This document shows, piece after piece, positions 1 to 64,000 of a stretch of DNA of 64,000 nucleotides (within the stretch, counting starts at the first letter, position 1; each line of letters starts with the position of its first letter). The stretch is from an uncultured archaeon (GTDB lineage Archaea; Thermoproteota; Nitrososphaeria; Nitrososphaerales; Gagatemarchaeaceae). A model generated the notes under the pieces. The model made no database searches. It saw only the letters and a program-made list of their open reading frames with translations, and was not told the origin of the DNA. The DNA is taken from positions 448,001 to 512,000 of the forward strand of contig CAWFOU010000007.1 of NCBI GenBank assembly GCA_963817525.1. The letters are read 5' to 3'. Made by a program: the position numbers and the translations under genes.

Positions 1-1
1 G

Positions 2-151
2 TGGCTTGTAGTCGCGCGCCCTGTTGAAGATGCCCGCCTTCTCTGCCTCGGCCTTCATGCTGGTGTCGAAGACCTTCCCTCCCGGGAACTTCCCCAGGTA
101 GTGGACCGAGATGGTGTCTCCGTTCTGGGCGGTCAGGTTGCTCGCTGACAT
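2..151 (-). CDS. FKBP-type peptidyl-prolyl cis-trans isomerase (SlyD-like), 5' part; runs off the window edge
   Basis: Manual translation from ATG at 151: MSASNLTAQNGDTISVHYLGKFPGGKVFDTSMKAEAEKAGIFNRARDYKP. GD-x-x-x-VHY-x-G...G-x-VFDTS is the archaeal FKBP N-terminus. Confidence 0.85.
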   Translation of the reverse strand, partial: MSASNLTAQNGDTISVHYLGKFPGGKVFDTSMKAEAEKAGIFNRARDYKP

Positions 152-275
152 GGGAGGCGGACGACCCCGGGCCGAGCCTTTAACGATTTTGTTGCCGCAC
201 GAGCTAGGGGGCAGTGGTCCTCTCACAGGCCTTAAAGCGCACCAGAATGGGTTGATCCTCGGAAGTGCCTGAAGA

Positions 276-854
276 ATGAGCTCGCCCGCCAGCCCTCACG
301 TCTCGACGCCCTACTCGAGCGTGGTCAAGCTGCTGCAGCTGTGCGAGCTCGTTCCCGACGACGTCCTCGTCGACCTCGGATCAGGGGAGGGCGCGATACC
401 CGCGCTGGCGGCCCTCGTGTTCGGCGTGAGGAAAGCCGTGGGCGTCGAGCTCGACCCGGCCCTGGTCGGCAGGTCGAGGGAGACGGCGACCGCACTCAGG
501 CTAGGCGCGGACAGGCTGGAGTTCGTCTTGGGTGACATGTTCTCGGTCGATTTGGGGAAGTTCGACGTAGTCACGATCTTTCAGTCGCAGGAGATTATCG
601 GGAGGCTCCTCAGGAAGCTTTTCGCCGAGCTCGGCGACGGAGCCCGCGTCGTCTCGTATCTCCTGCCGTTGGGCACGATGTCCCCGCTGAAGCTGGTGAG
701 GCCGGCGCGGATAGAGTATCCATTCTACCTCTACAAGGCGCCGCTGGAGTACCTCAGCGACGACGAGGCGGTCAGGCTGCTGCGGAAGATGGCCGGGTTC
801 GCGGAGGGGGCCGAGAGGGAGTGGGCCCTGGTGGCTGCCTCAATCCGGGGGTGA
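276..854 (+). CDS. Class I SAM-dependent methyltransferase
   Basis: VDLGSGEG motif I, GVELD motif II, GDMF, GARVVSY. Confidence 0.85.
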   Translation: MSSPASPHVSTPYSSVVKLLQLCELVPDDVLVDLGSGEGAIPALAALVFGVRKAVGVELDPALVGRSRETATALRLGADRLEFVLGDMFSVDLGKFDVVTIFQSQEIIGRLLRKLFAELGDGARVVSYLLPLGTMSPLKLVRPARIEYPFYLYKAPLEYLSDDEAVRLLRKMAGFAEGAEREWALVAASIRG

Positions 855-865
855 CGCCTCCGGCT

Positions 866-1258
866 TCAGGGGTTCTTCTGGAACTTCAAGGACGCAGAGT
901 TGATGCAGTATCGCATGTTTGTGGGGGCGGGCCCATCGTCGAATAGGTGTCCCAGATGGCTACCACAGTTGTTGCAGTTCACTTCCACCCGGTGCATGTC
1001 GTAGCTGTAGTCGTCCTCCTGCTTGACGTTCTCCTTCTTTGCGGCCTGCCAGAAGCTAGGCCAGCCCGTGCCCGACTCGAACTTGGTCGCAGAGTCGAAT
1101 AGCTCGGCGCCGCAGACGACGCACCTGTAGACCCCCTTCTCGTGGTTGTCGACGTACTCTCCTGTGAACGGCATCTCGGTGCCCTTGCTGAAGCAGACGT
1201 CGGCCTGCTCGGGGGTGAGCTTCGCCCTCAGCTTCGCGACTTCCTCTTTCTTCAGCAC
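866..1258 (-). CDS. msrB: Peptide-methionine (R)-S-oxide reductase
   Basis: GTExPFTG, CxxC, KFESGTGWPSF, CxxCGSHLGHLFDDGP, RYCINS. Confidence 0.97.
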   Translation of the reverse strand: MLKKEEVAKLRAKLTPEQADVCFSKGTEMPFTGEYVDNHEKGVYRCVVCGAELFDSATKFESGTGWPSFWQAAKKENVKQEDDYSYDMHRVEVNCNNCGSHLGHLFDDGPAPTNMRYCINSASLKFQKNP

Positions 1259-1412
1259 GAGAATGATTCAACGCCACGGGGGTATAAGCCTTGGGTCAGG
1301 GGGGACGACGGATGCGCCCTCGAAGGCCTCCACAGCAGACTCGTCCATAACAATTTTCCAAATGCAATAAGTATAAGCCACCTACTGCTCCTGAAGGTGA
1401 CTTTCGCCAATC

Positions 1413-1661
1413 TTGAACGACTTACCGCCAGCCAGGAAGGAGGGGCAAGACAATTACGAATACACAGTCACACCGGCCGCCGTCGAGACGTTCACGAATC
1501 TCATGCGCCGAGAGGGCATAATGACCGCGCGGGAGGGCGAACAGATTGTTTTCACCAGCAATAGGCTCTTGGACATGAGGCGATTGAAGAAGGCGGGCAT
1601 CATCAAATCCTACGTCATCGTGAAGCTGGAGCTGAACCGTCAGGTCGTTGAAAAGGATTAG
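1413..1661 (+). CDS. Small hypothetical protein
   Basis: 82-aa ORF with TTG start, downstream of the AT-rich AATAAGTATAA box near 1367-1377. Confidence 0.55.
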   Translation: MNDLPPARKEGQDNYEYTVTPAAVETFTNLMRREGIMTAREGEQIVFTSNRLLDMRRLKKAGIIKSYVIVKLELNRQVVEKD

Positions 1662-1776
1662 AGAGTGTGCGGGTCGGTGTGAATTCGTCGCTCTAACAAA
1701 CTTCTGAAATATGATTAGTAAGTTTTAGCGGTGAGTCGTAAGAACCGCATCGCTATCCAGCCGTGTGTGAGAGGGT

Positions 1777-2190
1777 TTGACGGGCTCTACCATCGGGTTG
1801 CTAGAAGGTTCCCACAGCATGCGGACTCTTATCTTCCTTCATCGTCAGCCAAGTCCTGTCATGACGAAGGACATCATGGAAGCGCTCGGGATAAGGAACT
1901 GGTCAACCGCGACCAGCATGCTGAGGAAGCTCGAGGTTGCAGGGCTAGTGAGCATGGAGGACGCTAAGGTCGGCCGCTACAGATCCGTGGCAAAGCTCTG
2001 GCGCATCGAGCCACAGTTCGGCGCAAAGGTTGCAGCGGCGCTGGAAGAAGCGGAGCGGGGCATCGAAGCGGCCGCAAGGGGAAGGTATCCATCGGCCGGA
2101 CGGCCGGGAATCATCGACGTCGAATCGTCGGGAGAGAGGCTGGTGATAATGGTCGAAAACGCCGTGAAGTCGGCGATTGGGAACGCATAG
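1777..2190 (+). CDS. Winged-helix transcriptional regulator
   Basis: HTH-like segment MTKDIMEALGIRNWSTATSMLRKLEVAGLV followed by a wing. Confidence 0.65.
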   Translation: MTGSTIGLLEGSHSMRTLIFLHRQPSPVMTKDIMEALGIRNWSTATSMLRKLEVAGLVSMEDAKVGRYRSVAKLWRIEPQFGAKVAAALEEAERGIEAAARGRYPSAGRPGIIDVESSGERLVIMVENAVKSAIGNA

Positions 2191-2296
2191 CAGCGGCGCG
2201 GACTTCTACCAGCGATAAGGAGGAAGACACGAGATGAGCTCCTCAATCCTGCCGTCTACCCGCTTCCGAGACTGGGACGACGGGGTCGACCTGAAG

Positions 2297-5200
2297 TCAG
2301 CCTGAAAGATACTTCCTAAGCGTCTCCTCGTTGTTCTCAGCGTGGAAGAAGACAGGGATGTTCTGGGTCGCGGTGGCCTTGAAGCTGGTGATGAGCCAGT
2401 CGCCGTTCGAGAAGGCCAACGTCCTGTCCACGAACGCATCCCCGATGGCGAAGGTGTCCGCGACTAGCTGCCTGTCGTATGGCCTGGGCATGGTCGAGAT
2501 GAAGTAGCTGTGGAGCTGCTGGAGGGCGTTGGTGTTGAGGTGGGCTATCCTCTGGGTGCTCACCCAGCAGAAGAGGTTGTACTTCCTCCCGTGCCTCAGC
2601 AGGCGCTCGACCGCCTTGCTGGACTCGTAGGCGTTGTCGCCCTTCCTCGCGTCCTGCGGGATGAACTCCTGGGCCTCGTCCACGATGAAGAGGACCTTCG
2701 GGGTGAGGCTGAAGCTCTTCTTCCTTTTGCGGAAGACCCTGCTGATGACGTCCGCGGTCTGTGCCCTGGCGTCCTCCGCCTCGGGCAGGTTGATGACGAA
2801 GACCCTTGGCGAGCCCTTCTCGGTGGAGAGGATCTCGTCGGGGAGGGTCTCCCAGGGGGACTTTTCGAGCTCGTCCTCTGGGACGGTGGCCTCGATCACC
2901 TTGGCGAGGGCGTCGAAGGACTTTTTCAGGGAGCTAGTGGCGGGGAGGTCGCCTATCAGCGACTGGATCTGGGTGATCAGCTTCGCGGTCTTGGCGTTGA
3001 ACCTGGTGTCGGCCGAGAACCCCTCGTCGTGCATGAACTGCTTGATCTGGGTGATCACCTGGGGGACGTAGATCTTCTGCTGGACGGCGCCGTACTTGTC
3101 GTTGAGCGTGTTCGTCAGGACCTCAATGAGCCCCCCGTAGGTGGTGAACCTCTCCACCTCCTCCGTCCCCTCCAGGGGGAGCTCGGCGAAGACTATCTTG
3201 CCGTCGTCGAAGAGCCTGGATATCTTCCTCTCGAACTCGGGCTGGAGGTCCGCGAGGGCCTCGGGGCAGACGTGCCGCTTGAAGTACTCGGCCGACTTGT
3301 TCTTCGAGCCGGCGAACGAGTCCGTGAAGAGGACCTTGCTCGGGTACTCGTTGAGGACGTCGAGGATGTGGATGCCATACTCCGAGGAGACGTCGAGTAT
3401 CACGACCTTCAGGTCGGGGATCACCTTGAGCGCCTTCCTGACTACAGTGGAGGTAAGATTGGACTTGCCGCTCCCCGTGTTGTGGCAGAAGACGCCGCCG
3501 AACCCTGCGAGGAAATTCTCTGCGCTGGGGACGGACACATCGTAGACGAACTGCGAGCTGGGGTTCACTTCATCTATCTTTTGCACTTCGTAGAAGCCCA
3601 GGAGCGATTGTTGGAGCGTCTTCACTTGTCGCATGTCATTCGAGGCCTGAAGCAGCTGCGGTGAAGCGTGAATGGTGTCCTGATTCCTAATCAAATACGT
3701 CCCCATCCCGGTCCTGTAAATGCCGTCGTGTCGTGCTTGATCCATGGGCTTCGCTGACGAGCCCTCGTAGGACATTAGTTTGCTCAGCCGAGTCTCCAAC
3801 TCTGAGAGCAGCGGCCCCCGCAATCGAGATCTTTGCTTCTTGACGTGAGATGGATGACTAAGAAGAGAGTAGAGCGAGCGAGGAAGTTCCGACGCAGGGT
3901 AGATGGGTTCTGCCCTTCTCCTGGTGGGGCGAATCACTCCCTTCATTTCTCTGCCTCGCGGGAATGAGAATTGGTATTTACCCCTGTTTCGAATTCGGCG
4001 ACCTTCGAGGAAAGTTGGTTTCGGGGCAATCCAATTCACAGCGCCCGCACAACGATCTAGTAAGAGCGTGTAGAGGAGGTCGTTCGTCAGCCTCCGCGAG
4101 GAACAGCTCGGATAATCGCCTTCTGCCCAGGCCCGGATGAACTCTTGCCTGACTGGCGAGGGTGAGTTAAGAATTAGCCTCGGGACAATTTTTCGTCTCG
4201 CCCCGGTTCCTGTGGATTGCATTAGGAAATGCGCGATGATTTTGTTGTTGAATGCGATTCGCACACCGTTCTCGCCGTGTCGATATTTTCTAATAGTTAT
4301 TCCAAATTTCTTCTTCAGAATCCGTTGTAGTTCATAGATTATCTTTTTGTCCTCTTTGCTGAGCCTGAAGACGGCAGAATATTGCACGCCCTTCTCGATG
4401 ATTGCATTTCCTTCAGCGGCAAAATACCCTAGCAGTCGGGCGATGTCCTTGTCGATTTCCAGAATTGGGCTTATTGTTGTCTTCGCTCCTTTGTAACCGA
4501 GTTTGACTGTCTCCTGCTCGGTTGCGGTCAATCGGTCCCAATATGTGAGAGGAAGCTTCGAGGACTGCCGCCATATGCACCACCTCCAACTCGGGACGCC
4601 GCCGTGCTCTAGCCTGTCAAATGCGGACTTGGGAACATCTGTAATAAAGACGCTCTCTGCAGCTTTTCCTTTGAATAAATCGCGAAGGTTCACGTTCAGA
4701 TTCGAATTGACGTAGTCGGGTATCTCCCTGGTCCCTACGACGAAGTCGCCCCTGACGATCTGAGACGCTGGTAGCGAGACAATCTTTCCTTTGCGGAGGA
4801 CGAAGAGAGAGTGACCCGGAGTGACTGAAACGTTGCGACCCGTCCGAAGCGTGAATTTCAGCAGCTTGTCGTTGTATCGATGCCTGAACACATACTGAAT
4901 TGGAGTCCATCTAACATCGAATGTCTTGGGATCGAATGATACGACTTCGACGGAGCTGGTGTATTTCCTGCCTTCTTCGCCGCGACCCCTGAAGAATGGG
5001 TCCACCAACTTGCCTATCTCGGTGATGTTGACTTGGCCATCTTGCCTGTAGATGATCGGCTCGTTGTAGTCAAGGCTGAAGGCGAAGACACCGCAATGGT
5101 AGTGGATGAGCTTCTCGATGTCCACGGTGAAGGGGATCTTCTCGTCGATGACCCCGAGGAGGTTCCCGAACCGGTAGTCCGCGGGGTCCTCGCCCTTCGG

Positions 5201-5713
5201 CACCCTGTAGCAGATGAGCTTCTCGACCGAGTCGCTGCTCAGGAGCCTGACGGAGCTCCCCGCGAGCGGGGCGTAGGGCTTCCTCTCGAAGGATATCGCG
5301 CCGCCCGCCGTCCTCATGACGTAACCGATGGGGGCGGCGACTATCTCTATCCAGGTGCTCTTGGAGCCCTTCTTCCACTCGCCCTCGATGAGCTCCATGA
5401 ACTCCTTCCGGATGGCGGCGGGCTGTGACCTGTCGAGGTTGGGCTGGGAGTAGTGCATGGGGAAGACGTCAGCGATCTCGTAGATCGAGAAGACGTCATC
5501 GGCCCCGAGGGTCTGGACGTTGGGTATCGCGAGGAGCTGCCCCGTGGCCAGCTTCTTGACCACGTTGGGGATGTAGTCGCACTCGATCACCGCCGTGCTG
5601 AAGGTGACGGTGGCGACTCCGTCCGCGGTCTGCCTCGTGGTGGAGACTATCTCCCTGAGCTTGCCGCTGAACTCCCCTCCGAGGTCGTCGAAGACCGGGG
5701 GCTGTCCGCTCAT
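2297..5713 (-). CDS. herA: HerA/DUF87-family ATPase interrupted by an intein
   Basis: N-terminal HAS-barrel-like region; Walker A HCGVFAF|TGSGKS split by an intein; ILDVSSEY; Walker B FIVDEAQEF; RHGRKY; STQR. Immediately downstream of a NurA-like gene. Confidence 0.88.
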   Translation of the reverse strand: MSGQPPVFDDLGGEFSGKLREIVSTTRQTADGVATVTFSTAVIECDYIPNVVKKLATGQLLAIPNVQTLGADDVFSIYEIADVFPMHYSQPNLDRSQPAAIRKEFMELIEGEWKKGSKSTWIEIVAAPIGYVMRTAGGAISFERKPYAPLAGSSVRLLSSDSVEKLICYRVPKGEDPADYRFGNLLGVIDEKIPFTVDIEKLIHYHCGVFAFSLDYNEPIIYRQDGQVNITEIGKLVDPFFRGRGEEGRKYTSSVEVVSFDPKTFDVRWTPIQYVFRHRYNDKLLKFTLRTGRNVSVTPGHSLFVLRKGKIVSLPASQIVRGDFVVGTREIPDYVNSNLNVNLRDLFKGKAAESVFITDVPKSAFDRLEHGGVPSWRWCIWRQSSKLPLTYWDRLTATEQETVKLGYKGAKTTISPILEIDKDIARLLGYFAAEGNAIIEKGVQYSAVFRLSKEDKKIIYELQRILKKKFGITIRKYRHGENGVRIAFNNKIIAHFLMQSTGTGARRKIVPRLILNSPSPVRQEFIRAWAEGDYPSCSSRRLTNDLLYTLLLDRCAGAVNWIAPKPTFLEGRRIRNRGKYQFSFPRGREMKGVIRPTRRRAEPIYPASELPRSLYSLLSHPSHVKKQRSRLRGPLLSELETRLSKLMSYEGSSAKPMDQARHDGIYRTGMGTYLIRNQDTIHASPQLLQASNDMRQVKTLQQSLLGFYEVQKIDEVNPSSQFVYDVSVPSAENFLAGFGGVFCHNTGSGKSNLTSTVVRKALKVIPDLKVVILDVSSEYGIHILDVLNEYPSKVLFTDSFAGSKNKSAEYFKRHVCPEALADLQPEFERKISRLFDDGKIVFAELPLEGTEEVERFTTYGGLIEVLTNTLNDKYGAVQQKIYVPQVITQIKQFMHDEGFSADTRFNAKTAKLITQIQSLIGDLPATSSLKKSFDALAKVIEATVPEDELEKSPWETLPDEILSTEKGSPRVFVINLPEAEDARAQTADVISRVFRKRKKSFSLTPKVLFIVDEAQEFIPQDARKGDNAYESSKAVERLLRHGRKYNLFCWVSTQRIAHLNTNALQQLHSYFISTMPRPYDRQLVADTFAIGDAFVDRTLAFSNGDWLITSFKATATQNIPVFFHAENNEETLRKYLSG
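3479..5077 (-). mobile_element. Intein (533 aa) with LAGLIDADG-type homing endonuclease
   Basis: Starts SLDYNEP; block B VTPGHSLF; endonuclease motifs LLGYFAAEG and FIRAWAEGD; ends VYDVSVP...GVFCHN followed by Thr. Visibly lower GC than the flanking exteins. Confidence 0.93.
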
Positions 5714-5714
5714 C

Positions 5715-7577
5715 TCAGCCGCCTCCCTTCCTCTTGGACTCCATCTGGCTGCGGTAGTCCCTGAACCTTTGCGAGAAGAGGACCTGCTGGTCGAGCTCTG
5801 ACTTTGCCATCTCTACCTGGACGGCGGCAAGGTAGGCGCTCTTGCTCTGCTTGAGGACGAACTTCGCCTTCTTGTCGGCGAGGAAGAGAGGGTAGTTGTG
5901 GCCGAGGGCCTCGGGGACCACCTCCCCGGACATCTTGAAGAGGAGGGACATCGCCAGGTTGGTCATCGCTGACTCCTCGCGGAGGTTGAGTATGGGGATT
6001 ATCCTCTCGTCTATCTCGTTGTCCCTGTTGTGGACGACGAGCGCGCCCCAGTGGTCGAAGCCCGCGTAGGCTGGCCTGTCGAAGGTGAAGACGTGCGACC
6101 TCACCGCGGGGTCGTTCCTGCTGCTCCACAGCTGCATGTAGGTCTTCACGAACGCCCTCTCTGGGTAGATGACGTTGCGGTGGGCGCCGCGCGCCCTCGC
6201 CTCGCCACTCGGGAGGGTCCCGTCCGGGACGGGCACCATCGTCCTGAACGCGGCGTCGATGTCGACCGTGTGCCAGGGGGTGGGGATGCTCGCGGCGTTC
6301 ACGACGCTGTCGGTCTGCAAGAGCATCTTATCGCTGTTGAAGTTGGGGAAGGGGTGCGCGAAGTCCTCCGCCTTGGAGTCGCGCAGGAGTGGGACGACGG
6401 CCTTGACCAGCTCGGCGGCCGCAGAGTCCTTGGTGAGGCCGATGGGCAGGACCCTCTCCGACCAGGCCCTGCGCGTCAGCTCGAGGACGAAGACAAGGAC
6501 GAGGTAGTCGAGGTCGTCGGCGGTTATCCACCTGTCCACGTGGCGGAGGCCGGCCTTGATCCTCAGGGGGTGCTCGGCCTTCGAGTTGAAGATGTGGTCG
6601 GCGACCGCGAGCGCGGCGCCCACGACCCGCTCCCGGTAGTCCTTGACCCCCGGCTTGAGCTTGAACTTCCTGTCTTCGCCGTCCGCGCCTTGCTCGAAGA
6701 TGTGGTAAGCGAAGTCGAGCTCCCGCAGGTCGTCACTGAGGACCGGGAGGTGGGAGCGGTCAGAGCCGACCTTCTCGAGGATCTGGAGGAGGGTGAGCTC
6801 CGAGCCGTCGAAGAGCGCGGTGACGGCCGCAAGCTTCAGGAGCTGGCTCCTGGGCGAGGGGATCTTGAGGTCTGGGTTGGCCACGAGGAGCCTCGCGAGC
6901 TCCAGGTCGAAGTTCGTAACCGCGCCGAAGGGCGTCTCCATCCCCTCGAGCACGGAGAGGCGGTCCTGGACGAGGTCCCGGGTGCTCCAGACGAGGTGGG
7001 CCACGTCCCCGGCGAGCGGCCTGTCAAGGAGGACGACCTTGAAGCCGCCCCCCGACGAGACGGCCTTGAGCGCGATGTAGTACTCGGCTAGGTGCATCAC
7101 CGCGTTGGGGAGGCGCTCGGACTCCACGTCGACCTCGACCCCCGACTCGGTCCTCTGCCCGAAGACCGTGGCGGCGTCCTCCTCCGAGAGTGGGATCGAA
7201 GCGGAGACCGCGGCCGAGGACTGGTTCATGGGGGAGGGGTCGCCGACCTCTATCTCGTCTGCCTCGAACCTCAAGGTCCCGGAGTAGCCAAAAGCGCCCA
7301 CGTAGAAGACGAGAAGGTCGAGGTGCTGGTCGACCGAGAAGGTCCCGTCGACCGCGACGTATCGCACTTGGTCAGCGCCGAAGAACCTCCTGCCCGTCGA
7401 GCTGGCGGCCTTGTGGTCCACGCCGAAGCGCATGAGCTTCTGGATGTCCGGCCCGGCGGTCGACTTTAGCTCGTCTATCTTGCCCTTGAACGACTTTAGG
7501 AGGAAGCGCGTGGAGCTCCTCACCTCCTGCATGGTCCTCGCCTCGAGCTCGGGGAGGTCTGCTGGTCCTGAGGACAT
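5715..7577 (-). CDS. nurA: NurA-family nuclease (about 620 aa)
   Basis: Likely start ATG 7577 (MSSGPADL). YVAVDGT, VVLLDRPL, GLTKDS and the C-terminal HNYPLFLADKKAK match NurA motifs. Stops 1 nt before the herA start. Confidence 0.78.
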   Translation of the reverse strand: MSSGPADLPELEARTMQEVRSSTRFLLKSFKGKIDELKSTAGPDIQKLMRFGVDHKAASSTGRRFFGADQVRYVAVDGTFSVDQHLDLLVFYVGAFGYSGTLRFEADEIEVGDPSPMNQSSAAVSASIPLSEEDAATVFGQRTESGVEVDVESERLPNAVMHLAEYYIALKAVSSGGGFKVVLLDRPLAGDVAHLVWSTRDLVQDRLSVLEGMETPFGAVTNFDLELARLLVANPDLKIPSPRSQLLKLAAVTALFDGSELTLLQILEKVGSDRSHLPVLSDDLRELDFAYHIFEQGADGEDRKFKLKPGVKDYRERVVGAALAVADHIFNSKAEHPLRIKAGLRHVDRWITADDLDYLVLVFVLELTRRAWSERVLPIGLTKDSAAAELVKAVVPLLRDSKAEDFAHPFPNFNSDKMLLQTDSVVNAASIPTPWHTVDIDAAFRTMVPVPDGTLPSGEARARGAHRNVIYPERAFVKTYMQLWSSRNDPAVRSHVFTFDRPAYAGFDHWGALVVHNRDNEIDERIIPILNLREESAMTNLAMSLLFKMSGEVVPEALGHNYPLFLADKKAKFVLKQSKSAYLAAVQVEMAKSELDQQVLFSQRFRDYRSQMESKRKGGG

Positions 7578-7594
7578 GAGCGGGCTACCCCGGT

Positions 7595-8125
7595 TTAGGC
7601 TTTGGCTCTCTTGCGAGTGACCTTCTTCTTCGTTGCAGCCTTCTTGGCAGCGGCCTTCCTGGGAGCGGCCTTCTTGGATTGGAAGATGAGCTTGAGAAGA
7701 GGCTCGGTTATGCCCATCGCGTCCTTCGTCGAGATTATGCCCACGGGGGTCCCGTCCTTCTCGATGACAGGGAGGTGCCTCACGTTCTCCCTCATCATCC
7801 TCTCCACCGCGGTGAGGACGCTCTCGTTGGGGATGGCCATGATGGACGTCTTCGACATTATGCCGGAGACCGGGACCTGGCGCCCGACCAGCGACTTGGT
7901 CACGGCGAAGATGATGTCGCTGGCAGTGATAATCCCGGCCATCTTCCCCTCCTTGTCGACCACGATGACGCTCCCGATCCTCTTCTCCCACATGACCGAG
8001 GCCGCCTCGTCGATGGTCGTCTCTTCGTTGACGACGATGGGGGGCGCCTCCATGAAGTCCTTGACCTTCGCGCTGAGGTGGTCGGGAGTCTTCGACAAGG
8101 GACTCGGCTGCGGATTCTGCCACAT
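7595..8125 (-). CDS. CBS-pair protein with Lys/Ala-rich C-terminal tail
   Basis: Two CBS repeats (KVKDFM...GSVIVVD...GIITASDI; VSGIM...RHLPVIE...GIISTKD), then KKAAPRKAAAKKAATKKKVTRKRAKA. Confidence 0.9.
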   Translation of the reverse strand: MWQNPQPSPLSKTPDHLSAKVKDFMEAPPIVVNEETTIDEAASVMWEKRIGSVIVVDKEGKMAGIITASDIIFAVTKSLVGRQVPVSGIMSKTSIMAIPNESVLTAVERMMRENVRHLPVIEKDGTPVGIISTKDAMGITEPLLKLIFQSKKAAPRKAAAKKAATKKKVTRKRAKA

Positions 8126-8188
8126 ATAACGCTTAGCGACGATTTTGCGCGACTTAATTAGCCGGTCCGGCCGCTCCCGGGCATCCAG

Positions 8189-8371
8189 ATGCGGTCCCAG
8201 ACCGTCCTAGGCCTCGTGCTCGTGCTGGTGGGCCTCGCGCTGCTCTACGTGCTCCGCGGGGTCTTCATCGACCTCATCGTGCTCGTCCTGGGCTTCGTCG
8301 GGGTGGTCATCGCGCTCGTCCTCATCTTCGGAGGGCTGGCGATGATCTTCTGGTCAGGGCGCCGCTGGTGA
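8189..8371 (+). CDS. Small two-helix membrane protein
   Basis: 60 aa, two hydrophobic segments, host-like codon usage. Confidence 0.7.
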   Translation: MRSQTVLGLVLVLVGLALLYVLRGVFIDLIVLVLGFVGVVIALVLIFGGLAMIFWSGRRW

Positions 8372-8374
8372 GGC

Positions 8375-9223
8375 CTACGTGACCCGCTTCGAGACGTCCA
8401 TCCTGCCAAAATACGTCAGCGCTATCAGGACCGCCGTGACCGCGTAGGCGGTTATCAGGAGGGCCGCGGCTGCGGCCGAGGTCTCCACAGGCGTCGCGAG
8501 AGGGCCGAGCCTGAAGATTATCGATGCCGTGCTGGGGATCTTGGGCTCGGCGAGGAGCAGGGCGAGGGAGTCCACCGGGGACGTGGGGAGGTAGCGGTTG
8601 GCCGTCACGTAGACGCCGCTCCCAGTGAGGTCGTAGAGGAAGTCCAGGATGCCCCCGATTATCTCGCTGGTGAAGAAGACCGAGGCGGCGATGATGTAGG
8701 AGAGGGAAGACCTCCTGATGAGCTCGCCGAACATGAACGCCACCGAGTAGAACACCGAAGCCGCGAAGACCTGCGCGACCACTATCATCGGGAGGATCCC
8801 CAGGTCGACCTGGGGGCCGAAGACGAAGGTGGCCGAGGTCACGGTCAGGGTCGCGTCCAGGACCAGTATCCCGAAGAGGAGGGTGTACCCGCCAAGGTAC
8901 TTGCCGAAGAAGTACTCGTCCCTCGAGACGGGCTTGGAGAGCAGGACCTCGGCGGTCCCCGACTCGTACTCCTCTGACATCGAGCCGGCGGCTATGAGGA
9001 GGGCGGTGAACTGGACGAAGAAGGCCTGCGGCAGGAAGGCCCCGATTATCCACATGTAGGGCTTGAGGGGCGGCGTGATCAGGGAGGTGTGGACCACCTC
9101 GAGGAGGTAGTATGGGGCGGTCCCGATGAGGATTGTCAGGGCGACCAGCGTCAGGACCTTCTTCCTCGCGATCGCGCGCCTAATTTCGTACCTGGCGAAG
9201 GTGAGGATCCTCGAGGGCCTCAA
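8375..9223 (-). CDS. ABC-2 type exporter permease
   Basis: About 6 TM segments; SEEYESGT...LLSKPVSR...GKYLG signature; overlaps the ATPase stop by 4 nt. Confidence 0.88.
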   Translation of the reverse strand: MRPSRILTFARYEIRRAIARKKVLTLVALTILIGTAPYYLLEVVHTSLITPPLKPYMWIIGAFLPQAFFVQFTALLIAAGSMSEEYESGTAEVLLSKPVSRDEYFFGKYLGGYTLLFGILVLDATLTVTSATFVFGPQVDLGILPMIVVAQVFAASVFYSVAFMFGELIRRSSLSYIIAASVFFTSEIIGGILDFLYDLTGSGVYVTANRYLPTSPVDSLALLLAEPKIPSTASIIFRLGPLATPVETSAAAAALLITAYAVTAVLIALTYFGRMDVSKRVT

Positions 9224-10179
9224 CTCTTAGTCCCCCTCATCGCGTTGATGTACGCCTCGTCGAGCTCGCTCTCCGAGTACCTCAGGCCGAGCAGGCTGGC
9301 GCCGGACCCGACCACCGTCTTTGCTATCTCGGCCCTCGGGTCCGAGTCCTTCTCGGTCTCGACCAGAAGGCCCGCGGCGTTGGCACTGACGCGCCTTACC
9401 CCCTCGACGGAGGAGATGCGGGAGACCAGCAAGGCGTCGGCCATGGGCGGCCCGACCTCGACGACGATGAGCCTCGAACTGAGGCTCTGGCGGATGAACC
9501 CGTCGATGGGGCCGCGGAAGAGCATCTTCCCGGAGTGGATGACCGCGAGGCTGGTGCAGAGCGACTCGACCTCGGAGAGGATGTGGGAGGACATGATTAT
9601 CGTCCCGCCGTCCTTTGCAAAGTCCCGAAACATCGAGCGGAACTGTACCACGCCGGCCGGGTCGATGCCGATCATCGGCTCGTCGAGGATTAGGACCTTG
9701 GGTGACCCGACCATCGACTGGGCCACGCTGAGGCGCTGGACCATCCCCTTGCTGAGCTTGGCTATCTTGTAGTCCGCATACTGGATGAGCCCGACCCTCT
9801 CGAGCAGGGCCGGGACCTGGGCCCCCGCCTGGGCTCTGTCGAGCCCGAGCTCGCTCGCGGTGAGCTGGATGAGCTCCTTGGGCGAGAGGAACGACTGGAG
9901 GTTGGGCAGCTCGGGCGAGTACCCCACCCGCTCGAGGGCGCGGACATGGTCGCCGAGGGGGTCGCGCTCCATCAGCCTCACCACCCCCGAGGTCGGCCTG
10001 ATGAGCCCCAGGAGCATCCTGATGGTGGTCGACTTGCCTGAGCCGTTGGGGCCGAGGAACCCGACTATGTCCCCTTGACCCACCGAGAACGTGACCGGGC
10101 CTATCTCCTTGGGGCCATAGTCCTTGACGGCCTGGTCGAAGTTGATAACTGCGTCTGTCGTCGCTACGCTCACATCCAA
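9220..10179 (-). CDS. ABC exporter ATP-binding protein
   Basis: GPNGSGKST, LSKGMVQR, ILDEP, SSHILSE. Confidence 0.95.
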   Translation of the reverse strand: MDVSVATTDAVINFDQAVKDYGPKEIGPVTFSVGQGDIVGFLGPNGSGKSTTIRMLLGLIRPTSGVVRLMERDPLGDHVRALERVGYSPELPNLQSFLSPKELIQLTASELGLDRAQAGAQVPALLERVGLIQYADYKIAKLSKGMVQRLSVAQSMVGSPKVLILDEPMIGIDPAGVVQFRSMFRDFAKDGGTIIMSSHILSEVESLCTSLAVIHSGKMLFRGPIDGFIRQSLSSRLIVVEVGPPMADALLVSRISSVEGVRRVSANAAGLLVETEKDSDPRAEIAKTVVGSGASLLGLRYSESELDEAYINAMRGTKS

Positions 10180-10216
10180 CCCGGTGGCATCCGTCAGTCG
10201 CGGGCAGTCTCGTCCG

Positions 10217-10930
10217 TCAATCTACCCAGTGGTCTGGGTTCGAAGGGGCGGCGGGCGCCTTCTTTCTCTTCATCCTAACCCCCAGCGAGAGCGCCACCGC
10301 GCCAACCGCGAGGGAGAGCTCGGCGCCCGCGGAGGCCGCCTGGAGCGCGGGAGCCGCGGCCGCGGTGGTGAGCGCGAGGGACGTCGCCGTCAGGGTCGCG
10401 GAGACGCTGGAGCCGTTGGACTGGGCGGTCGCGGAGTAGACCAGGTCCGACGGGAACGCGGAGATGGTGCCGGCTATGGTCTTGGACCCGTTGGACGAGG
10501 TGATGTCAGCGGAGAACGCGTAGTTAGTCAGGGTGTATGCCTTGCCCTGGAAGGTCGCCTGGGAGGTCCCCTGTTGCGAGATCTTCGCCGTCACCGTGTA
10601 GCCCTTGTCAGAGTAGGTGAAGTTCTGGCTGGATATCCCAGGCAGGAAGGGGAATATCGTCAAAGAGGAATTGACCACGCGGGAATAGGTGAAGTTGGTC
10701 TGGGTGCCCACTACGGCCAGGCCGATGATCGACTCGCCCGTCGTCGAGCTCGGGGTGACGGACTCGTTCACGGAGGCGGCGCGAGTGGTCCCGTTGTAGC
10801 TCGCCTGGACGTTGTATACGACGTAACCTGACGAAGCCGAGGAAGAGCTTGCCGTGGTAGACGCCTGAACAAGAGGCACCAGCGCCAGCAGGCAGATGGC
10901 CGCGAGCGGGAGTGCCAGGGTTAGCTTCAA
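10217..10930 (-). CDS. Secreted or membrane-anchored Ser/Thr-rich protein
   Basis: Signal peptide, beta-rich body, C-terminal hydrophobic segment followed by MKRKK. Confidence 0.7.
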   Translation of the reverse strand: MKLTLALPLAAICLLALVPLVQASTTASSSSASSGYVVYNVQASYNGTTRAASVNESVTPSSTTGESIIGLAVVGTQTNFTYSRVVNSSLTIFPFLPGISSQNFTYSDKGYTVTAKISQQGTSQATFQGKAYTLTNYAFSADITSSNGSKTIAGTISAFPSDLVYSATAQSNGSSVSATLTATSLALTTAAAAPALQAASAGAELSLAVGAVALSLGVRMKRKKAPAAPSNPDHWVD

Positions 10931-10991
10931 ACTAAGAAAAGACGCGTCTCGCTCCTTGATAAGGCTTGTTGAAGATCGAAAGGGCTCTTCG

Positions 10992-11234
10992 TTAGGTGGC
11001 GCTGACCTCCGTTTCGGTTTGGGTTGTCTTGGCCTTACGCAATGATAAGCTGATTATGAAGACCGAGTAGGCTAGAAGCCCCGCACCTGCCAAGAACAGA
11101 TAGAAGGATATGGGAGTCGGAGAACAGAACATACCTTTTGGACAATTTCTTGAGGGTAAAGAGACGCTCTCTTGACTCAAAGAGAGCAGAAGGCACCCCA
11201 TGACTATACCCACAGACGGCCAGACGCCCTTCAT
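10992..11234 (-). CDS. Small membrane protein
   Basis: Two hydrophobic segments flanking a CPKGMFC loop; lower GC. Confidence 0.55.
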   Translation of the reverse strand: MKGVWPSVGIVMGCLLLSLSQESVSLPSRNCPKGMFCSPTPISFYLFLAGAGLLAYSVFIISLSLRKAKTTQTETEVSAT

Positions 11235-11304
11235 GCTTCGACCACCATCTCTGTCGTCAGGGTCTTTCTTGAGCGATTCGAGCCCTTTTTTTCACGAGCC
11301 AGAA

Positions 11305-11814
11305 TTACTGGACTCCGGTGAACTGGCACACGCTGACGGGAGCTCCGGGTCGTCCCGTGTACGGATTACACGTGAGTCCGGACGACACGCCGCAGTCGAT
11401 TGGGCAGGTCCCGCAGGACTCGTTGGGGTCGCACACGCCGTTGCCGCACGACTGCTGGAAGACCTCGCATTGAGCGGCGTCCATTCCAGAGGGACAAGGA
11501 TAGACAGGCGTGGTGGGGAAGTGCGGCGCCAAGGTATATCCTGCCGGGATGTAGCCAAGGTAGTCCGCCCAGGCGCCCAGAGGCTGGAGGCATTAGCCTT
11601 GGGCGTTCATCGTGCAGGAGCCGCCAGGGCCGGATTCGGACTTTCCGCTCTGAGGGGTGCTGCTGGTGGCGTTGGCCGACGAGGAGGTGCTTTTGATGGC
11701 AGTGCTTCGGGCCGGGGCCGAAGTGTAGTAGTATATCCCGGCCGCACCGGCGATCAGCAGGACCGCCAACACGCCGACGGCAGTAGCCTTTGCGAGGGCC
11801 CTCCGCCTCACCAT
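11305..11814 (-). pseudogene. Cys-rich secreted protein interrupted by an in-frame TAA (11593-11595)
   Basis: ORFs 11593-11814 and 11305-11532 are in the same frame. Read-through gives CTMNAQG*CLQPLGAWADYLGYIP...CGNGVCDPNESCGTCPIDCG with an N-terminal signal/TM segment. Confidence 0.75.
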
Positions 11815-11864
11815 AGACCAGAAACCTCGACTATTTCAGAACCTCGGATTCATTTAAGGCCTTC

Positions 11865-11894
11865 ATGACGACGAGGTTCCGAAATCGTCGTCAT
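11865..11894. repeat. Perfect 10-bp inverted repeat with 10-nt spacer
   Basis: ATGACGACGA-ggttccgaaa-TCGTCGTCAT in a divergent intergenic region. Confidence 0.7.
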
Positions 11895-12057
11895 AAGAGC
11901 GAGGCGATGGTTAGGAAGAAAAGACGCGGTTGCTCGGCAACTCGATGTATGTTTGGCGGCCGCGTGCGTCTCGCGTTCGCAAGAACAAAGGTTGCCGCAA
12001 GGGGAACTTAATCTCAGCGTTTTTTCGACGCGCCGACGGTCGGAGCCTTAGAACCAG

Positions 12058-12723
12058 TTGTCGAAGGTCCCGATAAGCGCTAATAGTGCTTCGGGTGAAA
12101 GCGGGCGGCAGCCGTTGAAGAAGCCAGCCACCGTCAAGCGCAAGACGCCGAAGAAGAGCGAGCAGGAGTTCGTCAGGGAGGAGATATCGAAGGCGACAGG
12201 GGTGCAGTTCGAGGTCGTCCCGCCCCACCCGGCGTTCCCCCTCGCGGTCGACCGCCTCGACTGGTTCATGCGGTGCAGGAACAAGGAGGAGATAGCACAG
12301 TCGCCCTACCTCAACGCCGCGTGGAAGGAGAAGCGCGTGGGGATCTGGCTCGAGTCGCTAGCGGTGGGGGACACGATAGACTGGATCGAGATCGCGTACG
12401 GGGACGAGAAGGTCGGCGAGTCCTTGGATATCGACTACTCCCGTTTCGACGACCCGACGTTTCAAGAAGACTTTAGGCAGAGGTTCCCGATCGTGTGGGA
12501 GAGGATAAGGAAGTACGAGCGGGTCGTGGCGGACGTCTCGAAGAAGGAGAAGGTCAAGCTGCAGATTCGACGCGCGGGCTCGAGGGGGATGCTCGTCTTC
12601 ACTATCGCTGCACTCGTGGCGGTCCCCAAGAGCGCGTCCCAAGCCGCCCTGGGCTCCGCCATCAGGAAGAACGTTTCCGCCCTGAAGGAAGCCTACGGCG
12701 AGATCGAGATAGAGAAGCTCTGA
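12058..12723 (+). CDS. Hypothetical protein
   Basis: 221-aa ORF with host-like codon bias; no recognised motif. Confidence 0.65.
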   Translation: MSKVPISANSASGESGRQPLKKPATVKRKTPKKSEQEFVREEISKATGVQFEVVPPHPAFPLAVDRLDWFMRCRNKEEIAQSPYLNAAWKEKRVGIWLESLAVGDTIDWIEIAYGDEKVGESLDIDYSRFDDPTFQEDFRQRFPIVWERIRKYERVVADVSKKEKVKLQIRRAGSRGMLVFTIAALVAVPKSASQAALGSAIRKNVSALKEAYGEIEIEKL

Positions 12724-13249
12724 TAGCCTTCGTCTTGCCGCGCTTGGGAGAGGCCTCCTCCGCCCTGCTCATCTCCGTCCACTTGGCCGCGAACTCGTCC
12801 CTCTTTGGGCGATAGAGTGAGGAGAAGAACTCCTCCCCCGAGAGCAGGGTCTCGCGGTCAAAGTGCCCGACGTAGTCGACCGCCTCCTCCCACGCGTCCT
12901 TGAACTTCCCCTGGAACCTCGACTCTATCTGCTTCTGGAAGTCCTCCTTCCCCTGAGTCTTCCCCCCTATCGTGAACAGGAGCTCCGAGCCCGGGGCCTT
13001 GTACGCCATCTCGTTGCCGACGTGATAGGTGTCTGGCTGCTGGTATCCCACGCCCTGGCCGGATGATCGGTGCTCGCCGGGGCCTTGACCCCCGCCGCCC
13101 TCGAAGCCGCGCTTCGCTGCGGCATAGAAGATCGCCCTGTTGAGGCCCCACGAATAGGCTGAGTCGAGGGGCAGGCCTAGGGCGTGCGCCCTGGCTGCCT
13201 GGAGCGTAGCCATCACTATGAATCGCGATATTGCCAACTCGGGATTCAA
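12662..13249 (-). CDS. Hypothetical protein
   Basis: 195-aa ORF with a protein-like core (QAARAHALG...SAYSWGLNRAIFYAAAKRGF...YRPKRD); its tail overlaps the convergent gene. Confidence 0.7.
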   Translation of the reverse strand: MNPELAISRFIVMATLQAARAHALGLPLDSAYSWGLNRAIFYAAAKRGFEGGGGQGPGEHRSSGQGVGYQQPDTYHVGNEMAYKAPGSELLFTIGGKTQGKEDFQKQIESRFQGKFKDAWEEAVDYVGHFDRETLLSGEEFFSSLYRPKRDEFAAKWTEMSRAEEASPKRGKTKAIRASLSRSRRRLPSGRKRSS

Positions 13250-13334
13250 AACTTGCGGCGGATTCTTAATTGTTGTGCGCTACAGCAAGCCTCAGGACTA
13301 TAGACTAGAGATGCAGGATGAACGCACCGGACGG

Positions 13335-13664
13335 TCAACCGCAATGCAGAAGACTCGAATGCTCTAGAAACATGGCCAAGGATGAGAACTCCCCGTTATA
13401 GACGCCGGAGCCGCATATTATCCCGGGCGCAAGAATAATTTCGTAGAAGTTTGGATACTGGAAACGACCGCCGTACCCGGAAAAATATACTGCAGTGACC
13501 GAGCCGTATAACGGACACCCTGGCTGGGCACCATGAAGTGGGCACTCGAGCAGGCGCCCAGGGGGTACTAGGTAAAACGCGGGCATCGGGATAGGCACTA
13601 GAAACAGAAATAGGAAAACTACTGCTAGCCCGCATGTCGCGCCAATCGCGACGCGTCGCTTCAT
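13335..13664 (-). CDS. Small membrane-anchored Cys-containing protein
   Basis: N-terminal basic residues plus a TM segment; lower GC. Confidence 0.5.
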   Translation of the reverse strand: MKRRVAIGATCGLAVVFLFLFLVPIPMPAFYLVPPGRLLECPLHGAQPGCPLYGSVTAVYFSGYGGRFQYPNFYEIILAPGIICGSGVYNGEFSSLAMFLEHSSLLHCG

Positions 13665-13748
13665 TATTACCCCTGATTATTTTGGTGCCCGGATATTTCT
13701 AAGGTTTACCCGTGCGACATGCCGTCCTGCGATTGTCGCCTACGCGAG

Positions 13749-14801
13749 CTAAATTGTCTTGGCCACTATCCTGTTCCTCAGGGTCCCCCCAATCCTCTTG
13801 GAGGAGACCTCCACCACGTCGCCGACCTTCAGGAACCTCCCGGGGAGGAAGTCTCCGTCCTTGTCCCTCTTGCTCGAGTCCGCGGCCGTCCCCGCGCACG
13901 TCCCGGACGCTATCACGTCCCCGGGGTTGAGCTGAATGTCCTCCGAGAGGAACTCCACCCACTCGGCGAACCCCCTGATCATGTCCTTCGTGTTGCCTCT
14001 CTGCCTGACCTCCCCGTTGACCGACGTGGAAAAGTCGATGTCCTGTGGGTCGGGCGCCTCGTCCTTGAGCGCCACAATAGGGCCTAGCGCGCCGGAGCCC
14101 TGGAAGTTCTTCACCCTCGCGAAGTTCAGCACCCCCTTGTCCATGTTGTCCCGCAGGGAAAAGTCGTCGAAGAGCGTGTAGCCGAAGACGTGGTCAAGCA
14201 ACTTGGAGCGCTTGATGTCCTTGCCCCCTTTGCCGATTATCATGGCGACCTCCCCCTCGTAGTCGAGCAGCCTCGTCCTTGAGGGGTACTGAACATCATC
14301 GCCCGGGTTGCTAACGTTGCTCCCCATCTTGTAGAAGCCCCACTGCGGGCTGGCGAGAGCCTGAGCCCTCGCCTCCTCCAGGGTCAGGACCTTCCTCTCC
14401 TTCCCCATCGAGGCGGGCGAGTTCCTCGAGAGCCCGACGAAGTGGTCGGCGAAGTTGGCGCCGATGCACATGATCTTGAACCTGAAGCTGTCAGTGACCG
14501 GCGCGAGAAGCCTCGCGGGGCCGAGCCGGAAGACGATCTTCTCTCCGCGCTGCCCTCTCAGGCCGTCGAGGTCCTCCTTCGCGAAGCGCAGCACCTGCCC
14601 CGCGGTCTTGAGCGCGCGGTCGCCGCCCTCGATGAAGGCCCTGAAGTCGTGCCCCACGAGCGCCTCGGCCTCGTCATGCGAGGAGAGGTGCGCCGCGGCG
14701 GCCTTCTGCAGGTCGACCACCTTGTCGCCCAGCACGAGCCCCAGGCGTTTCTCTGGGCCATAGACGGCTAGCTTCAAATGAGATGGACGTGTCCGCGCCA
14801 C
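13749..14801 (-). CDS. Fumarylacetoacetate hydrolase family protein
   Basis: KIMCIGANF, LDYEGEVA, GYTLFDDFSLRD, KNF, LNPGDVIASGT. Confidence 0.93.
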   Translation of the reverse strand: MARTRPSHLKLAVYGPEKRLGLVLGDKVVDLQKAAAAHLSSHDEAEALVGHDFRAFIEGGDRALKTAGQVLRFAKEDLDGLRGQRGEKIVFRLGPARLLAPVTDSFRFKIMCIGANFADHFVGLSRNSPASMGKERKVLTLEEARAQALASPQWGFYKMGSNVSNPGDDVQYPSRTRLLDYEGEVAMIIGKGGKDIKRSKLLDHVFGYTLFDDFSLRDNMDKGVLNFARVKNFQGSGALGPIVALKDEAPDPQDIDFSTSVNGEVRQRGNTKDMIRGFAEWVEFLSEDIQLNPGDVIASGTCAGTAADSSKRDKDGDFLPGRFLKVGDVVEVSSKRIGGTLRNRIVAKTI

Positions 14802-14895
14802 CGTCGTCTAATGAGTTTTTCCTGGCGGGGCGGCGTAGGAATCCGCTCTCGCTCGGGCAATCACTAGTAAGAATGATTCTAAATTAACGCTTATA

Positions 14896-15915
14896 TTGCC
14901 CTCGACTCGAGATTTTAGAGTCATGATGTCGATTCATCCGGAGAAGGTGGAGGCGAAGAAGCACGGCAATGAGAACGAGCTTATCGTGTACGGTCCGTTC
15001 CACAAGACCTTCTTCGACTTCCTGACCCAGTTCCGCCACAGGTACTACGGTCTCGACATAGACCTCACCTACTATGCGGCCCACCCGGTGGAGGTCGTCC
15101 AGAAGGTGAGGGACGAGGTGAAGTACGGCATCCCGACGGCCGACGTGGTGATGCTCCCGCACTACACAACCTTGATGCTCAAGGAGTCGGGGCACCTCCG
15201 TGACTACCGCTCGCCCGAGCTGAAGGCCTTTGACCCCATGTTTAGGGACAAGGCAGGGATGTGGTCCGCCATCGCGGTGGAGCCCACGAACTTCATCTAC
15301 AACCGCCAGTTCCTCGACCAGAAGCTCGTCCCGAACAAGCTGTGGGACCTGACAAACCCGGGACTCAAGGGGCTGGTCTCGATGCAGTCTACCCAGGACT
15401 GGTCTGACGGCATGTACTCGTTCTTCTACTTCGCGACCCTGCTCGGCTTGATCGGGGAGAAGAAGTGGGACGAGTTCGTAAAGGCGTTCATCAAGAACAC
15501 AAACCCCGCGGTGTTCGCGTGCTACCACAACATGCAAAAGTACGTCTCGAGAGGAGACTATGCGATCGGGCTGCCTTTGCCCCTCATCAAGGTAGGCTGG
15601 GAGGTCGAGACGCTCAACCTGTCGGACGTCCCGAAGACGGCGAGCATGAGGAGCATCGGGATAGTTAAGGAAGCGGCGCACCAGAAGAACGCCGAGACGT
15701 TCGTCAACCACCTGCTGTCCGCCGAGTGGCAGAACCAGATGGGCAAGAACTATGAAGGATTAGTCCCCACAAGGCCGGGAGCGACCATGAAGTACAACGC
15801 CCCGTTCGTCAACCCGACGACCGCGTTCAAGTACTTCCCCGACGAGCACGGCGTGAAGGACGCGTTCTCGCCCAAGTCGCTCCTCGAGAAGTTCAAGTCC
15901 GTAGGCCTACCATAA
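14896..15915 (+). CDS. Solute-binding-protein fold (Fe3+/thiamine/polyamine class), no signal peptide
   Basis: ELIVYG, ADVVM, YRSPE, FIYN, PNKLWDL.NP.LKG, NAETFVNHLLS.EWQ. Confidence 0.8.
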   Translation: MPSTRDFRVMMSIHPEKVEAKKHGNENELIVYGPFHKTFFDFLTQFRHRYYGLDIDLTYYAAHPVEVVQKVRDEVKYGIPTADVVMLPHYTTLMLKESGHLRDYRSPELKAFDPMFRDKAGMWSAIAVEPTNFIYNRQFLDQKLVPNKLWDLTNPGLKGLVSMQSTQDWSDGMYSFFYFATLLGLIGEKKWDEFVKAFIKNTNPAVFACYHNMQKYVSRGDYAIGLPLPLIKVGWEVETLNLSDVPKTASMRSIGIVKEAAHQKNAETFVNHLLSAEWQNQMGKNYEGLVPTRPGATMKYNAPFVNPTTAFKYFPDEHGVKDAFSPKSLLEKFKSVGLP

Positions 15916-15958
15916 TCTCGCCGAAAGCGGCGAATTAGCAGCCAGGTCAGCGTGAGCT

Positions 15959-16900
15959 CTAGTTCTTCGCGAAGAGCTTCGCGAGCGAGGAGATGGAGTC
16001 CGGGGCGGTCGGCATCATCTCGGCGTTGGGGAAGGGGACGAGCTTCTCCCCGTGGACGAGCTTGTCGAGCGAGTACGGGACTTCTATCCCGGTCCTGGAG
16101 GGTATCCTCAGGTAGGTGCTCCCCACCTTCTTCTGGCCTTCCTTCGAGAGGAGGAACTCCATCAGGAGCTCCGCGGCGGCGGGATGGCTCCCGGCGCGGG
16201 TCTTTGCGATCGCGTTGAAGGTCAGGAGCATCGGCACGTCCTTGAGCTTGAGGCGCTCGATGGACCGCTTCGCCTCCTTCGCCTTCACATAGTCGTGCAG
16301 GAGGACGGTGAGGCCAATCTTGCTCTCCCCGCTGGTCACAGAGTCCACGACGGGGTCGTAGAGGGGGGACATCTTGGGCTGGTTCTTGGCGAGACCCTCG
16401 GCGAACTTCTTCCACTTCTTCTCGCCGAAGATCGGCCTGAGCGAGGCTAGCCAGTAGGCCCCGAGGGTCCCCAGCGACAGGTCGTGCGAGATTATCGCCC
16501 CCTTCCACTCCGGGTCGGTCAGGTCCATGGCGGTCTTGGGGAGCTCCTTCTTGGCCACCACCTTGGGGTTGTAGACCTGAATCATTCCTATCGATACGAG
16601 GGGGAACCAGTAGCCCTCCGGCTCGAGGACGTCCTTGGGGTAGGCCTTCGTCTCCTTGAGCTTGGTCCTCGCGAGGAGGTCCAGGCCGCGAAACTGCATG
16701 AGTGGGGGGACTGCCACTATGACGGCGTCCGCTGTCTCCCTCCCCGCCTTGGCCTCCTCCATTATCTCCTTGGCCATGGGGGGCGGGGTCCCGGGGACGT
16801 ACTTCCTCCTGTACTCGACCTCGATGCCCGGATACTTCTTCTCGAACGCTTCCTTCCAGCCCGAGAACTCGTCCACCTCGACCGTGCCGTAGACCAGCAC
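15959..16900 (-). CDS. Solute-binding-protein fold (Fe3+/thiamine class), no signal peptide; true start uncertain
   Basis: LVYG, FEKKYPGIEV, ADAVI, YNPK, PKT..DL.DP.WKG, HPAAAELLMEFLLSKEGQ. Confidence 0.85.
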   Translation of the reverse strand: MLVYGTVEVDEFSGWKEAFEKKYPGIEVEYRRKYVPGTPPPMAKEIMEEAKAGRETADAVIVAVPPLMQFRGLDLLARTKLKETKAYPKDVLEPEGYWFPLVSIGMIQVYNPKVVAKKELPKTAMDLTDPEWKGAIISHDLSLGTLGAYWLASLRPIFGEKKWKKFAEGLAKNQPKMSPLYDPVVDSVTSGESKIGLTVLLHDYVKAKEAKRSIERLKLKDVPMLLTFNAIAKTRAGSHPAAAELLMEFLLSKEGQKKVGSTYLRIPSRTGIEVPYSLDKLVHGEKLVPFPNAEMMPTAPDSISSLAKLFAKN

Positions 16901-16975
16901 CCTGCCCTCCTCGCTGGCCTTCTTGACCGCGGAGCTGGCTTGGCTCGTCTTGCGCGCCTCGGTTTCGTTTCGGCC

Positions 16976-18318
16976 TCAGGCTAGATATGTCTTGCCGGGA
17001 GGGAAGGGCCGGTTCTGGTGAGTCCTCGTTTGGTTGACTCTACTAGTCCTCTGTTGAATTCCGTTTGGTGAGCGCGGCTTGTCTCCACGATTGCAAGAGC
17101 GATGGGTCACTTCACCGTTTGAAATCTCGGTCTTTCCCCCGTCGGTATGACGGTCCCTGTGGTTTGGCTCATAGTCCTCAAAGTTCTCGACTCTCTTACC
17201 GCAAATCGCACACACCTTGGTCGTTGACAAGTCCCAGATTATCCGCTTTTCTTCATCGTTGAACTTTCTCTTGGGGTCTCTCGCAATCAAGAACGGTAGA
17301 ACCAATCTTCGGACTACTCCTGTTCGGTTGATTCTTGCCTCTTTGTCGGTCGTGTGGAGTTGAATTGATTCAAAGAACTTGTTCGTCAAGTCATCCAAGG
17401 GTAGAACTTCCCCTTTCTTCGCGAGAGTTGCTTTGTCTACCCTGTGCGATAGTCCCAACAGCGCGTCGCGTATTTGCTGGTATCGCTCTGTCGGAAACTG
17501 GTATTCCTTTGTCAGTTCCGCAATCGCGAGAAATAGGGAATAGTATTCGGCCTTGTTGTGCCACCGCGTAGCCCGCAAGTCGCCGATTATGTCTTCGATT
17601 AGCTGTCTGCTATGGTTGAATCTCTTGCGTATCTCGTCTTGGTCTGAGAAGACATCATCGTGAAGTCGATAGTAGGCATCGATTGAATCTTGGTCTTTCT
17701 TATCGATACCATGCATCATGGCGATCAATATCTCGCTGATGAACTCCGCGTCGAGCATTCGACGAACATCGTTTGGAGTCATCACCTTGTTCTCAGTCCA
17801 ATATTCGTCATCGGCCAGTTGGTAGACGAGAGCATGGAAGAGACCACTGTAAGTAGCATGGCGTAGCTCCTGAGAGTTCAGGGGAACAACGTTCTTGTTA
17901 AGGCGACGAAAGACCTCTTTGACATCATCGTCGTTTGGTGTCTTTAGTTCTCTGACAACTAGTTTGTAATCCCAGAACTCCTTCTTCACTCCGTCTGGAA
18001 GTTCGTTGAAGTATTTCCCTCCAAACTCTCGGTTGTCTTCTTCGAGAATTACGAAGTCTTTGTTCACGAATCCAAGAATGGCTCTTATTCGCTGTTGTCC
18101 ATCAACGACGACGTAACGGGTATTCCCTTGTCGGTCTTCACTTGGAGGTATATTTCGGGGATGGGGAAATGATTGATTATCGTATCTATCAGGTAGGACT
18201 TGTTAGAGGTATTCCAGACTGGCTTGCGCTGAAATGGAGGCGCGATTTCGAGCCTTCCCTCAGTTTGCCATCTGACAAACTCGGTTATCCGGTGCGCGGT
18301 TGGAGGCTCGTTGTCCAA
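16976..18318 (-). pseudogene. DUF262 (GmrS/ParB-like) plus HNH nuclease, frameshifted near 18125
   Basis: N-part has FQRKPVW and LIDTII..FPIPEIYL. Adding 1 nt at AAG GG^AAT restores RYVVVDGQQRIRAI. Then EVFRRLN, LNSQELRHA and C-terminal CAICG...H...GGKT..SNG...HRSCN. Confidence 0.85.
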
Positions 18319-18324
18319 GCAAGG

Positions 18325-18456
18325 TCAACTCTTGAGTGCTTTCTTAATGAGTCTTACTACGGTCTCGTTGTTGTTCTTGAGGTCATACTCTATCTTGTAT
18401 CTTAGGACATCCTTCCACGTTGCGTCGTCGATATCCAGAATCAGTTTCTTCGGCAT
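18325..18456 (-). CDS. 43-aa ribbon-helix-helix-like regulator (not in ORF track)
   Basis: MPKKLILDIDDATWKDVLRYKIEYDLKNNNETVVRLIKKALKS: alternating strand followed by two helices; ends 6 nt before the DUF262 start. Confidence 0.7.
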   Translation of the reverse strand: MPKKLILDIDDATWKDVLRYKIEYDLKNNNETVVRLIKKALKS

Positions 18457-18541
18457 TAGCGACCATTAACAACCATTAATCGACAGGTATTTATAGATAA
18501 CTCGCCTAGGGTATTAATGACCGTTAATGATTGTTAGTGGT
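18454..18541. promoter_or_regulatory. Divergent promoter with two inverted arrays of three 10-bp repeats
   Basis: CATTAGCGAC/CATTAACAAC/CATTAATCGA, then TATTTATAGATAA, then TATTAATGAC/CGTTAATGAT/TGTTAGTGGT. Confidence 0.7.
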
Positions 18542-19678
18542 TCGACGCGGGAAGAACGGGGACGCGCAATCTTCGAGAGGGGAACTGAGGTCTCAAGGAT
18601 GGATGAGAACAGCTATTGGGTCAGGTCTCAATCAAGAGATGTAAGATATGATGTCTTTTCTACTGAGGGCGGTTGGAATTGCTCTTGCCCCGACTTCACC
18701 TATCGCAGAATAGAGTGCAAGCACGTAGTGGCTGTTCGCCTTTCTCTTGGAATCAGAGAAGAGGTCAAAGCACAACAGGCCCAAGTCAGGCAAATTGAGC
18801 AGATAGAGGCGAAGGCTTGCCTCGCTTGCGGCTCATCCAACCTGATGAAGTGGGGGGTAAGACACAACAAGGCGGGCGACATTCAGAAGTTCAAGTGCCG
18901 CGAGTGTGGGAGATTCTTCACAGTCAATATCGGCTTCGAGCGCATGAAGCATAATCCCAGGGCGATCACTGCCGCGATGCAACTCTACTTCTCTGGGGAA
19001 TCGCTGAGAAACACCAAGAGGTCTCTGGAGCTTCTAGGCGTGAAGGTTGACCACACGACAGTTTACGCCTGGATTAAGAAATACGTCAACCTAATGCAGA
19101 GATATACCGACAATATTGCGCCGAATGTCTCCGACACTTGGAGAGCCGATGAACTCTTCTTGAAGGTCAAAGGCGATTTGAAGTATCTTTATGCTCTGAT
19201 GGATGATGAGACGCGCTACTGGATTGCTCAGGAGGTTGCAGAGACAAAATACACGCATGATGTCCGCAAACTCTTCCAAAGCGCGAAGGAGATTGCAGGT
19301 AAGATTCCTCAAACTTTCATCACCGATGGCGCGAGTAGCTTCCACGATGCCTACCGCAAGGAGTTCCTTTCGCCCTACGGTGAGACCCCGAGCGCGGTTC
19401 ACATTCGAGACATCAGGTTCGACGGCTCGGTTCACAACAACAAAATGGAGCGCCTGAACGGCGAAGTCAGAGACCGCGAAAAGACCATGCGGGGGCTGAA
19501 AAGAATGGATACGCCTATCCTCAAAGGGACTCAGATTTACCACAATTTCATCAAGCCACACGAGGGCCTTGGAGGGAAGACTCCCGCAGAGGCCGCAGGA
19601 ATCAAAGTCGAGGGCGAGAACCTTTGGTTAACGCTGATTCAGAATGCCGCCAAGAAGGATTCTCGGAAGGAAGATTAA
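18527..19678 (+). CDS. IS6-family DDE transposase with N-terminal SWIM zinc finger and zinc ribbon
   Basis: SWIM CSCPDF...CKH; CLAC...CREC; HTH SLRNT...VDHTTVYAWIKKY; WRADE, FITDG, NNKMERLNG, HNFIKPHEGL.GKTPAE. Confidence 0.93.
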   Translation: MIVSGSTREERGRAIFERGTEVSRMDENSYWVRSQSRDVRYDVFSTEGGWNCSCPDFTYRRIECKHVVAVRLSLGIREEVKAQQAQVRQIEQIEAKACLACGSSNLMKWGVRHNKAGDIQKFKCRECGRFFTVNIGFERMKHNPRAITAAMQLYFSGESLRNTKRSLELLGVKVDHTTVYAWIKKYVNLMQRYTDNIAPNVSDTWRADELFLKVKGDLKYLYALMDDETRYWIAQEVAETKYTHDVRKLFQSAKEIAGKIPQTFITDGASSFHDAYRKEFLSPYGETPSAVHIRDIRFDGSVHNNKMERLNGEVRDREKTMRGLKRMDTPILKGTQIYHNFIKPHEGLGGKTPAEAAGIKVEGENLWLTLIQNAAKKDSRKED

Positions 19679-19715
19679 CAAGCCTTAAAGGCAACGGAAC
19701 ACTCTTCGGAATCTC

Positions 19716-19979
19716 ATGCGACCCTTGAAGGCAGGCGTTCTAGTGATTCTCGCCCTGTTTTCAATCGGTGCTTTTGCGCTACTTGTCCCGGTAATCCCAA
19801 CAACCGTCGGCTCTAACTTCCATTGCACTCCCCAACAATCAAACGACCTCGACTTTTCTTGGGGTCATGGAGGATGCTATTCTCAAGGCATGGCCTCATT
19901 GACTTGGTATGCGTTTGGGTATGGCGCTTACTTCACTCTCGGGTCGTATGTCCCGCCAATCCAAAGAGGCCAGCAGTAG
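19716..19979 (+). CDS. Small membrane-anchored passenger protein
   Basis: N-terminal TM segment, two Cys, SLTWYAFGYGA; lies inside the IS6 element. Confidence 0.55.
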   Translation: MRPLKAGVLVILALFSIGAFALLVPVIPTTVGSNFHCTPQQSNDLDFSWGHGGCYSQGMASLTWYAFGYGAYFTLGSYVPPIQRGQQ

Positions 19980-20192
19980 ACCCATTACCGCTTACAGTTA
20001 ACGCCCTAACCCAGATGCCGAGGAGTTAAGAGAACACCAGTCGCCAAACGAAAATCAACAGTCACAGTCAGGAAGAAAACCAAACATAGACCCAACAGAA
20101 CCGAAGGGCCCGCGCCGGAAGCGGGCCATTTTCTTCGTTAGAATTAACCTAACCAAATGCTTATACCCGCTCCTCTCGCATTTGCAGAGCTA

Positions 20193-21383
20193 ATGCAGTA
20201 CACGAGGGGGATTTCGACAGGGGCCGCTGCTGCGGCAATCATAGTGGTGGCCATTCTGGTGGGGGGAGGAGTGTACGCCGCCACTTCAAGCTCAGCAAAG
20301 ACCGTCACTTCGACGGAGACGATGTCGTCCTCCGGCGCGATGGCAACCACCACCGTGACGAGCACGATGATGGAGAGCGCGTCGGGAAGCTCCTCCGCAA
20401 TTCCTGAAGACCTCGTCGCCGCGTGCGCCGCCGAAGGCAACACTGTTACTCTTTACGACTCGTTCACCACCACGGCGAACGCGATAGTGGTGAAGGACTG
20501 GAACGCGGAGTTCCCGCAGATCACTCTGACCGCCACGCCCGGCCTGACCGCGGCCTCCGTCAACCAGATGGCGCTCACTCAGTATCAGGCGGGCAAGGTG
20601 CAGGCGGACGTCATCAGCAACGCGCTCGCCTCCCTGATGGCGCTGAACGGCTCGGGGGTGCTCGCGCCGTTCAACAACGTCGACGAGCAGCTCGAAGGGT
20701 ACACCCCTGGGTACACGATCGCGCCCGGCCTGATACACCCCTCGACCGAAGACATCGACCTGTTGGCCTACAACACTAAGCTGATTACCAGCACCGCGAG
20801 CCTGCCGACCACCATACAGGGCCTGGAGCAGTCCCAGTGGAGCGGCAAGATTGCCATCGATAACCCCTCGACCGGCAGCGTGGCGCCGGAGTACTTTGCG
20901 AGCTTCGAGCCCTCGTTGGGCAACGCCTCGTGGACTGCGGTCATGAAGGGGATAGCGGCGAACGACCCGATACTCACGACCGCAGGCTCGGCGTCGCTCT
21001 CTGACTTGGAGAGCGGTCAGGCGGAGCTCGCGGTGGTCTTGCTGAGCGCGTACAACACCGCGGTGGCCGCCGGGGACCCTGTAGCCGTGGTCCCAGGCTT
21101 CTACGGTCAGGCTCATGTGACCGGGATTTCGCTTGCCACGGACGCGCCCCAGCCGGCCTGCGGGCAGCTGCTCGTCGAGTGGTGGGCCTCCTACTCCGGG
21201 CAGGAGATGATAGTCCAGAGCGGCAGGGGAGCGCAGCTGCCCAGTGTGAGGGCCATCAACGCGACTCAAATCATAGGGTCACTCCCGTCTTCGACGACGG
21301 TCGAGCCGCCCTCCAACGTCCCCACCAGCTACTACACCGACAATCCCGGATGGCAAAGCTACTACGCGACCATATTCGGATAA
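20193..21383 (+). CDS. ABC transporter substrate-binding protein (Fe3+/thiamine class)
   Basis: ATG 20193 with class III-like signal (RG/IST plus hydrophobic helix), Ser/Thr linker, AEGNTVTLY, ADVI, LAYNT, WSGKIAIDNP. Confidence 0.88.
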   Translation: MQYTRGISTGAAAAAIIVVAILVGGGVYAATSSSAKTVTSTETMSSSGAMATTTVTSTMMESASGSSSAIPEDLVAACAAEGNTVTLYDSFTTTANAIVVKDWNAEFPQITLTATPGLTAASVNQMALTQYQAGKVQADVISNALASLMALNGSGVLAPFNNVDEQLEGYTPGYTIAPGLIHPSTEDIDLLAYNTKLITSTASLPTTIQGLEQSQWSGKIAIDNPSTGSVAPEYFASFEPSLGNASWTAVMKGIAANDPILTTAGSASLSDLESGQAELAVVLLSAYNTAVAAGDPVAVVPGFYGQAHVTGISLATDAPQPACGQLLVEWWASYSGQEMIVQSGRGAQLPSVRAINATQIIGSLPSSTTVEPPSNVPTSYYTDNPGWQSYYATIFG

Positions 21384-21422
21384 GGTCAAAGGTCATAACG
21401 CGGTCGGGGTAGCTTAGACCGC

Positions 21423-23105
21423 TTGGCCAGAGCGCCCGTCATAATTTTTGTCGCGTTCTCGGTCTTCTTCGTCATCCCCCTCGTCTTCGTGGTCTGGGGG
21501 GCCTTCGTGCCCTCCTTCCTGTCGAAGAACGTCACCCTGAAGTTCGTTGAGCTCGCCTTCACCTCGGCGAAGACCGTGGTGGTCCTCCGCAACTCGCTGG
21601 AGCTCGCGGTGGGGAGCAGCGTCCTCGCGTTGACGATAGGGACGGTCTACGCAGGGCTGGTCGCCAGGACCGACATCCCCGGGAAGCTGTTCTTCACGTC
21701 GGCCACGACCGGCCGGCTCATCATCCCGATCCTCGGGGAGGCCTTCTCGTGGATACTCCTCCTCAGCCCTAGCATAGGGCTCATCAACGTGGGCGCCGAG
21801 GACCTCCTCGGGACGACCCATCCCATATTCAACATCTTCTCGATGGGGGGCCTCATCCTCGCGGGAGGGATAGGGGCGACCCCCTTCGCGTTCCTGGTCC
21901 TCGAGCCGGCCTTCCTAGCCATGAACAGCGCCTACGAAGAGTCCTCACGGGTCGCCGGCGTCGGCAGGCTACGGACGGCGCTGGGCGTGACGCTGCCCCT
22001 GGCCACGCCGGCCTTGGTCTCGGCCTTCCTCATCTCGTTCATCGGCTCGCTTGAGACCCTGGAGTACCCCCTCATCATCGGGACCAACGCGAGGATAACC
22101 ACCCTCTCGACCGAGGTCTACAACCTGGCGAACGCGAGCCAGTACTCGCTCGCCGCGGCCTACGGCCTGTTCTTCATCCTCGTGATCGTGATACTCCTGG
22201 CTGCATACCTCTGGGCAACGCGGAGGGCCTACCGCTTCCAGACAGTGGGGGGCCGCGGCTCGCAGCACACCGTGCTCGAGCTGGGGAGGTGGAGGTGGCC
22301 GGCGTTCTTCCTGCTGCTCATTCCCGTCATAATGTTCCTGTTCATGTCGCTTACCGTCCTGACGCTGGTCTCGCTCGTGAAGGTCTATACGGTGGTCGGC
22401 CACGCTAACCCCTTCACCTCGTTCACGCTCGCTAACTACGAGGCGGTGGTCAAGATCCCGCTCTTCTGGGAGGCGTTCAAGAACAGCATCATCCTGTCGT
22501 TCGGCGCGGGGGCCCTCACCACAATCCTCGGGGCGGTGATGTCTTACGTTCTGGTGAAGGGCAAGACGAGGGGGAGGAACATCCTGTATTTCATCAGCAA
22601 CCTGCCGCTCGCCTTCCCGGGCGTCGTCTACTCCATCGCCCTGCTCTGGACCTTCCTCCTCATACCCCTGGTCAACGAGTACGTCTACGGGACCATCTGG
22701 GTCATGCTCGTGGGCCTGGTGGTCATCTTCTCGCCCTTCGCCATCCGGCTCATCTCGCCGGGCCTCGCCCAGCTTTCGGACGAGCTCGAGGAGGCGGCCG
22801 CAGTCGCGGGGTCGTCCTGGTGGAGGAGGTTCAGGAGCGTGACCCTGCCGCTGCTGAGGGCCAGCCTGGTCAACTCGTTCGCCTACGTGATGCTCAACGC
22901 GTTCCGAGAGCTCGGGGCGGTGGCCCTCCTTTACAACGCGTCCTCGATACTCATTATAATCATCGCCCTCAGCTCGTACGACAACAGCGGGTCACTGCCT
23001 CAGACCGCGGCCATCTTCGTGATGATGATGCTATTCTCCGCCGCGGTCCTGGTGGTCACGCGGGTGATGTCGAGGCAGACCTTTAGGATGCAGACGCCGG
23101 TCTAG
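21423..23105 (+). CDS. ABC transporter permease (FbpB-like, duplicated domain)
   Basis: About 12 TM segments; two EAA loops (YEESSRVAG, LEEAAAVAG). Confidence 0.92.
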   Translation: MARAPVIIFVAFSVFFVIPLVFVVWGAFVPSFLSKNVTLKFVELAFTSAKTVVVLRNSLELAVGSSVLALTIGTVYAGLVARTDIPGKLFFTSATTGRLIIPILGEAFSWILLLSPSIGLINVGAEDLLGTTHPIFNIFSMGGLILAGGIGATPFAFLVLEPAFLAMNSAYEESSRVAGVGRLRTALGVTLPLATPALVSAFLISFIGSLETLEYPLIIGTNARITTLSTEVYNLANASQYSLAAAYGLFFILVIVILLAAYLWATRRAYRFQTVGGRGSQHTVLELGRWRWPAFFLLLIPVIMFLFMSLTVLTLVSLVKVYTVVGHANPFTSFTLANYEAVVKIPLFWEAFKNSIILSFGAGALTTILGAVMSYVLVKGKTRGRNILYFISNLPLAFPGVVYSIALLWTFLLIPLVNEYVYGTIWVMLVGLVVIFSPFAIRLISPGLAQLSDELEEAAAVAGSSWWRRFRSVTLPLLRASLVNSFAYVMLNAFRELGAVALLYNASSILIIIIALSSYDNSGSLPQTAAIFVMMMLFSAAVLVVTRVMSRQTFRMQTPV

Positions 23106-23167
23106 GGTGCGCGCGACTGGCCGTTTCCGGGGCGCTCGCTCAAAATATATACCTCCGCGCGCCCGAT

Positions 23168-24280
23168 TTGCGCGTGTCCCTGAACGGGGCTGCGAAGATA
23201 CAGGTGGAGGACGTCGTCAAGCTCTACGGGAAGGTCGAGGCGGTCAAGGGGGTCTCGTTCACCGCCTCCGAGGGCGAGATCCTCGGGCTCCTCGGGCCTA
23301 GCGGGTGCGGGAAGACCACGCTCCTCAGGTGCATCGCGGGCCTGGAGCAGATCGACGGCGGGAAGATAATCCTCGAGGGGAAGGTCGTCACCTCGCCCGC
23401 CGACAAGATATTCGTCCCCCCTGAGAAGCGCCGCCTCGGGTTCGTATTCCAGAGCTACGCCCTCTGGCCCCACATGACGGTGAGGCAGAACATCGCCTAC
23501 GTCCTGACGGGCCTCTCGAAGGATCAGAAGAGCGAGAGGATCGCGGGTTCCCTAGAGCTCGTTGGGCTCCCCGACATCGGCGACCGCTACCCGTCCCAGC
23601 TCAGCGGGGGGCAGCAGCAGAGGGTGGCCCTCGCGAGGAGCGTCTCGTATCAGCCCAAGCTGCTGCTGCTAGACGAGCCCCTGAGCAACCTCGACCAGAA
23701 GGAGCGCGAGAGGGTCAGGGGGGAGCTCAGGACGCTCCTCAAGCGGATAGGGATAACGACCATCTTCGTCACCCACGACCAAGAAGAGTCCTTCGTCATC
23801 TGCGATAGGGTCATCCTCATGAACCTGGGAAAGATCGAACAGGAGGGCACGCCGGACGAACTCTACGCCTCGCCGGCTGACCTCTTCGTCGCCGAGTTCA
23901 TCGGCAGGGGGAACATACTGGGGGCCGAGGTCAAGGAGGTGGACGCGGCGACCCACACGGCGACCCTGAGAGTCCAGGACGTGGGCGCTGATCTCTCCTG
24001 TGAGTATGACGGGGATTTCCCCGCCAAGGTCTCTTCCATCGTGATAAGGCGCAACGAGATAAACCTCAGCAAGGCCAAGCCGAGCTTCAACGAGAACGTG
24101 CTGAGCGGGAAGGTGGTGTCAAGGGAGTACAGGGGGGCAGTCACGGACATCAAGATCCGCGTCGGAAGCGCCGACATCGTCGTGACGAAGCACAAGTTCG
24201 AGCCCGATTCGGACACCATCGACGGAGAGGCGATCTATCTCTATGTGCCTCCGCGGGCGATCAAGCCTGTGGCGGGCTGA
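23168..24280 (+). CDS. ABC transporter ATP-binding protein (FbpC/PotA-like)
   Basis: GPSGCGKTT, FQSYALWPH, LSGGQQQR, LLDEP, VTHDQEE, C-terminal TOBE-like region. Confidence 0.95.
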   Translation: MRVSLNGAAKIQVEDVVKLYGKVEAVKGVSFTASEGEILGLLGPSGCGKTTLLRCIAGLEQIDGGKIILEGKVVTSPADKIFVPPEKRRLGFVFQSYALWPHMTVRQNIAYVLTGLSKDQKSERIAGSLELVGLPDIGDRYPSQLSGGQQQRVALARSVSYQPKLLLLDEPLSNLDQKERERVRGELRTLLKRIGITTIFVTHDQEESFVICDRVILMNLGKIEQEGTPDELYASPADLFVAEFIGRGNILGAEVKEVDAATHTATLRVQDVGADLSCEYDGDFPAKVSSIVIRRNEINLSKAKPSFNENVLSGKVVSREYRGAVTDIKIRVGSADIVVTKHKFEPDSDTIDGEAIYLYVPPRAIKPVAG

Positions 24281-24286
24281 GCTCGG

Positions 24287-26695
24287 CTACCCCTTCGCGC
24301 GGCTCGCCCTGATCAGGGACCAGAGCTTGTACTGGGTGAGGGGGAGGTCGGTTATCTTCACGCGGTAGTCGGAGAGGGCGTCCTCCACCGCGCTCGCGAT
24401 GGCGGGGAAGACTGGGATGGTTGGCCCCTCTCCGACCGCCTTGCTCCCGGTCGCGGTGAAGGGCGAGGGGTACTCCAGGTGCCCCACCTCGACGTCCGGG
24501 GTGTCGGCGGCGGTGTTCTTCAGGTAGTCCGCGAAGGTGGACGTAAGCATCTGCCCGTCGTCGTCCCAGAGCATCTCCTCCCTCAGGGCGGCCGAGACGA
24601 TGTGGGCGACGTGGCCGTGTATCTGCCCCTCGACCACCGCTGGGTTGATGAGGACGCCCGCGTCGTGGGTGACCACGTACTTCAGCACGGAGGCCTTCCC
24701 CGTCTCCTCGTCCACCTCGACGACGGCGACGTGCACCTGGCTCCCGTAGTTGTTGTGGCCCATCACTCGCCTTTCCTTGTCGGGCAGGTCCGCGTAGGGG
24801 TAGAAGTAGTAGGCCGTCTCGTGGAGGCCCGGCTCGACCCCGGGCGGGAGGTTCTCTGCCCTCACCCTGTCGTAGGCGGCCTGGGCGACCTCTGCGATGG
24901 GGACGGCCCTCGCGCTGTCCCTGACGAATGCCCTGCCCTCGTCCAGCTCTATGTCGTCTGGCTGGGCGTCGAGGAGGTGCGCGGCGAACTTCTGAATCTT
25001 CGCCCTGACCTTCCTGGACGCCGCGACGATCGCCCCCATGTCTATGCTGGTGAACGAGTCGGCGCCAGTGCCCGAGGTGCTCGACCAAGGGTTGCTGATG
25101 CTGTCGAAGACGGAGGAGACCTCGATGTCGTCGGGCGAGATGCCCAGCTCGTCCGCCACGACCTGGGAGGTGGTGGTCTCGTGGCTCTGGCCCCAGTTGG
25201 TCGCCCCTATCTGGACGGTGACCTTCCCCAAAGGGTTCATCCTCACGGTGGCGCCGGCGAGCCTCTGGCCGGGGAGGTTGGGGCCGCCCCTCACCATCTG
25301 CTCCCTCCCGGGGTTCGCGCCTCCGGGGTCGACGTTGCAGGCTATCCCTATCCCGACGCGCCTCCCCTCAGCCCTCAGCCTCTTCTGCTCCTCCCTCCAG
25401 CGCTCGTAGCCGACCATCTCGAGGGCCTTGTCGAGGAGCTCGCCAAAGTTCCCGGCGTCTATCACGTTCCCGCTGGGCGTGCGGTAGGGTAGCTCGTCAG
25501 TGGGGACGAAGTTCCTGCGCCTTATCTCCGCGGGGTCGAGGCCGAGCTCCTTCGCCGCGAAGTCGACCATCCGCTCGAGGATGAAGCCCATGTGCGGCTT
25601 GCTCAGGCCCCTGTTCGAGCCGCCCGGCCCCTTGTTGGTGGCGACCGAGTAGGCCTCGAGGGAGACGCTCTTCATCTTGTAGAGGCCCGTGATGTTCGTG
25701 AGCTTGACGGTGTTGTAGTAGCCCGCGTAGTACGCGGAGCCCCCCTCGTTGGTGATGTCCTTGAGCCTGTGGCCGAGGATCGTGCCGTCCTTCTTCACGG
25801 CCAGCTCCATGTAGTAGACCGCGTCCCTAGCCCCGTTCGTCCCCGCCATCAGCATCTCCCTCCTGTCCTTGACGTACTTCACGGGCCTCCCGGCCTTCCA
25901 GGAGAGGAGCGAGGCGATCGTCATGTCCATGAGCGAGACGCTCCACCTCTCCCCAAAGGTCCCCCCGGTGTCGGGGATGACGAACCTGACCTTGACGTCC
26001 TTGACGGGGAAGCCTGTGGTCCGGGCCCTCAGCGACCCCGAGCCCGTCGCGTTGCAGTAGAAGGTGAGGGTGTTCTGGGCCTGGTCGTAGTGCGCCGTGA
26101 CCGTGTCGGGCTCGAGGGGGGTCGAGCTGTAGCGGTGGACGGAGAAGCGCTCCTTCAGGACGAGGTCGGCGTCCCTGAAGGCCGAGGCCACGTCGCCGTA
26201 CTCCAGGTTGATGGAGGAGAATGTGTTGTTCTCCACGTCCTTGAATATCCTGGGCGACCCGGGCTTCATCGCCTCCTCGGGGTCGACGACCGCGGGGAGC
26301 TGCTCGTACTCGACCTGGATGAGGTCGAGGGCGTCCTCAGCGAGCCCCCTGGTCTCGGCGGCAACGGCGGCCACACCCTGCCCCGCGTAGACGGCCTTCT
26401 CCACGGCCAGGGCGTACTCCTTGATGGGGTAGCCCGTCCTGCTGGTCATGGGGTTGGTGAGGGAGGGCAGCTCAGGCCCCGTGAGGGTGGCGACGACGCC
26501 CTTGAGCTTCAGGGCCTTCGAGACGTCTATGCTCTTGATTCTGGCGTGGGCGTGGGGGCTCCTCAGCACTGCGGCGTAGAGCGTCTGCTTCAGCTGGATG
26601 TCGTCGGAGTAGAGGCCCTTCCCTTGGACGAACCTGCGGTCTTCCTTGACCCTGATCGACTTGCCGACCCATCGCCGGACGGCAGGCCGGCTCAT
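24287..26695 (-). CDS. Xanthine dehydrogenase family molybdopterin-binding large subunit (CoxL/CutL-like)
   Basis: RVKEDRRFVQGKG.Y.DD, RSPHAHARI, GGTFG, GQSHETT, DAG..INP..VEGQIHG, GSKAVGEG. Active-site loop is GSNRGLSK. Confidence 0.93.
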   Translation of the reverse strand: MSRPAVRRWVGKSIRVKEDRRFVQGKGLYSDDIQLKQTLYAAVLRSPHAHARIKSIDVSKALKLKGVVATLTGPELPSLTNPMTSRTGYPIKEYALAVEKAVYAGQGVAAVAAETRGLAEDALDLIQVEYEQLPAVVDPEEAMKPGSPRIFKDVENNTFSSINLEYGDVASAFRDADLVLKERFSVHRYSSTPLEPDTVTAHYDQAQNTLTFYCNATGSGSLRARTTGFPVKDVKVRFVIPDTGGTFGERWSVSLMDMTIASLLSWKAGRPVKYVKDRREMLMAGTNGARDAVYYMELAVKKDGTILGHRLKDITNEGGSAYYAGYYNTVKLTNITGLYKMKSVSLEAYSVATNKGPGGSNRGLSKPHMGFILERMVDFAAKELGLDPAEIRRRNFVPTDELPYRTPSGNVIDAGNFGELLDKALEMVGYERWREEQKRLRAEGRRVGIGIACNVDPGGANPGREQMVRGGPNLPGQRLAGATVRMNPLGKVTVQIGATNWGQSHETTTSQVVADELGISPDDIEVSSVFDSISNPWSSTSGTGADSFTSIDMGAIVAASRKVRAKIQKFAAHLLDAQPDDIELDEGRAFVRDSARAVPIAEVAQAAYDRVRAENLPPGVEPGLHETAYYFYPYADLPDKERRVMGHNNYGSQVHVAVVEVDEETGKASVLKYVVTHDAGVLINPAVVEGQIHGHVAHIVSAALREEMLWDDDGQMLTSTFADYLKNTAADTPDVEVGHLEYPSPFTATGSKAVGEGPTIPVFPAIASAVEDALSDYRVKITDLPLTQYKLWSLIRASRAKG

Positions 26696-26786
26696 CGTCG
26701 GGCCTCATCCCTCGTCAACGGGTCGCCTCCGGCGCCTTCAGGTCTCGTGTGGATTCTGAGGCCGCGAGAGTATTTACTCTTTGCAG

Positions 26787-27191
26787 TCAAGGAAGGAACG
26801 TGCACTTCATCACGGTCCATGCGCTGCCGGGTTGAACGGCAAAATCCGTCGAGATGCTCGTGACAACGTACCCGACGGAATTTGTTGTGTTGGTTTCGCT
26901 TGCAACGAGGTACGGGGGGTGAATGTTAGCTGCAGGACCAGGCCCTCCCTGATAGCCGACGTCGCCCACGGAATAATAACTCGTCTCCGCGCAGAGCACC
27001 TCCTGCAAGCCTGTTCCTGAAATCACGGTGACGTGCCCGAGGATAGTCGTCGTTGTTTGGCGGCCGGAGACGGTCAAGGTCAAAACTGTGGTGGGGGGAG
27101 GGGATGTGAGCAAGAATGCAAGAAGGACGCCGACCACAAGAAATGCGGCAAGGACAGCGGGCACGATGCGCCTTGTTTTCATCATCTTCAT
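26787..27191 (-). CDS. Membrane-anchored Thr-rich hypothetical protein
   Basis: N-terminal TM segment, Thr-rich body, two Cys. Confidence 0.6.
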   Translation of the reverse strand: MKMMKTRRIVPAVLAAFLVVGVLLAFLLTSPPPTTVLTLTVSGRQTTTTILGHVTVISGTGLQEVLCAETSYYSVGDVGYQGGPGPAANIHPPYLVASETNTTNSVGYVVTSISTDFAVQPGSAWTVMKCTFLP

Positions 27192-27278
27192 CAGGCGCTC
27201 CCGCGGTTTAACTTTTCTAGGATAGGGCTCGCGAAGTCCGAGGTACGCTTATATCGCCACGCGGGCCGAAAATCCGAC

Positions 27279-28631
27279 GTGCCAAAGGTCGCCGTGATAG
27301 GGGCCGGCTTCGCGGGAGTTAGCGCGGCCGCCTGCGCGCGCAACGCGGGGGCCGAGGTAACCCTGGTGGAGCGGACCGACGAGCTCCTCGGCGCCGGGCG
27401 AAACTCCGGCATATTCTACAACGACGGCAGGCAGGCGGGGAGCGAGGAGCTAAAGGCGCTGGGAGGGGGTTACATCCTCGACATCATCGAGAACCCTCCT
27501 GTCCTGACGCACCCCCGCACCGACATGAACTGGAACGCCGTGGACGACCTGAAGCAGCAGATACACACGCAGGCGATCTTCCACTGCATGAGGGCGGAGA
27601 CCCACATCAGGAAGTACCTCAAGGACATCGGGGTGGAGCTGATATTCGCGAACAAGGCGGTCGACGTCGAGCTGGGGAGGTCCCAGCAGTCCAAGGGGGA
27701 CGTCGTCCTCAAGGTCGTCCTTGAGAAGGGCCAGAGGCTCGAGTGCGACGCCTTCGTCGATACGTCAGGCGGGGCGGGCGGGATCCAGGTCTGCGAGCAG
27801 TACGGCTACGGTTGCGTAGAGTGCATTTACCGCTGCAACACCTTCGGGGACAGGGTCAGCATAGCCACGAAGGCGGGCGCGCCCGAGCTGAGAAAGCTAC
27901 GCGACTCGAAGCATGGCGGAGGCTTCGGAGGGCTGACCTCGGCCTGCGCTTTCCACGACGACTCGATAGACCCCGAGCTCCTGGCCAACGTGAAGAGGGA
28001 GGGGAGCTGGAAGGTGCAGGTCCCCGAGGAGGTCCAGCAGATGACCAAGATAGGCCTGAGCACCAACCTTCCCTACGACCCGTCGCACGTGACCTCGATG
28101 AAGGTGGCGTACCCGGGCTTCTTCAAGGCCAACGGGATGGTCTTCATGCCCCTCGAGGACGTCAGGAAGATACCCGGCTTCAAGGACGCGAGGTACTCAG
28201 ACCCGCTCGGCGGGGGGAAGGGGAACGCGGTCCGCTTCATGTCCATGGCCCCGAGGGATAACACCCTGAGGGTGCAGGGCTTCAGGAACCTCTTCGTGGG
28301 AGGGGAGAAGGGCGGCCCGACCGTGGGGATACAGGAGTGCATGATCACAGGCGCCCTTGCGGGGCACAACGCCGCGCGGGTGGCCTTCGGCAAGGAGCCG
28401 CTGGGCCTCCCCAGGGAGACCTTGATCGGCGACTTTGTGGCCTATGTGGGGGAGATGATGACCGGCGAGGAGGGCCTGAAGCAGACCTACTCCCTGACCA
28501 AGCCCCCTTATAGGAAGAGGATGGCCGAGAGGGGCTGGTGGTCCAGGACCGTGCCCCAGGCCGTCGAGGAGTCGAAGCGCAGGATAGAGGCCGCCGGCCT
28601 AACTGGCGTGATGGCGCAGAAGCTTGGCTAG
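27279..28631 (+). CDS. FAD-dependent oxidoreductase, GidA/TrmFO-like superfamily
   Basis: Probable GTG start 27279. KVAVIGAGFAG, VERTD.LLG.G, C..YGYGCVEC.YRC..FG.RVSI, NLFVGGEK, TGALAGHNA. Confidence 0.8.
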   Translation: MPKVAVIGAGFAGVSAAACARNAGAEVTLVERTDELLGAGRNSGIFYNDGRQAGSEELKALGGGYILDIIENPPVLTHPRTDMNWNAVDDLKQQIHTQAIFHCMRAETHIRKYLKDIGVELIFANKAVDVELGRSQQSKGDVVLKVVLEKGQRLECDAFVDTSGGAGGIQVCEQYGYGCVECIYRCNTFGDRVSIATKAGAPELRKLRDSKHGGGFGGLTSACAFHDDSIDPELLANVKREGSWKVQVPEEVQQMTKIGLSTNLPYDPSHVTSMKVAYPGFFKANGMVFMPLEDVRKIPGFKDARYSDPLGGGKGNAVRFMSMAPRDNTLRVQGFRNLFVGGEKGGPTVGIQECMITGALAGHNAARVAFGKEPLGLPRETLIGDFVAYVGEMMTGEEGLKQTYSLTKPPYRKRMAERGWWSRTVPQAVEESKRRIEAAGLTGVMAQKLG

Positions 28632-28715
28632 GACGCCGGGCAAGCAAGCTCCGATAGAAGAGCGCTAGCATAATCAGAAATAGCCCTGCAATGTCTTTTT
28701 GCAAGGTGAATTACG

Positions 28716-29852
28716 ATGACCCGAGCCGCGAAGGCAATTTCCTCGAGGATTGTGACCATCGTAGTAATTGCAATGTTAATCGTTGTTGGCCTCGCCGTGG
28801 TTTCCAGCGGCGTCCTGAACTCAACTAGCTCTACCACAACATCGACCAGCGGGTCGACCAGCGCCACGACCGGCAGCTCGACCACCTCCAGTTCCTCGGT
28901 GACGCTTTCGTCGTCAATCGTTCGCAACCAAACCGTTGAGACAAGCAATTCCACGCTAGGCCTCGAGCTTGTCTTGTCCGTCAACTCGACAACTATTCCG
29001 AGCGAAGACTCGATCGACATAGCGAGCTCAGTTGTGAATCTGCGATCAACCGTGAACAACCTGACCGCGTCAAACGATTGGCCAGTTCAGGGACTGACAT
29101 CAGGGTATTGCAATTCTGGTCCTCCCATTCTTCCAACTGGCATAGCCGTTTTCCGTGGATTCTATGGGATGGATAACTTGTCCAGCGCGAAGCCGCTCTA
29201 CTTTTGGCCAGACCTAGCCTGCCCCGCCACTGTAGAGCTCAATGTCACAAGCTATTCGTTTCTACCAAAGGAGGATGTCGCGAACTACTCGGGATATTCT
29301 GTGAACCCGCCTCAATCTTCACCCTCGAAGCAAGAATCCTACACGCGAATTGCCTTTGGCACATGGATCTACGCTTCAAACGACACCGGATTTTACACCT
29401 CGCTTGGCTCGGCGCTTCCTTCCACTTACACCGTGGTGGCGGGCGACGAGTGGGGTCAGGTAGTGCTGATGCACTTCGAGGTCACCGCGTCCGACAACCT
29501 TCCCACGGTGGGAAACTTCTTGTCTTCTGGCCCCGGCTGCTCGCCAGGCCCTTGCATCAGCCAAAGATTTTCTCAAGCGCTCATATTCAACTGCGCTGAG
29601 GAGGCGGCAACGTCCGCCGGCTGCGCAACAATATACAACGAAGGAGTGAGGTATTCGGCTGCCCCACCAGTCAGCTACACCGTTACTGCTTGGTTTCCGT
29701 CTTACGACCAGCCCAACGAGCCCACGTCGGCAAACTGCATGTATACCTCGTGGCCCGTAGGCGCGCTTGGAGCGCCTACCACGCCACCCGGGTTCGGATA
29801 CTGCCTAGTGGTCAACTCTACGGCGTTCGTCGTCAGTCTGCCCCAGTTTTGA
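28716..29852 (+). CDS. Secreted Cys-containing surface protein (DEWG family, paralogue of 40974-42095)
   Basis: Class III-like signal KA/ISS, Ser/Thr linker, NNLTASNDW, YTVVAGDEWGQ; lower GC. Confidence 0.7.
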   Translation: MTRAAKAISSRIVTIVVIAMLIVVGLAVVSSGVLNSTSSTTTSTSGSTSATTGSSTTSSSSVTLSSSIVRNQTVETSNSTLGLELVLSVNSTTIPSEDSIDIASSVVNLRSTVNNLTASNDWPVQGLTSGYCNSGPPILPTGIAVFRGFYGMDNLSSAKPLYFWPDLACPATVELNVTSYSFLPKEDVANYSGYSVNPPQSSPSKQESYTRIAFGTWIYASNDTGFYTSLGSALPSTYTVVAGDEWGQVVLMHFEVTASDNLPTVGNFLSSGPGCSPGPCISQRFSQALIFNCAEEAATSAGCATIYNEGVRYSAAPPVSYTVTAWFPSYDQPNEPTSANCMYTSWPVGALGAPTTPPGFGYCLVVNSTAFVVSLPQF

Positions 29853-30341
29853 CCTCTTTGGACTGGGTCTCATCTTCTCCGCTGCGGCCTTGACGGCCTT
29901 CACGATGTTGACATAGCCCGTGCACATGCATAGGTTCCCGGATATCCCATCCCTGATCTCCTTCTCAGTGGGGTTGGGGTTCCTCTGCAGGAGGTCGTAG
30001 GCGGCGAGGAGCATTCCGGGGGTGCAGTAGCCGCACTGCAGGCCGTGGTGCTCCCAGAAGGCCTCCTGAATCGGGTGCAGCTCAGAGCCCTTTGCCAGAC
30101 CCTCGACGGTCATTATCTCGGCGCCTTCGGCCTGCTGGGCGAAGAGCAGGCAGGACTTCACCAGCTTCCCGTCCATGATTATCGAGCACGCGCCGCACTT
30201 GCCGACTATGCAGCCGACGTGCGTCCCCGTCAGCCCGAGCTCCTCCCTGAGGAAGAAGGTGAGGAGGTCCCTGGGCTCGGCGCGTCCCGAGTACTTTTTC
30301 CCGTTGACCGTCAAGTCGACCTGCTTCAGCGAGCCTGGCAC
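29805..30341 (-). CDS. (2Fe-2S)-binding small subunit (CoxS/CutS-like)
   Basis: GTHVGCIVGKCGAC, KSCL, QCGYCTPG, GNLCMCTGY. Confidence 0.95.
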   Translation of the reverse strand: MPGSLKQVDLTVNGKKYSGRAEPRDLLTFFLREELGLTGTHVGCIVGKCGACSIIMDGKLVKSCLLFAQQAEGAEIMTVEGLAKGSELHPIQEAFWEHHGLQCGYCTPGMLLAAYDLLQRNPNPTEKEIRDGISGNLCMCTGYVNIVKAVKAAAEKMRPSPKRSKLGQTDDERRRVDH

Positions 30342-30356
30342 ACGATCATCTACCTT

Positions 30357-31223
30357 TCAGATTCGGCCCAGGCTCTGCTTCACGGCCCTCTTCACGTAGA
30401 CGCTCACCATCTCTCGCTTGTAGTCCGCACTCCCTCTTATGTCGGAGGTGGGTCTCGACGTCTCGGCTGCCCTCTCGGCGGCCTCCTCCACGACGTCGTC
30501 GGTGGGCTTGCGCCCCTCCAGCGCCTCTTCGGCCTTTGTGGCCCGGAGCGGGGTCGAGCCCACCCCGGCGAGGCCCAGCCTCGCTTCCTTGCACGCCCCC
30601 GCGCTGTCCAGCGTAACGACCGAGGCCACGCCCACTGTGGCGAGGTCGCTCGCGCCCCTCGTCAGCTTCAGGTACGCGCCCCCGCTCCTCGGCGGCAGGA
30701 CGGGGACCCTCACCTCCACGAGGATCTCGCTCCGGCGAAGGCTGGTGGTCAGGACGTCCCTGAAAAAATCCGCGGCTCGGATTACGCGCTTCCCCGTCGG
30801 GCCTGCGACCTTGAGCTCCGCGTCCAAGGCCATCGCGGCGGCGGGGACGTCGCCCCCGGGGTCGGCCTGGCAGATCGTGCCCCCGATGGTCCCCCTGTTT
30901 CTGACTTGGTAGTCGCCGATGTTGCCCGCTGCCTCGGAGAGGGTCCTGCACTTTGCGTTGATGAGCGAAGACGAGGCGACGTCGTTGTGCGTCGTCATCG
31001 AACCGATGAGCAGTCGGCTGCCGTCCCTCTTGACGTAGCAGAGTCCGGGTATCCTCCCGAGGTCGACCAGGTTGGCCGGGCTCACGAGCCTCAGCTTCAT
31101 CAGGGGGACGAGGCTCTGTCCGCCCGCCAGGACCTTCGAGTCTCTGGTGCTCTTGAGCAGCGAAATCGCGTCAGAAACGGTGGAGGGCGAGTGCAGCTCG
31201 AAGGGGCGCGGGATCATGCCCAT
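30357..31223 (-). CDS. FAD-binding medium subunit (CoxM/CutM-like)
   Basis: AGGQSLVP, IGDYQVRNRGTIGG, SDIRGSADYK. Confidence 0.95.
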   Translation of the reverse strand: MGMIPRPFELHSPSTVSDAISLLKSTRDSKVLAGGQSLVPLMKLRLVSPANLVDLGRIPGLCYVKRDGSRLLIGSMTTHNDVASSSLINAKCRTLSEAAGNIGDYQVRNRGTIGGTICQADPGGDVPAAAMALDAELKVAGPTGKRVIRAADFFRDVLTTSLRRSEILVEVRVPVLPPRSGGAYLKLTRGASDLATVGVASVVTLDSAGACKEARLGLAGVGSTPLRATKAEEALEGRKPTDDVVEEAAERAAETSRPTSDIRGSADYKREMVSVYVKRAVKQSLGRI

Positions 31224-31316
31224 CCTTCAGGCCTGTGAAAACTAGATATGTCTTTGTGGTTTGCGCATGAAAATCGAGTAGCCAGGCGCCCTTGGTAGAG
31301 CGCCCGACTCTGTCCC

Positions 31317-31688
31317 CTAGTTCTGCCTTGGAGTGGTCGCGAACGCGACGGCCTTTTCGTCGACTGCCTTTGAGCCGATGTCCAAGACCTCGTCGACCGA
31401 GGAGACGAAGATCTTTCCGTCTCCAACGGACTGCGTCGAGGCGCTCGCCATGATGGCGTCGATGACGCTCTGCGCGTTGCTGTCCTGCACAAGGATCTCC
31501 AGCTTCAGGTGCTTGATGTACTCCTCTTCGTAGCTCCATGTGCCCCTGGCCTGGATGGTCGTCGTGTGCCTCGCGCGACCTCTGCCCGCCACTTCCTCAA
31601 CGGTCAGACCGCCGACCCCGAGACTCTTCAGCGCGGCGTCGACTTGCGGGAACTTTTCCTTTCTGATTATAGCTTCAATCTTCTTCAA
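31317..31688 (-). CDS. glnB: P-II family nitrogen regulatory protein
   Basis: MKKIEAIIR, GRG T-loop start, KLEILV, GDGKIFVS. Confidence 0.9.
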   Translation of the reverse strand: MKKIEAIIRKEKFPQVDAALKSLGVGGLTVEEVAGRGRARHTTTIQARGTWSYEEEYIKHLKLEILVQDSNAQSVIDAIMASASTQSVGDGKIFVSSVDEVLDIGSKAVDEKAVAFATTPRQN

Positions 31689-31885
31689 GACTGGTTTCGC
31701 CTAAAATCGTCAAACGCCGTGGTTTTACTTAAAGGTTGCGTGTCTGCCTTACATTCGTCTCCGGACTATAAATAGTCACCAAACGTTTGAGTTTAGCCCT
31801 TCGGGAGCACAATTGCAATCGTTCCCAGCCTATTTATAGCGCTCGCACACATGTCCATTCGAGGCCCCGCATACATTCGGCAAGG

Positions 31886-33337
31886 CTAGGCTTCCGGGGG
31901 CTCGACCTCCTCCACTTCGCCGCGATGTGGCGACGGGCCCCTGAGGACGGAGGGTATGATCCCGACGAGGAGGAAGGCCGTTGACAGGTAGTAGACCTCG
32001 TGGATGGAATTGATGAAGTTCCCGATCCACGGCGCGTTGCTGAGGGCGGTCCCCCCGACGAAGATCGTCTGGAGGTCTCCTATCGGGACGCCCTTGGTCA
32101 TGATGAAGAAGGCGACGCCGAGGCTGAAGCTCGCCCCCGCGATGAACGTGGTGGTGGTCGTCCCCGTGGCGATCCCCCTCGCCCAGGCGGGCGCGGCGTT
32201 CAACACCGACGCCCTGTTGGGGGATTGGAAGAGGCCTATCCCGGCGCCGACCAGCGAGAGGGGCACGGCTAGCTGCCAGAAGGTGATCGTCCTCCCGATG
32301 GTCGACAGGACCAGGAACCCGGCGCTCGAGACTAACAGCCCCGCGGTGGCGAAGAACCTGGGCCCGTACTTGTCCGAGAGGTAGCCGCTCAAGGGTCCCA
32401 GGAGCGCGATGGAGACTGAGAGGGGGATGAGGAATATCCCGGCCTGGAGGGCGTCGAGGTGCATGGAGGGGCCCTGGAGGTAGAAGATGAGGACCAGCGT
32501 CACCGCCCCCCGCGCGAGGGCGTTCATGAGGCTGGCCACCGTCCCCGCGGTGAAGAGCCGAATCTTGAAGAGCGAGAAGTCCAGCATGGGCTGCTTGACC
32601 CTCCGCTCGGTGAAGACGAACGCGACGAGGAGGAGGAGGCCGAGGCCCAAGAGGAGGACGAAGGGCTCGAATACGATCACGGAGACCGCGTAGAGGCTTA
32701 TCGCGACCAGGGTTATGGCGAGGCCTCCCGCGAACGTCACGTTCCCGATGATGTCTATCTTCTGCCCCTTCCTTATCGTGCCGAGCTCCTTGAGCTTGTA
32801 GTGAGACCAGACGGTCGCGAATATCCCGATCGGGATGTTGACGTAGAATATCGACTGCCATCCCGCCGCGGCCGTGAGCACCCCGCCGAGGACGAGGCCC
32901 AGCAGCGTCCCGATGACGATTGAGACCTGGTTGATCCCGAGGGCCTTGCCCCGTTCGTCCTCGGGAAAGGCGTCGGTGATTATCGCCCCGCTGTTGGAGA
33001 AGAGGAAGGCCGAGCCAACCCCCTGGAGGAGCCTGAAGACGATGAGCTCCGCGCCCGACTGGGAGAGGCTCGAGAGAGCGGAGGCGACGGTGAAGAGCGC
33101 GAACCCGAAGGTGTAGAGCCTCACCCGCCCGAACATGTCCGAGAGGCGGCCGAAGTTCACCAGGAGGGAGCCGTTGACCAGCTGGTACCCGAGGAGGATC
33201 CAGAGGAGGTCGAAGAAGGAGGTGCCTTTGAGCTCCCTGGAGATGGTCGGGAGGGCCACGAGGACGATGTTCGTGTCGAGGGAGGCCATCAGGGTCCCGA
33301 GTGTGGTGTTGGAAAGGACGAGCCATTTGTATTGCAT
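31886..33337 (-). CDS. MFS transporter (DHA2/EmrB-like)
   Basis: LDTNIV.VALP, GRLSDMFGR, FRLLQGVG, ERGKALG, INIPIG; about 14 TM segments. Confidence 0.93.
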   Translation of the reverse strand: MQYKWLVLSNTTLGTLMASLDTNIVLVALPTISRELKGTSFFDLLWILLGYQLVNGSLLVNFGRLSDMFGRVRLYTFGFALFTVASALSSLSQSGAELIVFRLLQGVGSAFLFSNSGAIITDAFPEDERGKALGINQVSIVIGTLLGLVLGGVLTAAAGWQSIFYVNIPIGIFATVWSHYKLKELGTIRKGQKIDIIGNVTFAGGLAITLVAISLYAVSVIVFEPFVLLLGLGLLLLVAFVFTERRVKQPMLDFSLFKIRLFTAGTVASLMNALARGAVTLVLIFYLQGPSMHLDALQAGIFLIPLSVSIALLGPLSGYLSDKYGPRFFATAGLLVSSAGFLVLSTIGRTITFWQLAVPLSLVGAGIGLFQSPNRASVLNAAPAWARGIATGTTTTTFIAGASFSLGVAFFIMTKGVPIGDLQTIFVGGTALSNAPWIGNFINSIHEVYYLSTAFLLVGIIPSVLRGPSPHRGEVEEVEPPEA

Positions 33338-33466
33338 CCAGTTGCACCGAGAGCCTCTCTGCCTAGTCGCCGGTTTCGAGTGAGCAGTATTAACGGTAGT
33401 GGAGTCCCGCCCCGCCTGGACTGATTAAATATCGCCGCCCCCGCCCGCCCGTGGGAGTCGGCGTCG

Positions 33467-33706
33467 GTGTCAGTGCTCGCTTTCGTGATGATGAACGTGC
33501 AGGTGGGGACTGACAGGGAAGTCGTGGCCCGGCTGAGGGCGCTCAAGGGCGTCAGGGAGGTCTACGAGGTGTACGCAGTCTACGACATCTTGGCGATAGT
33601 GGAGGCTGAGACGATGGCCGAGCTCAACACCCTGGTGAACTCGGACGTCCGGAAGATTGACACGATCACGAGCACCAACACGATACTCGCGGAGAAGTAC
33701 CCTTAG
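33467..33706 (+). CDS. Stand-alone Lrp/AsnC ligand-binding (RAM) domain protein
   Basis: LAFVMMNV...V.EVY.VYDI...I.STNT; no HTH. Confidence 0.85.
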   Translation: MSVLAFVMMNVQVGTDREVVARLRALKGVREVYEVYAVYDILAIVEAETMAELNTLVNSDVRKIDTITSTNTILAEKYP

Positions 33707-33773
33707 GGTCTTGCGGTCGGCACTCGGGCCACCTTATTAGGAACCCGAGGCCGCTCGGCGTTTCGGTCAGAAG

Positions 33774-34103
33774 TTGAGGAGGATTGGGCTCGGCGTCGGT
33801 CTCATCGCTACTGTGCTGCTTCCGCTAGCCCTGCTCGCCTTTGGGGCGCTCAAGGGCGGGCAGACCATCCCTGCGATACTTCTACTGAGCGGAATCTGGG
33901 CGTTCGTGTTCGGACTCTTCATGCAGGCGAAGCGGGAGAGGCTCTACTACTCGGGCTTCGGCGCCATCGTGGCCTTGCTGTCTACGTATCTCTTCATCCA
34001 GCTCAGGTATACGGTCGGGCTGGTCATCGTCTCGCTCGTGGCGCTTGCCCTGATCCAGGCGTTGTCGAGACCGGGGGCTGCTCCCCGCCCGCCGAAGGGC
34101 TAG
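33774..34103 (+). CDS. Four-TM membrane protein
   Basis: Four hydrophobic segments. Confidence 0.65.
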   Translation: MRRIGLGVGLIATVLLPLALLAFGALKGGQTIPAILLLSGIWAFVFGLFMQAKRERLYYSGFGAIVALLSTYLFIQLRYTVGLVIVSLVALALIQALSRPGAAPRPPKG

Positions 34104-36549
34104 GGAAGCTGGCGTTATCCGGGTAGAACGCATCATAGCTCCTCCTCCGGCGGTTGCGCGTCCAGAGGGAGATCGCGAGGATCAAGATGACGGCAGCGAT
34201 GATTGCAGCGCCCAAGACCACGGGGTAGTTTGGCGACGAGGTCCCCGTCACCTCCGTGGGAGAGTCGACGACGACGGCCAGCGAGGGCTTGGTCTCGCTC
34301 GAGAGACCCGCCCCCTTCCACGACGCGAAGGAGTAGACGAAGAGCGAGGGGGACGCGCGCAGGGTGACGTTGGAGGAGGGCGGGACGTAGAGGGTCTTGG
34401 TCGTCCCGGCCGGGACGGTCCCCGACTGGGAGCCGTAGGAATAGGCGACGTCTGTCCCCAAGTCGGCGGAGATTGCGAGTCCCGGATAGAATGTGGCGTT
34501 CTCTGTCAGGGGTCCGGTCACCGTGACGTCGATGGTCGAGGTCGTCCCCGTGAAGGCGCCGGCGCCCGAACCGCTCCAACTCTCGAACTCCCACCCTTGG
34601 TTCGCCGAGGCGTTTAGGTTCAGGGTGAGTCCGGCATCGGTCCAGCTGGTGCCCTGCGTGAGGTGACCGTTGACGGACCCCTTGTTGATGATGCCAGAGA
34701 TGGTGCCGAAGATATCGCCTCCGCGGGGGTCGTTGACACCAAGGTCGGTGTAATACTGGCGGACATAGTCCGCCGAGATCATCTCGTTAGCCGCAGAGAT
34801 GACGCCCGAGACAACCGGGATGGCGGCTGACGCCCCGCCGCCGGACTGTTGCCATCTCTCCGTTGGAATAGAGCCGTTGAGGACATTCGTGAATGAATAC
34901 GCGCTTCCGACATCGAACCAGCCCGCCGTGGAGTTGTTCAAGAGTTGGATGATCGTCGGTGCACCGAACGCGGTGGAGTTGAACTCAGGAGTTTGCGGAG
35001 GAGTTCCGCCTCCGACGATTGAGTAGCTTATCGAGACGTCATATTGCTGGTAGAATTGGATTGGGTCTCGGAGAGAGTTGGCTGTAAGGATGGTCTCATT
35101 TTGCATGCCGGTGGCCCAGCGCTCTCCGGCAGCTCCAGGGATACTCTCGGTTACGCTGGCATTAAATCCCACGAGAGCCCAGATTGTGACGGGCGTCGTG
35201 CTGAGCGCCTGTTTGGTGGTCACAATGGCCGGCGCGGCGGAGGCCGCAGGAGGGGGTTCTTCGTACGTGAGCTCCGGCGCCGAGGATGTGGGGAGGGCTT
35301 GCCCGCCGCCCGCGACCACGTATGAGACCGTCTCCTCCGCCAATAGGTAGTAGACGAAAGTGGTGCTTGTGCCGGCAGCGAAGGTCACCGTTTTGCCGTA
35401 AGTTCCGTTGAACACCCAATATTCGGAAACGCTGGAGAAATCGATGGTGAGTGTGATTATGGTCCCGGGGTCCGCATCCAGCACGTTTACCCCGGGACTC
35501 ACCGACGCGCTCTGCGACTCCCCCGCCACGGTGTAGGTCGCGGAAAATGCCGGGCCGGGGGCCGTTTGTGAAACCAACAACAAGCTAGGCGTAGCCGGCG
35601 TGAGCGTCAACGTCGTCGATGTGCCCGAAGTCCCCGTGACGAACTCATGTGTGGTCATGTAAATGCTCGCGCCGTCGGCGGAGAACGGGGAGACCGTCCC
35701 GTCGCTAGACAAGGCCACGGGCGACTGGGTCTGGCTGTCGAAGAGGGCGGGCGCCGTGCTCATGCCCTGGAACTCGTCTATCCACATCCAGGCCGAGGTC
35801 AGGGCGACTGCGCTGTTGGAGTAGGTCACCTGCTCCTCGTTCCCGTAGTAGGCGGCGACGTGATACCACTCGGTCATCAGGCCGGTGAAGAAGCCGTTGT
35901 CGTCGGTCGGGCTCGCCGCGTCACCCACGAAGATCGACGACCCCTCGCTGCTGTAGCTCGCCGAGGCTGAGGCTCCCGTGCTCCAGTCCTTCGCCAGCAT
36001 CACGACCGTCGAGCCCACGAAGGTGAGGCTCAGGAGGACGCTGTCCCCGGAGCGCACCACGCCGGAGAAGTTCCCCAGGCCGGCCCCTCCTCCCGACGGG
36101 TACGTCGTCTTGCCGTTGGCGCCGTACACCTCGTAGCTGAACCCGAAGGTCGGGTCGTACCCCCCGTTGGAGTCGGGCCAGTGGTAGGAGATGCCCACCT
36201 GATACCAGAACCCCGCCGGAGTCAGGCCGTTGAGGAGGTAGGCGGGGCCGTACCCCTCGGAGTCGGTCTGCGCGACCGCCGTGACGTTGTAGGCGAGGGA
36301 GTTGAAGTCCTGGGTGAACGTGGAGCCGAGCTGCTCGTCGTAGGTGGGGGGAGGCGGCGTCGCAAGAGCCGCGCCGACCGGGCCACCCGAAAGCCCCATC
36401 GACGCGGGTCTCGGGGCGAGGGCGGCCGCTTGATGGGAGGCCCCCGTCGTGGCCACGACGTGCGACTGCGGCACCGAGGCTAGCAGGATGAGGACGGCGA
36501 TGGCCGCGGCCAAGGATGCGGAGGACTGCAACGGCGCTCGGAGTGTCAA
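34024..36549 (-). CDS. Large membrane-anchored surface protein with thermopsin-like N-domain and beta-repeat stalk
   Basis: Signal peptide; GPAYLLNGLT..GFWYQVG and FFTGLMTEWYH; repeats with QQY/F.SW.G.G...Y/F.G; C-terminal TM segment followed by RNRRRR. Confidence 0.65.
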   Translation of the reverse strand: MTLRAPLQSSASLAAAIAVLILLASVPQSHVVATTGASHQAAALAPRPASMGLSGGPVGAALATPPPPTYDEQLGSTFTQDFNSLAYNVTAVAQTDSEGYGPAYLLNGLTPAGFWYQVGISYHWPDSNGGYDPTFGFSYEVYGANGKTTYPSGGGAGLGNFSGVVRSGDSVLLSLTFVGSTVVMLAKDWSTGASASASYSSEGSSIFVGDAASPTDDNGFFTGLMTEWYHVAAYYGNEEQVTYSNSAVALTSAWMWIDEFQGMSTAPALFDSQTQSPVALSSDGTVSPFSADGASIYMTTHEFVTGTSGTSTTLTLTPATPSLLLVSQTAPGPAFSATYTVAGESQSASVSPGVNVLDADPGTIITLTIDFSSVSEYWVFNGTYGKTVTFAAGTSTTFVYYLLAEETVSYVVAGGGQALPTSSAPELTYEEPPPAASAAPAIVTTKQALSTTPVTIWALVGFNASVTESIPGAAGERWATGMQNETILTANSLRDPIQFYQQYDVSISYSIVGGGTPPQTPEFNSTAFGAPTIIQLLNNSTAGWFDVGSAYSFTNVLNGSIPTERWQQSGGGASAAIPVVSGVISAANEMISADYVRQYYTDLGVNDPRGGDIFGTISGIINKGSVNGHLTQGTSWTDAGLTLNLNASANQGWEFESWSGSGAGAFTGTTSTIDVTVTGPLTENATFYPGLAISADLGTDVAYSYGSQSGTVPAGTTKTLYVPPSSNVTLRASPSLFVYSFASWKGAGLSSETKPSLAVVVDSPTEVTGTSSPNYPVVLGAAIIAAVILILAISLWTRNRRRRSYDAFYPDNASFPSPSAGGEQPPVSTTPGSGQAPRARR

Positions 36550-36647
36550 GGAGGAGCCCGCTCAAATAAGCATCGTTTTTGCCGGCCTACGCCCTCAGCA
36601 GACTATTATCGTGGCGGCCTCCGTCGTCCGTGGGAGGGAGCCGATTC

Positions 36648-37187
36648 GTGACCAAGGCCGAGTCCGCGAGGTCGGAGGTGACGGTCAGGCGGGCGACCGC
36701 CCGCGACGTCGAGCAGATAGCCACGAATATCCAGTCGGTCGCCGACGAGGGGGGATACATATGGACCGAGAAGGTCACCGGTGAGTGGAAGCAGTTCCTG
36801 AGGAAGACGCTCATCAAGGACAAGGGGTGCCTTGTGATCGTCGCCGAGGTCGGGAGAGGGAGAGGCAAGTGGCTGGTGGGCGACCTTACGATACGAGGTA
36901 CGGCCAGACGATAAAAAAAGTCGCAGCACGTCCGCGTCCTCGCGATGCTCCTACTCGACGGCTACAGGGAGGTGGGGATCGGGACGAAGATGATGGACTA
37001 CGCCCTGAGGTGGGCGAGGGAGCCGTCGGGCGTCGAGAAGGTGGTCCTCGGGGTCTTCTCCAACAACGAGAGGGCCTTGCGCCTCTACGAGAAGTTCGGG
37101 TTCAAGGTCGAGGGCGTGAGGAAGAGGCATTACTACATACACGGCAAGCCAGAAGACGAGATCGACATGGCGCTCTTCGTGAAGTGA
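36648..37187 (+). pseudogene. GNAT acetyltransferase interrupted by an in-frame TAA (36912-36914)
   Basis: ORFs 36579-36914 and 36945-37187 share a frame: VRRAT..D...LVG.LTI...*KKSQHVRVLAM...YREVGIGT...V.SNNERALRLYEKFGF. The stop overlaps an A7 run. Confidence 0.78.
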
Positions 37188-37200
37188 ACCGGGTTGCCGC

Positions 37201-38211
37201 CTAGCGGCTTTGGCTCTTCAGCGAGGACTTCATCCGGTCGACCACGCGGTCGTCGAGCCTCACCCCGGCTCTCCTGAGCAGGAGGACGACCGCGCCGCAG
37301 GCGGGAGGGAGCCTGGGCTCGACCACCTCCGCGAGCAGCGCGGACGCGCGGATGGTCTCCCCCAGCGGCGCCAGCAGCGGCTCGCCCGCCCTGAAGACTC
37401 CGCCGTTGAGTGAGACCCCGAAGCGCTCGTCAAGCATCTCGAGCTTCGAGGCGGCAGAAACCACCAGCTCCCCGAGGATGCCGGCCTTCTCTTTGAGTAT
37501 CTGGAGGGCGGCCCCGTCGCCTGCGCCTGCCGCCTCGCTGACCAGGGTCGAGAGGGAGGCTATCTCGGAGACCGTCATGTGCCCGGGGTACACGCGCGCG
37601 ATGATCCCCTGTGGCCTGCTCACCTCGAGCTTCCGCATCACCAGCTTGAGCAGCCTCGTCTTCGGGCCGCGCCCGTCGTAGTCCCTCATCGCCGCGTAGA
37701 GCGCGTCCCTACCGATGTCATAGGCGCTCCCCCTGTCGTCGACTATGTGTCCCCACCCGCCCACCCTTACCACCGTGCGGCTGAGGTCGCGCTGGGCCCC
37801 GGCCACGCACCCGGTCCCGGCGATCAGCGTGACCCCCGGCGCGTCGATGAACGCCCCCGCCACGGCGGTCCGCCAGTCGTTGACGACGAGGTCGGTGCGC
37901 TTGCCCAGGCCCAGCTCCATCGACCGGATGCCCTCCTTCACCGTCGCCAGGTCCTCCGGGGAGTCGAGCCCCGCGAGGCCGTAACACGCCGCTAGGCCCC
38001 GCCGGCTCTCGGCGACACCAGACTGGGCGAGCGCTCCCGCAAAGGCCCGCTTGAGGGAGGCGAGCGCGTTTCGCAGGCCCGTGTTGTGGTAGTTGGACCG
38101 GCCCCCAGAGCCCACCCCCAGGACCGACCCGTCCGGGTCGCAGAGGACGCAGGTCGTCCGGGTCCCGCCCCCGTCGAAGCCCGCGTAGAGCGGCGCGCGC
38201 GAGTTCGCCAT
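37201..38211 (-). CDS. BadF/BadG/BcrA/BcrD family ATPase (N-acetylglucosamine kinase-like)
   Basis: GFDGGGTRT, GLAGLD, VVND, IAGTG, GGWGH.VDD.GSAY.IG. Confidence 0.9.
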   Translation of the reverse strand: MANSRAPLYAGFDGGGTRTTCVLCDPDGSVLGVGSGGRSNYHNTGLRNALASLKRAFAGALAQSGVAESRRGLAACYGLAGLDSPEDLATVKEGIRSMELGLGKRTDLVVNDWRTAVAGAFIDAPGVTLIAGTGCVAGAQRDLSRTVVRVGGWGHIVDDRGSAYDIGRDALYAAMRDYDGRGPKTRLLKLVMRKLEVSRPQGIIARVYPGHMTVSEIASLSTLVSEAAGAGDGAALQILKEKAGILGELVVSAASKLEMLDERFGVSLNGGVFRAGEPLLAPLGETIRASALLAEVVEPRLPPACGAVVLLLRRAGVRLDDRVVDRMKSSLKSQSR

Positions 38212-38217
38212 GCGGGG

Positions 38218-39609
38218 CTAGGCCGCCTCCACGTACTTGCCGGGGTTCATGATGCCCTCGGGGTCGAAGAGCCTCTTGATCTCCTTCATGAGCCTCAGGG
38301 CCTCCCTCCCCTCGTGGGCGACGAGCTGCTCCCTCAGGAGCTTCGCCTTCTGCGACCCAACGCCGTGCTCCCCCGTCACCGAGCCGCCTACGCTAATCCC
38401 GTAGCGGCAGATCTCCTCGAAGGCCTTGTGGGCGGCCGCGCGGCTCTCCTTGTCGTCCTCGTCGTAGAGTATGACAGGGTGGACGTTCCCGTCGCCCGCG
38501 TGGCCGTTGACGAGGATCCTCAGCCCGTGCTTTGCGGCGGTCTCCTTCACCTTCTTCATGTACTCGCCGAGCCTGTCGATGGGGACGGCGATGTCCTCGA
38601 CCTGGACGGCCTTCCCTAGGCCGCGTATCGCGAGGTAGGCCATCGAGCGGATGTGGTAGAAGGCCTCGGCCTCCGCGGCGTCCTTGGCGACCACGACCTT
38701 GCCCGGCTTGTTGCGGTTGAAGATCTCCATGGCCGCGGCGAGGGAGGGCTCCTCGATGTCCACGATCAGCGTCGCCTCCGCCTCGTCCTGCTTGGTGTCG
38801 AGGTGGGCGTTGACCGCCTGGATGGTCTCCTTGTCAAGGAACTCGAAGATGTGCGGCATTATCCTCGACGCCCTCAGCTGGCAGATGGCGTCGGTCGCGG
38901 AGCGCCAGTCCCCATAGGTAAGGAGGAGGCGCTTGGGCACGGAGTCCGGGAGGGGGATGACCTTCAGCCACGCCTCCGTGACAACCCCCAGCGTCCCCTC
39001 GCTCCCGACCATGAGGTGGACGAGGTCGAACCCGGCCCTGTTCTTGGCGAGCGGCTCCCCGAAGTTCGCGACCTTGCCGTTGGGGAGGACGACCCGCAGG
39101 GCGACCACCCAGTCCTTCACCGTCCCGTACTTCACGCAGCGCAGCCCCCCCGAGCCCTCCGCGACCGCGCCCCCGACCGTGCAGAGCGAGCTGCTCGCAG
39201 GGTCGGGAGGGAAGAAGAACCCGTCCTTCGCGAGGCGCTTGTTGAGCTCCTCGAGGGTGACCCCCGCTTGGGCGCGCGCATACCAGTTCACGGTGTCGAC
39301 CTTCAGCACCGAGTCCATCCTCCGCATGTCCAGGATTATCGCGCCCTTGGCGACGGCCGCCCCCGTGAGGCTAGTCCCCGCCCCCCTCGGGACGATGGCG
39401 ACCTTCCTCTTCCCGGCGAGCGCCACTATCTTCATCACCTCCCCCTCCGAGCCAGGCCTGACCACAACGGCGGGCAGGGCGCGGAAGCCCGCCATGTCCT
39501 CTGAGTACTCCTCGAGGCGCGCCGCGTCGGCGAAGACGTTCTCCGCGCCGCTTATCCTCGCCAGGGCCCCAGGGACATCCCCGAGCCCCCTCCTCGCTCG
39601 CTTTGGCAA
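38218..39609 (-). CDS. FAD-linked oxidase (GlcD/D-lactate dehydrogenase-like)
   Basis: PRGAGTSLTG, FPPDPAS, GSEGTLG, GHAGDGNVH, GEHGVG, DP.GIMNPGK. Confidence 0.93.
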   Translation of the reverse strand: MPKRARRGLGDVPGALARISGAENVFADAARLEEYSEDMAGFRALPAVVVRPGSEGEVMKIVALAGKRKVAIVPRGAGTSLTGAAVAKGAIILDMRRMDSVLKVDTVNWYARAQAGVTLEELNKRLAKDGFFFPPDPASSSLCTVGGAVAEGSGGLRCVKYGTVKDWVVALRVVLPNGKVANFGEPLAKNRAGFDLVHLMVGSEGTLGVVTEAWLKVIPLPDSVPKRLLLTYGDWRSATDAICQLRASRIMPHIFEFLDKETIQAVNAHLDTKQDEAEATLIVDIEEPSLAAAMEIFNRNKPGKVVVAKDAAEAEAFYHIRSMAYLAIRGLGKAVQVEDIAVPIDRLGEYMKKVKETAAKHGLRILVNGHAGDGNVHPVILYDEDDKESRAAAHKAFEEICRYGISVGGSVTGEHGVGSQKAKLLREQLVAHEGREALRLMKEIKRLFDPEGIMNPGKYVEAA

Positions 39610-39620
39610 GCGGCCAACGC

Positions 39621-40616
39621 CTACGCGAAGATCCCGAGGACCGCGTCGTCGGCGAGGGCGACCGCGTACCCCGCGATCCCCCTGATGTCCCTGAGTATGA
39701 GCGAGAGGCGGTAGGCGTTCTTCTCCTCATAGGCGGTGGGGAGCTTGTAGCCGCTCTCGTAGAGCTGCCTCACCTGTGGCATCTTCTGGAAGACCGAGTT
39801 CGCCGAGACGATGTCCTTCGAGAGGAGGGCCTTGAGCGCGAGAGCCTGCATGTCGGCGGTGGTTTTGGACATCCTCTGGACCACGGAGACGAAGTTGCGG
39901 TCGGGCCTCTGGGTGAGGGCGGCGACGTGCTGCCCGACCCACATGGCGTAGTAGGCAATCCTCCCGAGCTCCCTGGTCGCGATGGTCATCACGATTACCT
40001 GCGAGATGTCGGCGAGCTTCATCTCCTCCCTCAGCTTCCTGCTCTTCGCGGCCTGGAAGGCGAGGCGCATCATCAGCCTGTAGACCTTGGTGCTCTCCGC
40101 GCCCCTCGAGTACGCATCCTGGGCGAGGCTGGCGTCCCCCAGGTCGAGGGCGGTGACGGCGTCGCTGAGCACCGCGGCCGAAGTGGCGGAGAACCTCTCG
40201 AGCGTCCCGAGGAGGCTGAACTTCGCGGGGTCGATGAGGTTGATGAGGTCGACGTGGTCGGCGTAGTCCTCCGAGACCTCGACCCCCATTATCCCCTCGA
40301 TGGTCTGTCGTATCATCTGCTTTTGGTGGGGCTGCATCTTGTTGCTCGAGGAGAAGATCCTCGTCACGTCGTTCCCCTCGATGTAGGAGGCCGTGATGCC
40401 GAGGTCGAGGAAGCGTTGGTCTTTCAGCTGGTCGATGTCGATGGTCCTCGAGTGGCCTTCGTACTTCTGCTCAGTCGGGGTTATCACGAGGCTCCCCTCG
40501 TCCAGCTCGGTCGAGACCAGGTCTCCCTTCTTGAGCTTGAGCTGCTCGACCCACTCTTTGGGCACCGTTATCATGAACGTGCCTCCGGCCGTCGCCTGGA
40601 TCTTGCGGACTTGCAC
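39621..40616 (-). CDS. phoU: Archaeal phosphate-uptake regulator (AbrB N-domain plus PhoU domains)
   Basis: Probable GTG start 40616. RKIQ.T.GGTFMITVPKEWV..L.LKKGD, then two helical PhoU-like repeats. Confidence 0.85.
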   Translation of the reverse strand: MQVRKIQATAGGTFMITVPKEWVEQLKLKKGDLVSTELDEGSLVITPTEQKYEGHSRTIDIDQLKDQRFLDLGITASYIEGNDVTRIFSSSNKMQPHQKQMIRQTIEGIMGVEVSEDYADHVDLINLIDPAKFSLLGTLERFSATSAAVLSDAVTALDLGDASLAQDAYSRGAESTKVYRLMMRLAFQAAKSRKLREEMKLADISQVIVMTIATRELGRIAYYAMWVGQHVAALTQRPDRNFVSVVQRMSKTTADMQALALKALLSKDIVSANSVFQKMPQVRQLYESGYKLPTAYEEKNAYRLSLILRDIRGIAGYAVALADDAVLGIFA

Positions 40617-40757
40617 GTTGCCTCCACTCTCGCCCGCGATTATAAAATTTCTGGAAAAATAGGTAGAGTATGTTCTATATGGAGAATATCGATATATCGT
40701 AGAGGATGTATGTATTTTATGAAAATCCTTAAAGCGGGCAGGGGCTACATTTTCCAC

Positions 40758-40880
40758 ATGAATCAGGAGCTCGACGGCAAGCAAAAGGCGCGCGAGCCGC
40801 TCAACGATGACGAAAAGGCCGCCCTTCGAGCCAAGGCGTTTGCCTACGCCCTACTCAACAGGCCCTCACCCCCATTCTAG
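40758..40880 (+). CDS. Possible 40-aa protein
   Basis: MNQELDGKQKAREPLNDDEKAALRAKAFAYALLNRPSPPF, about 25 nt after CTTAAA at 40728-40733. Confidence 0.4.
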   Translation: MNQELDGKQKAREPLNDDEKAALRAKAFAYALLNRPSPPF

Positions 40881-40973
40881 AACGACTGTCTTCCGGCGGA
40901 ATACTTCGGGAACCCCGTTCGGACAAATGTATTAATCGCAGCACCCCTCTGACACTTTTGAGGTTCTGCTTGG

Positions 40974-42095
40974 TTGACTGCTCCACCCGCCCGGAGCTAC
41001 AGAGCTATCGCGATTGCGATCGTCATAACAGGCGTGTTGATCTCGGCGAGCCTGTATGTCGCGGTTGGGGCACCGACAAGGACGACGACCGCTACGCGGA
41101 CGGTGACCACCGCAGGAACCTCCTCCCAGACGGATTGCTCCGAAATCACCGTCAACGGCACTGGGTACTGCAGCCTTGACGTGACCGATAATATGACCTA
41201 TGGTCAAGAGTCTGGAAACGGCGCGCTCAACGCGCCTGTCACGTTCATGGGCGTGACGTTCGAAAGCACATGCCCCGGAGCGGACGTGCTTTACTGCGTC
41301 CCGGAGAGCCAGTTCGCCTCCCAGGGCGCCGTCTCCAGCGGAGTCATTTCCTTGGAACTGGTCTTTCCGGACAGTGCCATGCATGACATCTCCGCGCCCT
41401 TTTCGTCGACCCCCTGCCCGTGCCAAGAGTGGTACTACCTGACGTCCGCCGCCCAGATGTCTGCCGGTCTCTTTCTCGAGGGCGAGAACACAGCGCCCTA
41501 CCTCAGGGTCGTCCTCCTCGTGGAACCCTGGCAACAACCGACGCCGACAGCCCTCGCCAACTCCGCGAACCACCTGCAACTCCAGCTCTTTCTGAACTCG
41601 TCATCTCCGGCGAGCGGCCTTGACGTCAGCGTTGCCGTCGATGATTACAACACCCTCGCTTCCGCGAACAACGTCACCGCGGCGAACGACTGGCTAGTCC
41701 CTCTGAGTCACCTGGATGGCGCACCCTGCGGCGATGACACGCCCGGACCTCTCGTCGGTTTCGCAGTCACCGAAGGACACTACACGCCCTCGAACGTCAC
41801 TGCGGCCAAGTTCCTGGACCTTGTCAACCCGGCAGCCACCTTCAACTGCCCGCTCTACCTCGGATACGGAAGCCCGACAGGGTATCTCTTCGTGCCCATG
41901 AGCGAGGGGGCCGACTCGTACGGCTGCATCGGAGTGAGCCCGACATGCCCGACGGGGGGTGCGTCAACCGGGCTGAGATTTTCTGGGTATTGGAACCAGG
42001 GAGGGGCCTTCGTGAGCTTCCCGCGAGGCACGTACACGGTTCTGGGGGAGGACGAATGGGGCGACTCCGCCTTGACCTACTTCACCGTTTCATGA
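40974..42095 (+). CDS. Secreted Cys-containing surface protein (DEWG family)
   Basis: N-terminal TM segment, Thr linker, NNVTAANDW, YTVLGEDEWGD. Confidence 0.7.
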   Translation: MTAPPARSYRAIAIAIVITGVLISASLYVAVGAPTRTTTATRTVTTAGTSSQTDCSEITVNGTGYCSLDVTDNMTYGQESGNGALNAPVTFMGVTFESTCPGADVLYCVPESQFASQGAVSSGVISLELVFPDSAMHDISAPFSSTPCPCQEWYYLTSAAQMSAGLFLEGENTAPYLRVVLLVEPWQQPTPTALANSANHLQLQLFLNSSSPASGLDVSVAVDDYNTLASANNVTAANDWLVPLSHLDGAPCGDDTPGPLVGFAVTEGHYTPSNVTAAKFLDLVNPAATFNCPLYLGYGSPTGYLFVPMSEGADSYGCIGVSPTCPTGGASTGLRFSGYWNQGGAFVSFPRGTYTVLGEDEWGDSALTYFTVS

Positions 42096-42115
42096 GGGGC
42101 GGATTTCCCAACCCA

Positions 42116-43123
42116 TCACCTTGCGAGGACCACTCCCTTGGGGAGGACGGCCATGATGTCGGGGTGCCTCTGCCTGATCGACTGCTCCGAGAGCGGGAAG
42201 AGGCCGCTCTTCATCGCCCTCCTCACGTTGTATCGGATGAACTGCCTGTAGCGCGCGTCCCCGATGTAGGCGAGCACGGCGTCGGTGGCCGAGGCCTCGT
42301 CCATCCCCCTCACCGTGGTGAAGTAGGGGGCGAGTATCAGCCAGATGACCCGGTGCCTCCCGTCCGTTATTGGGTGCTCTAGGAGGCGCTTGACGTACTC
42401 GAACTGGTTCTGCTGGCGCGGCGGGGGCCTGGGGATGAGGGGCCTGAACTCGTCGACGAGCGACTGGACGAACTCGGGAACCGGGGCGGACCTGAGCGAC
42501 CTCATGCCGGATATCATCAGGCCCTGCACTAGGGCGGCGAAGAGGTCCCTCACGTCGTTGACGGTGAAGTAGACCAGCCCCCCGGACAGGCGCATGTTGA
42601 CCAGGCGCCACCTGGGGTCCCTCGTCAGCTCGTACTCCGTGGTCACCTCGAGGTACTTCTCGACGGGGCAGGTTATCACCGGCGGGCCTCCGCCCCCGCG
42701 CTCGGTCCCCGGCTGGAGCCACAGCTCGAGGCCCGCGGCCTCCTTGAGGAGGACGACCATCTGCTGGGGCGGCTCCTTGACGAAGAACGTCTTGGCGCGG
42801 GCGGCCTCCGTCCTCGCGAGGGCCAGGGTGAGGAAGGGCTCGTTCTTCGAGGCGAGCACCGCGACAAAGTAGCTGTAGAACTCGATCACGTCCTCCGGGT
42901 TCTTCGTGTCGCCGCTCCACCTCTCGTAGGACTGGTAGCCCAGCTTGCGCACGTTCTGGACGTCGAAGGTGGGGTTCCTCACGGCGAGCGTGAGGCGGTA
43001 GCGAGCCTGGTCGAGGATGGGCCTGTAGACCGACTTGACCACCTCGTCGAGTGGGTAGCTGAGGAGGAAGTCCCTGGCGGACCGCATGAATGGGTACTTC
43101 ACCAGCTTCGGGTCTACGTTCAA
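42116..43123 (-). CDS. DNA primase large-subunit N-domain fused to a PriX-like C-domain
   Basis: Probable TTG start 43123. KYPF...A, WRLVN..L..G.VY are PriL N-domain motifs; C-terminal LLEHPITDGRHR..WLILAPYF..VRG resembles PriX; no PPC/Cys cluster. Confidence 0.75.
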   Translation of the reverse strand: MNVDPKLVKYPFMRSARDFLLSYPLDEVVKSVYRPILDQARYRLTLAVRNPTFDVQNVRKLGYQSYERWSGDTKNPEDVIEFYSYFVAVLASKNEPFLTLALARTEAARAKTFFVKEPPQQMVVLLKEAAGLELWLQPGTERGGGGPPVITCPVEKYLEVTTEYELTRDPRWRLVNMRLSGGLVYFTVNDVRDLFAALVQGLMISGMRSLRSAPVPEFVQSLVDEFRPLIPRPPPRQQNQFEYVKRLLEHPITDGRHRVIWLILAPYFTTVRGMDEASATDAVLAYIGDARYRQFIRYNVRRAMKSGLFPLSEQSIRQRHPDIMAVLPKGVVLAR

Positions 43124-43305
43124 GACTATCCTCCGTTCGTCTCGGAGGCTCGACTCTGATAATGATATGTTTTCTTCCGGGTCTATTCGGCCGGCGCCAG
43201 CGGTCACGTGTCTTGCGAGATGATACTCCGCCGCGGGCTATATCCCCCGATGTCGGCGAGCGGCTTATACGAGAGCGACCCGGCCTGGAGCGCAGGTCTT
43301 GGTGG

Positions 43306-43461
43306 ATGGCGAGGCAGGCAATCCGATGCTCAGAGTGCAACTGCCACCCTGCGATATGCCTGGCCGCCGAGACCGCGAGGGACTGCAAGGGCTGCTCGCA
43401 GGCCGCGAACTCCTTCACGGCCGAGTGCTGCTGCTGGCAGGCGGCCCACGGGTTCGCCTGA
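43306..43461 (+). CDS. 51-aa Cys-rich metal-binding protein
   Basis: MARQAIRCSECNCHPAICLAAETARDCKGCSQAANSFTAECCCWQAAHGFA (9 Cys, 2 His); CTTATA box at 43264-43269. Confidence 0.65.
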   Translation: MARQAIRCSECNCHPAICLAAETARDCKGCSQAANSFTAECCCWQAAHGFA

Positions 43462-43517
43462 GGCGCGGTCGCGCGCCCGGCTAGCGCTTATATGCGGACG
43501 GCGACGGAATCGGGGCG

Positions 43518-44186
43518 ATGGCCACGCTCTCCCAAGCGAAGACGCTTGGCGGCGTTGGGTCGATCCTCATCTTCATCCCCTTCGTCAGCCTGGTCGGCTA
43601 CATCCTCATAATCGTGGCCGTCAAGCAGATCTCGGACGACCTGCAGGACAGGTCGATCTTCAACAACATCCTCATCGCGGCCATCACGGGGATAGTGGGA
43701 GCCACCGCTGGAGCGTTCTTCATCTTGGCGTCCATCGGGGCGGTCGCGAAGGTGAGCGTGTCCGCAGGCGTGGGCGCCGAGCGCGGGGCGTTCCTGGGGG
43801 TGCTCGGTGGGCTCCTCGTGGTCTGGATATTCCTCGTGATCTCCGCGGTCTTCCTGAGGAGGTGCTACGACACGATGAGCAAGAAGCTCGGCGTGAGCAC
43901 TTTCAACACCGCTGCGACGCTCTACCTCGTCGGCGCGGCCCTGACGATAGTGTTCGTCGGGTTCATCGTCCTGTTCATCGCCGAGATCATACAGGCGATC
44001 GCGTACTTCTCGATACCTGCGCGCCCGCCTGGGCAGGGGATGGACGGCTCTCTTGGCTCCACGGCCGCCGCGGCGACCCCTCAGGCGCAGTCGCCGCCCC
44101 CAGGCTCCAAGTTCTGCACCAACTGCGGCGCCAAGATATCGCCGTCGGCCACGTTCTGCTACAGCTGCGGCGCGAAGCAGGCCTAG
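43518..44186 (+). CDS. DUF996-like membrane protein with C-terminal double zinc ribbon
   Basis: AKTLGGVGSIL...AVKQISD...IFNN; FCTNCG...FCYSCG. Confidence 0.85.
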   Translation: MATLSQAKTLGGVGSILIFIPFVSLVGYILIIVAVKQISDDLQDRSIFNNILIAAITGIVGATAGAFFILASIGAVAKVSVSAGVGAERGAFLGVLGGLLVVWIFLVISAVFLRRCYDTMSKKLGVSTFNTAATLYLVGAALTIVFVGFIVLFIAEIIQAIAYFSIPARPPGQGMDGSLGSTAAAATPQAQSPPPGSKFCTNCGAKISPSATFCYSCGAKQA

Positions 44187-44197
44187 TCGCGGCGCGC

Positions 44198-44890
44198 CTA
44201 CTCGTTGGCCACGCTGATGCTCGCGCTGGTCTTCGAGCTGGACTGGACGCTGACCAGGGCGCAGTTCACGAGGACCACGACGTTGCCCGCGCCGGGCGAG
44301 AACTCCACGCCGTCCACCGAGCACCTCGCCAGGACGGTGGACCCCGCGGCGAGCTGGCCCAGCTGCGACGGGGTGCTCCAGAACAGGATGACGTTGCCCG
44401 AGTCGATGGAAGAGTAGTACTGGCCCGTGTTGAGGTCCCTCCCCACCCCGAAGTCGAGGTTGTCCTTGATGTACACGGTCCTGTTCGTGTAGGAGGCGGC
44501 GGCCCGCGACTGGTTGCTCGCGTAGGCGGTGAAGAGCTGGCCTCCCGTGAGGGGGTCGCTGGCAGAGTTCACCGCGGGGGCGGCCGGCGAGCCGAGCAAC
44601 CCCGTCTCGAAGGTGGAGAACACGAGGAGGGCCGCGAGGACCGCTATTATCACGAGCATCGTCCCCCTCCTTCCGGGGAAGCGCGACTGTCTCTTCTCCC
44701 CGGGGAGGGAGGGCGGAGGCGCGGCCGGCTCGGTGGTCAGCGGCGGCGAGGTCGCGGTCATGCCGGAGTTGAAGTAGGAAGGCGACATGGCAGGCTGGGC
44801 GACGGTGGAGCCCGCGGCGGCGGCCCCGCAGTCAGGGCAGAACGGGGCGCCCTGGGGCACCTCCCGTCCGCAGGTCGAGCAGGCGGTCAA
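44198..44890 (-). CDS. Zinc-ribbon/TM protein with a putative OB-fold exterior domain
   Basis: CSTCG...FCPDCG, Pro-rich linker, TM segment, L..AY..N...A...Y. Confidence 0.7.
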   Translation of the reverse strand: MTACSTCGREVPQGAPFCPDCGAAAAGSTVAQPAMSPSYFNSGMTATSPPLTTEPAAPPPSLPGEKRQSRFPGRRGTMLVIIAVLAALLVFSTFETGLLGSPAAPAVNSASDPLTGGQLFTAYASNQSRAAASYTNRTVYIKDNLDFGVGRDLNTGQYYSSIDSGNVILFWSTPSQLGQLAAGSTVLARCSVDGVEFSPGAGNVVVLVNCALVSVQSSSKTSASISVANE

Positions 44891-44952
44891 GCGGCGCTTT
44901 TGGCGCGAGCGTAAATATAAATCGCTTGGCGCGAGCGCCTATAGTCCTCTGG

Positions 44953-45195
44953 CTACTTGGTGTGGGCCGGCTTGAACACGAAGCCGTCGAGGAGCTGGCG
45001 GAGATCCTTCTTCTCCTTCTTCGACTGCTTGTAGAGCTCGTCCCTCCGCCCTGGCGGCAACTTGTTCCAGTACTTTGCCACCTCGTCCTTCACCTCGAAC
45101 ACGTAGAACTCCCCCTGCTTGAAGGGCGTGTCCCTCCCCTTCTCCACGGTCGGGGCGACGCCCGACCCGTCGTCACGAACCCTAATCGAAGTCAT
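44953..45195 (-). CDS. Small hypothetical protein (80 aa)
   Basis: ATG 45195 (MTSIRVRDD), about 25 nt from a TTAAAT box; host codon bias. Confidence 0.6.
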   Translation of the reverse strand: MTSIRVRDDGSGVAPTVEKGRDTPFKQGEFYVFEVKDEVAKYWNKLPPGRRDELYKQSKKEKKDLRQLLDGFVFKPAHTK

Positions 45196-45315
45196 GCCTT
45201 CGTCCCCCAAGTCGTCCTCATTTAAGAAATGGCCTTGGTCCGTTGGGAGGCACCGAGGGGCGCGGGCGGGGGGCTGGAAATTCTTAAAAGCAAAGCCAAA
45301 ACGCACTCGGGCGAA

Positions 45316-45396
45316 ATGTCAGCCGAAGACGGCGAAACCGACGACGACTTCGAGGACGACTTCGAAGACAGCGACGATTCCAACGACGACGACTGA
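45316..45396 (+). CDS. 26-aa hyper-acidic peptide (not in ORF track)
   Basis: MSAEDGETDDDFEDDFEDSDDSNDDD*; TTCTTAAAA box at 45281-45289. Confidence 0.55.
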   Translation: MSAEDGETDDDFEDDFEDSDDSNDDD

Positions 45397-45476
45397 AGGG
45401 AACCCTGAGGGGCTGAGGACCCTCGAGGCCCCCGGCCAGATCTGATCTTAGAACTGCTTTCCTAGCGCCGCTGCCG

Positions 45477-45788
45477 TCAGCCCGTCCTGCGGGCCAGGTT
45501 GAACATGTAGCGGTTTATGCAGTCGACGTCGCTGTCTATCCTCTCGACTGTCATCCTCTTGAAGCGGGCGAAGATGTCCTTGAGGGCTTCTTCGTCGAGC
45601 TGGTTGACCATCGTCGGGTTGGAAAGGAACTGGACCCAGCCGGCGTTGCTCTGCCTCATAAAGTCCATGCACTGGAGTATCCTGCTCACGGCGTCGAGCC
45701 TGTCCTTCGCCTCCGCGGTCTCTATCTCCTTCCTCAGGAGGATGATCGAGTCCCTGACTTCCTGGATGTTGGTGTCCCAGTTGCTCAT
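45477..45788 (-). CDS. DUF2153-like archaeal protein
   Basis: DRLD...S..GW.QFL.NP......EE.L.DI pattern; all-helical. Confidence 0.65.
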   Translation of the reverse strand: MSNWDTNIQEVRDSIILLRKEIETAEAKDRLDAVSRILQCMDFMRQSNAGWVQFLSNPTMVNQLDEEALKDIFARFKRMTVERIDSDVDCINRYMFNLARRTG

Positions 45789-45933
45789 TAGGATCGTGCG
45801 TTTGTGCCTCTAGCCCGGCTTTAACGGTTTGCCCGCTCCGGGGCGCCAGGCGACACGGCGGGGGCTTTGCGCATCCGAAGAGACGAGATTCACAACCCTT
45901 ATCTAGAGATTGCCGCTTCTGTAATAATCTGCC

Positions 45934-46338
45934 ATGCTTGTCGGAGAATCGGCAAAAGCACGGCCTGAGATGAGCGGAGACCTCCGGACAATCGGTGTCG
46001 TGGGCGTCCCTCGGGCACAGAGCGCCTCGGAGGACGTGAGCTTTGACGACATTTTCCGAACCTCGATAGAGGATGGGATGACCAGGATCCTCGGGGTCGA
46101 CGGGGCCAAGGCCACCCTCTTCCACCTCGACTTTCCCACCATTGACAGCTCGAAGAAGTTCCACGACAAGCTCACGGCCATATTCAGGGCCGGAGCGCCG
46201 TCGCTCGAGAGGGTGATACTCCAACACCTGCACGAGGCTCTGGGCATCCGGCCTGCCTCCCCCAAGGACGACTTTGTCAGCCAGGTCGAGAGCGCGAGGC
46301 GCGGCTTTGGTCCGAACAGGTCGATGATGGCGATTTGA
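45934..46338 (+). CDS. Hypothetical helical protein (DUF3227/NitrOD5-like)
   Basis: ILG...KA.LFHL...KF...L..IF..GA..LE..I...L pattern. Confidence 0.55.
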   Translation: MLVGESAKARPEMSGDLRTIGVVGVPRAQSASEDVSFDDIFRTSIEDGMTRILGVDGAKATLFHLDFPTIDSSKKFHDKLTAIFRAGAPSLERVILQHLHEALGIRPASPKDDFVSQVESARRGFGPNRSMMAI

Positions 46339-46763
46339 CGTCGAGCAGGGGCGCCAGGATGGAGGAGGTCGACTCCGCCCAGGTGGCCGTGGCGCGGAGG
46401 ATCGCGAAGGACCTGGTCGACTGCGACCCCTCGATACTCAGCCTCATAGTCGTGGACTCCCTGGGGCGCGTGCTGCACGTGAGCAGGTCGGCGCGCCTTC
46501 CCGACGCGGAGCAGGTCAACCCCGAACTCGTCACGGTGTTCGGGACGCTGGCCAAGGTGATAGTCGGGGCGGCCAACAGCGCAGCGCAGGTCATGGGCGG
46601 GACGGAGGCGATAGTCGGGATCTTCAAGAAGCAGAAGGTCTTGCTCATCAACCTCCAAGAGTACAACCTGCTGCTGGCACTGCGGCTCTCCAGGTCGGCC
46701 AACGCGGAGTACGTCCGCGACCAGATCGAAAAACTGTTGGCCGCGCGGGAAGAGGCTTCCTAA
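46335..46763 (+). CDS. Roadblock/profilin-like fold protein
   Basis: I.S.IVVD..G.VL strand pair, long helix, three-strand end and C-terminal helix; overlaps the upstream stop. Confidence 0.55.
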   Translation: MTSSRGARMEEVDSAQVAVARRIAKDLVDCDPSILSLIVVDSLGRVLHVSRSARLPDAEQVNPELVTVFGTLAKVIVGAANSAAQVMGGTEAIVGIFKKQKVLLINLQEYNLLLALRLSRSANAEYVRDQIEKLLAAREEAS

Positions 46764-46854
46764 TCCAGTTTCCCGAACTCAAGCCTCGAACCTGAAATTA
46801 TGTACTGGAAATTCATTATGACTTTATACTTCTTTCAGTAATTCGAAATCCGAT

Positions 46855-47214
46855 TTGAGCCTCGCGGTGCCCGTGAGCGAAGAGAACGCCTGGAATGACC
46901 GGCGCAGGCTCATGAGCGGCGGCAAGAGGCTCCTCGTCTCCGCGGGTCTGATAGCGCTCGCGTTCTGCGTCGCGCTTATCCTCATCGTTTCCTTCGGCAA
47001 TCCTCACGACCAGAACATCGCCCTGATCGCAGGGGACTATGTCGTGACCCTCGGCATCGCCGTCCCGGGGCTGACGCTCTTCCTGCTCCGCGTCTATACG
47101 GACAGGTCGATAAGGAGGGGCAACGCGAAGGCCTTCACCACGAGGGCGAAGTTGGGGCTCCTTTCCATCAGCTGGGTAACCCTGGCGATAGCCGTCACTC
47201 TGCTGATAGTGTAG
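46855..47214 (+). CDS. Three-TM membrane protein
   Basis: Three hydrophobic segments; start uncertain. Confidence 0.6.
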   Translation: MSLAVPVSEENAWNDRRRLMSGGKRLLVSAGLIALAFCVALILIVSFGNPHDQNIALIAGDYVVTLGIAVPGLTLFLLRVYTDRSIRRGNAKAFTTRAKLGLLSISWVTLAIAVTLLIV

Positions 47215-47308
47215 CAGCGCGGCCTCCGAACGTAGAAGGCAAATACGGATTGGGCTTCCATAACGCAGTTATCCAAAAATCGCGTCGTGCGACCCTAGGT
47301 GTGAGTGG

Positions 47309-48034
47309 GTGCCCTCATCTCCGAAGTTGGAGACCGCCGAGCAGCCGACCAAGCTCTCCGACCTTTTCTCAAAGTGCTCCGAACTCTCGGCCGAGGAGGA
47401 GAGACAGATGGGCAAGTTCGTCTGCGCGGTGATACCCGTGCTGGGGTTCCTCGGCGAGCCGGTCTCCCTGAGGCCTCAGTCGCTGGGCGGCTACTTCCTG
47501 GGCTTCAAGAGCGTCACCCTGGGAGAGGGGGCGACGGTCACGATGACCGACCCCGAGGGGAGGGTCTCCTCGAAGCAGCTCGCGACCTTCGAGACGGAGG
47601 AGCGCCTGGCAATCCTCGAAGAGTCGCTCCCGGAGCTCCAGAGGCTCGTGTCCGAGAAGAGGCGCATCGGGGAGGCCAGGCCCGCGCTGTCCGTGAGGGT
47701 GGCGCTGGGCGGGAAGCGCTTCATCGTCGACATGAGGAGCTACAGGGTGGTGGTGGCGAACGTGAGAAGCGACTGCCTGGGCGTCCGCTTCTCGACGCGG
47801 CTCTCGGGGGGTAGGAAAAAGTCCTCGCGCCCCTGCGACGTGGGCCGTGGTCAGGAGGTGGAGGTCGACCTCGGGGTCGCGAAGGAGGTCGGCGAGGCAG
47901 GGCGGCTGGAGATAGAGGTCGAGTGCAAGGACGCCGACGGGCGCGAGCTCTTCGGGAGGGGATCGGTGAGGGTCGACGGTGACTCTCAACTGGTAGTCCT
48001 GGGCCCCAAGGCCCGCATGGCGCAGGTCCTTTAG
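47309..48034 (+). CDS. Hypothetical protein
   Basis: 241-aa ORF with host codon bias. Confidence 0.65.
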   Translation: MPSSPKLETAEQPTKLSDLFSKCSELSAEEERQMGKFVCAVIPVLGFLGEPVSLRPQSLGGYFLGFKSVTLGEGATVTMTDPEGRVSSKQLATFETEERLAILEESLPELQRLVSEKRRIGEARPALSVRVALGGKRFIVDMRSYRVVVANVRSDCLGVRFSTRLSGGRKKSSRPCDVGRGQEVEVDLGVAKEVGEAGRLEIEVECKDADGRELFGRGSVRVDGDSQLVVLGPKARMAQVL

Positions 48035-48507
48035 ATTATCACGAGCTCGAGCCCGGCCTCCTTCATGAGGCGGACGCCCAGCTGGTCGGGGTAGGAGCTG
48101 GAGGCGACGACCTTCTTGATGCCCGCGTTGATTATCATCTTCGAGCAGTAGGTGCACGGTGAGTGGGTCGAATAGAGGGTGCACCCGGCCGTGGGGATCC
48201 CGTTCTTCGCCGCCTGGACGATGGCATTCTCCTCGCTATGGCAGCACGAACAATTTCCAAGATCCTGTCCGGACTTTAGCCTGCCCTCCTTCACCGCGAG
48301 GCACCTGGCGCACCCTCCCTCGTCGCAGTGTCTCGTCCCCGCCGGGGTCCCGTTGTATCCCGTGGAGACGATCTGCCTGCCGCTCACCAGGACGGCCCCC
48401 TTGGCGGAGGAAAGGCACGTGGAGCGGGACTTTACCACGTTGGCCACCTGCATGAAGTACTCGTCCCAGGAGGGGCGCTCTTGCTTCTTCTCCGAGGTCT
48501 TCGGCAT
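48031..48507 (-). CDS. dCMP/cytidine deaminase family protein (ComEB-like)
   Basis: ATG 48507; RPSWDEYFM, RSTC, TGYNG, HSEENAI, PCTYC. Confidence 0.93.
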   Translation of the reverse strand: MPKTSEKKQERPSWDEYFMQVANVVKSRSTCLSSAKGAVLVSGRQIVSTGYNGTPAGTRHCDEGGCARCLAVKEGRLKSGQDLGNCSCCHSEENAIVQAAKNGIPTAGCTLYSTHSPCTYCSKMIINAGIKKVVASSSYPDQLGVRLMKEAGLELVII

Positions 48508-48551
48508 CGAATCTGGCGTCGGGCTCGTCCTAAGAAAAGGCTTCGGGTCGC

Positions 48552-48945
48552 TTAGACGACCTTGCACCGCATCGCCGACCAGTCGTCGTCTATGGCGATA
48601 AGGGCGACGGTCTCGAGCCCCACGCCCGTGGCGTACTCCCTTATCGAGTCGCGGTTGACGTCGCTCTTCATCTTTGAGGTCCCCTTCGGGTAGGTGGGCC
48701 AAATCATCCCGCCGGGGTTGAGGACCGCCTTGGCGATTGAGAGCGGCCTCCATCTCCTTCTTCGTGGTCGCGAAGACCTGGACCGCGCCCGCCTTGCCCC
48801 CCGCCTTCGTGGCCAGAATCACGCCCTCCGGGAGCGAGCCTAGCGCGTCCTTGTAGCCTGGCGGGGCGCCGAGCAGTAAGAACCTCTGCCCGGGTTTGAG
48901 CGCGAGCTTCTTGGAGACGGGCTTGCTGCTGCGCTGCGCAGCCAC
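48552..48945 (-). pseudogene. DUF3052-like protein frameshifted near 48740
   Basis: KKL.LKPG...LGAP in one frame, then IAKAVLNPGGMIWPTYPKGTSKMKSDVNRD...IAIDDDWSAMR in another. Restoring one TC in GCTCTC joins them. Confidence 0.75.
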
Positions 48946-49003
48946 GCAGGGCGCCGCGCCCTTTTGCGCGTTTCGGTTCCTGCAACTTTATCTTCCTCTT
49001 CGT

Positions 49004-50113
49004 GTGGCGCAGCCTCCGGCCTTGCCCAAAGCACCGATCGCGTCCGGCCTCCCCGTCAAGATCAACAGGAAGACGCCGCCTCCCGCCCTCCAGCCCTTCA
49101 CCGACTACTTCAAAGGGTTCGAGAAGGTCGCGGCGGTCAGGAAGGTCTTCGGGAAGGACACCGAGAAGGTCCTCGCGAGGCTGAAGATAGGCTTCATCTC
49201 CAACAGGCGGATGTACATGGGGATAAGGGACGAAGACGGGAACGTCGCGGTCGGTACCTACCACCTGAGGCACAGCACGGACAGCGTGCTGTATCTCGAC
49301 GTCGTCCATGAGCTCTTCCACATCGGGCAGTGGACGCGCGACAAGGAGTGGTTCACCAATGAGCACGAGAAGTTCATGGGCGACTTCTCCCTCTATTACT
49401 CCAGCCCGCTCGAGGTGCCCGCGTACGTCCACACCGTGAGGGAGGCGGAGCGGCTGGGGATGACCAGGAAGGAGATAGCAGAGTATCTCAAGATGATGCC
49501 CGTCCCGCAGAAGGTCTGGAATCGCTTTCTCAAGGAGATGGAAATCAAGCCGCTCACCGGTGCCGAGGCGGGCAAGGCCCGGAAGAGCGCGAAGCTCCCC
49601 ATCAAGATCAATAGGAACCCCAAGCTCGTCCTCCGCAGGTTCACCGACTACTTCCAGGGGTTCGAGGACGCCGTGCCCGTCCAGTCCCTCTTCGGGGATG
49701 GCGCGAAGAAGGCCCTGAGCGGCCTCAAGGTAGAGTTCCTGGAGAGCCCCTTCGGCTCGATATTCCCTAGCGAGGAGGACGGCCACCTCGTGGTCAACAC
49801 GGACTTTGTCAAGGAAGCCGACGTGGAGTCGATCTACCTCGACGTGATACTCTGCTTGAACTTCATCAGGTGGGCGGCGGAGACAGGCCCGGCTGCGCTG
49901 GGCCCCGAAGAAGGCGAGTTCGGCGAGAGCCCCCTCGTGCTCGACTCCTACAAGGCGATGGTGGCGGAGGCGAGGAGGTTAGGGATCCCGGAGGCGAAGA
50001 TCCGGGAGAGGCTCAAGCTCCCGGAGTTCATGATGAGCGAGCCGGCCTTCAAGAAGTTCGTGGCCGACCTCGGGCTCGGCCCCGCGGCGCAGGCCCCCAG
50101 TGAAAGAGCGTAG
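49004..50113 (+). CDS. Tandem two-domain zincin-like protein
   Basis: Repeat 1 has LYLDVVHELFH...PLE..AY; repeat 2 has IYLDVILCLNF. Both begin LP.KINR....L..FTDYF.GFE. Confidence 0.75.
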   Translation: MAQPPALPKAPIASGLPVKINRKTPPPALQPFTDYFKGFEKVAAVRKVFGKDTEKVLARLKIGFISNRRMYMGIRDEDGNVAVGTYHLRHSTDSVLYLDVVHELFHIGQWTRDKEWFTNEHEKFMGDFSLYYSSPLEVPAYVHTVREAERLGMTRKEIAEYLKMMPVPQKVWNRFLKEMEIKPLTGAEAGKARKSAKLPIKINRNPKLVLRRFTDYFQGFEDAVPVQSLFGDGAKKALSGLKVEFLESPFGSIFPSEEDGHLVVNTDFVKEADVESIYLDVILCLNFIRWAAETGPAALGPEEGEFGESPLVLDSYKAMVAEARRLGIPEAKIRERLKLPEFMMSEPAFKKFVADLGLGPAAQAPSERA

Positions 50114-50193
50114 CCCCCGCTCGCGCCGCATGGATTCCGGGTAAGTATTGCTGGTGCGCAACCGCTTATTATGCGCACGGGCCTTCAAGGCGT

Positions 50194-50370
50194 GTGAGCC
50201 AAATCTGCGGCAAGGCCCTGGTCGGCCAGTCTTGGCACGTCCACCACTGCGTCCAGGAGAAGGCCGAGCTCCACGCCCAGAGCCACTCATGCCCGTGCGG
50301 GCACGAGTGGACGAACGAGGAGCAGCTCACGCTCGCGCCTTACCTGAAGATCTTCGCTGAAGCCGGGTAA
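50194..50370 (+). CDS. 58-aa Cys/His-rich peptide (not in ORF track)
   Basis: GTG start: SQICGKALVGQSWHVHHCVQEKAELHAQSHSCPCGHEWTNEEQLTLAPYLKIFAEAG; CTTATTAT box at 50166-50173. Confidence 0.6.
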   Translation: MSQICGKALVGQSWHVHHCVQEKAELHAQSHSCPCGHEWTNEEQLTLAPYLKIFAEAG

Positions 50371-50441
50371 AGCCCGCTCGGGGCGGCCGGGAGGAGCAGA
50401 AGGCAGGAATAAATAGATGGGTCTGCTTAATCGGCGCTGGG

Positions 50442-51067
50442 ATCAGAACGAAGAGTGGCGAGAAGCTGCTCCTTTCTGTAGCGGTCGCAGTCCTGCTCGC
50501 GGGCAGCGCTTTCGATCTCTACGAGTTCAACACGCAGGGCACAACGGCCACGACAAGCAGCTCCGGCGTCGCGCGCAGCGCCAGTAGCTCTATCGGTGGG
50601 GCTGCGACCTGGGTCGTGTCCGGCTACGCCACGGGGACGAACGTCAGCAGCCAGGTCGACACGTTCTTCACCTCCAGCGCTTGTTTTCAGCCGAACGGGG
50701 GGGAGGAGGCTTTGAGCTTCGGGTGGCCGCCGACTCCACGAACGCGACAGTAAGCGGGGAAGTCATCAACGCCGTCGACCAGACCCAGTGCATCCCTCAG
50801 GGCGGGGCCCCTGAGACGCAGTTGGTCTACATCGACAAGTTCTCGATAGGACAAGGAGGATGGCTCATGCCGATCTTCCCGTCCGACGCTATCGTGAGCG
50901 GCCCCCTGAACTTCACCGTCAGCTACCAAGGGGCGACCTATTATTTCATGGTCAAGGTCCCGTATCCGCCCCTCGGGACCAACTGCGTGACGCTTCACGT
51001 GCCCTCAGGCGTGGTGACGACCGCGACAGCCATGGACGGGGCAGGCTCATACTGCTTCCAGGGCTAG
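50442..51067 (+). pseudogene. Secreted protein frameshifted at a G7 tract (50697-50703)
   Basis: The frame from 50442 encodes a TM segment plus Ser/Thr linker up to CFQPNG. The ORF-track frame continues GGFELRV...CFQG. One extra G joins them. Confidence 0.65.
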
Positions 51068-51126
51068 CCGACGAGAACAAAGGTTGAAAGGCGGACCGGT
51101 CATGTCCGCTCAGGGCGTATTCCGTC

Positions 51127-51777
51127 TTGTTCTACTACAAGGGAGGGAAGATGGTCGTGGCCTCGCGCAACACCGACCTCCACGGGAACGGGGAGGCGAT
51201 AAGGGGCGAGCTGGGTAAGCGCATCCCGCGCGGGAGGAGGCTCAAGGTCCTCGACGTCGGGACGGGGTTCGGGATCAACGTCGCCTTCCTGGCCAAGTGG
51301 CTCTACAAGGGGAGCGAGGTCTGGACCGTCGACCCCTCGATGGAGGTCCTCGCGAATGTCAGGGCGGCGCTGGACGAGGAGAGCGCCCGGCTGGTGAGGT
51401 TCGCCATGGCCACAGCGGACGACCTCGATTTCGAGGACGGGTTCTTCGACGTCGTGGTCTCGGTGATGGTGCTCCACCACATCGAGAAGCTCGAGCCGGC
51501 ACTCAGGGAGATGGCCAGGGTGCTGAAGCCCGGCGGGAGGCTGCTCGTCATCGATTACAAGCCGGAGGCGTCGCACGAGCTGCAGTTCCAGACGAGGCAC
51601 GAGGAGGCGGACTTCTTCAAGCCGGCAGCGGTCGCGGAGGGCGTCGGGAGGCTCGGGATGAAGGGGAGGGAGAAGGACTTTGGGCTGTGGTATCTGGTGG
51701 AGGCGAGGAAGGGGAGGCCTAGTCCGCCTCGACCCTCGGCGCGGACTGGCCGCGCGAAAGCACGAGCGGGAAGATGA
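51127..51777 (+). CDS. Class I SAM-dependent methyltransferase (UbiE-like)
   Basis: VLDVGTGFG, VDPS, L.FEDGFFDVV, LHH, RVLKPGG. Confidence 0.92.
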   Translation: MFYYKGGKMVVASRNTDLHGNGEAIRGELGKRIPRGRRLKVLDVGTGFGINVAFLAKWLYKGSEVWTVDPSMEVLANVRAALDEESARLVRFAMATADDLDFEDGFFDVVVSVMVLHHIEKLEPALREMARVLKPGGRLLVIDYKPEASHELQFQTRHEEADFFKPAAVAEGVGRLGMKGREKDFGLWYLVEARKGRPSPPRPSARTGRAKARAGR

Positions 51778-52951
51778 ACAGCACGGTGTACAGACCCCCG
51801 GTGAGCCAGGCCAGCGAGTATCCCCACCCCACCACCACGAACGAGAAGAGGTAGGGCGCCCAGAAGCTGAAGAGGAGCTGGATGGAGTTGACCCAGCTCA
51901 GGGCTACCGCCCTCTGAGTCCTCGACGTGGAGGTGTGCCACGCGGTCCCGAAGGCGAACGTGTAGCCCACCCCGCTCGCGAGGCCCACGGTCACGGCGGA
52001 GGCGAGGACGGCCAGAGGCGTGGCGAGCGAGGCCAGGGCCACTCCTATCGCTATCGCCAGGCCCGCGGCCGCGAGGACGAGCTTTACCCTCTTGACCCGG
52101 TTGTGGAAGTGCCCGGCGAGGGGCGCGGTGAAGAGGCCGGAGAGGATGACGAGGCTCCCGATCGCGCCGGAGGCCCCCGCCGAGACGCCCAGGCTGTCGT
52201 GAAGGTAGACCTCGACGAAGGTGGCGTCGAGCGTGTTCCCGATGTTGTAGGCGAGCAGGACGCAGCCGACCAGGAGGAGCCACCTGTCGAGGAGCAATCG
52301 CCTGAGGTCGGGGAGGTTGACTTTGAAGCCCTCCGTGGGGCCGTCGGAGGGCACGTTGAGCACGAGGAAGAAGGTCGCGGCCAGCCCGAGCCCGCCTATG
52401 AGAGCCAGGCTGAGCCTCCACCCGAAAGAGTCCCCGATTATCGCCCAGGCGAAGAGCCCTATCCCTCCGCCGAGCGACGCGACCGCGTTGTTGAGCCCGA
52501 GGACGAAGCCCGCCCGCCCGGCGCGGGAGAAGCGCGTCATCAGCGCGATGCTCGGGGGGAAGAAGAGGGCCATGCCCATCCCGCTGAAGAACCTCAGCAC
52601 GGCGATGAGGTCGATGCTCGAGGCGAGCGAGCAAAGGAGCGCTGACCCCGAGAGGATGACCATCCCGACGACGCATATCCTCCTCGGGCCGAACTTCGCC
52701 GAGAGGAGGGCTCCCGGGACCTGGAAGAGGCCTATGCCCACGAGGAAAGCCGAGGAGATGAGCCCGAGACCTGAGACCTGCGCGTGGAGGTCGAGCGCTA
52801 TCAGGTAGAAGATGGGCGGTATCGAGAACCAGTTAATCGAGTAGAAGAGCCTGTTTCCCAGGACGATTCCGACGGCTAGGCGGTTCTGAGTCTCTTCGAC
52901 CAAATCGGTGGGGCCTGGGTGCGGCTCCTCCGCCGGTGCATCTATAGGCAT
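51719..52951 (-). CDS. MFS transporter
   Basis: About 12 TM segments, G.LS.KFG.R, LRFFSGMG. Confidence 0.9.
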   Translation of the reverse strand: MPIDAPAEEPHPGPTDLVEETQNRLAVGIVLGNRLFYSINWFSIPPIFYLIALDLHAQVSGLGLISSAFLVGIGLFQVPGALLSAKFGPRRICVVGMVILSGSALLCSLASSIDLIAVLRFFSGMGMALFFPPSIALMTRFSRAGRAGFVLGLNNAVASLGGGIGLFAWAIIGDSFGWRLSLALIGGLGLAATFFLVLNVPSDGPTEGFKVNLPDLRRLLLDRWLLLVGCVLLAYNIGNTLDATFVEVYLHDSLGVSAGASGAIGSLVILSGLFTAPLAGHFHNRVKRVKLVLAAAGLAIAIGVALASLATPLAVLASAVTVGLASGVGYTFAFGTAWHTSTSRTQRAVALSWVNSIQLLFSFWAPYLFSFVVVGWGYSLAWLTGGLYTVLFIFPLVLSRGQSAPRVEAD

Positions 52952-53039
52952 TAGGAAGCCGGACTCGAAAGAAGCCGACCCCGGGGCGGATGTTGCGCTC
53001 CGCCCCGGGCGCTTCGAGCTAAGGTGGGTTCTACTGGGC

Positions 53040-53381
53040 CTAGCTTCCTACGACCATCGCGCGCATGGCCTGGACGGCCTCGCTGTCCTGGTCGGCCGCC
53101 GACTGGAAAGACTGGAGGGGAGACACGCTCCACCTCACCGCTCCCCAGAACGGGAGGCTCCTGAGAAGCCTTCCGACCTCGGCGTGCGAGTCGACGTCGA
53201 CTATGAATGCGGTCTCCCTCGCCCCGGCGGTGACGCCCCCGAGGATGCTCTTCTCCTCGGCCAGCTTCGAGAGCGCCTCGAGGCTAGGCTTGATCACCTG
53301 CTTGCTGAACATGGCCGACTCTTCGGGCGACTTGCCCGAGAGCGTCTCTTCGATGAATTCGCCTTTGACGAGGTAGTGCAT
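53040..53381 (-). CDS. Muconolactone-isomerase-like dimeric alpha/beta barrel protein
   Basis: MHYLV...FIVDVDSH.EV..LL.SLPFW....W.VSPL. Confidence 0.6.
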   Translation of the reverse strand: MHYLVKGEFIEETLSGKSPEESAMFSKQVIKPSLEALSKLAEEKSILGGVTAGARETAFIVDVDSHAEVGRLLRSLPFWGAVRWSVSPLQSFQSAADQDSEAVQAMRAMVVGS

Positions 53382-53493
53382 TTGAGAGTCAATGGCAGGG
53401 GTTTGCATTTACGCCTTGGCGACGTTGCCTTCGTCGGGGCAGGGGAGCGACTGTGGGCTATTGGACGCGCCGGGCGCCACGGAGAATCAGTAG

Positions 53494-54027
53494 CTAGAGC
53501 ACCATCCACTTTATGCTGCAACCGAAGGGCCTCGTGTCCGCGACCCTCACTTCCCTCCCGGCCAGGAGGTCGTCGAGCGCGTTCCTCAGGTCGGGGCTCT
53601 TCGCCTGGTTGGGGTCCCTCGAGTCGTCTATCCTCCCCCTGTAGCGGAGCCTCCTCTCCTTGTCGAAGGCGAAGACGTGTGGGGTGCAGACCGCCCCGTA
53701 GGCCTCGGCGGCCTTCTGGGTGGCGTCCCTGACGTAGGGGAAGTTGAAGCCCTTGTCCTTCGCCCTCTTGACCATCTCAGGGTACCCGTCCTCGGGGTAG
53801 GACTTGTCGTCGTTGGAGTTGATCCCGACGAGCTGGACGCCCCTAGCGTGGTAGTCCCTCTGGATGGCCACCTCCCTGTCCTCGTAGGCCACAGCGTAGG
53901 GGCAGTGGTTGCACGTGAACACGACCACGAGCACCGGCTTGGCGTCGAAGGAGCTCAGCGAGTACCTCTTGCCGTCCGCCCCCTGGAGGTCCCGAAAGTC
54001 GGGCGCCTTCGCCCCCAGCTCTAGCAT
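53494..54027 (-). CDS. Thioredoxin-fold redoxin (AhpC/TSA-like)
   Basis: G.KAPDF, FTCNHCPY, INSND, AVCTP, YRGRIDD, GCSIKW. Confidence 0.93.
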   Translation of the reverse strand: MLELGAKAPDFRDLQGADGKRYSLSSFDAKPVLVVVFTCNHCPYAVAYEDREVAIQRDYHARGVQLVGINSNDDKSYPEDGYPEMVKRAKDKGFNFPYVRDATQKAAEAYGAVCTPHVFAFDKERRLRYRGRIDDSRDPNQAKSPDLRNALDDLLAGREVRVADTRPFGCSIKWMVL

Positions 54028-54076
54028 GGGGGCGATCAGGCTCCGGCCGGACTTTAACCTTGCCGTCGGGGCGGGG

Positions 54077-54724
54077 TCAGAAGCCTATGGGCTCGCGGAC
54101 GATGACCATGGTGACGCGCCCTGGCCAGTCCCCGTTCATCGTCAGGACCTTCAGGAGCGCGCTGGGCATCCCGTACTTCTCCCTCGCCCTGATGTCCTCC
54201 TTGGGGTAGGCGTAGAACTGCACCCTCTTCATGGCGGTGTCGATGTCGGGCACCACCTTCTGAGAGCCCACGACCCAGATCACCCTGCCCGCCCCATAGA
54301 CGTACGCGCCGAGCTGGCTGCCGCTCGCGGAAGCCGCGACCACCCTCCCGTCCTCGGTGACCGCGTGGACGCTGCCCACGACCACGTCGGGGGCAGACCC
54401 GAGCCTCCTCATCTCCGCCCTCTGTGTGTTCCTGTCCATCTTCTCGAGCTGCGGGCGTATGGCGTTGAACTTGCCTGACCTGTTGATGTCCTCGTCGAGG
54501 CCTGAGAGCCTCACCGTCTCGCTGGAGGCCGTCAGTATCGACTGGTCATTCGGGAGGACGGAGTTTACGTACGCGCGGGCTTCGGCCGGGGTGTCGAAGA
54601 CCTCGACGGCGAAGTTGTGCGCCCTGAGGGCCTTTACGGCCCTCTGGATGCTCTCCTCGGATGCCGGCCGTGCGAACGACTCGTCTATCGGGATTCCGAA
54701 CTGGGTCTGCTCAGTGGTCGTCAT
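54077..54724 (-). CDS. LUD-domain (lactate utilisation LutC/YkgG-like) protein
   Basis: GSVHAVTEDG...S.SG, VIWVVG.QKVV.D...A..R. Confidence 0.8.
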   Translation of the reverse strand: MTTTEQTQFGIPIDESFARPASEESIQRAVKALRAHNFAVEVFDTPAEARAYVNSVLPNDQSILTASSETVRLSGLDEDINRSGKFNAIRPQLEKMDRNTQRAEMRRLGSAPDVVVGSVHAVTEDGRVVAASASGSQLGAYVYGAGRVIWVVGSQKVVPDIDTAMKRVQFYAYPKEDIRAREKYGMPSALLKVLTMNGDWPGRVTMVIVREPIGF

Positions 54725-54869
54725 TTAATATCGGATACCCCATATTGCATACCCAATAATAAGCCTATTGGCGCGCCCGGGCCAGGTTTCACATAGACTC
54801 TATAGCCCACCGACAAGTATAGAGGAATCTTCGACTCGGTTCATTAGCTCGAACCCTATCCGAGGGCCC

Positions 54870-55319
54870 ATGCCTCGCGTCAGGGACCTCATGAACGTCG
54901 ACATCCCCCTGACGACGATGAACACGCCGGTCAGCGACGCAGCCAGGCTGATGAGGGCGTCCGACAAGGACAGCTTGATAGTCTTCGACCTCGGGAGGGC
55001 GATCGGGATAGTCACCGAGAGGGACATCATCAGGAAGATCACCGCGGAGGGGCTAGACGCCATGCACGTCCACGTGGCAGAGATCGTGTCGTCCCCGCTC
55101 ATCACCATCCACCCCGACAAGTCCGCGAGGCAGGCCGCGAAGCTCATGCTCGACAAAAAGATCAGGCACCTGCCCGTGGTGAAGGAGGACAGGCTCATCG
55201 GGATGATCACGCTGGCGGACTTTGCCAAGCACATGAGCAAGAAGGGCGTGAAGGACGGGATCATAGAGTCGATGGGGAAGGATGCCGACCAGCCCCTGGC
55301 CATGATGCAGCCGGGCTAG
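54870..55319 (+). CDS. CBS-pair protein
   Basis: ATG 54870; RVRDLM, GIVTERDI, SSPLITI, IRHLPVV, GMITLAD. Confidence 0.9.
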   Translation: MPRVRDLMNVDIPLTTMNTPVSDAARLMRASDKDSLIVFDLGRAIGIVTERDIIRKITAEGLDAMHVHVAEIVSSPLITIHPDKSARQAAKLMLDKKIRHLPVVKEDRLIGMITLADFAKHMSKKGVKDGIIESMGKDADQPLAMMQPG

Positions 55320-55370
55320 GCGCACGACGGCCAAATTCTAAATATCCCACGCTTCTTCGCCAAGCCGAAG

Positions 55371-56096
55371 ATGAAGTTCTCGAGGAGGGGCCTCAGCCAG
55401 CTAGGCGAGATAGGGGTCGTCGCCCTGGTGATCATCGTCGTGGTGGCCGCCTACTTCTTCGTCCCGCCGCTCATCAAGGGGAGCGCGTCGACGACGACTA
55501 CTAGCATCGGAGGCCCGAACCCCATAGCGGACCAGAGCCAGCAGATATTCCCGCTCGTCACGAACTTCAAGGACATGACGCTAGTCGAGGACATCAACGA
55601 CGTGGCCGCCGGGTACGTGCAGAACACGACCTACGCCTTCACCGTGCTGGGCAAGGGCACACTGAACTCCACCCAGTACACCAGGGTAGAGTTCTCCACC
55701 TACGGAGAGACCCATTTCACAGTCGCCTGGTACAACTCGACGGGGGGGCTCGGCCGGCTGGACATCATCGGGCTCAGGAACTACACCGGGAGCGGCCTGG
55801 TCAACCTCCCCTACATCCAGACGTACATCAACGCCTTCTACGTCCTCATCTCCGTTACCAACAACGCCACGCTCAACGCGCACCTCACGAGGACGTCCCA
55901 GAGCGCCACGAGCATAGGCGACACCAAGGTCAACCTCTCGACGTACACCCTGGCGGAGCGGACACCCGTCCTCTCCAAGGTCACTGAGGAGGTCGCGTCG
56001 ATCCCGGGGACCAACATCGTGATGATGGTCTACCTCAACGAGAAGCTGAGCGACGGGTCGACCTACCTCTTCCAGGTCACGAGCCTCAAGCGGTGA
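55371..56096 (+). CDS. Secreted protein with class III signal peptide
   Basis: SRRG/LSQLGE plus hydrophobic helix; beta-rich body. Confidence 0.7.
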   Translation: MKFSRRGLSQLGEIGVVALVIIVVVAAYFFVPPLIKGSASTTTTSIGGPNPIADQSQQIFPLVTNFKDMTLVEDINDVAAGYVQNTTYAFTVLGKGTLNSTQYTRVEFSTYGETHFTVAWYNSTGGLGRLDIIGLRNYTGSGLVNLPYIQTYINAFYVLISVTNNATLNAHLTRTSQSATSIGDTKVNLSTYTLAERTPVLSKVTEEVASIPGTNIVMMVYLNEKLSDGSTYLFQVTSLKR

Positions 56097-56119
56097 GGGC
56101 GCCAAGGCGGGCTCCCTTC

Positions 56120-56132
56120 AATAATTATATAG
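56120..56132 (+). promoter_or_regulatory. TATA box of the Ku-ligase-PolX operon
   Basis: AATAATTATATAG ends 28 nt before ATG 56161. Confidence 0.6.
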
Positions 56133-56160
56133 TCGCCTGCCTGATTTTGGTCCGGCCGCC

Positions 56161-57003
56161 ATGGCAAAGAACATCTTCTCCGAAGTAGAGAAGCAGGCGG
56201 ACGCCGGGGGGGCGTCTAGGGCGTCCTGGCGCGGGATCCTGAGCCTCAATATCCCCACCCTGGGCCTCGGGGCGGTGGAGTACCACCTCCGCGCGGCGAA
56301 GGCCCATGGGGATCTGAAGCCCGTGACCTTCGTGAAGCTAGACAAGAAGACGGGGAAGGAGGTCGTGAGCAGGGAGGTCCCGAGGATGTATCGCTACAAG
56401 GAGGGGCCCGACGGCGAGCGCACCGACGTCGCGGAGATCTCGCCCGAGGACGCCAAGAAGAAGGTCAGGTACGACGGCAAGTACATGGTCTCCGTGAGGA
56501 CGGAGAAGAGGTACTTCCTCAAGCACGAGCTCGAGATGTCGGGCCACTGGATAGAGGTCCCCGCCGACCGCATCGTGGACAAGCAGGACGGAGAGGAGAT
56601 AGAGCCCTTCGAGAGGACGACGCGGGTCGAGGTTGAGCAGGACGGGTTCGTCCCCATCGAGCGGCTAGAGGAGTACAAGTTCAAGGAGGTGTACCAGCTG
56701 TCGCCCGACACGGACAAGAGGGTCAAGGAGACCACCGCGAGGGTCAAGCAGCTCGCGCGCTACCTGCTGGAGAAGCACACGGCGCTCGTCGCCTTCTTCT
56801 CCTGGGGGAGGGGGTACCAGTTCTACACCGCGGTCATCTACCCGTACGAGCGCAAGGACGGGAAGCTCTGGCTCCTGATGGGGATGAGCGAGGGCATACT
56901 GAAGCTCGACACGGCCTGGGCGCTCGAGAGCGAGGAGCAGGGCGAGGGCCTCGCGCCGGTCCCGACGGCGAAGAAGAAGCCCAAGGTCACGATATCGAAG
57001 TAG
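56161..57003 (+). CDS. Divergent Ku-like DNA end-binding protein
   Basis: RASWRGILSL resembles Ku RAIWKG.ISF; V.F..LDKKTG..V resembles F..LH...G.RI; FVP...EEYKF..VYQLSP resembles FV...ID..YF..PYYL.P; L...L.E...ALVA.F...Y.AVI.P matches Ku; basic C-terminal tail. Confidence 0.68.
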   Translation: MAKNIFSEVEKQADAGGASRASWRGILSLNIPTLGLGAVEYHLRAAKAHGDLKPVTFVKLDKKTGKEVVSREVPRMYRYKEGPDGERTDVAEISPEDAKKKVRYDGKYMVSVRTEKRYFLKHELEMSGHWIEVPADRIVDKQDGEEIEPFERTTRVEVEQDGFVPIERLEEYKFKEVYQLSPDTDKRVKETTARVKQLARYLLEKHTALVAFFSWGRGYQFYTAVIYPYERKDGKLWLLMGMSEGILKLDTAWALESEEQGEGLAPVPTAKKKPKVTISK

Positions 57004-57021
57004 CTTGCCGAGAGTCCACCC

Positions 57022-57861
57022 ATGAGCGAGCTGCCGGACTACGTCGCGGAGCACTTCGCCCACGCGGTGAAGCAGGACCTCGGGACGTGGCTACTTCACA
57101 ACCCCCTCCCAGCGCTCGTCGAGCCGAAGCTTGACGGGATCAGGGTCTTCCTCTTCAAGAGCGGGGACAAGCTCGTCATCTCGAGCAAGCACGGCGGGAT
57201 GTACACGCCCCAGTCTAGCCCCAAGGTCTTCGCTACGTTCCCCGAGCTGCTGCACACCCCTCACAGGATGATCCTAGACGGCGAGTACGTGTCGAGGGAG
57301 CCTATCAAGAGGAAGGGGGTGTTCCTCTTCGACGTGATGCAGGTCGACGACAGGGACATCGGGTCGCAGCCCCTGAGCGAGAGGAAGAAGGTCCTCCGAG
57401 AGATACTGGAGGACACGGGCCTGGAGGTCCCCTACAGCATGGCGAAGACCGCCCAGGAGGTGCTGGTGCTCAAGGAGCGCTACGCGAAGGAGGGATACGA
57501 GGGGGCCGTCGCCAAGAACCCGCTGTCCGCCTACGGGGATCAAGGCTCGTGGCTCAAGCTCAAGACGTTCGAGACCATCGACGTGTTCGTCATGGACTAT
57601 GAGAAGACCCAGGAGATGGAGAGGACCGGCGTCCCCCGCTCATGGGTGGTAGGGGTCTACGACGACCAGGGTAGGAGGGTGTCCCTTGGGAAGGTCGGGG
57701 CGTTCGTCGAGAAGGTCGACCCCCGCCAGGTGAAGAAACACTCCGTGGTCGAGGTGAGGTACCAGGAGATCACACAGGACATGAAGCTGCGCGGGGCGTT
57801 CATCCTGAGGGTCAGGCACGACAAGGTCCCCAGCGAGTGCCTGCTCTCCCAGGCCAAGTGA
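57022..57861 (+). CDS. Minimal ATP-dependent DNA ligase (adenylation plus OB domains only)
   Basis: Motifs I EPKLDGIR, III ILDGEY, IIIa LFDVM, IV EGAVAK, V WLKLK, VI RVRHDK; 279 aa. Confidence 0.93.
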   Translation: MSELPDYVAEHFAHAVKQDLGTWLLHNPLPALVEPKLDGIRVFLFKSGDKLVISSKHGGMYTPQSSPKVFATFPELLHTPHRMILDGEYVSREPIKRKGVFLFDVMQVDDRDIGSQPLSERKKVLREILEDTGLEVPYSMAKTAQEVLVLKERYAKEGYEGAVAKNPLSAYGDQGSWLKLKTFETIDVFVMDYEKTQEMERTGVPRSWVVGVYDDQGRRVSLGKVGAFVEKVDPRQVKKHSVVEVRYQEITQDMKLRGAFILRVRHDKVPSECLLSQAK

Positions 57862-57870
57862 GGAGAGAGG

Positions 57871-58413
57871 ATGCCCTCCCTGAAGAAGGACCTCGACCCG
57901 AAAGCCGCCGGGAGGATTGCGGGCGACTTTCTGAAGAAGACCTCCGACCTCTATTACAGGGCGGAGCTTGGCGGGAGCATCCGTAGGAAGGCCCCGGTCG
58001 TCCATGACATCGACTTCGCTGTCATCCCCAAGGGGGACGACTTTCCAAAGTGGAAGGAGGAGGTGACGGACCGCGTCGTCGAGATCGGCGGGAGGGTCAT
58101 CACCTTCGGCGAGGTCATCTCTGACTTTTTCTACAAGGGGGCGCAGGTAAACCTCTTCCTCTGCCCCGGGCCTGACTCCTGGGGCGTGACCCTGATGTGG
58201 GCCACGGGCCCGAAGGGCCACACCATCGGGATGACGATAAAGGCGAGGGACAAGGGGCTCCTCATCAACTCTAGGGGAATATGGACCCGGGAGGAGCACC
58301 CCCGTCTGGTGCCCGCGAGGACGGAGCACGAGGTCGGCAAGATACTGGGGTGGAAGTACAAGCCCCCGGAGGAGCGCGGGAAGGACGTCAAGGAAAAGCC
58401 GGCCTTCTACTAG
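57871..58413 (+). CDS. Minimal X-family DNA polymerase (palm plus thumb only)
   Basis: GGSIRR....HDIDF, QVNLF, WATGPK, A...G..IN..GI, TE.EV...LG..Y.PPEER; 180 aa. Confidence 0.88.
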   Translation: MPSLKKDLDPKAAGRIAGDFLKKTSDLYYRAELGGSIRRKAPVVHDIDFAVIPKGDDFPKWKEEVTDRVVEIGGRVITFGEVISDFFYKGAQVNLFLCPGPDSWGVTLMWATGPKGHTIGMTIKARDKGLLINSRGIWTREEHPRLVPARTEHEVGKILGWKYKPPEERGKDVKEKPAFY

Positions 58414-58428
58414 GACGGTGGACGGAGC

Positions 58429-59424
58429 CTACTCGGGCCACTTGCCGAGCTCGCTGAGGGCGCGGTCGACGAATCGCATGTCGACCCAGTCCTTTACGGG
58501 CGCGGAGGGGGCCGCCGGGACCTGTCCGGACTTTACGAGCACCGCCACGGTGTCCTTCACCCAGCCGGGGTCGAGACTCCCGTTGACCGGCCAGTGCCCG
58601 CGGGTCTGCTCCCAGAGCTTCTTGATCGCGTCCCTCCCCAGCTCAGGGCGTCTCTTCGCCGCCGCGGCGACCCACACTGACGGGTGCTCGCTGAACTCTC
58701 TGGACGCCTTCACCAGGCCCTTCACTGCCGAGAGGACAGTCTGGGGCTCCTCCTCGACCAGCTGAGCTCTCGCCACGACCACGAGGTACCCCACCTCGCC
58801 ACCCTCGGCGACCTCCCTGCCCTTTGCGAGGATCCTGAAGCCCTTCTTCCCCTCGAAGAGGGCCATCGTCTGCGACGTCGTCCAAGCGGCGTCCAGCTCG
58901 CCGTCGATGACCTTGTTGATCCTCTCGCTGGGGACGGTGCCTCCCTCGACCCAGCGCACGCCCGACTCGGGGTCGATGCCGTGGTCCCTGAGGTAGGAGG
59001 CGACCGAGCGATGGTTCGTGGCCCCCTTTTGTGAGATGCCGATCCTCTTTCCCCTCAGCTGTTCTGCGGTCTTGATGGACGCTGAGGTGACCAGCATCAC
59101 CCCTCCGTCGGGAGGGACGGAGCTGGGTGGCGGCGGCTTTAGCGGGTTCCCGTGCACGCTCCCCCACACCACCCTGAGCGCGGCACCCTTCGCCACTTCG
59201 GCGACGACGGGGGAGATGTTGACCTGCGCCATGTCCGCTTCGTCCCTCTCCGTGGCCGCGAGCGCCTGGGGTGTCCCGTCGCACCCCAGGATCTTGACGT
59301 TCAGGCCCTCCTTCGACATGAAGCCGAGGTCGGCCGCGAACGCGGGGACGGAGCCCGTGTTCAGCGACACCGGCTTGACCCGGTCGGCAAACGTTATCGT
59401 GCGCGCTTTTCGCTTGGCTGCCAC
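58429..59424 (-). CDS. SsuA/THI5(NMT1)-type solute-binding fold protein, no signal peptide
   Basis: A.DLGF..KEGLNV, L.GKRIGIS..GA, GELDAA, D..FV..A. Confidence 0.85.
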   Translation of the reverse strand: MAAKRKARTITFADRVKPVSLNTGSVPAFAADLGFMSKEGLNVKILGCDGTPQALAATERDEADMAQVNISPVVAEVAKGAALRVVWGSVHGNPLKPPPPSSVPPDGGVMLVTSASIKTAEQLRGKRIGISQKGATNHRSVASYLRDHGIDPESGVRWVEGGTVPSERINKVIDGELDAAWTTSQTMALFEGKKGFRILAKGREVAEGGEVGYLVVVARAQLVEEEPQTVLSAVKGLVKASREFSEHPSVWVAAAAKRRPELGRDAIKKLWEQTRGHWPVNGSLDPGWVKDTVAVLVKSGQVPAAPSAPVKDWVDMRFVDRALSELGKWPE

Positions 59425-59472
59425 GCCTCGAAAAAGGCCCCCCGCGAATATATTGCTTGGGTTCGGATGAAT

Positions 59473-59934
59473 CTAACCAGGGCGCGAGAGCTCCCTGTCC
59501 ATCTCGAGCGCGTCGTCCCCGTCTGAGTAGTACTTCGCGAAGACCTTGCCCGTCTCCTCGAAGGAGAGCTTCCGGTATAGGCGGAGCGCCGCGTCGTTGC
59601 CGGCCGCCACGAGCAGCCTCACCCGCGAGGACCTGGCCGAGAGGTGGTCGAGAGCCGACCTCATCAGCAGCTCCCCGACACCCTTGCCCCTGGCCTCCGG
59701 CGAGACTGCTATCGACTGGATGGACCCCTCGCCCCCCTGGGAGAGGGCAATCACGTATCCTACTACCGAGCCCCGGTCCGAGGCGACGATGAAGCCTTCG
59801 CGGGCGATGAGCATGTAGGCGACAAAGTCCAGCCTGGTGTACGGGCGGTCGGGGAAGGAGGCCCTCTCCACCTTCGATACCTGGGGGAGGTCTGCCATCT
59901 CGCACCTCCGCAGCACGGGGCCCTCGGGCGGCAT
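59473..59934 (-). CDS. RimI/Ard1-like GNAT N-acetyltransferase
   Basis: E..SF, SIAV.PEARGKGVG, N..AL.LY.KL.F, KYYSDGDDA..M. Confidence 0.9.
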   Translation of the reverse strand: MPPEGPVLRRCEMADLPQVSKVERASFPDRPYTRLDFVAYMLIAREGFIVASDRGSVVGYVIALSQGGEGSIQSIAVSPEARGKGVGELLMRSALDHLSARSSRVRLLVAAGNDAALRLYRKLSFEETGKVFAKYYSDGDDALEMDRELSRPG

Positions 59935-59944
59935 TCGGCCCGAC

Positions 59945-60631
59945 CTACTGGGCTTCCTTGTAGACCCTGCGGCCGACCCCGAATATCCAGATGGAGGAGG
60001 CGGCGATGAAGAGGGCGGTGACGAGGTCGTAGCCCGCGAGGAAAGGCAGGTACCTCACGATGTTGAGTGCCCCCACGAAGAAGCCCAGGTACGGGAGCCA
60101 CTTCTCGAACGCGCTCCTCATCATCGCGACGGAGACGAATATGACGCCCATGCCGATGAACGAGGACCCGATGAGCGGGTTGTTGCCTGCGACCACGGCC
60201 TCGGCGGCGATCGCCAGGGCCTGCTGTGAGACAGCGTTGGTCGACGCGGAGAACGCGGCGCTGAGGGTGAGGAGGGCGGGGTCGGTGCTCGAGACGAGCG
60301 TCACCGTGAAGCCGACGACGAGCAGCCCGGCCCCGATGAGCGCGAAGCTCCTCTCTGCAGCCCTGGTGGCCACGTAGATGCCCAGAGCGCCGACGACGGA
60401 CAGCGAGTTGCCTATGGTGAAGAGGACGTAGGAGACGACGTAGAACGACCTGTACTCGGCGATGTACTGGAGGTAGCTCTCGGTCGTCAGGCCTGGCTGG
60501 GGAAGGACGAACACGGCCATGAACGCCCAGACGAAGAGGACGGCTGCCACCACGAGCGACGCGCCCGCAATCCTGTAGAGGTTCTTGAGAGACCCGCCAG
60601 GGCCCCAGGCGAGTTCCTGCGTCTGCTCCAT
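59945..60631 (-). CDS. Multi-pass membrane protein (DUF4386-like)
   Basis: About 6 TM segments with a typical F.KWL.YLG segment. Confidence 0.7.
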   Translation of the reverse strand: MEQTQELAWGPGGSLKNLYRIAGASLVVAAVLFVWAFMAVFVLPQPGLTTESYLQYIAEYRSFYVVSYVLFTIGNSLSVVGALGIYVATRAAERSFALIGAGLLVVGFTVTLVSSTDPALLTLSAAFSASTNAVSQQALAIAAEAVVAGNNPLIGSSFIGMGVIFVSVAMMRSAFEKWLPYLGFFVGALNIVRYLPFLAGYDLVTALFIAASSIWIFGVGRRVYKEAQ

Positions 60632-60681
60632 GTTTTCTCGGGAGGGCTTTCGATATTTAAGGGGGGACGGGCTGTCTGCGG

Positions 60682-61605
60682 TCAGGCGTAGCCCTTCGCC
60701 CCGAAGAAGCGCCTCGCCTCTCCGGCCTCCGCCTCCTGGAAGCCACGCACGTCGCCTCTCATCATGGAGTCCATGTGCTCGAGCATCAGCCTCCTCGACA
60801 CGGTCCTGTAGAACTCCTTGCAGACCGAAATCGCCCTTACGACCTCCGCGTCGCCGACGTAGACTCCCCGCTCCTCGACCTGGTACCCCTCCGCCTCAAG
60901 CGCCCGGACGAAGGAGGAGAAGCGGCTCTTCGGGTCGCGGATGGCCGCGACCTTGGCCTCCGAGATGGTGATGGTCTCGGGCCTTGAGGCCCTGATGAAC
61001 TCCAGCACCCGGGACATGGACTGCAGGACACCCGGGGCCGGGTTCATTATACGGGTATAGACCTCCTTCTGCATCTCCTGCATGTAGTCGACGTCCACGT
61101 CGAGCAGCCACGAGCCCGCCCTCTTCATCCTGCGGGCAAGGGCTTGGAGGGGCCTCGGGGGGCTTTGGTACACCTCAATCCCCATGGTCTCGGCAAGGAA
61201 CTCGACCGCGGAGGCTATCGACTCCTGCTGGTCGGAGACCCGGAGCGACCGTGGGAGCTTGGACTCGACGTCCATGGCGTGCCTCGCGAGCATCGCCTCC
61301 GGGACGACGAGGACGAGGTCAGGGGCCTTCTTGCTTGACTCGCCCTCCCTGAGGGACGGGAGGCCGCCCGTGATGTTTCGAAGCGCCGAGTGGGCGCCCG
61401 TGCGGGCCGCGATGATCCGCAACTCCTCCGGGTAGATGCTGTCGTCTCCTCCAAGGGAGACGTCGAGGTGCGAGTCCATGCTGACGATGGCGTCGAGCCG
61501 CAGGCCCAGCTCGGATACGGTCGCGGGGACCTGCGAGTGGATGCTGTGGATTATCGCGTGCAAGTTCGGTTGCAGAACTGGGCCTTCTCGCGGCGTCCGA
61601 TTCAT
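60682..61605 (-). CDS. Hypothetical protein with arginase/deacetylase-like metal motifs
   Basis: SMDSHLD, LLDVDVDY, ITISE. Confidence 0.6.
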   Translation of the reverse strand: MNRTPREGPVLQPNLHAIIHSIHSQVPATVSELGLRLDAIVSMDSHLDVSLGGDDSIYPEELRIIAARTGAHSALRNITGGLPSLREGESSKKAPDLVLVVPEAMLARHAMDVESKLPRSLRVSDQQESIASAVEFLAETMGIEVYQSPPRPLQALARRMKRAGSWLLDVDVDYMQEMQKEVYTRIMNPAPGVLQSMSRVLEFIRASRPETITISEAKVAAIRDPKSRFSSFVRALEAEGYQVEERGVYVGDAEVVRAISVCKEFYRTVSRRLMLEHMDSMMRGDVRGFQEAEAGEARRFFGAKGYA

Positions 61606-61643
61606 TAAGATTCTCGGCGGGACGAGCCCGCGAGCGGGATCTT

Positions 61644-61910
61644 CTAGACTGGTATGGACGCGATGACCTTGCCGTTGGTGTCGTCCGTGATGTTGATCTG
61701 CTGGGGGTGCCTCGCGAAGACGACGCGCCTCATGCTCACGATGAAGTCGGAGCCTTCCTTGCCGTCCAGCTTCAGCTTGCTGCCCGCCGCGACCATGTCC
61801 CTGAACTCCCCCGTGCGCTTGGGGATCCCGACGGTCTTGATGTATCTTACCACAGCGTCGCTGCCGTAGAACTTCGCCCGCGCGTCCTGGCCTTGCTTCT
61901 CGTCACTCAT
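61644..61910 (-). CDS. Small hypothetical protein
   Basis: 88-aa ORF, TTTTATA box upstream, host codon bias. Confidence 0.65.
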   Translation of the reverse strand: MSDEKQGQDARAKFYGSDAVVRYIKTVGIPKRTGEFRDMVAAGSKLKLDGKEGSDFIVSMRRVVFARHPQQINITDDTNGKVIASIPV

Positions 61911-62068
61911 GAAATATTCACATGTTCATGCCCTGGGGCGGTATAAAAGGTGGACAAGGCGGGTGTTCTTGCTCGGTCTTTGGCCTCCAAATCAGGCCTA
62001 CCATAGTCTTAATAGGCCCCGACGGACATCCACAATGAAGGTCTTATCACGTAGTAAACAACGGTTAT

Positions 62069-62263
62069 CTCTGGAAGACTGACGAGCACCTGAACCACGT
62101 CGCGAAGGTCAGGTACATGCACGGCGACGAGCTGACCGACCTCCCCGGAGTGACTGGGATTGGGATAGGCAAGGACCACATAATCGTCTATGTGTCGACC
62201 AGCGAGGTCGAGGTCCCCGCCATGGTAGAGGACGTCCAGGTAATCAAAGTCCAGCGACGCTGA
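62069..62263 (+). CDS. Small protein resembling a protease pro-domain; start uncertain (first ATG 62117)
   Basis: LWKTDEHLNHVAKVRYMHGDELTDLPGVTGIGIGKDHIIVYVSTSEVEVPAMVEDVQVIKVQRR*; not in ORF track. Confidence 0.55.
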   Translation, partial: LWKTDEHLNHVAKVRYMHGDELTDLPGVTGIGIGKDHIIVYVSTSEVEVPAMVEDVQVIKVQRR

Positions 62264-62288
62264 CCGAAATCTCCGCCGGAAGACGATT

Positions 62289-62516
62289 TTACCCGAGCAG
62301 GTAGTCTGCAAGGCCGTCGGGGTCTATGATGCCGACCTCCCTCAGGGCCTCCTGCAGGTTGTCGAGGCGTATGGAAATCTCCTTGGTCAGCGTCTTGCCC
62401 GAGGCGTCCTTGTATGTTAGGAGTGACTTTTCCCTGTCGCTCGTCGACTCCTCAATTGAGACGTAAGTGAGGCCCTTGGCCTTGAAAGCCTCCTTTACCT
62501 CATTCATGAGAGACAT
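62289..62516 (-). CDS. Small hypothetical protein
   Basis: 75-aa ORF with ATG start and upstream TTAATA box. Confidence 0.6.
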   Translation of the reverse strand: MSLMNEVKEAFKAKGLTYVSIEESTSDREKSLLTYKDASGKTLTKEISIRLDNLQEALREVGIIDPDGLADYLLG

Positions 62517-62597
62517 GCCCGCATGCTCGCCTGGTGGAGCCCATGCCGAATCGCCCCTATTAATGCTCGCGCCGCGCCCCGGCGAGAGCCGGCGCCC

Positions 62598-63008
62598 CTA
62601 CCTTCCCGACCTGCGCTTTTCGGACGCTATCGAGGCCACGGTGATCCACAGAGAGAACGGGTCCTCGACTCCATGGTCCTTGTCCTTCTCCTCCACGATG
62701 AGCGCCTTCAGCTCCTTCGAGGCGCCCTTGCACACCTTGCACCCGCCGCGGGCGCTCCCCTTTACCATGTGCTCCGCGATGTAGTGGTGGACCGTCGAGG
62801 TGGGCCGGGAGAGCATCTTGGCGAGGTCGGTGAAGCTCATGCGCCGCAGCTCGCCGGAGATGCCTTCGTGCATCATGACCGCGAAGTAGTGCTCGTCCTC
62901 GGGGGTCTTCACCGTCTTGTTGACGATCTCCCGCAGGACCTGCCTGGCAATCAGCGCGCCCGCGGCGCTGTTTATGGCCTCAGGCGGCATCATTATCTTT
63001 ATTCCCAA
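62598..63008 (-). CDS. HTH protein with possible His/Cys zinc site
   Basis: MSFTDLAKMLSRPTSTVHHY (HTH), then H...H and CKVC. Confidence 0.6.
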   Translation of the reverse strand: MGIKIMMPPEAINSAAGALIARQVLREIVNKTVKTPEDEHYFAVMMHEGISGELRRMSFTDLAKMLSRPTSTVHHYIAEHMVKGSARGGCKVCKGASKELKALIVEEKDKDHGVEDPFSLWITVASIASEKRRSGR

Positions 63009-63144
63009 AGGTTCTCTGGCCTGAGAGCCGGTCCGCCATAGTTCTCCTTTTGCGATGTTCCGGAGAGCCGAAGGTCGGTTTCTTCTGGAATCGGGAGGGC
63101 CGGCGTGGACACTATAAATATAGCCGGAGTCGCAATATTTCGTC

Positions 63145-63936
63145 TTGTTCTCGACGAAACCGAGGTATTTTCCAAGGAACGTCGGCGTCTCCGCACCCCC
63201 GGGCGAGAACGTCCACGAGTTCTTGGTGGTCTGGACTCATGAACTCGGCGCCCTGGAGAAGATCCTTCAGGTCTTTTCGATGCACAAGGTCAAGGTCATC
63301 GTGACGAACTCCCAGCCGGACGAGGCCACGGGCACGGTCATCGGCACGTACTACTGTGAAATGGCGAAGGGCGGCCAGACCGTCGAGGCCGTGCGGATGG
63401 CGATCAAGGCGCTGAGCTTCGTGAGGAGCGTGGACTCCGCCAGCTCCGAGCAGTCTCTCTTCGACAAGTTCTTCTTCCCGGTCACCGTGTGGGGGCGAGA
63501 GAGGGTCATCATAATGAGGCTGGACCCTCTGGTGAACATCGAGAAGAGCTTGGCGCAGGAGCTCGGTTCGGCGGGAAGCGCGATCATGTTCAGGGAGGGC
63601 GAGAGCTACGCGACCGAGACGATCGGCCAGTACAGGAGGGTCCTGGGGGACGTGTCGACCGAGACGCTCCTCGAGAACGTGAAGGACGGTCTGCGCGCGA
63701 CGGGCTGGGGGCTCTTCGAGTTCAAAGAATCGAACGACGGCTACGACGTGACCGTCCGCGACGCCCCTAGGTTCGGGGGCACGACCGAGCCGAGCAGGTT
63801 CCTTTGCGGGATAATCGCCGGGATATTGGAATCGGTCTTCTCGGTCAGGATGAAGATCGTCGGGTCCACGTTCGACCCCAAGAGCGCAAGCGTGTTCGTG
63901 AGACTAACGAGGATCACGAGCGGCCCACTGGCGTAG
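63145..63936 (+). CDS. ACT-domain plus V4R-like domain protein
   Basis: HELGALEKILQVF..HKV.V (ACT); GS.IMF..G, ATGWG, F..GIIAG.LE (V4R-like). Confidence 0.75.
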   Translation: MFSTKPRYFPRNVGVSAPPGENVHEFLVVWTHELGALEKILQVFSMHKVKVIVTNSQPDEATGTVIGTYYCEMAKGGQTVEAVRMAIKALSFVRSVDSASSEQSLFDKFFFPVTVWGRERVIIMRLDPLVNIEKSLAQELGSAGSAIMFREGESYATETIGQYRRVLGDVSTETLLENVKDGLRATGWGLFEFKESNDGYDVTVRDAPRFGGTTEPSRFLCGIIAGILESVFSVRMKIVGSTFDPKSASVFVRLTRITSGPLA

Positions 63937-63937
63937 G

Positions 63938-64000
63938 TCACAGAGGGCGCGCGTAATCCTTGGTCGAGATGTCGTAGGTCTTGCCGTAGGTCCTCGTCTC
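63938..64000 (-). CDS. 3' end of a CDS entering from the right edge
   Basis: ...ETRTYGKTYDISTKDYARPL* with host codon bias. Confidence 0.4.
   Translation of the reverse strand, partial: ETRTYGKTYDISTKDYARPL

What the first reader, a model, noticed from the sequence alone, without database searches (positions are those of the whole stretch)
56161..58413. Candidate archaeal end-joining operon: divergent Ku, minimal ATP ligase and minimal PolX
Seen: three co-oriented genes with 18- and 9-nt gaps behind one TATA box, with host-like GC. They encode a Ku-like protein, a 279-aa ligase with the six usual ATP-ligase motifs and no DNA-binding domain, and a 180-aa PolX. Established: characterised prokaryotic NHEJ (bacterial LigD, Methanocella) pairs Ku and ligase with an AEP-family polymerase and a phosphoesterase, while Ku plus ligase plus X-family polymerases (lambda/mu) is the eukaryotic arrangement. 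No AEP or phosphoesterase gene is adjacent here. Inference: a compact NHEJ-like module with eukaryote-like composition in an archaeon. I do not know of a described example, and this is the best candidate for an undescribed system in the window.
Basis: partly seen in the sequence, partly recalled or inferred. Interest (0 to 1): 0.9.

Follow-up and report, generated by a model that had tools for sequence, protein, structure and literature searches.

The report
Archaeal Ku, small ligase, mini-PolX operon
A soil archaeon carries a conserved three-gene operon (a divergent Ku, a stripped-down DNA ligase and a very small X-family polymerase with an altered active site) that looks like an undescribed way of building a DNA break-joining machine.

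Summary
Three co-oriented ORFs lie at the stated coordinates, with 18- and 9-nt gaps, a TATA-like box and host-like GC. Gene 1 is a true but very divergent Ku. It passes Pfam Ku, its family profile hits solved Mycobacterium Ku, and its AlphaFold model finds only Ku chains. Gene 2 is an ATP-dependent ligase made of the NTase and OB domains only, with all six motifs conserved.

The trio keeps its order in 23 of 24 genome loci and 25 of 34 informative metagenome loci. It is under purifying selection. It was found only in one family of non-ammonia-oxidising Nitrososphaerales: 42 of 97 genomes there, and 0 of 389 sampled genomes elsewhere in the class. That family has no LigD-type AEP polymerase (0 of 97). 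A sister family has canonical Ku next to three-domain LigD.

Best reading: an NHEJ-like break-repair operon in which a PolX fold replaces the AEP polymerase. Whether the mini-PolX polymerises is open, and function is inferred, not shown. Five literature searches found no description.

The parts
56120..56132 (+). A/T-rich TATA-like box in the 64-nt intergenic region, about 30 nt upstream of the Ku start codon. It is the candidate archaeal promoter of the operon.
   Evidence: Read from the sequence. Comparable A/T boxes lie about 27-38 nt upstream of the start in most of the 19 orthologous upstream regions printed. No transcript data.
56161..57003 (+). Divergent single-domain Ku homologue, 280 aa, with a conserved basic C-terminal tail (KKKPKVTISK, residues 271-280).
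   Evidence: Pfam Ku 36.3 bits against a cut-off of 25. 18 of 30 family members match Pfam Ku. The family profile hits Mtb Ku structures 9i91/8v53 at E about 2-4e-5. The AF2 model has pLDDT 76.7. All Foldseek top hits listed are Ku chains, E down to 3.7e-9. Median dN/dS is 0.11.
57022..57861 (+). Minimal ATP-dependent DNA ligase, 279 aa, with nucleotidyltransferase and OB domains only. The predicted adenylated lysine is K36 (57127-57129).
   Evidence: PF01068 72.6 bits. The best NCBIfam hit is the NHEJ ligase domain TIGR02779, 92.1 bits, below its cut-off of 227.75. PDB hits are archaeal ligases (E 2.4e-16) and the Mtb LigD ligase domain (E 3.9e-8). Six motifs are conserved in 22 sequences. 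Median dN/dS is 0.20.
57862..57870 (+). A 9-nt purine-rich spacer (GGAGAGAGG) between the ligase stop and the PolX start, suggesting tight coupling of the two genes.
   Evidence: The median ligase-PolX gap is 9 nt over 57 loci, and 56 of 57 gaps are at most 250 nt.
57871..58413 (+). Mini X-family polymerase homologue, 180 aa, palm plus thumb only. GS motif at 34-39. D46 (58006-58008) and D48 (58012-58014) are kept. The third catalytic position is N94 (58150-58152). The C-terminal tail is conserved and ends in an aromatic residue (F-Y in the window).
   Evidence: PF14791 43.4 bits. It aligns to Thermus PolX residues 181-314 at E 7.8e-11, with Asn opposite D243. It is collinear with, though only weakly similar to, ASFV Pol X of 174 aa. 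N94 is invariant in 23 aligned sequences. The genome's own full-length PolX has Asp at this position. Median dN/dS is 0.20.

Best explanation
This is a chromosomal, lineage-specific three-gene operon for repairing DNA breaks by end joining (NHEJ-like).

Inferred mechanism: the Ku homologue forms a ring-shaped homodimer that threads onto broken DNA ends and holds them. The minimal ATP-dependent ligase, adenylated on K36, seals the strands. The tightly coupled mini-PolX (palm+thumb, nucleotide-binding GS and DxD motifs kept, third carboxylate replaced by Asn) works beside the ligase at the aligned ends. It takes the place that the AEP polymerase domain holds in LigD. It acts either as a slow or unusual gap-filling nucleotidyltransferase, or as a non-catalytic end-binding or bridging subunit.

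Shown here: homology and fold of all three proteins, intact ligase motifs, the altered PolX triad, conserved gene order, purifying selection, restricted and patchy taxonomic range, and absence of LigD-type AEP polymerases in the family.

Inferred: dimerisation, end binding, physical contacts, co-transcription and the biological role.
For: Ku identity.

Ligase competence.

PolX core.

Synteny:
- 23 of 24 genome loci keep the order Ku-Lig-PolX.
- In the family census, Ku-like was found in 42 of 97 genomes and mini-PolX strongly (E <= 1.1e-49) in 41 of 97. My reading of the two tables gives 36 genomes with both on one contig within 3 kb, 2 with both on different contigs, 3 with PolX only at contig ends, and 4 with Ku only.
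- Of 34 metagenome loci with at least 2 kb downstream of Ku, 25 have all three genes.
- The median gaps are 35 nt (Ku-Lig) and 9 nt (Lig-PolX).

Selection: median dN/dS is 0.11, 0.20 and 0.20.

Flanks are ordinary metabolic genes and are not conserved beyond close relatives.

Displacement argument: a sister family in the same order has canonical Ku (46 of 78 sampled genomes; the count includes the unpublished G365). That Ku lies next to a 962-995 aa PE-LIG-PrimPol LigD in 3 of 3 loci examined. This family has 0 of 97 LigD-type PrimPol matches and keeps a stand-alone PE in 69 of 97 genomes.
Against: No functional or expression data exist.

The mini-PolX has Asn where all active PolXs have Asp or Glu. 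PMC9226535 (section 11 read whole, plus passages) classes such triads as non-canonical. It reports loss of polymerase activity for such enzymes and for a single-substitution B. subtilis mutant.

The mini-PolX also lacks the 8-kDa, fingers and PHP domains.

The Ku is far from canonical Ku. It scores 15.8 bits against the bacterial Ku equivalog, whose cut-off is 150. Its single sequence gives no PDB hit. Its profile against the sister family's Ku is not significant (hhalign E 0.013, probability 3%).

Two loci have Ku-Lig without PolX (L042, L100). Seven loci hold a stand-alone Ku paralogue. So PolX is common in the cluster but not obligatory.

The cluster is missing from more than half of the family's genomes, including some 100% complete ones. 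It is therefore accessory.

PE presence is not tied to the cluster: 34 of 41 Ku+ genomes against 35 of 56 others (my reading).
Confidence: 0.65

Rival explanations
1. This is a base-excision or single-strand-break repair back-end rather than double-strand-break joining. The mini-PolX fills one-nucleotide gaps and the ligase seals them, as in the ASFV Pol X plus ligase pair. Ku supplies the AP/dRP-lyase activity that the 8-kDa-less PolX lacks.
For: The mini-PolX has the same palm+thumb size and layout as ASFV Pol X. A giant-virus PolX core fused to a ligase-like domain is described as a BER enzyme (PMC5537341; title and start of abstract seen in the listing). Bacterial Ku proteins process abasic sites (PMC4245934; title and start of abstract). 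The ligase-PolX gap is only 9 nt.
Against: The defining first gene is a Ku, whose known core role is end binding. The PolX lacks the third catalytic Asp, which makes efficient gap filling doubtful. Every family genome with enough sequence also holds a full-length PolX of about 570-590 aa with an intact triad, which could serve BER. Ku-Lig occurs without PolX in 2 loci.
Confidence: 0.15
2. The module serves, or derives from, a mobile element or virus. It might circularise a linear genome, as with the Ku of some mycobacteriophages, or act in antiviral defence, rather than maintain the host chromosome.
For: Distribution inside the family is patchy (42 of 97), and flanks vary between genera. The nearest protein-atlas clusters to the mini-PolX are PolX-like proteins of 158-197 aa, mostly labelled viral or Uroviricota (a lead only). 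A 243-aa PolX-like hypothetical protein occurs in an Acinetobacter phage, and there is a weaker match in a Vibrio phage. Homing-endonuclease-like and transposase-like ORFs are inserted between Ku and ligase in some loci. Mycobacterial NHEJ has been linked to antiphage defence (PMC12848934; title and start of abstract).
Against: GC is host-like. No integrase, transposase or capsid gene was found among the 10 flanking ORFs. There were no relatives in IMG/VR for Ku or mini-PolX. The Ku gave no match in 50,697 phage records. The genes show long-term purifying selection and stable order across 7 genera.
Confidence: 0.08
3. The genes are neighbours by descent only and act separately: an orphan Ku-like DNA-binding protein, a spare ligase and a decayed PolX remnant.
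For: The PolX triad is incomplete. A stand-alone Ku paralogue exists (L023 and 7 metagenome loci). Ku reading frames are interrupted in a few genomes (G429 with two in-frame TGA, G413 in two pieces).
Against: PolX dN/dS is 0.20, with 54 invariant positions including the GS and DxD motifs and N94. That pattern is not decay. Order and tight spacing are conserved in dozens of loci, although the flanks change.
Confidence: 0.07

Closest known systems
Prokaryotic (bacterial/archaeal) NHEJ: Ku plus LigD, or the split Ku, Lig, AEP-Pol and PE of Methanocella paludicola (recalled; cited as Bartlett et al. 2013 in passages of PMC7719229)
   Same: A single-domain Ku next to an ATP-dependent ligase with NTase and OB domains, in one operon with a small repair polymerase. 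A LigD-type phosphoesterase is encoded in the same genome.
   Different: The polymerase is an X-family palm+thumb, not an archaeo-eukaryotic primase-type PolDom. PF21686 was found in 0 of 97 family genomes. The Ku fails the bacterial Ku equivalog (15.8 against 150 bits), and the ligase fails the NHEJ-ligase equivalog (92 against 228 bits). The PE is unlinked, and its presence does not track the cluster.
Canonical Ku plus three-domain LigD in a sister family of the same order (soil Nitrososphaerales with 30-33% GC; loci L131-L133)
   Same: Same order of archaea, the same presumed task, and Ku adjacent to the ligase gene.
   Different: There the Ku scores 144-163 bits on Pfam Ku, and the neighbour is one 962-995 aa PE-LIG-PrimPol protein. 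Here the Ku scores 36 bits, and the ligase and polymerase are separate small genes of other lineages. The ligases share only 25% identity, and the Ku profile comparison is not significant.
Eukaryotic NHEJ: Ku70/80, DNA ligase IV-XRCC4, Pol lambda/mu (established knowledge; structures 9n81, 9gd7, 9i04 appear among the fold hits)
   Same: The same three protein folds in one pathway: Ku, ATP ligase and X-family polymerase. The Ku model matches Ku80 chains best by Foldseek E-value (3.7e-9).
   Different: One Ku gene, so presumably a homodimer, without vWA or SAP domains. No BRCT on the ligase or the polymerase, and no XRCC4/XLF found or sought. The PolX lacks the 8-kDa and fingers domains and the third Asp, and by sequence it is nearest to prokaryotic PolX. 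The resemblance is in composition and is most simply explained as convergent.
ASFV Pol X (174 aa), with the ASFV ligase, in viral base excision repair (role recalled)
   Same: Almost the same length and a collinear palm+thumb layout. Query residues 34-169 align to chain residues 37-173. Both are paired with an ATP ligase.
   Different: Sequence similarity is weak (E 0.006-0.1). ASFV Pol X has a complete Asp triad (recalled) and no Ku partner.
Non-canonical bacterial PolXs associated with NHEJ genes (PMC9226535; passages and section 11 read)
   Same: An altered catalytic triad in a PolX linked to end-joining genes. LigD is the commonest operon neighbour of non-canonical PolX in Alphaproteobacteria.
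   Different: Those proteins are about 570 aa and keep the PHP exonuclease domain, which the paper takes to be their working activity and describes as obligatorily present in prokaryotic PolXs. The protein here has no PHP, 8-kDa or fingers domain. Its single Asp-to-Asn change is invariant rather than one of many degraded variants.

Membership tests
Ku (Pfam PF02735, Ku70/Ku80 beta-barrel) | Sequence match to the Ku core profile above the curated cut-off | tested here: met
   36.3 bits against a cut-off of 25, E 7.1e-9, residues 144-237. 18 of 30 family members match at E <= 0.01. The family profile hits Mtb Ku 9i91/8v53 at E 1.8e-5 and 3.9e-5.
Ku (Pfam PF02735, Ku70/Ku80 beta-barrel) | Ku three-dimensional fold | tested here: met
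   The AF2 model built from a 30-row alignment has pLDDT 76.7 and pTM 0.62. Foldseek against PDB gave 109 matches at E <= 0.001. All rows listed (ranks 1-50) are Ku chains (Ku80, B. subtilis Ku, Mtb Ku) at probability 1.00, with TMq only 0.34-0.43.
Ku (Pfam PF02735, Ku70/Ku80 beta-barrel) | Dimeric ring that encircles DNA ends, with end-binding activity | not testable with these tools
   No homodimer or DNA complex was modelled. This needs biochemistry or a structure.
Bacterial-type Ku equivalog (NCBIfam TIGR02772) | Score above the equivalog cut-off | tested here: not met
   15.8 bits against a cut-off of 150. It is a member of the Ku superfamily but not of this equivalog.
ATP-dependent DNA ligase (PF01068 / PF04679) | Adenylation domain with motifs I, III, IIIa, IV and V, and an OB domain with motif VI | tested here: met
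   PF01068 scores 72.6 bits, above its cut-off. PF04679 scores 26.6 bits, just under its cut-off of 27.5. All six motifs are present and conserved in 22 sequences (motif definitions recalled).
LigD-type NHEJ ligase domain (NCBIfam TIGR02779) | Score above the equivalog-domain cut-off | tested here: not met
   It is the best NCBIfam hit, but at 92.1 bits against a cut-off of 227.75. Identity to the LIG domain of a sister-family LigD is 25%.
X-family DNA polymerase | Pol-beta-type palm with GS motif, plus thumb domain | tested here: met
   PF14791 thumb scores 43.4 bits against a cut-off of 25. Palm and thumb align to Thermus PolX residues 181-314 at E 7.8e-11. The Pfam palm model itself gave no match at E <= 1.
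X-family DNA polymerase | Three catalytic carboxylates (Asp triad) | tested here: not met
   D46 and D48 are present. The third position is N94, opposite Thermus D243, the Asp of the genome's own full-length PolX and the Asp of a phage homologue. N94 is invariant in 23 aligned sequences.
X-family DNA polymerase | 8-kDa lyase domain, fingers (HhH) domain and, in prokaryotes, a PHP exonuclease domain | tested here: not met
   The protein is 180 aa. The aligned block leaves 111 residues of the own-genome full-length PolX (579 aa) before it and 141 after it, and the mini-PolX has almost no counterpart to the PHP stretch inside that block. No HHH_8 or PHP match appeared in Pfam.
Canonical prokaryotic NHEJ system (Ku + LigD with AEP PolDom) | AEP-type primase-polymerase domain (PF21686), fused or adjacent | tested here: not met
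   No match in the own genome, which is 95% complete, and none in 97 family genomes. The controls rang in B. subtilis and M. jannaschii.
Eukaryotic-type NHEJ | Ku70/80 heterodimer with vWA and SAP domains, BRCT-bearing ligase IV and Pol lambda/mu | tested here: not met
   There is one Ku gene in the genome. The three proteins gave only Ku-core, ligase and thumb matches in Pfam.

The most novel reading that the evidence does not exclude
This would be a third architecture of non-homologous end joining, evolved independently in non-ammonia-oxidising Thaumarchaeota. A highly divergent Ku works with a two-gene ligase/PolX unit. The invariant D-D-N mini-PolX would not be a conventional polymerase. 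It would be a nucleotide-binding end-bridging or ligase-loading subunit, or a nucleotidyltransferase with unusual chemistry. In that case an X-family fold was recruited to Ku-dependent end joining twice, in eukaryotes and in archaea.
Probability: 0.3. Interest if true: 0.8.

Novelty: new variant of a known kind. Interest (0 to 1): 0.62.

Why it matters
NHEJ is reported as rare in archaea: 10 of 243 genomes had both Ku and a LigD-type ligase in PMC7719229 (passages). All characterised prokaryotic systems use an AEP polymerase.

This operon would show that Ku-dependent end joining can be built with an X-family fold outside eukaryotes, in an abundant group of acid-soil archaea. It also provides three things.
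- The smallest cellular PolX-like protein I am aware of, which contradicts the statement that prokaryotic PolXs always carry a PHP domain.
- A natural, invariant Asp-to-Asn active-site variant for testing what the third carboxylate is needed for.
- A very compact three-protein set (280, 279 and 180 aa) that could be tried as an end-joining tool in laboratory hosts.

It bears on, but does not settle, how the eukaryotic combination of Ku, ligase and PolX arose.

Tried and rejected
Single-sequence AF2 of the Ku gave an unusable model (pLDDT 32.3). The single sequence also gave no significant PDB hit (best E 0.94, NUDT5). Only the alignment-based model and the profile search were informative.

Complex prediction with two Ku copies plus mini-PolX returned no verdict (score 0.00 in both runs, controls not run). 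This says nothing for or against binding.

The look-up of sequencing runs listed no RNA holder. Four DNA holders from one study hold more than half of the words.

Viral origin: no relatives were found in IMG/VR for the window Ku, for the distant member P0170, or for the PolX alignment. The Ku has no match in the phage records.

Fused ligase-PolX or longer PolX forms: none was found with lengths 'longer'. The tool itself calls this weak evidence.

The 248-aa ORF after the ligase in L042 is not a diverged PolX (hhalign probability 0.1%).

PE as a hidden fourth component was rejected. It is unlinked, it sits beside ferritin-like and CDC48 genes, and it is about as common in genomes without the cluster.

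I considered and rejected two readings. An integrated element is unlikely given the flanks and GC. Chance ORFs are ruled out by dN/dS and conservation.

Not seen: supplements of PMC9226535 (triad frequency table, operon tables). These may list small or D-D-N PolXs. No phylogeny of Ku, ligase or PolX was built.

Full report
OBSERVATION. They are separated by 18 nt and by 9 nt, the second gap being GGAGAGAGG. An A/T box (AATAATTATATAG, 56120-56132) lies about 30 nt upstream of the first ATG in a 64-nt intergenic region. Comparable boxes lie about 27-38 nt upstream in most of the 19 orthologous upstream regions I printed. The cluster has 63.1% GC against 62.0% for the window. A convergent gene ends 16 nt after the PolX stop. 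Flanking genes are ordinary: MFS transporter, redoxin, LUD-domain, CBS-domain, substrate-binding protein, GNAT. None is an integrase, transposase, AEP or phosphoesterase.

GENE 1 IS A KU, BUT A VERY DIVERGENT ONE. Pfam Ku matches at 36.3 bits against a cut-off of 25 (E 7.1e-9). The bacterial Ku equivalog scores only 15.8 bits against a cut-off of 150. The single sequence finds nothing significant in the PDB. An exhaustive search of 1.84 billion cluster representatives found only 58 at E <= 0.001 and 22 at E <= 1e-30, so the family is small. An alignment of 30 members (A1) behaves as follows. 18 of 30 members match Pfam Ku. Its profile hits two solved Mycobacterium tuberculosis Ku sequences at E 1.8e-5 and 3.9e-5. 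The AlphaFold2 model built on it (pLDDT 76.7, pTM 0.62) retrieves Ku chains in every row listed by Foldseek: Ku80 at 3.7e-9, B. subtilis Ku at 1.8e-8 and M. tuberculosis Ku at 2.3e-8, all at probability 1.00. TM-scores are modest (TMq 0.34-0.43), as expected for a monomer model of a protein with long arms. The family carries a conserved basic C-terminal tail ('KPKV.ISK') even in distant members.

GENE 2 IS A MINIMAL BUT COMPLETE ATP-DEPENDENT LIGASE. PF01068 scores 72.6 bits. The best NCBIfam hit is the NHEJ ligase domain, at 92.1 bits, well under its cut-off of 227.75. PDB hits are archaeal replicative ligases (E 2.4e-16) and the LigD ligase domain of M. tuberculosis (E 3.9e-8). Motifs I, III, IIIa, IV, V and VI are present (K36 in KLDG, through RVRHDK at 263-268) and conserved in 22 aligned sequences (motif names are recalled knowledge). 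There is no N-terminal DNA-binding domain. The genome has three further, large ligase genes.

GENE 3 IS A PALM+THUMB POLX WITH AN ALTERED TRIAD. The thumb model PF14791 scores 43.4 bits. The protein aligns to residues 181-314 of Thermus thermophilus PolX (E 7.8e-11). It aligns weakly but end to end with the 174-aa ASFV Pol X (query 34-169 to chain 37-173, E 0.006-0.1). The GS motif and D46-x-D48 are kept. The residue opposite Thermus D243 is Asn94. The same column holds Asp in the genome's own 579-aa PolX and in a 243-aa phage homologue. N94 is invariant in all 23 sequences of alignment A2, together with 53 other positions. PMC9226535 (passages and section 11 read) would class such a triad as non-canonical. 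It reports that non-canonical PolXs, and a single-substitution B. subtilis mutant, lack polymerase activity. [quoted passage not shown] Polymerase activity is therefore doubtful. Even so, the conservation pattern and a dN/dS of 0.20 show a working protein, not a relic.

CONSERVATION AND RANGE. Related loci come from MAGs labelled Nitrososphaerota, Thaumarchaeota or Nitrososphaerales. One of them, isolate AcS1-13 (94% Ku identity), is listed under Ca. Gagatemarchaeum in Table 1 of PMC10640624. The window's organism therefore probably belongs to the non-ammonia-oxidising family Gagatemarchaeaceae. That paper's main text does not contain the words DNA repair, ligase, polymerase or end joining.

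- Of the 24 genome loci, 23 keep Ku-Lig-PolX in order. The exception, L023, is a second Ku paralogue in a genome that also has the full trio.
- In the 97 genomes of the GTDB family, the Ku-like gene was found in 42 (12 of 26 high-quality genomes; 7 of 10 genera). The mini-PolX was found at E <= 1.1e-49 in 41.
- Comparing the two tables by hand gives 36 genomes with both genes on one contig within 3 kb and 2 with both on different contigs. It also gives 3 with PolX only at contig ends and 4 with Ku only (one a 38-aa fragment, two of the roughly 60%-identity paralogue type).
- Outside the family, none of 389 sampled genomes of the class matched the protein at E <= 1e-5. The profile found only two short fragments.
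- Of 76 metagenome loci, 34 have at least 2 kb downstream of Ku. Of these, 25 have the trio, 2 have Ku-Lig only (L042, L100) and 7 are stand-alone Ku paralogues of 51-67% identity.
- Median gaps are 35 nt for Ku-Lig over 78 loci, with 16 gaps above 250 nt. They are 9 nt for Lig-PolX over 57 loci, with 1 gap above 250 nt.
- Median dN/dS is 0.11, 0.20 and 0.20, using 110 of 231, 117 of 231 and 140 of 276 pairs, restricted to pairs with dS between 0.05 and 2.
- Flanks are shared only among close relatives.

WHAT IT REPLACES. The own genome (95% complete, 8.75% contamination) has one Ku, no LigD-type primase-polymerase, one stand-alone LigD-type phosphoesterase about 605 kb away, and one full-length PolX. 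Across the family, the LigD PrimPol domain was found in 0 of 97 genomes and the PE in 69 of 97. PE is not tied to the cluster: it occurs in 34 of 41 Ku+ genomes and 35 of 56 others by my reading. In a sister family of the same order, canonical Ku (140-170 bits) was found in 46 of 78 sampled genomes, a count that includes the unpublished G365. In 3 of 3 loci examined there, that Ku lies next to a 962-995 aa PE-LIG-PrimPol LigD. The two solutions are not orthologous. The ligases share 25% identity, and the Ku profile comparison is not significant. The simplest reading is functional displacement: Ku + [PE-LIG-AEP] in one lineage, and Ku + LIG + PolX, with PE elsewhere, in the other.

MECHANISM AND RIVALS. 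I take the operon to be an NHEJ-like break-repair module (confidence 0.65). Ku binds and aligns the ends and the ligase seals them. The mini-PolX, tightly coupled to the ligase, acts at the junction, as a slow or unusual nucleotidyltransferase or as a non-catalytic DNA-end or ligase partner.

The rivals are a BER-type back-end on the ASFV model, with Ku as the lyase (0.15); a mobile-element or defence role (0.08); and functionally unrelated neighbours (0.07). The mobile-element idea draws some support from leads. The nearest protein-atlas clusters are PolX-like proteins of 158-197 aa, mostly labelled viral, and phage records hold small PolX-like hypothetical proteins. However, nothing related was found in IMG/VR, and the local context is chromosomal.

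The complex prediction gave no verdict and no RNA data were available. Neither bears on the question.

KNOWN OR NEW. Ku in Thaumarchaeota is on record for ammonia oxidisers (PMC11936186, passages). PolX-NHEJ co-occurrence is on record for bacteria (PMC9226535). Five full-text searches found no description of a Ku, ligase and PolX operon in archaea, or of a PHP-less mini-PolX in a cellular prokaryote. Public annotation calls these proteins 'hypothetical protein', occasionally 'Ku protein', and 'DNA polymerase/3'-5' exonuclease PolX'. I rate it a new variant of a known kind. The supplements of PMC9226535 could not be seen and might list related PolXs.

Noticed in passing
L004:2510-2986 (+); also L013, L050, L053 and a fragment in L062: A 158-aa LAGLIDADG-like ORF (motif LAGIIDGEG; Pfam LAGLIDADG_1 at 18.6 bits, below its cut-off of 23.1) is inserted between the Ku and ligase genes in several related loci. 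It looks like a free-standing homing-endonuclease-like gene sitting inside a putative break-repair operon.
   Followed up: partly
L066 and L114, Ku-ligase gap (about 1.4 kb, minus strand): ORFs of about 440 aa are inserted between Ku and ligase. I judged them transposase-like from their N-terminal sequence only (TnpB/OrfB type, recalled resemblance). No family search was run.
   Followed up: no
L023:5929-6852 and metagenome loci L093, L094, L096, L098, L104, L106, L107: A second subfamily of the divergent Ku (51-67% identity to the window protein) stands alone, with no ligase or PolX next to it. In one genome it coexists with the full trio (L021 and L023 lie on the same contig). Its neighbours in L023 are a pterin dehydratase and a TPR-AAA protein.
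   Followed up: partly
Own genome G000:C7:1110870-1111241 (-), locus L031 (outside the window): A stand-alone 199-aa LigD-type 3'-phosphoesterase (PF13298, 130.6 bits) lies between a ferritin-like gene and a CDC48-type AAA ATPase. The family is present in 69 of 97 genomes of the GTDB family, whether or not they have the Ku cluster.
   Followed up: yes
Proteins P0126 and P0128 (alignment A1, columns about 120-150 and 220-260): Two distant members of the Ku-like family carry insertions with paired CxxC motifs. These may be zinc-ribbon insertions in the Ku core.
   Followed up: no
G429:C3:1963263-1964108 (= L022), G413:C51:76785-77622 and L024: The Ku reading frame is interrupted in a few genomes (two in-frame TGA codons; two pieces; only a 156-aa ORF in L024), while the ligase and PolX downstream look intact. 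This could be occasional decay or assembly error.
   Followed up: no
L118:3782-4513 (Acinetobacter phage Ab1-TPeters, PP763253.1) and Vibrio phage MG592671.1:73191-73595: Small PolX-like proteins are annotated as hypothetical in tailed phages. The Acinetobacter phage protein is 243 aa, with an HHH_8 domain plus a thumb domain, and has Asp at the position aligned with N94 of the window protein. The protein atlas suggests several clusters of viral PolX-like proteins of 158-197 aa (a lead only).
   Followed up: partly
L131-L133 (G302:C3, G171:C1, G159:C1): Low-GC (30-33%) relatives in a sister family carry canonical Ku next to a full three-domain LigD (PE-LIG-PrimPol, 962-995 aa). In L132 an endonuclease/exonuclease/phosphatase-family gene lies nearby. 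Bacterial-style NHEJ therefore seems common in that family (46 of 78 sampled genomes have the Ku).
   Followed up: partly
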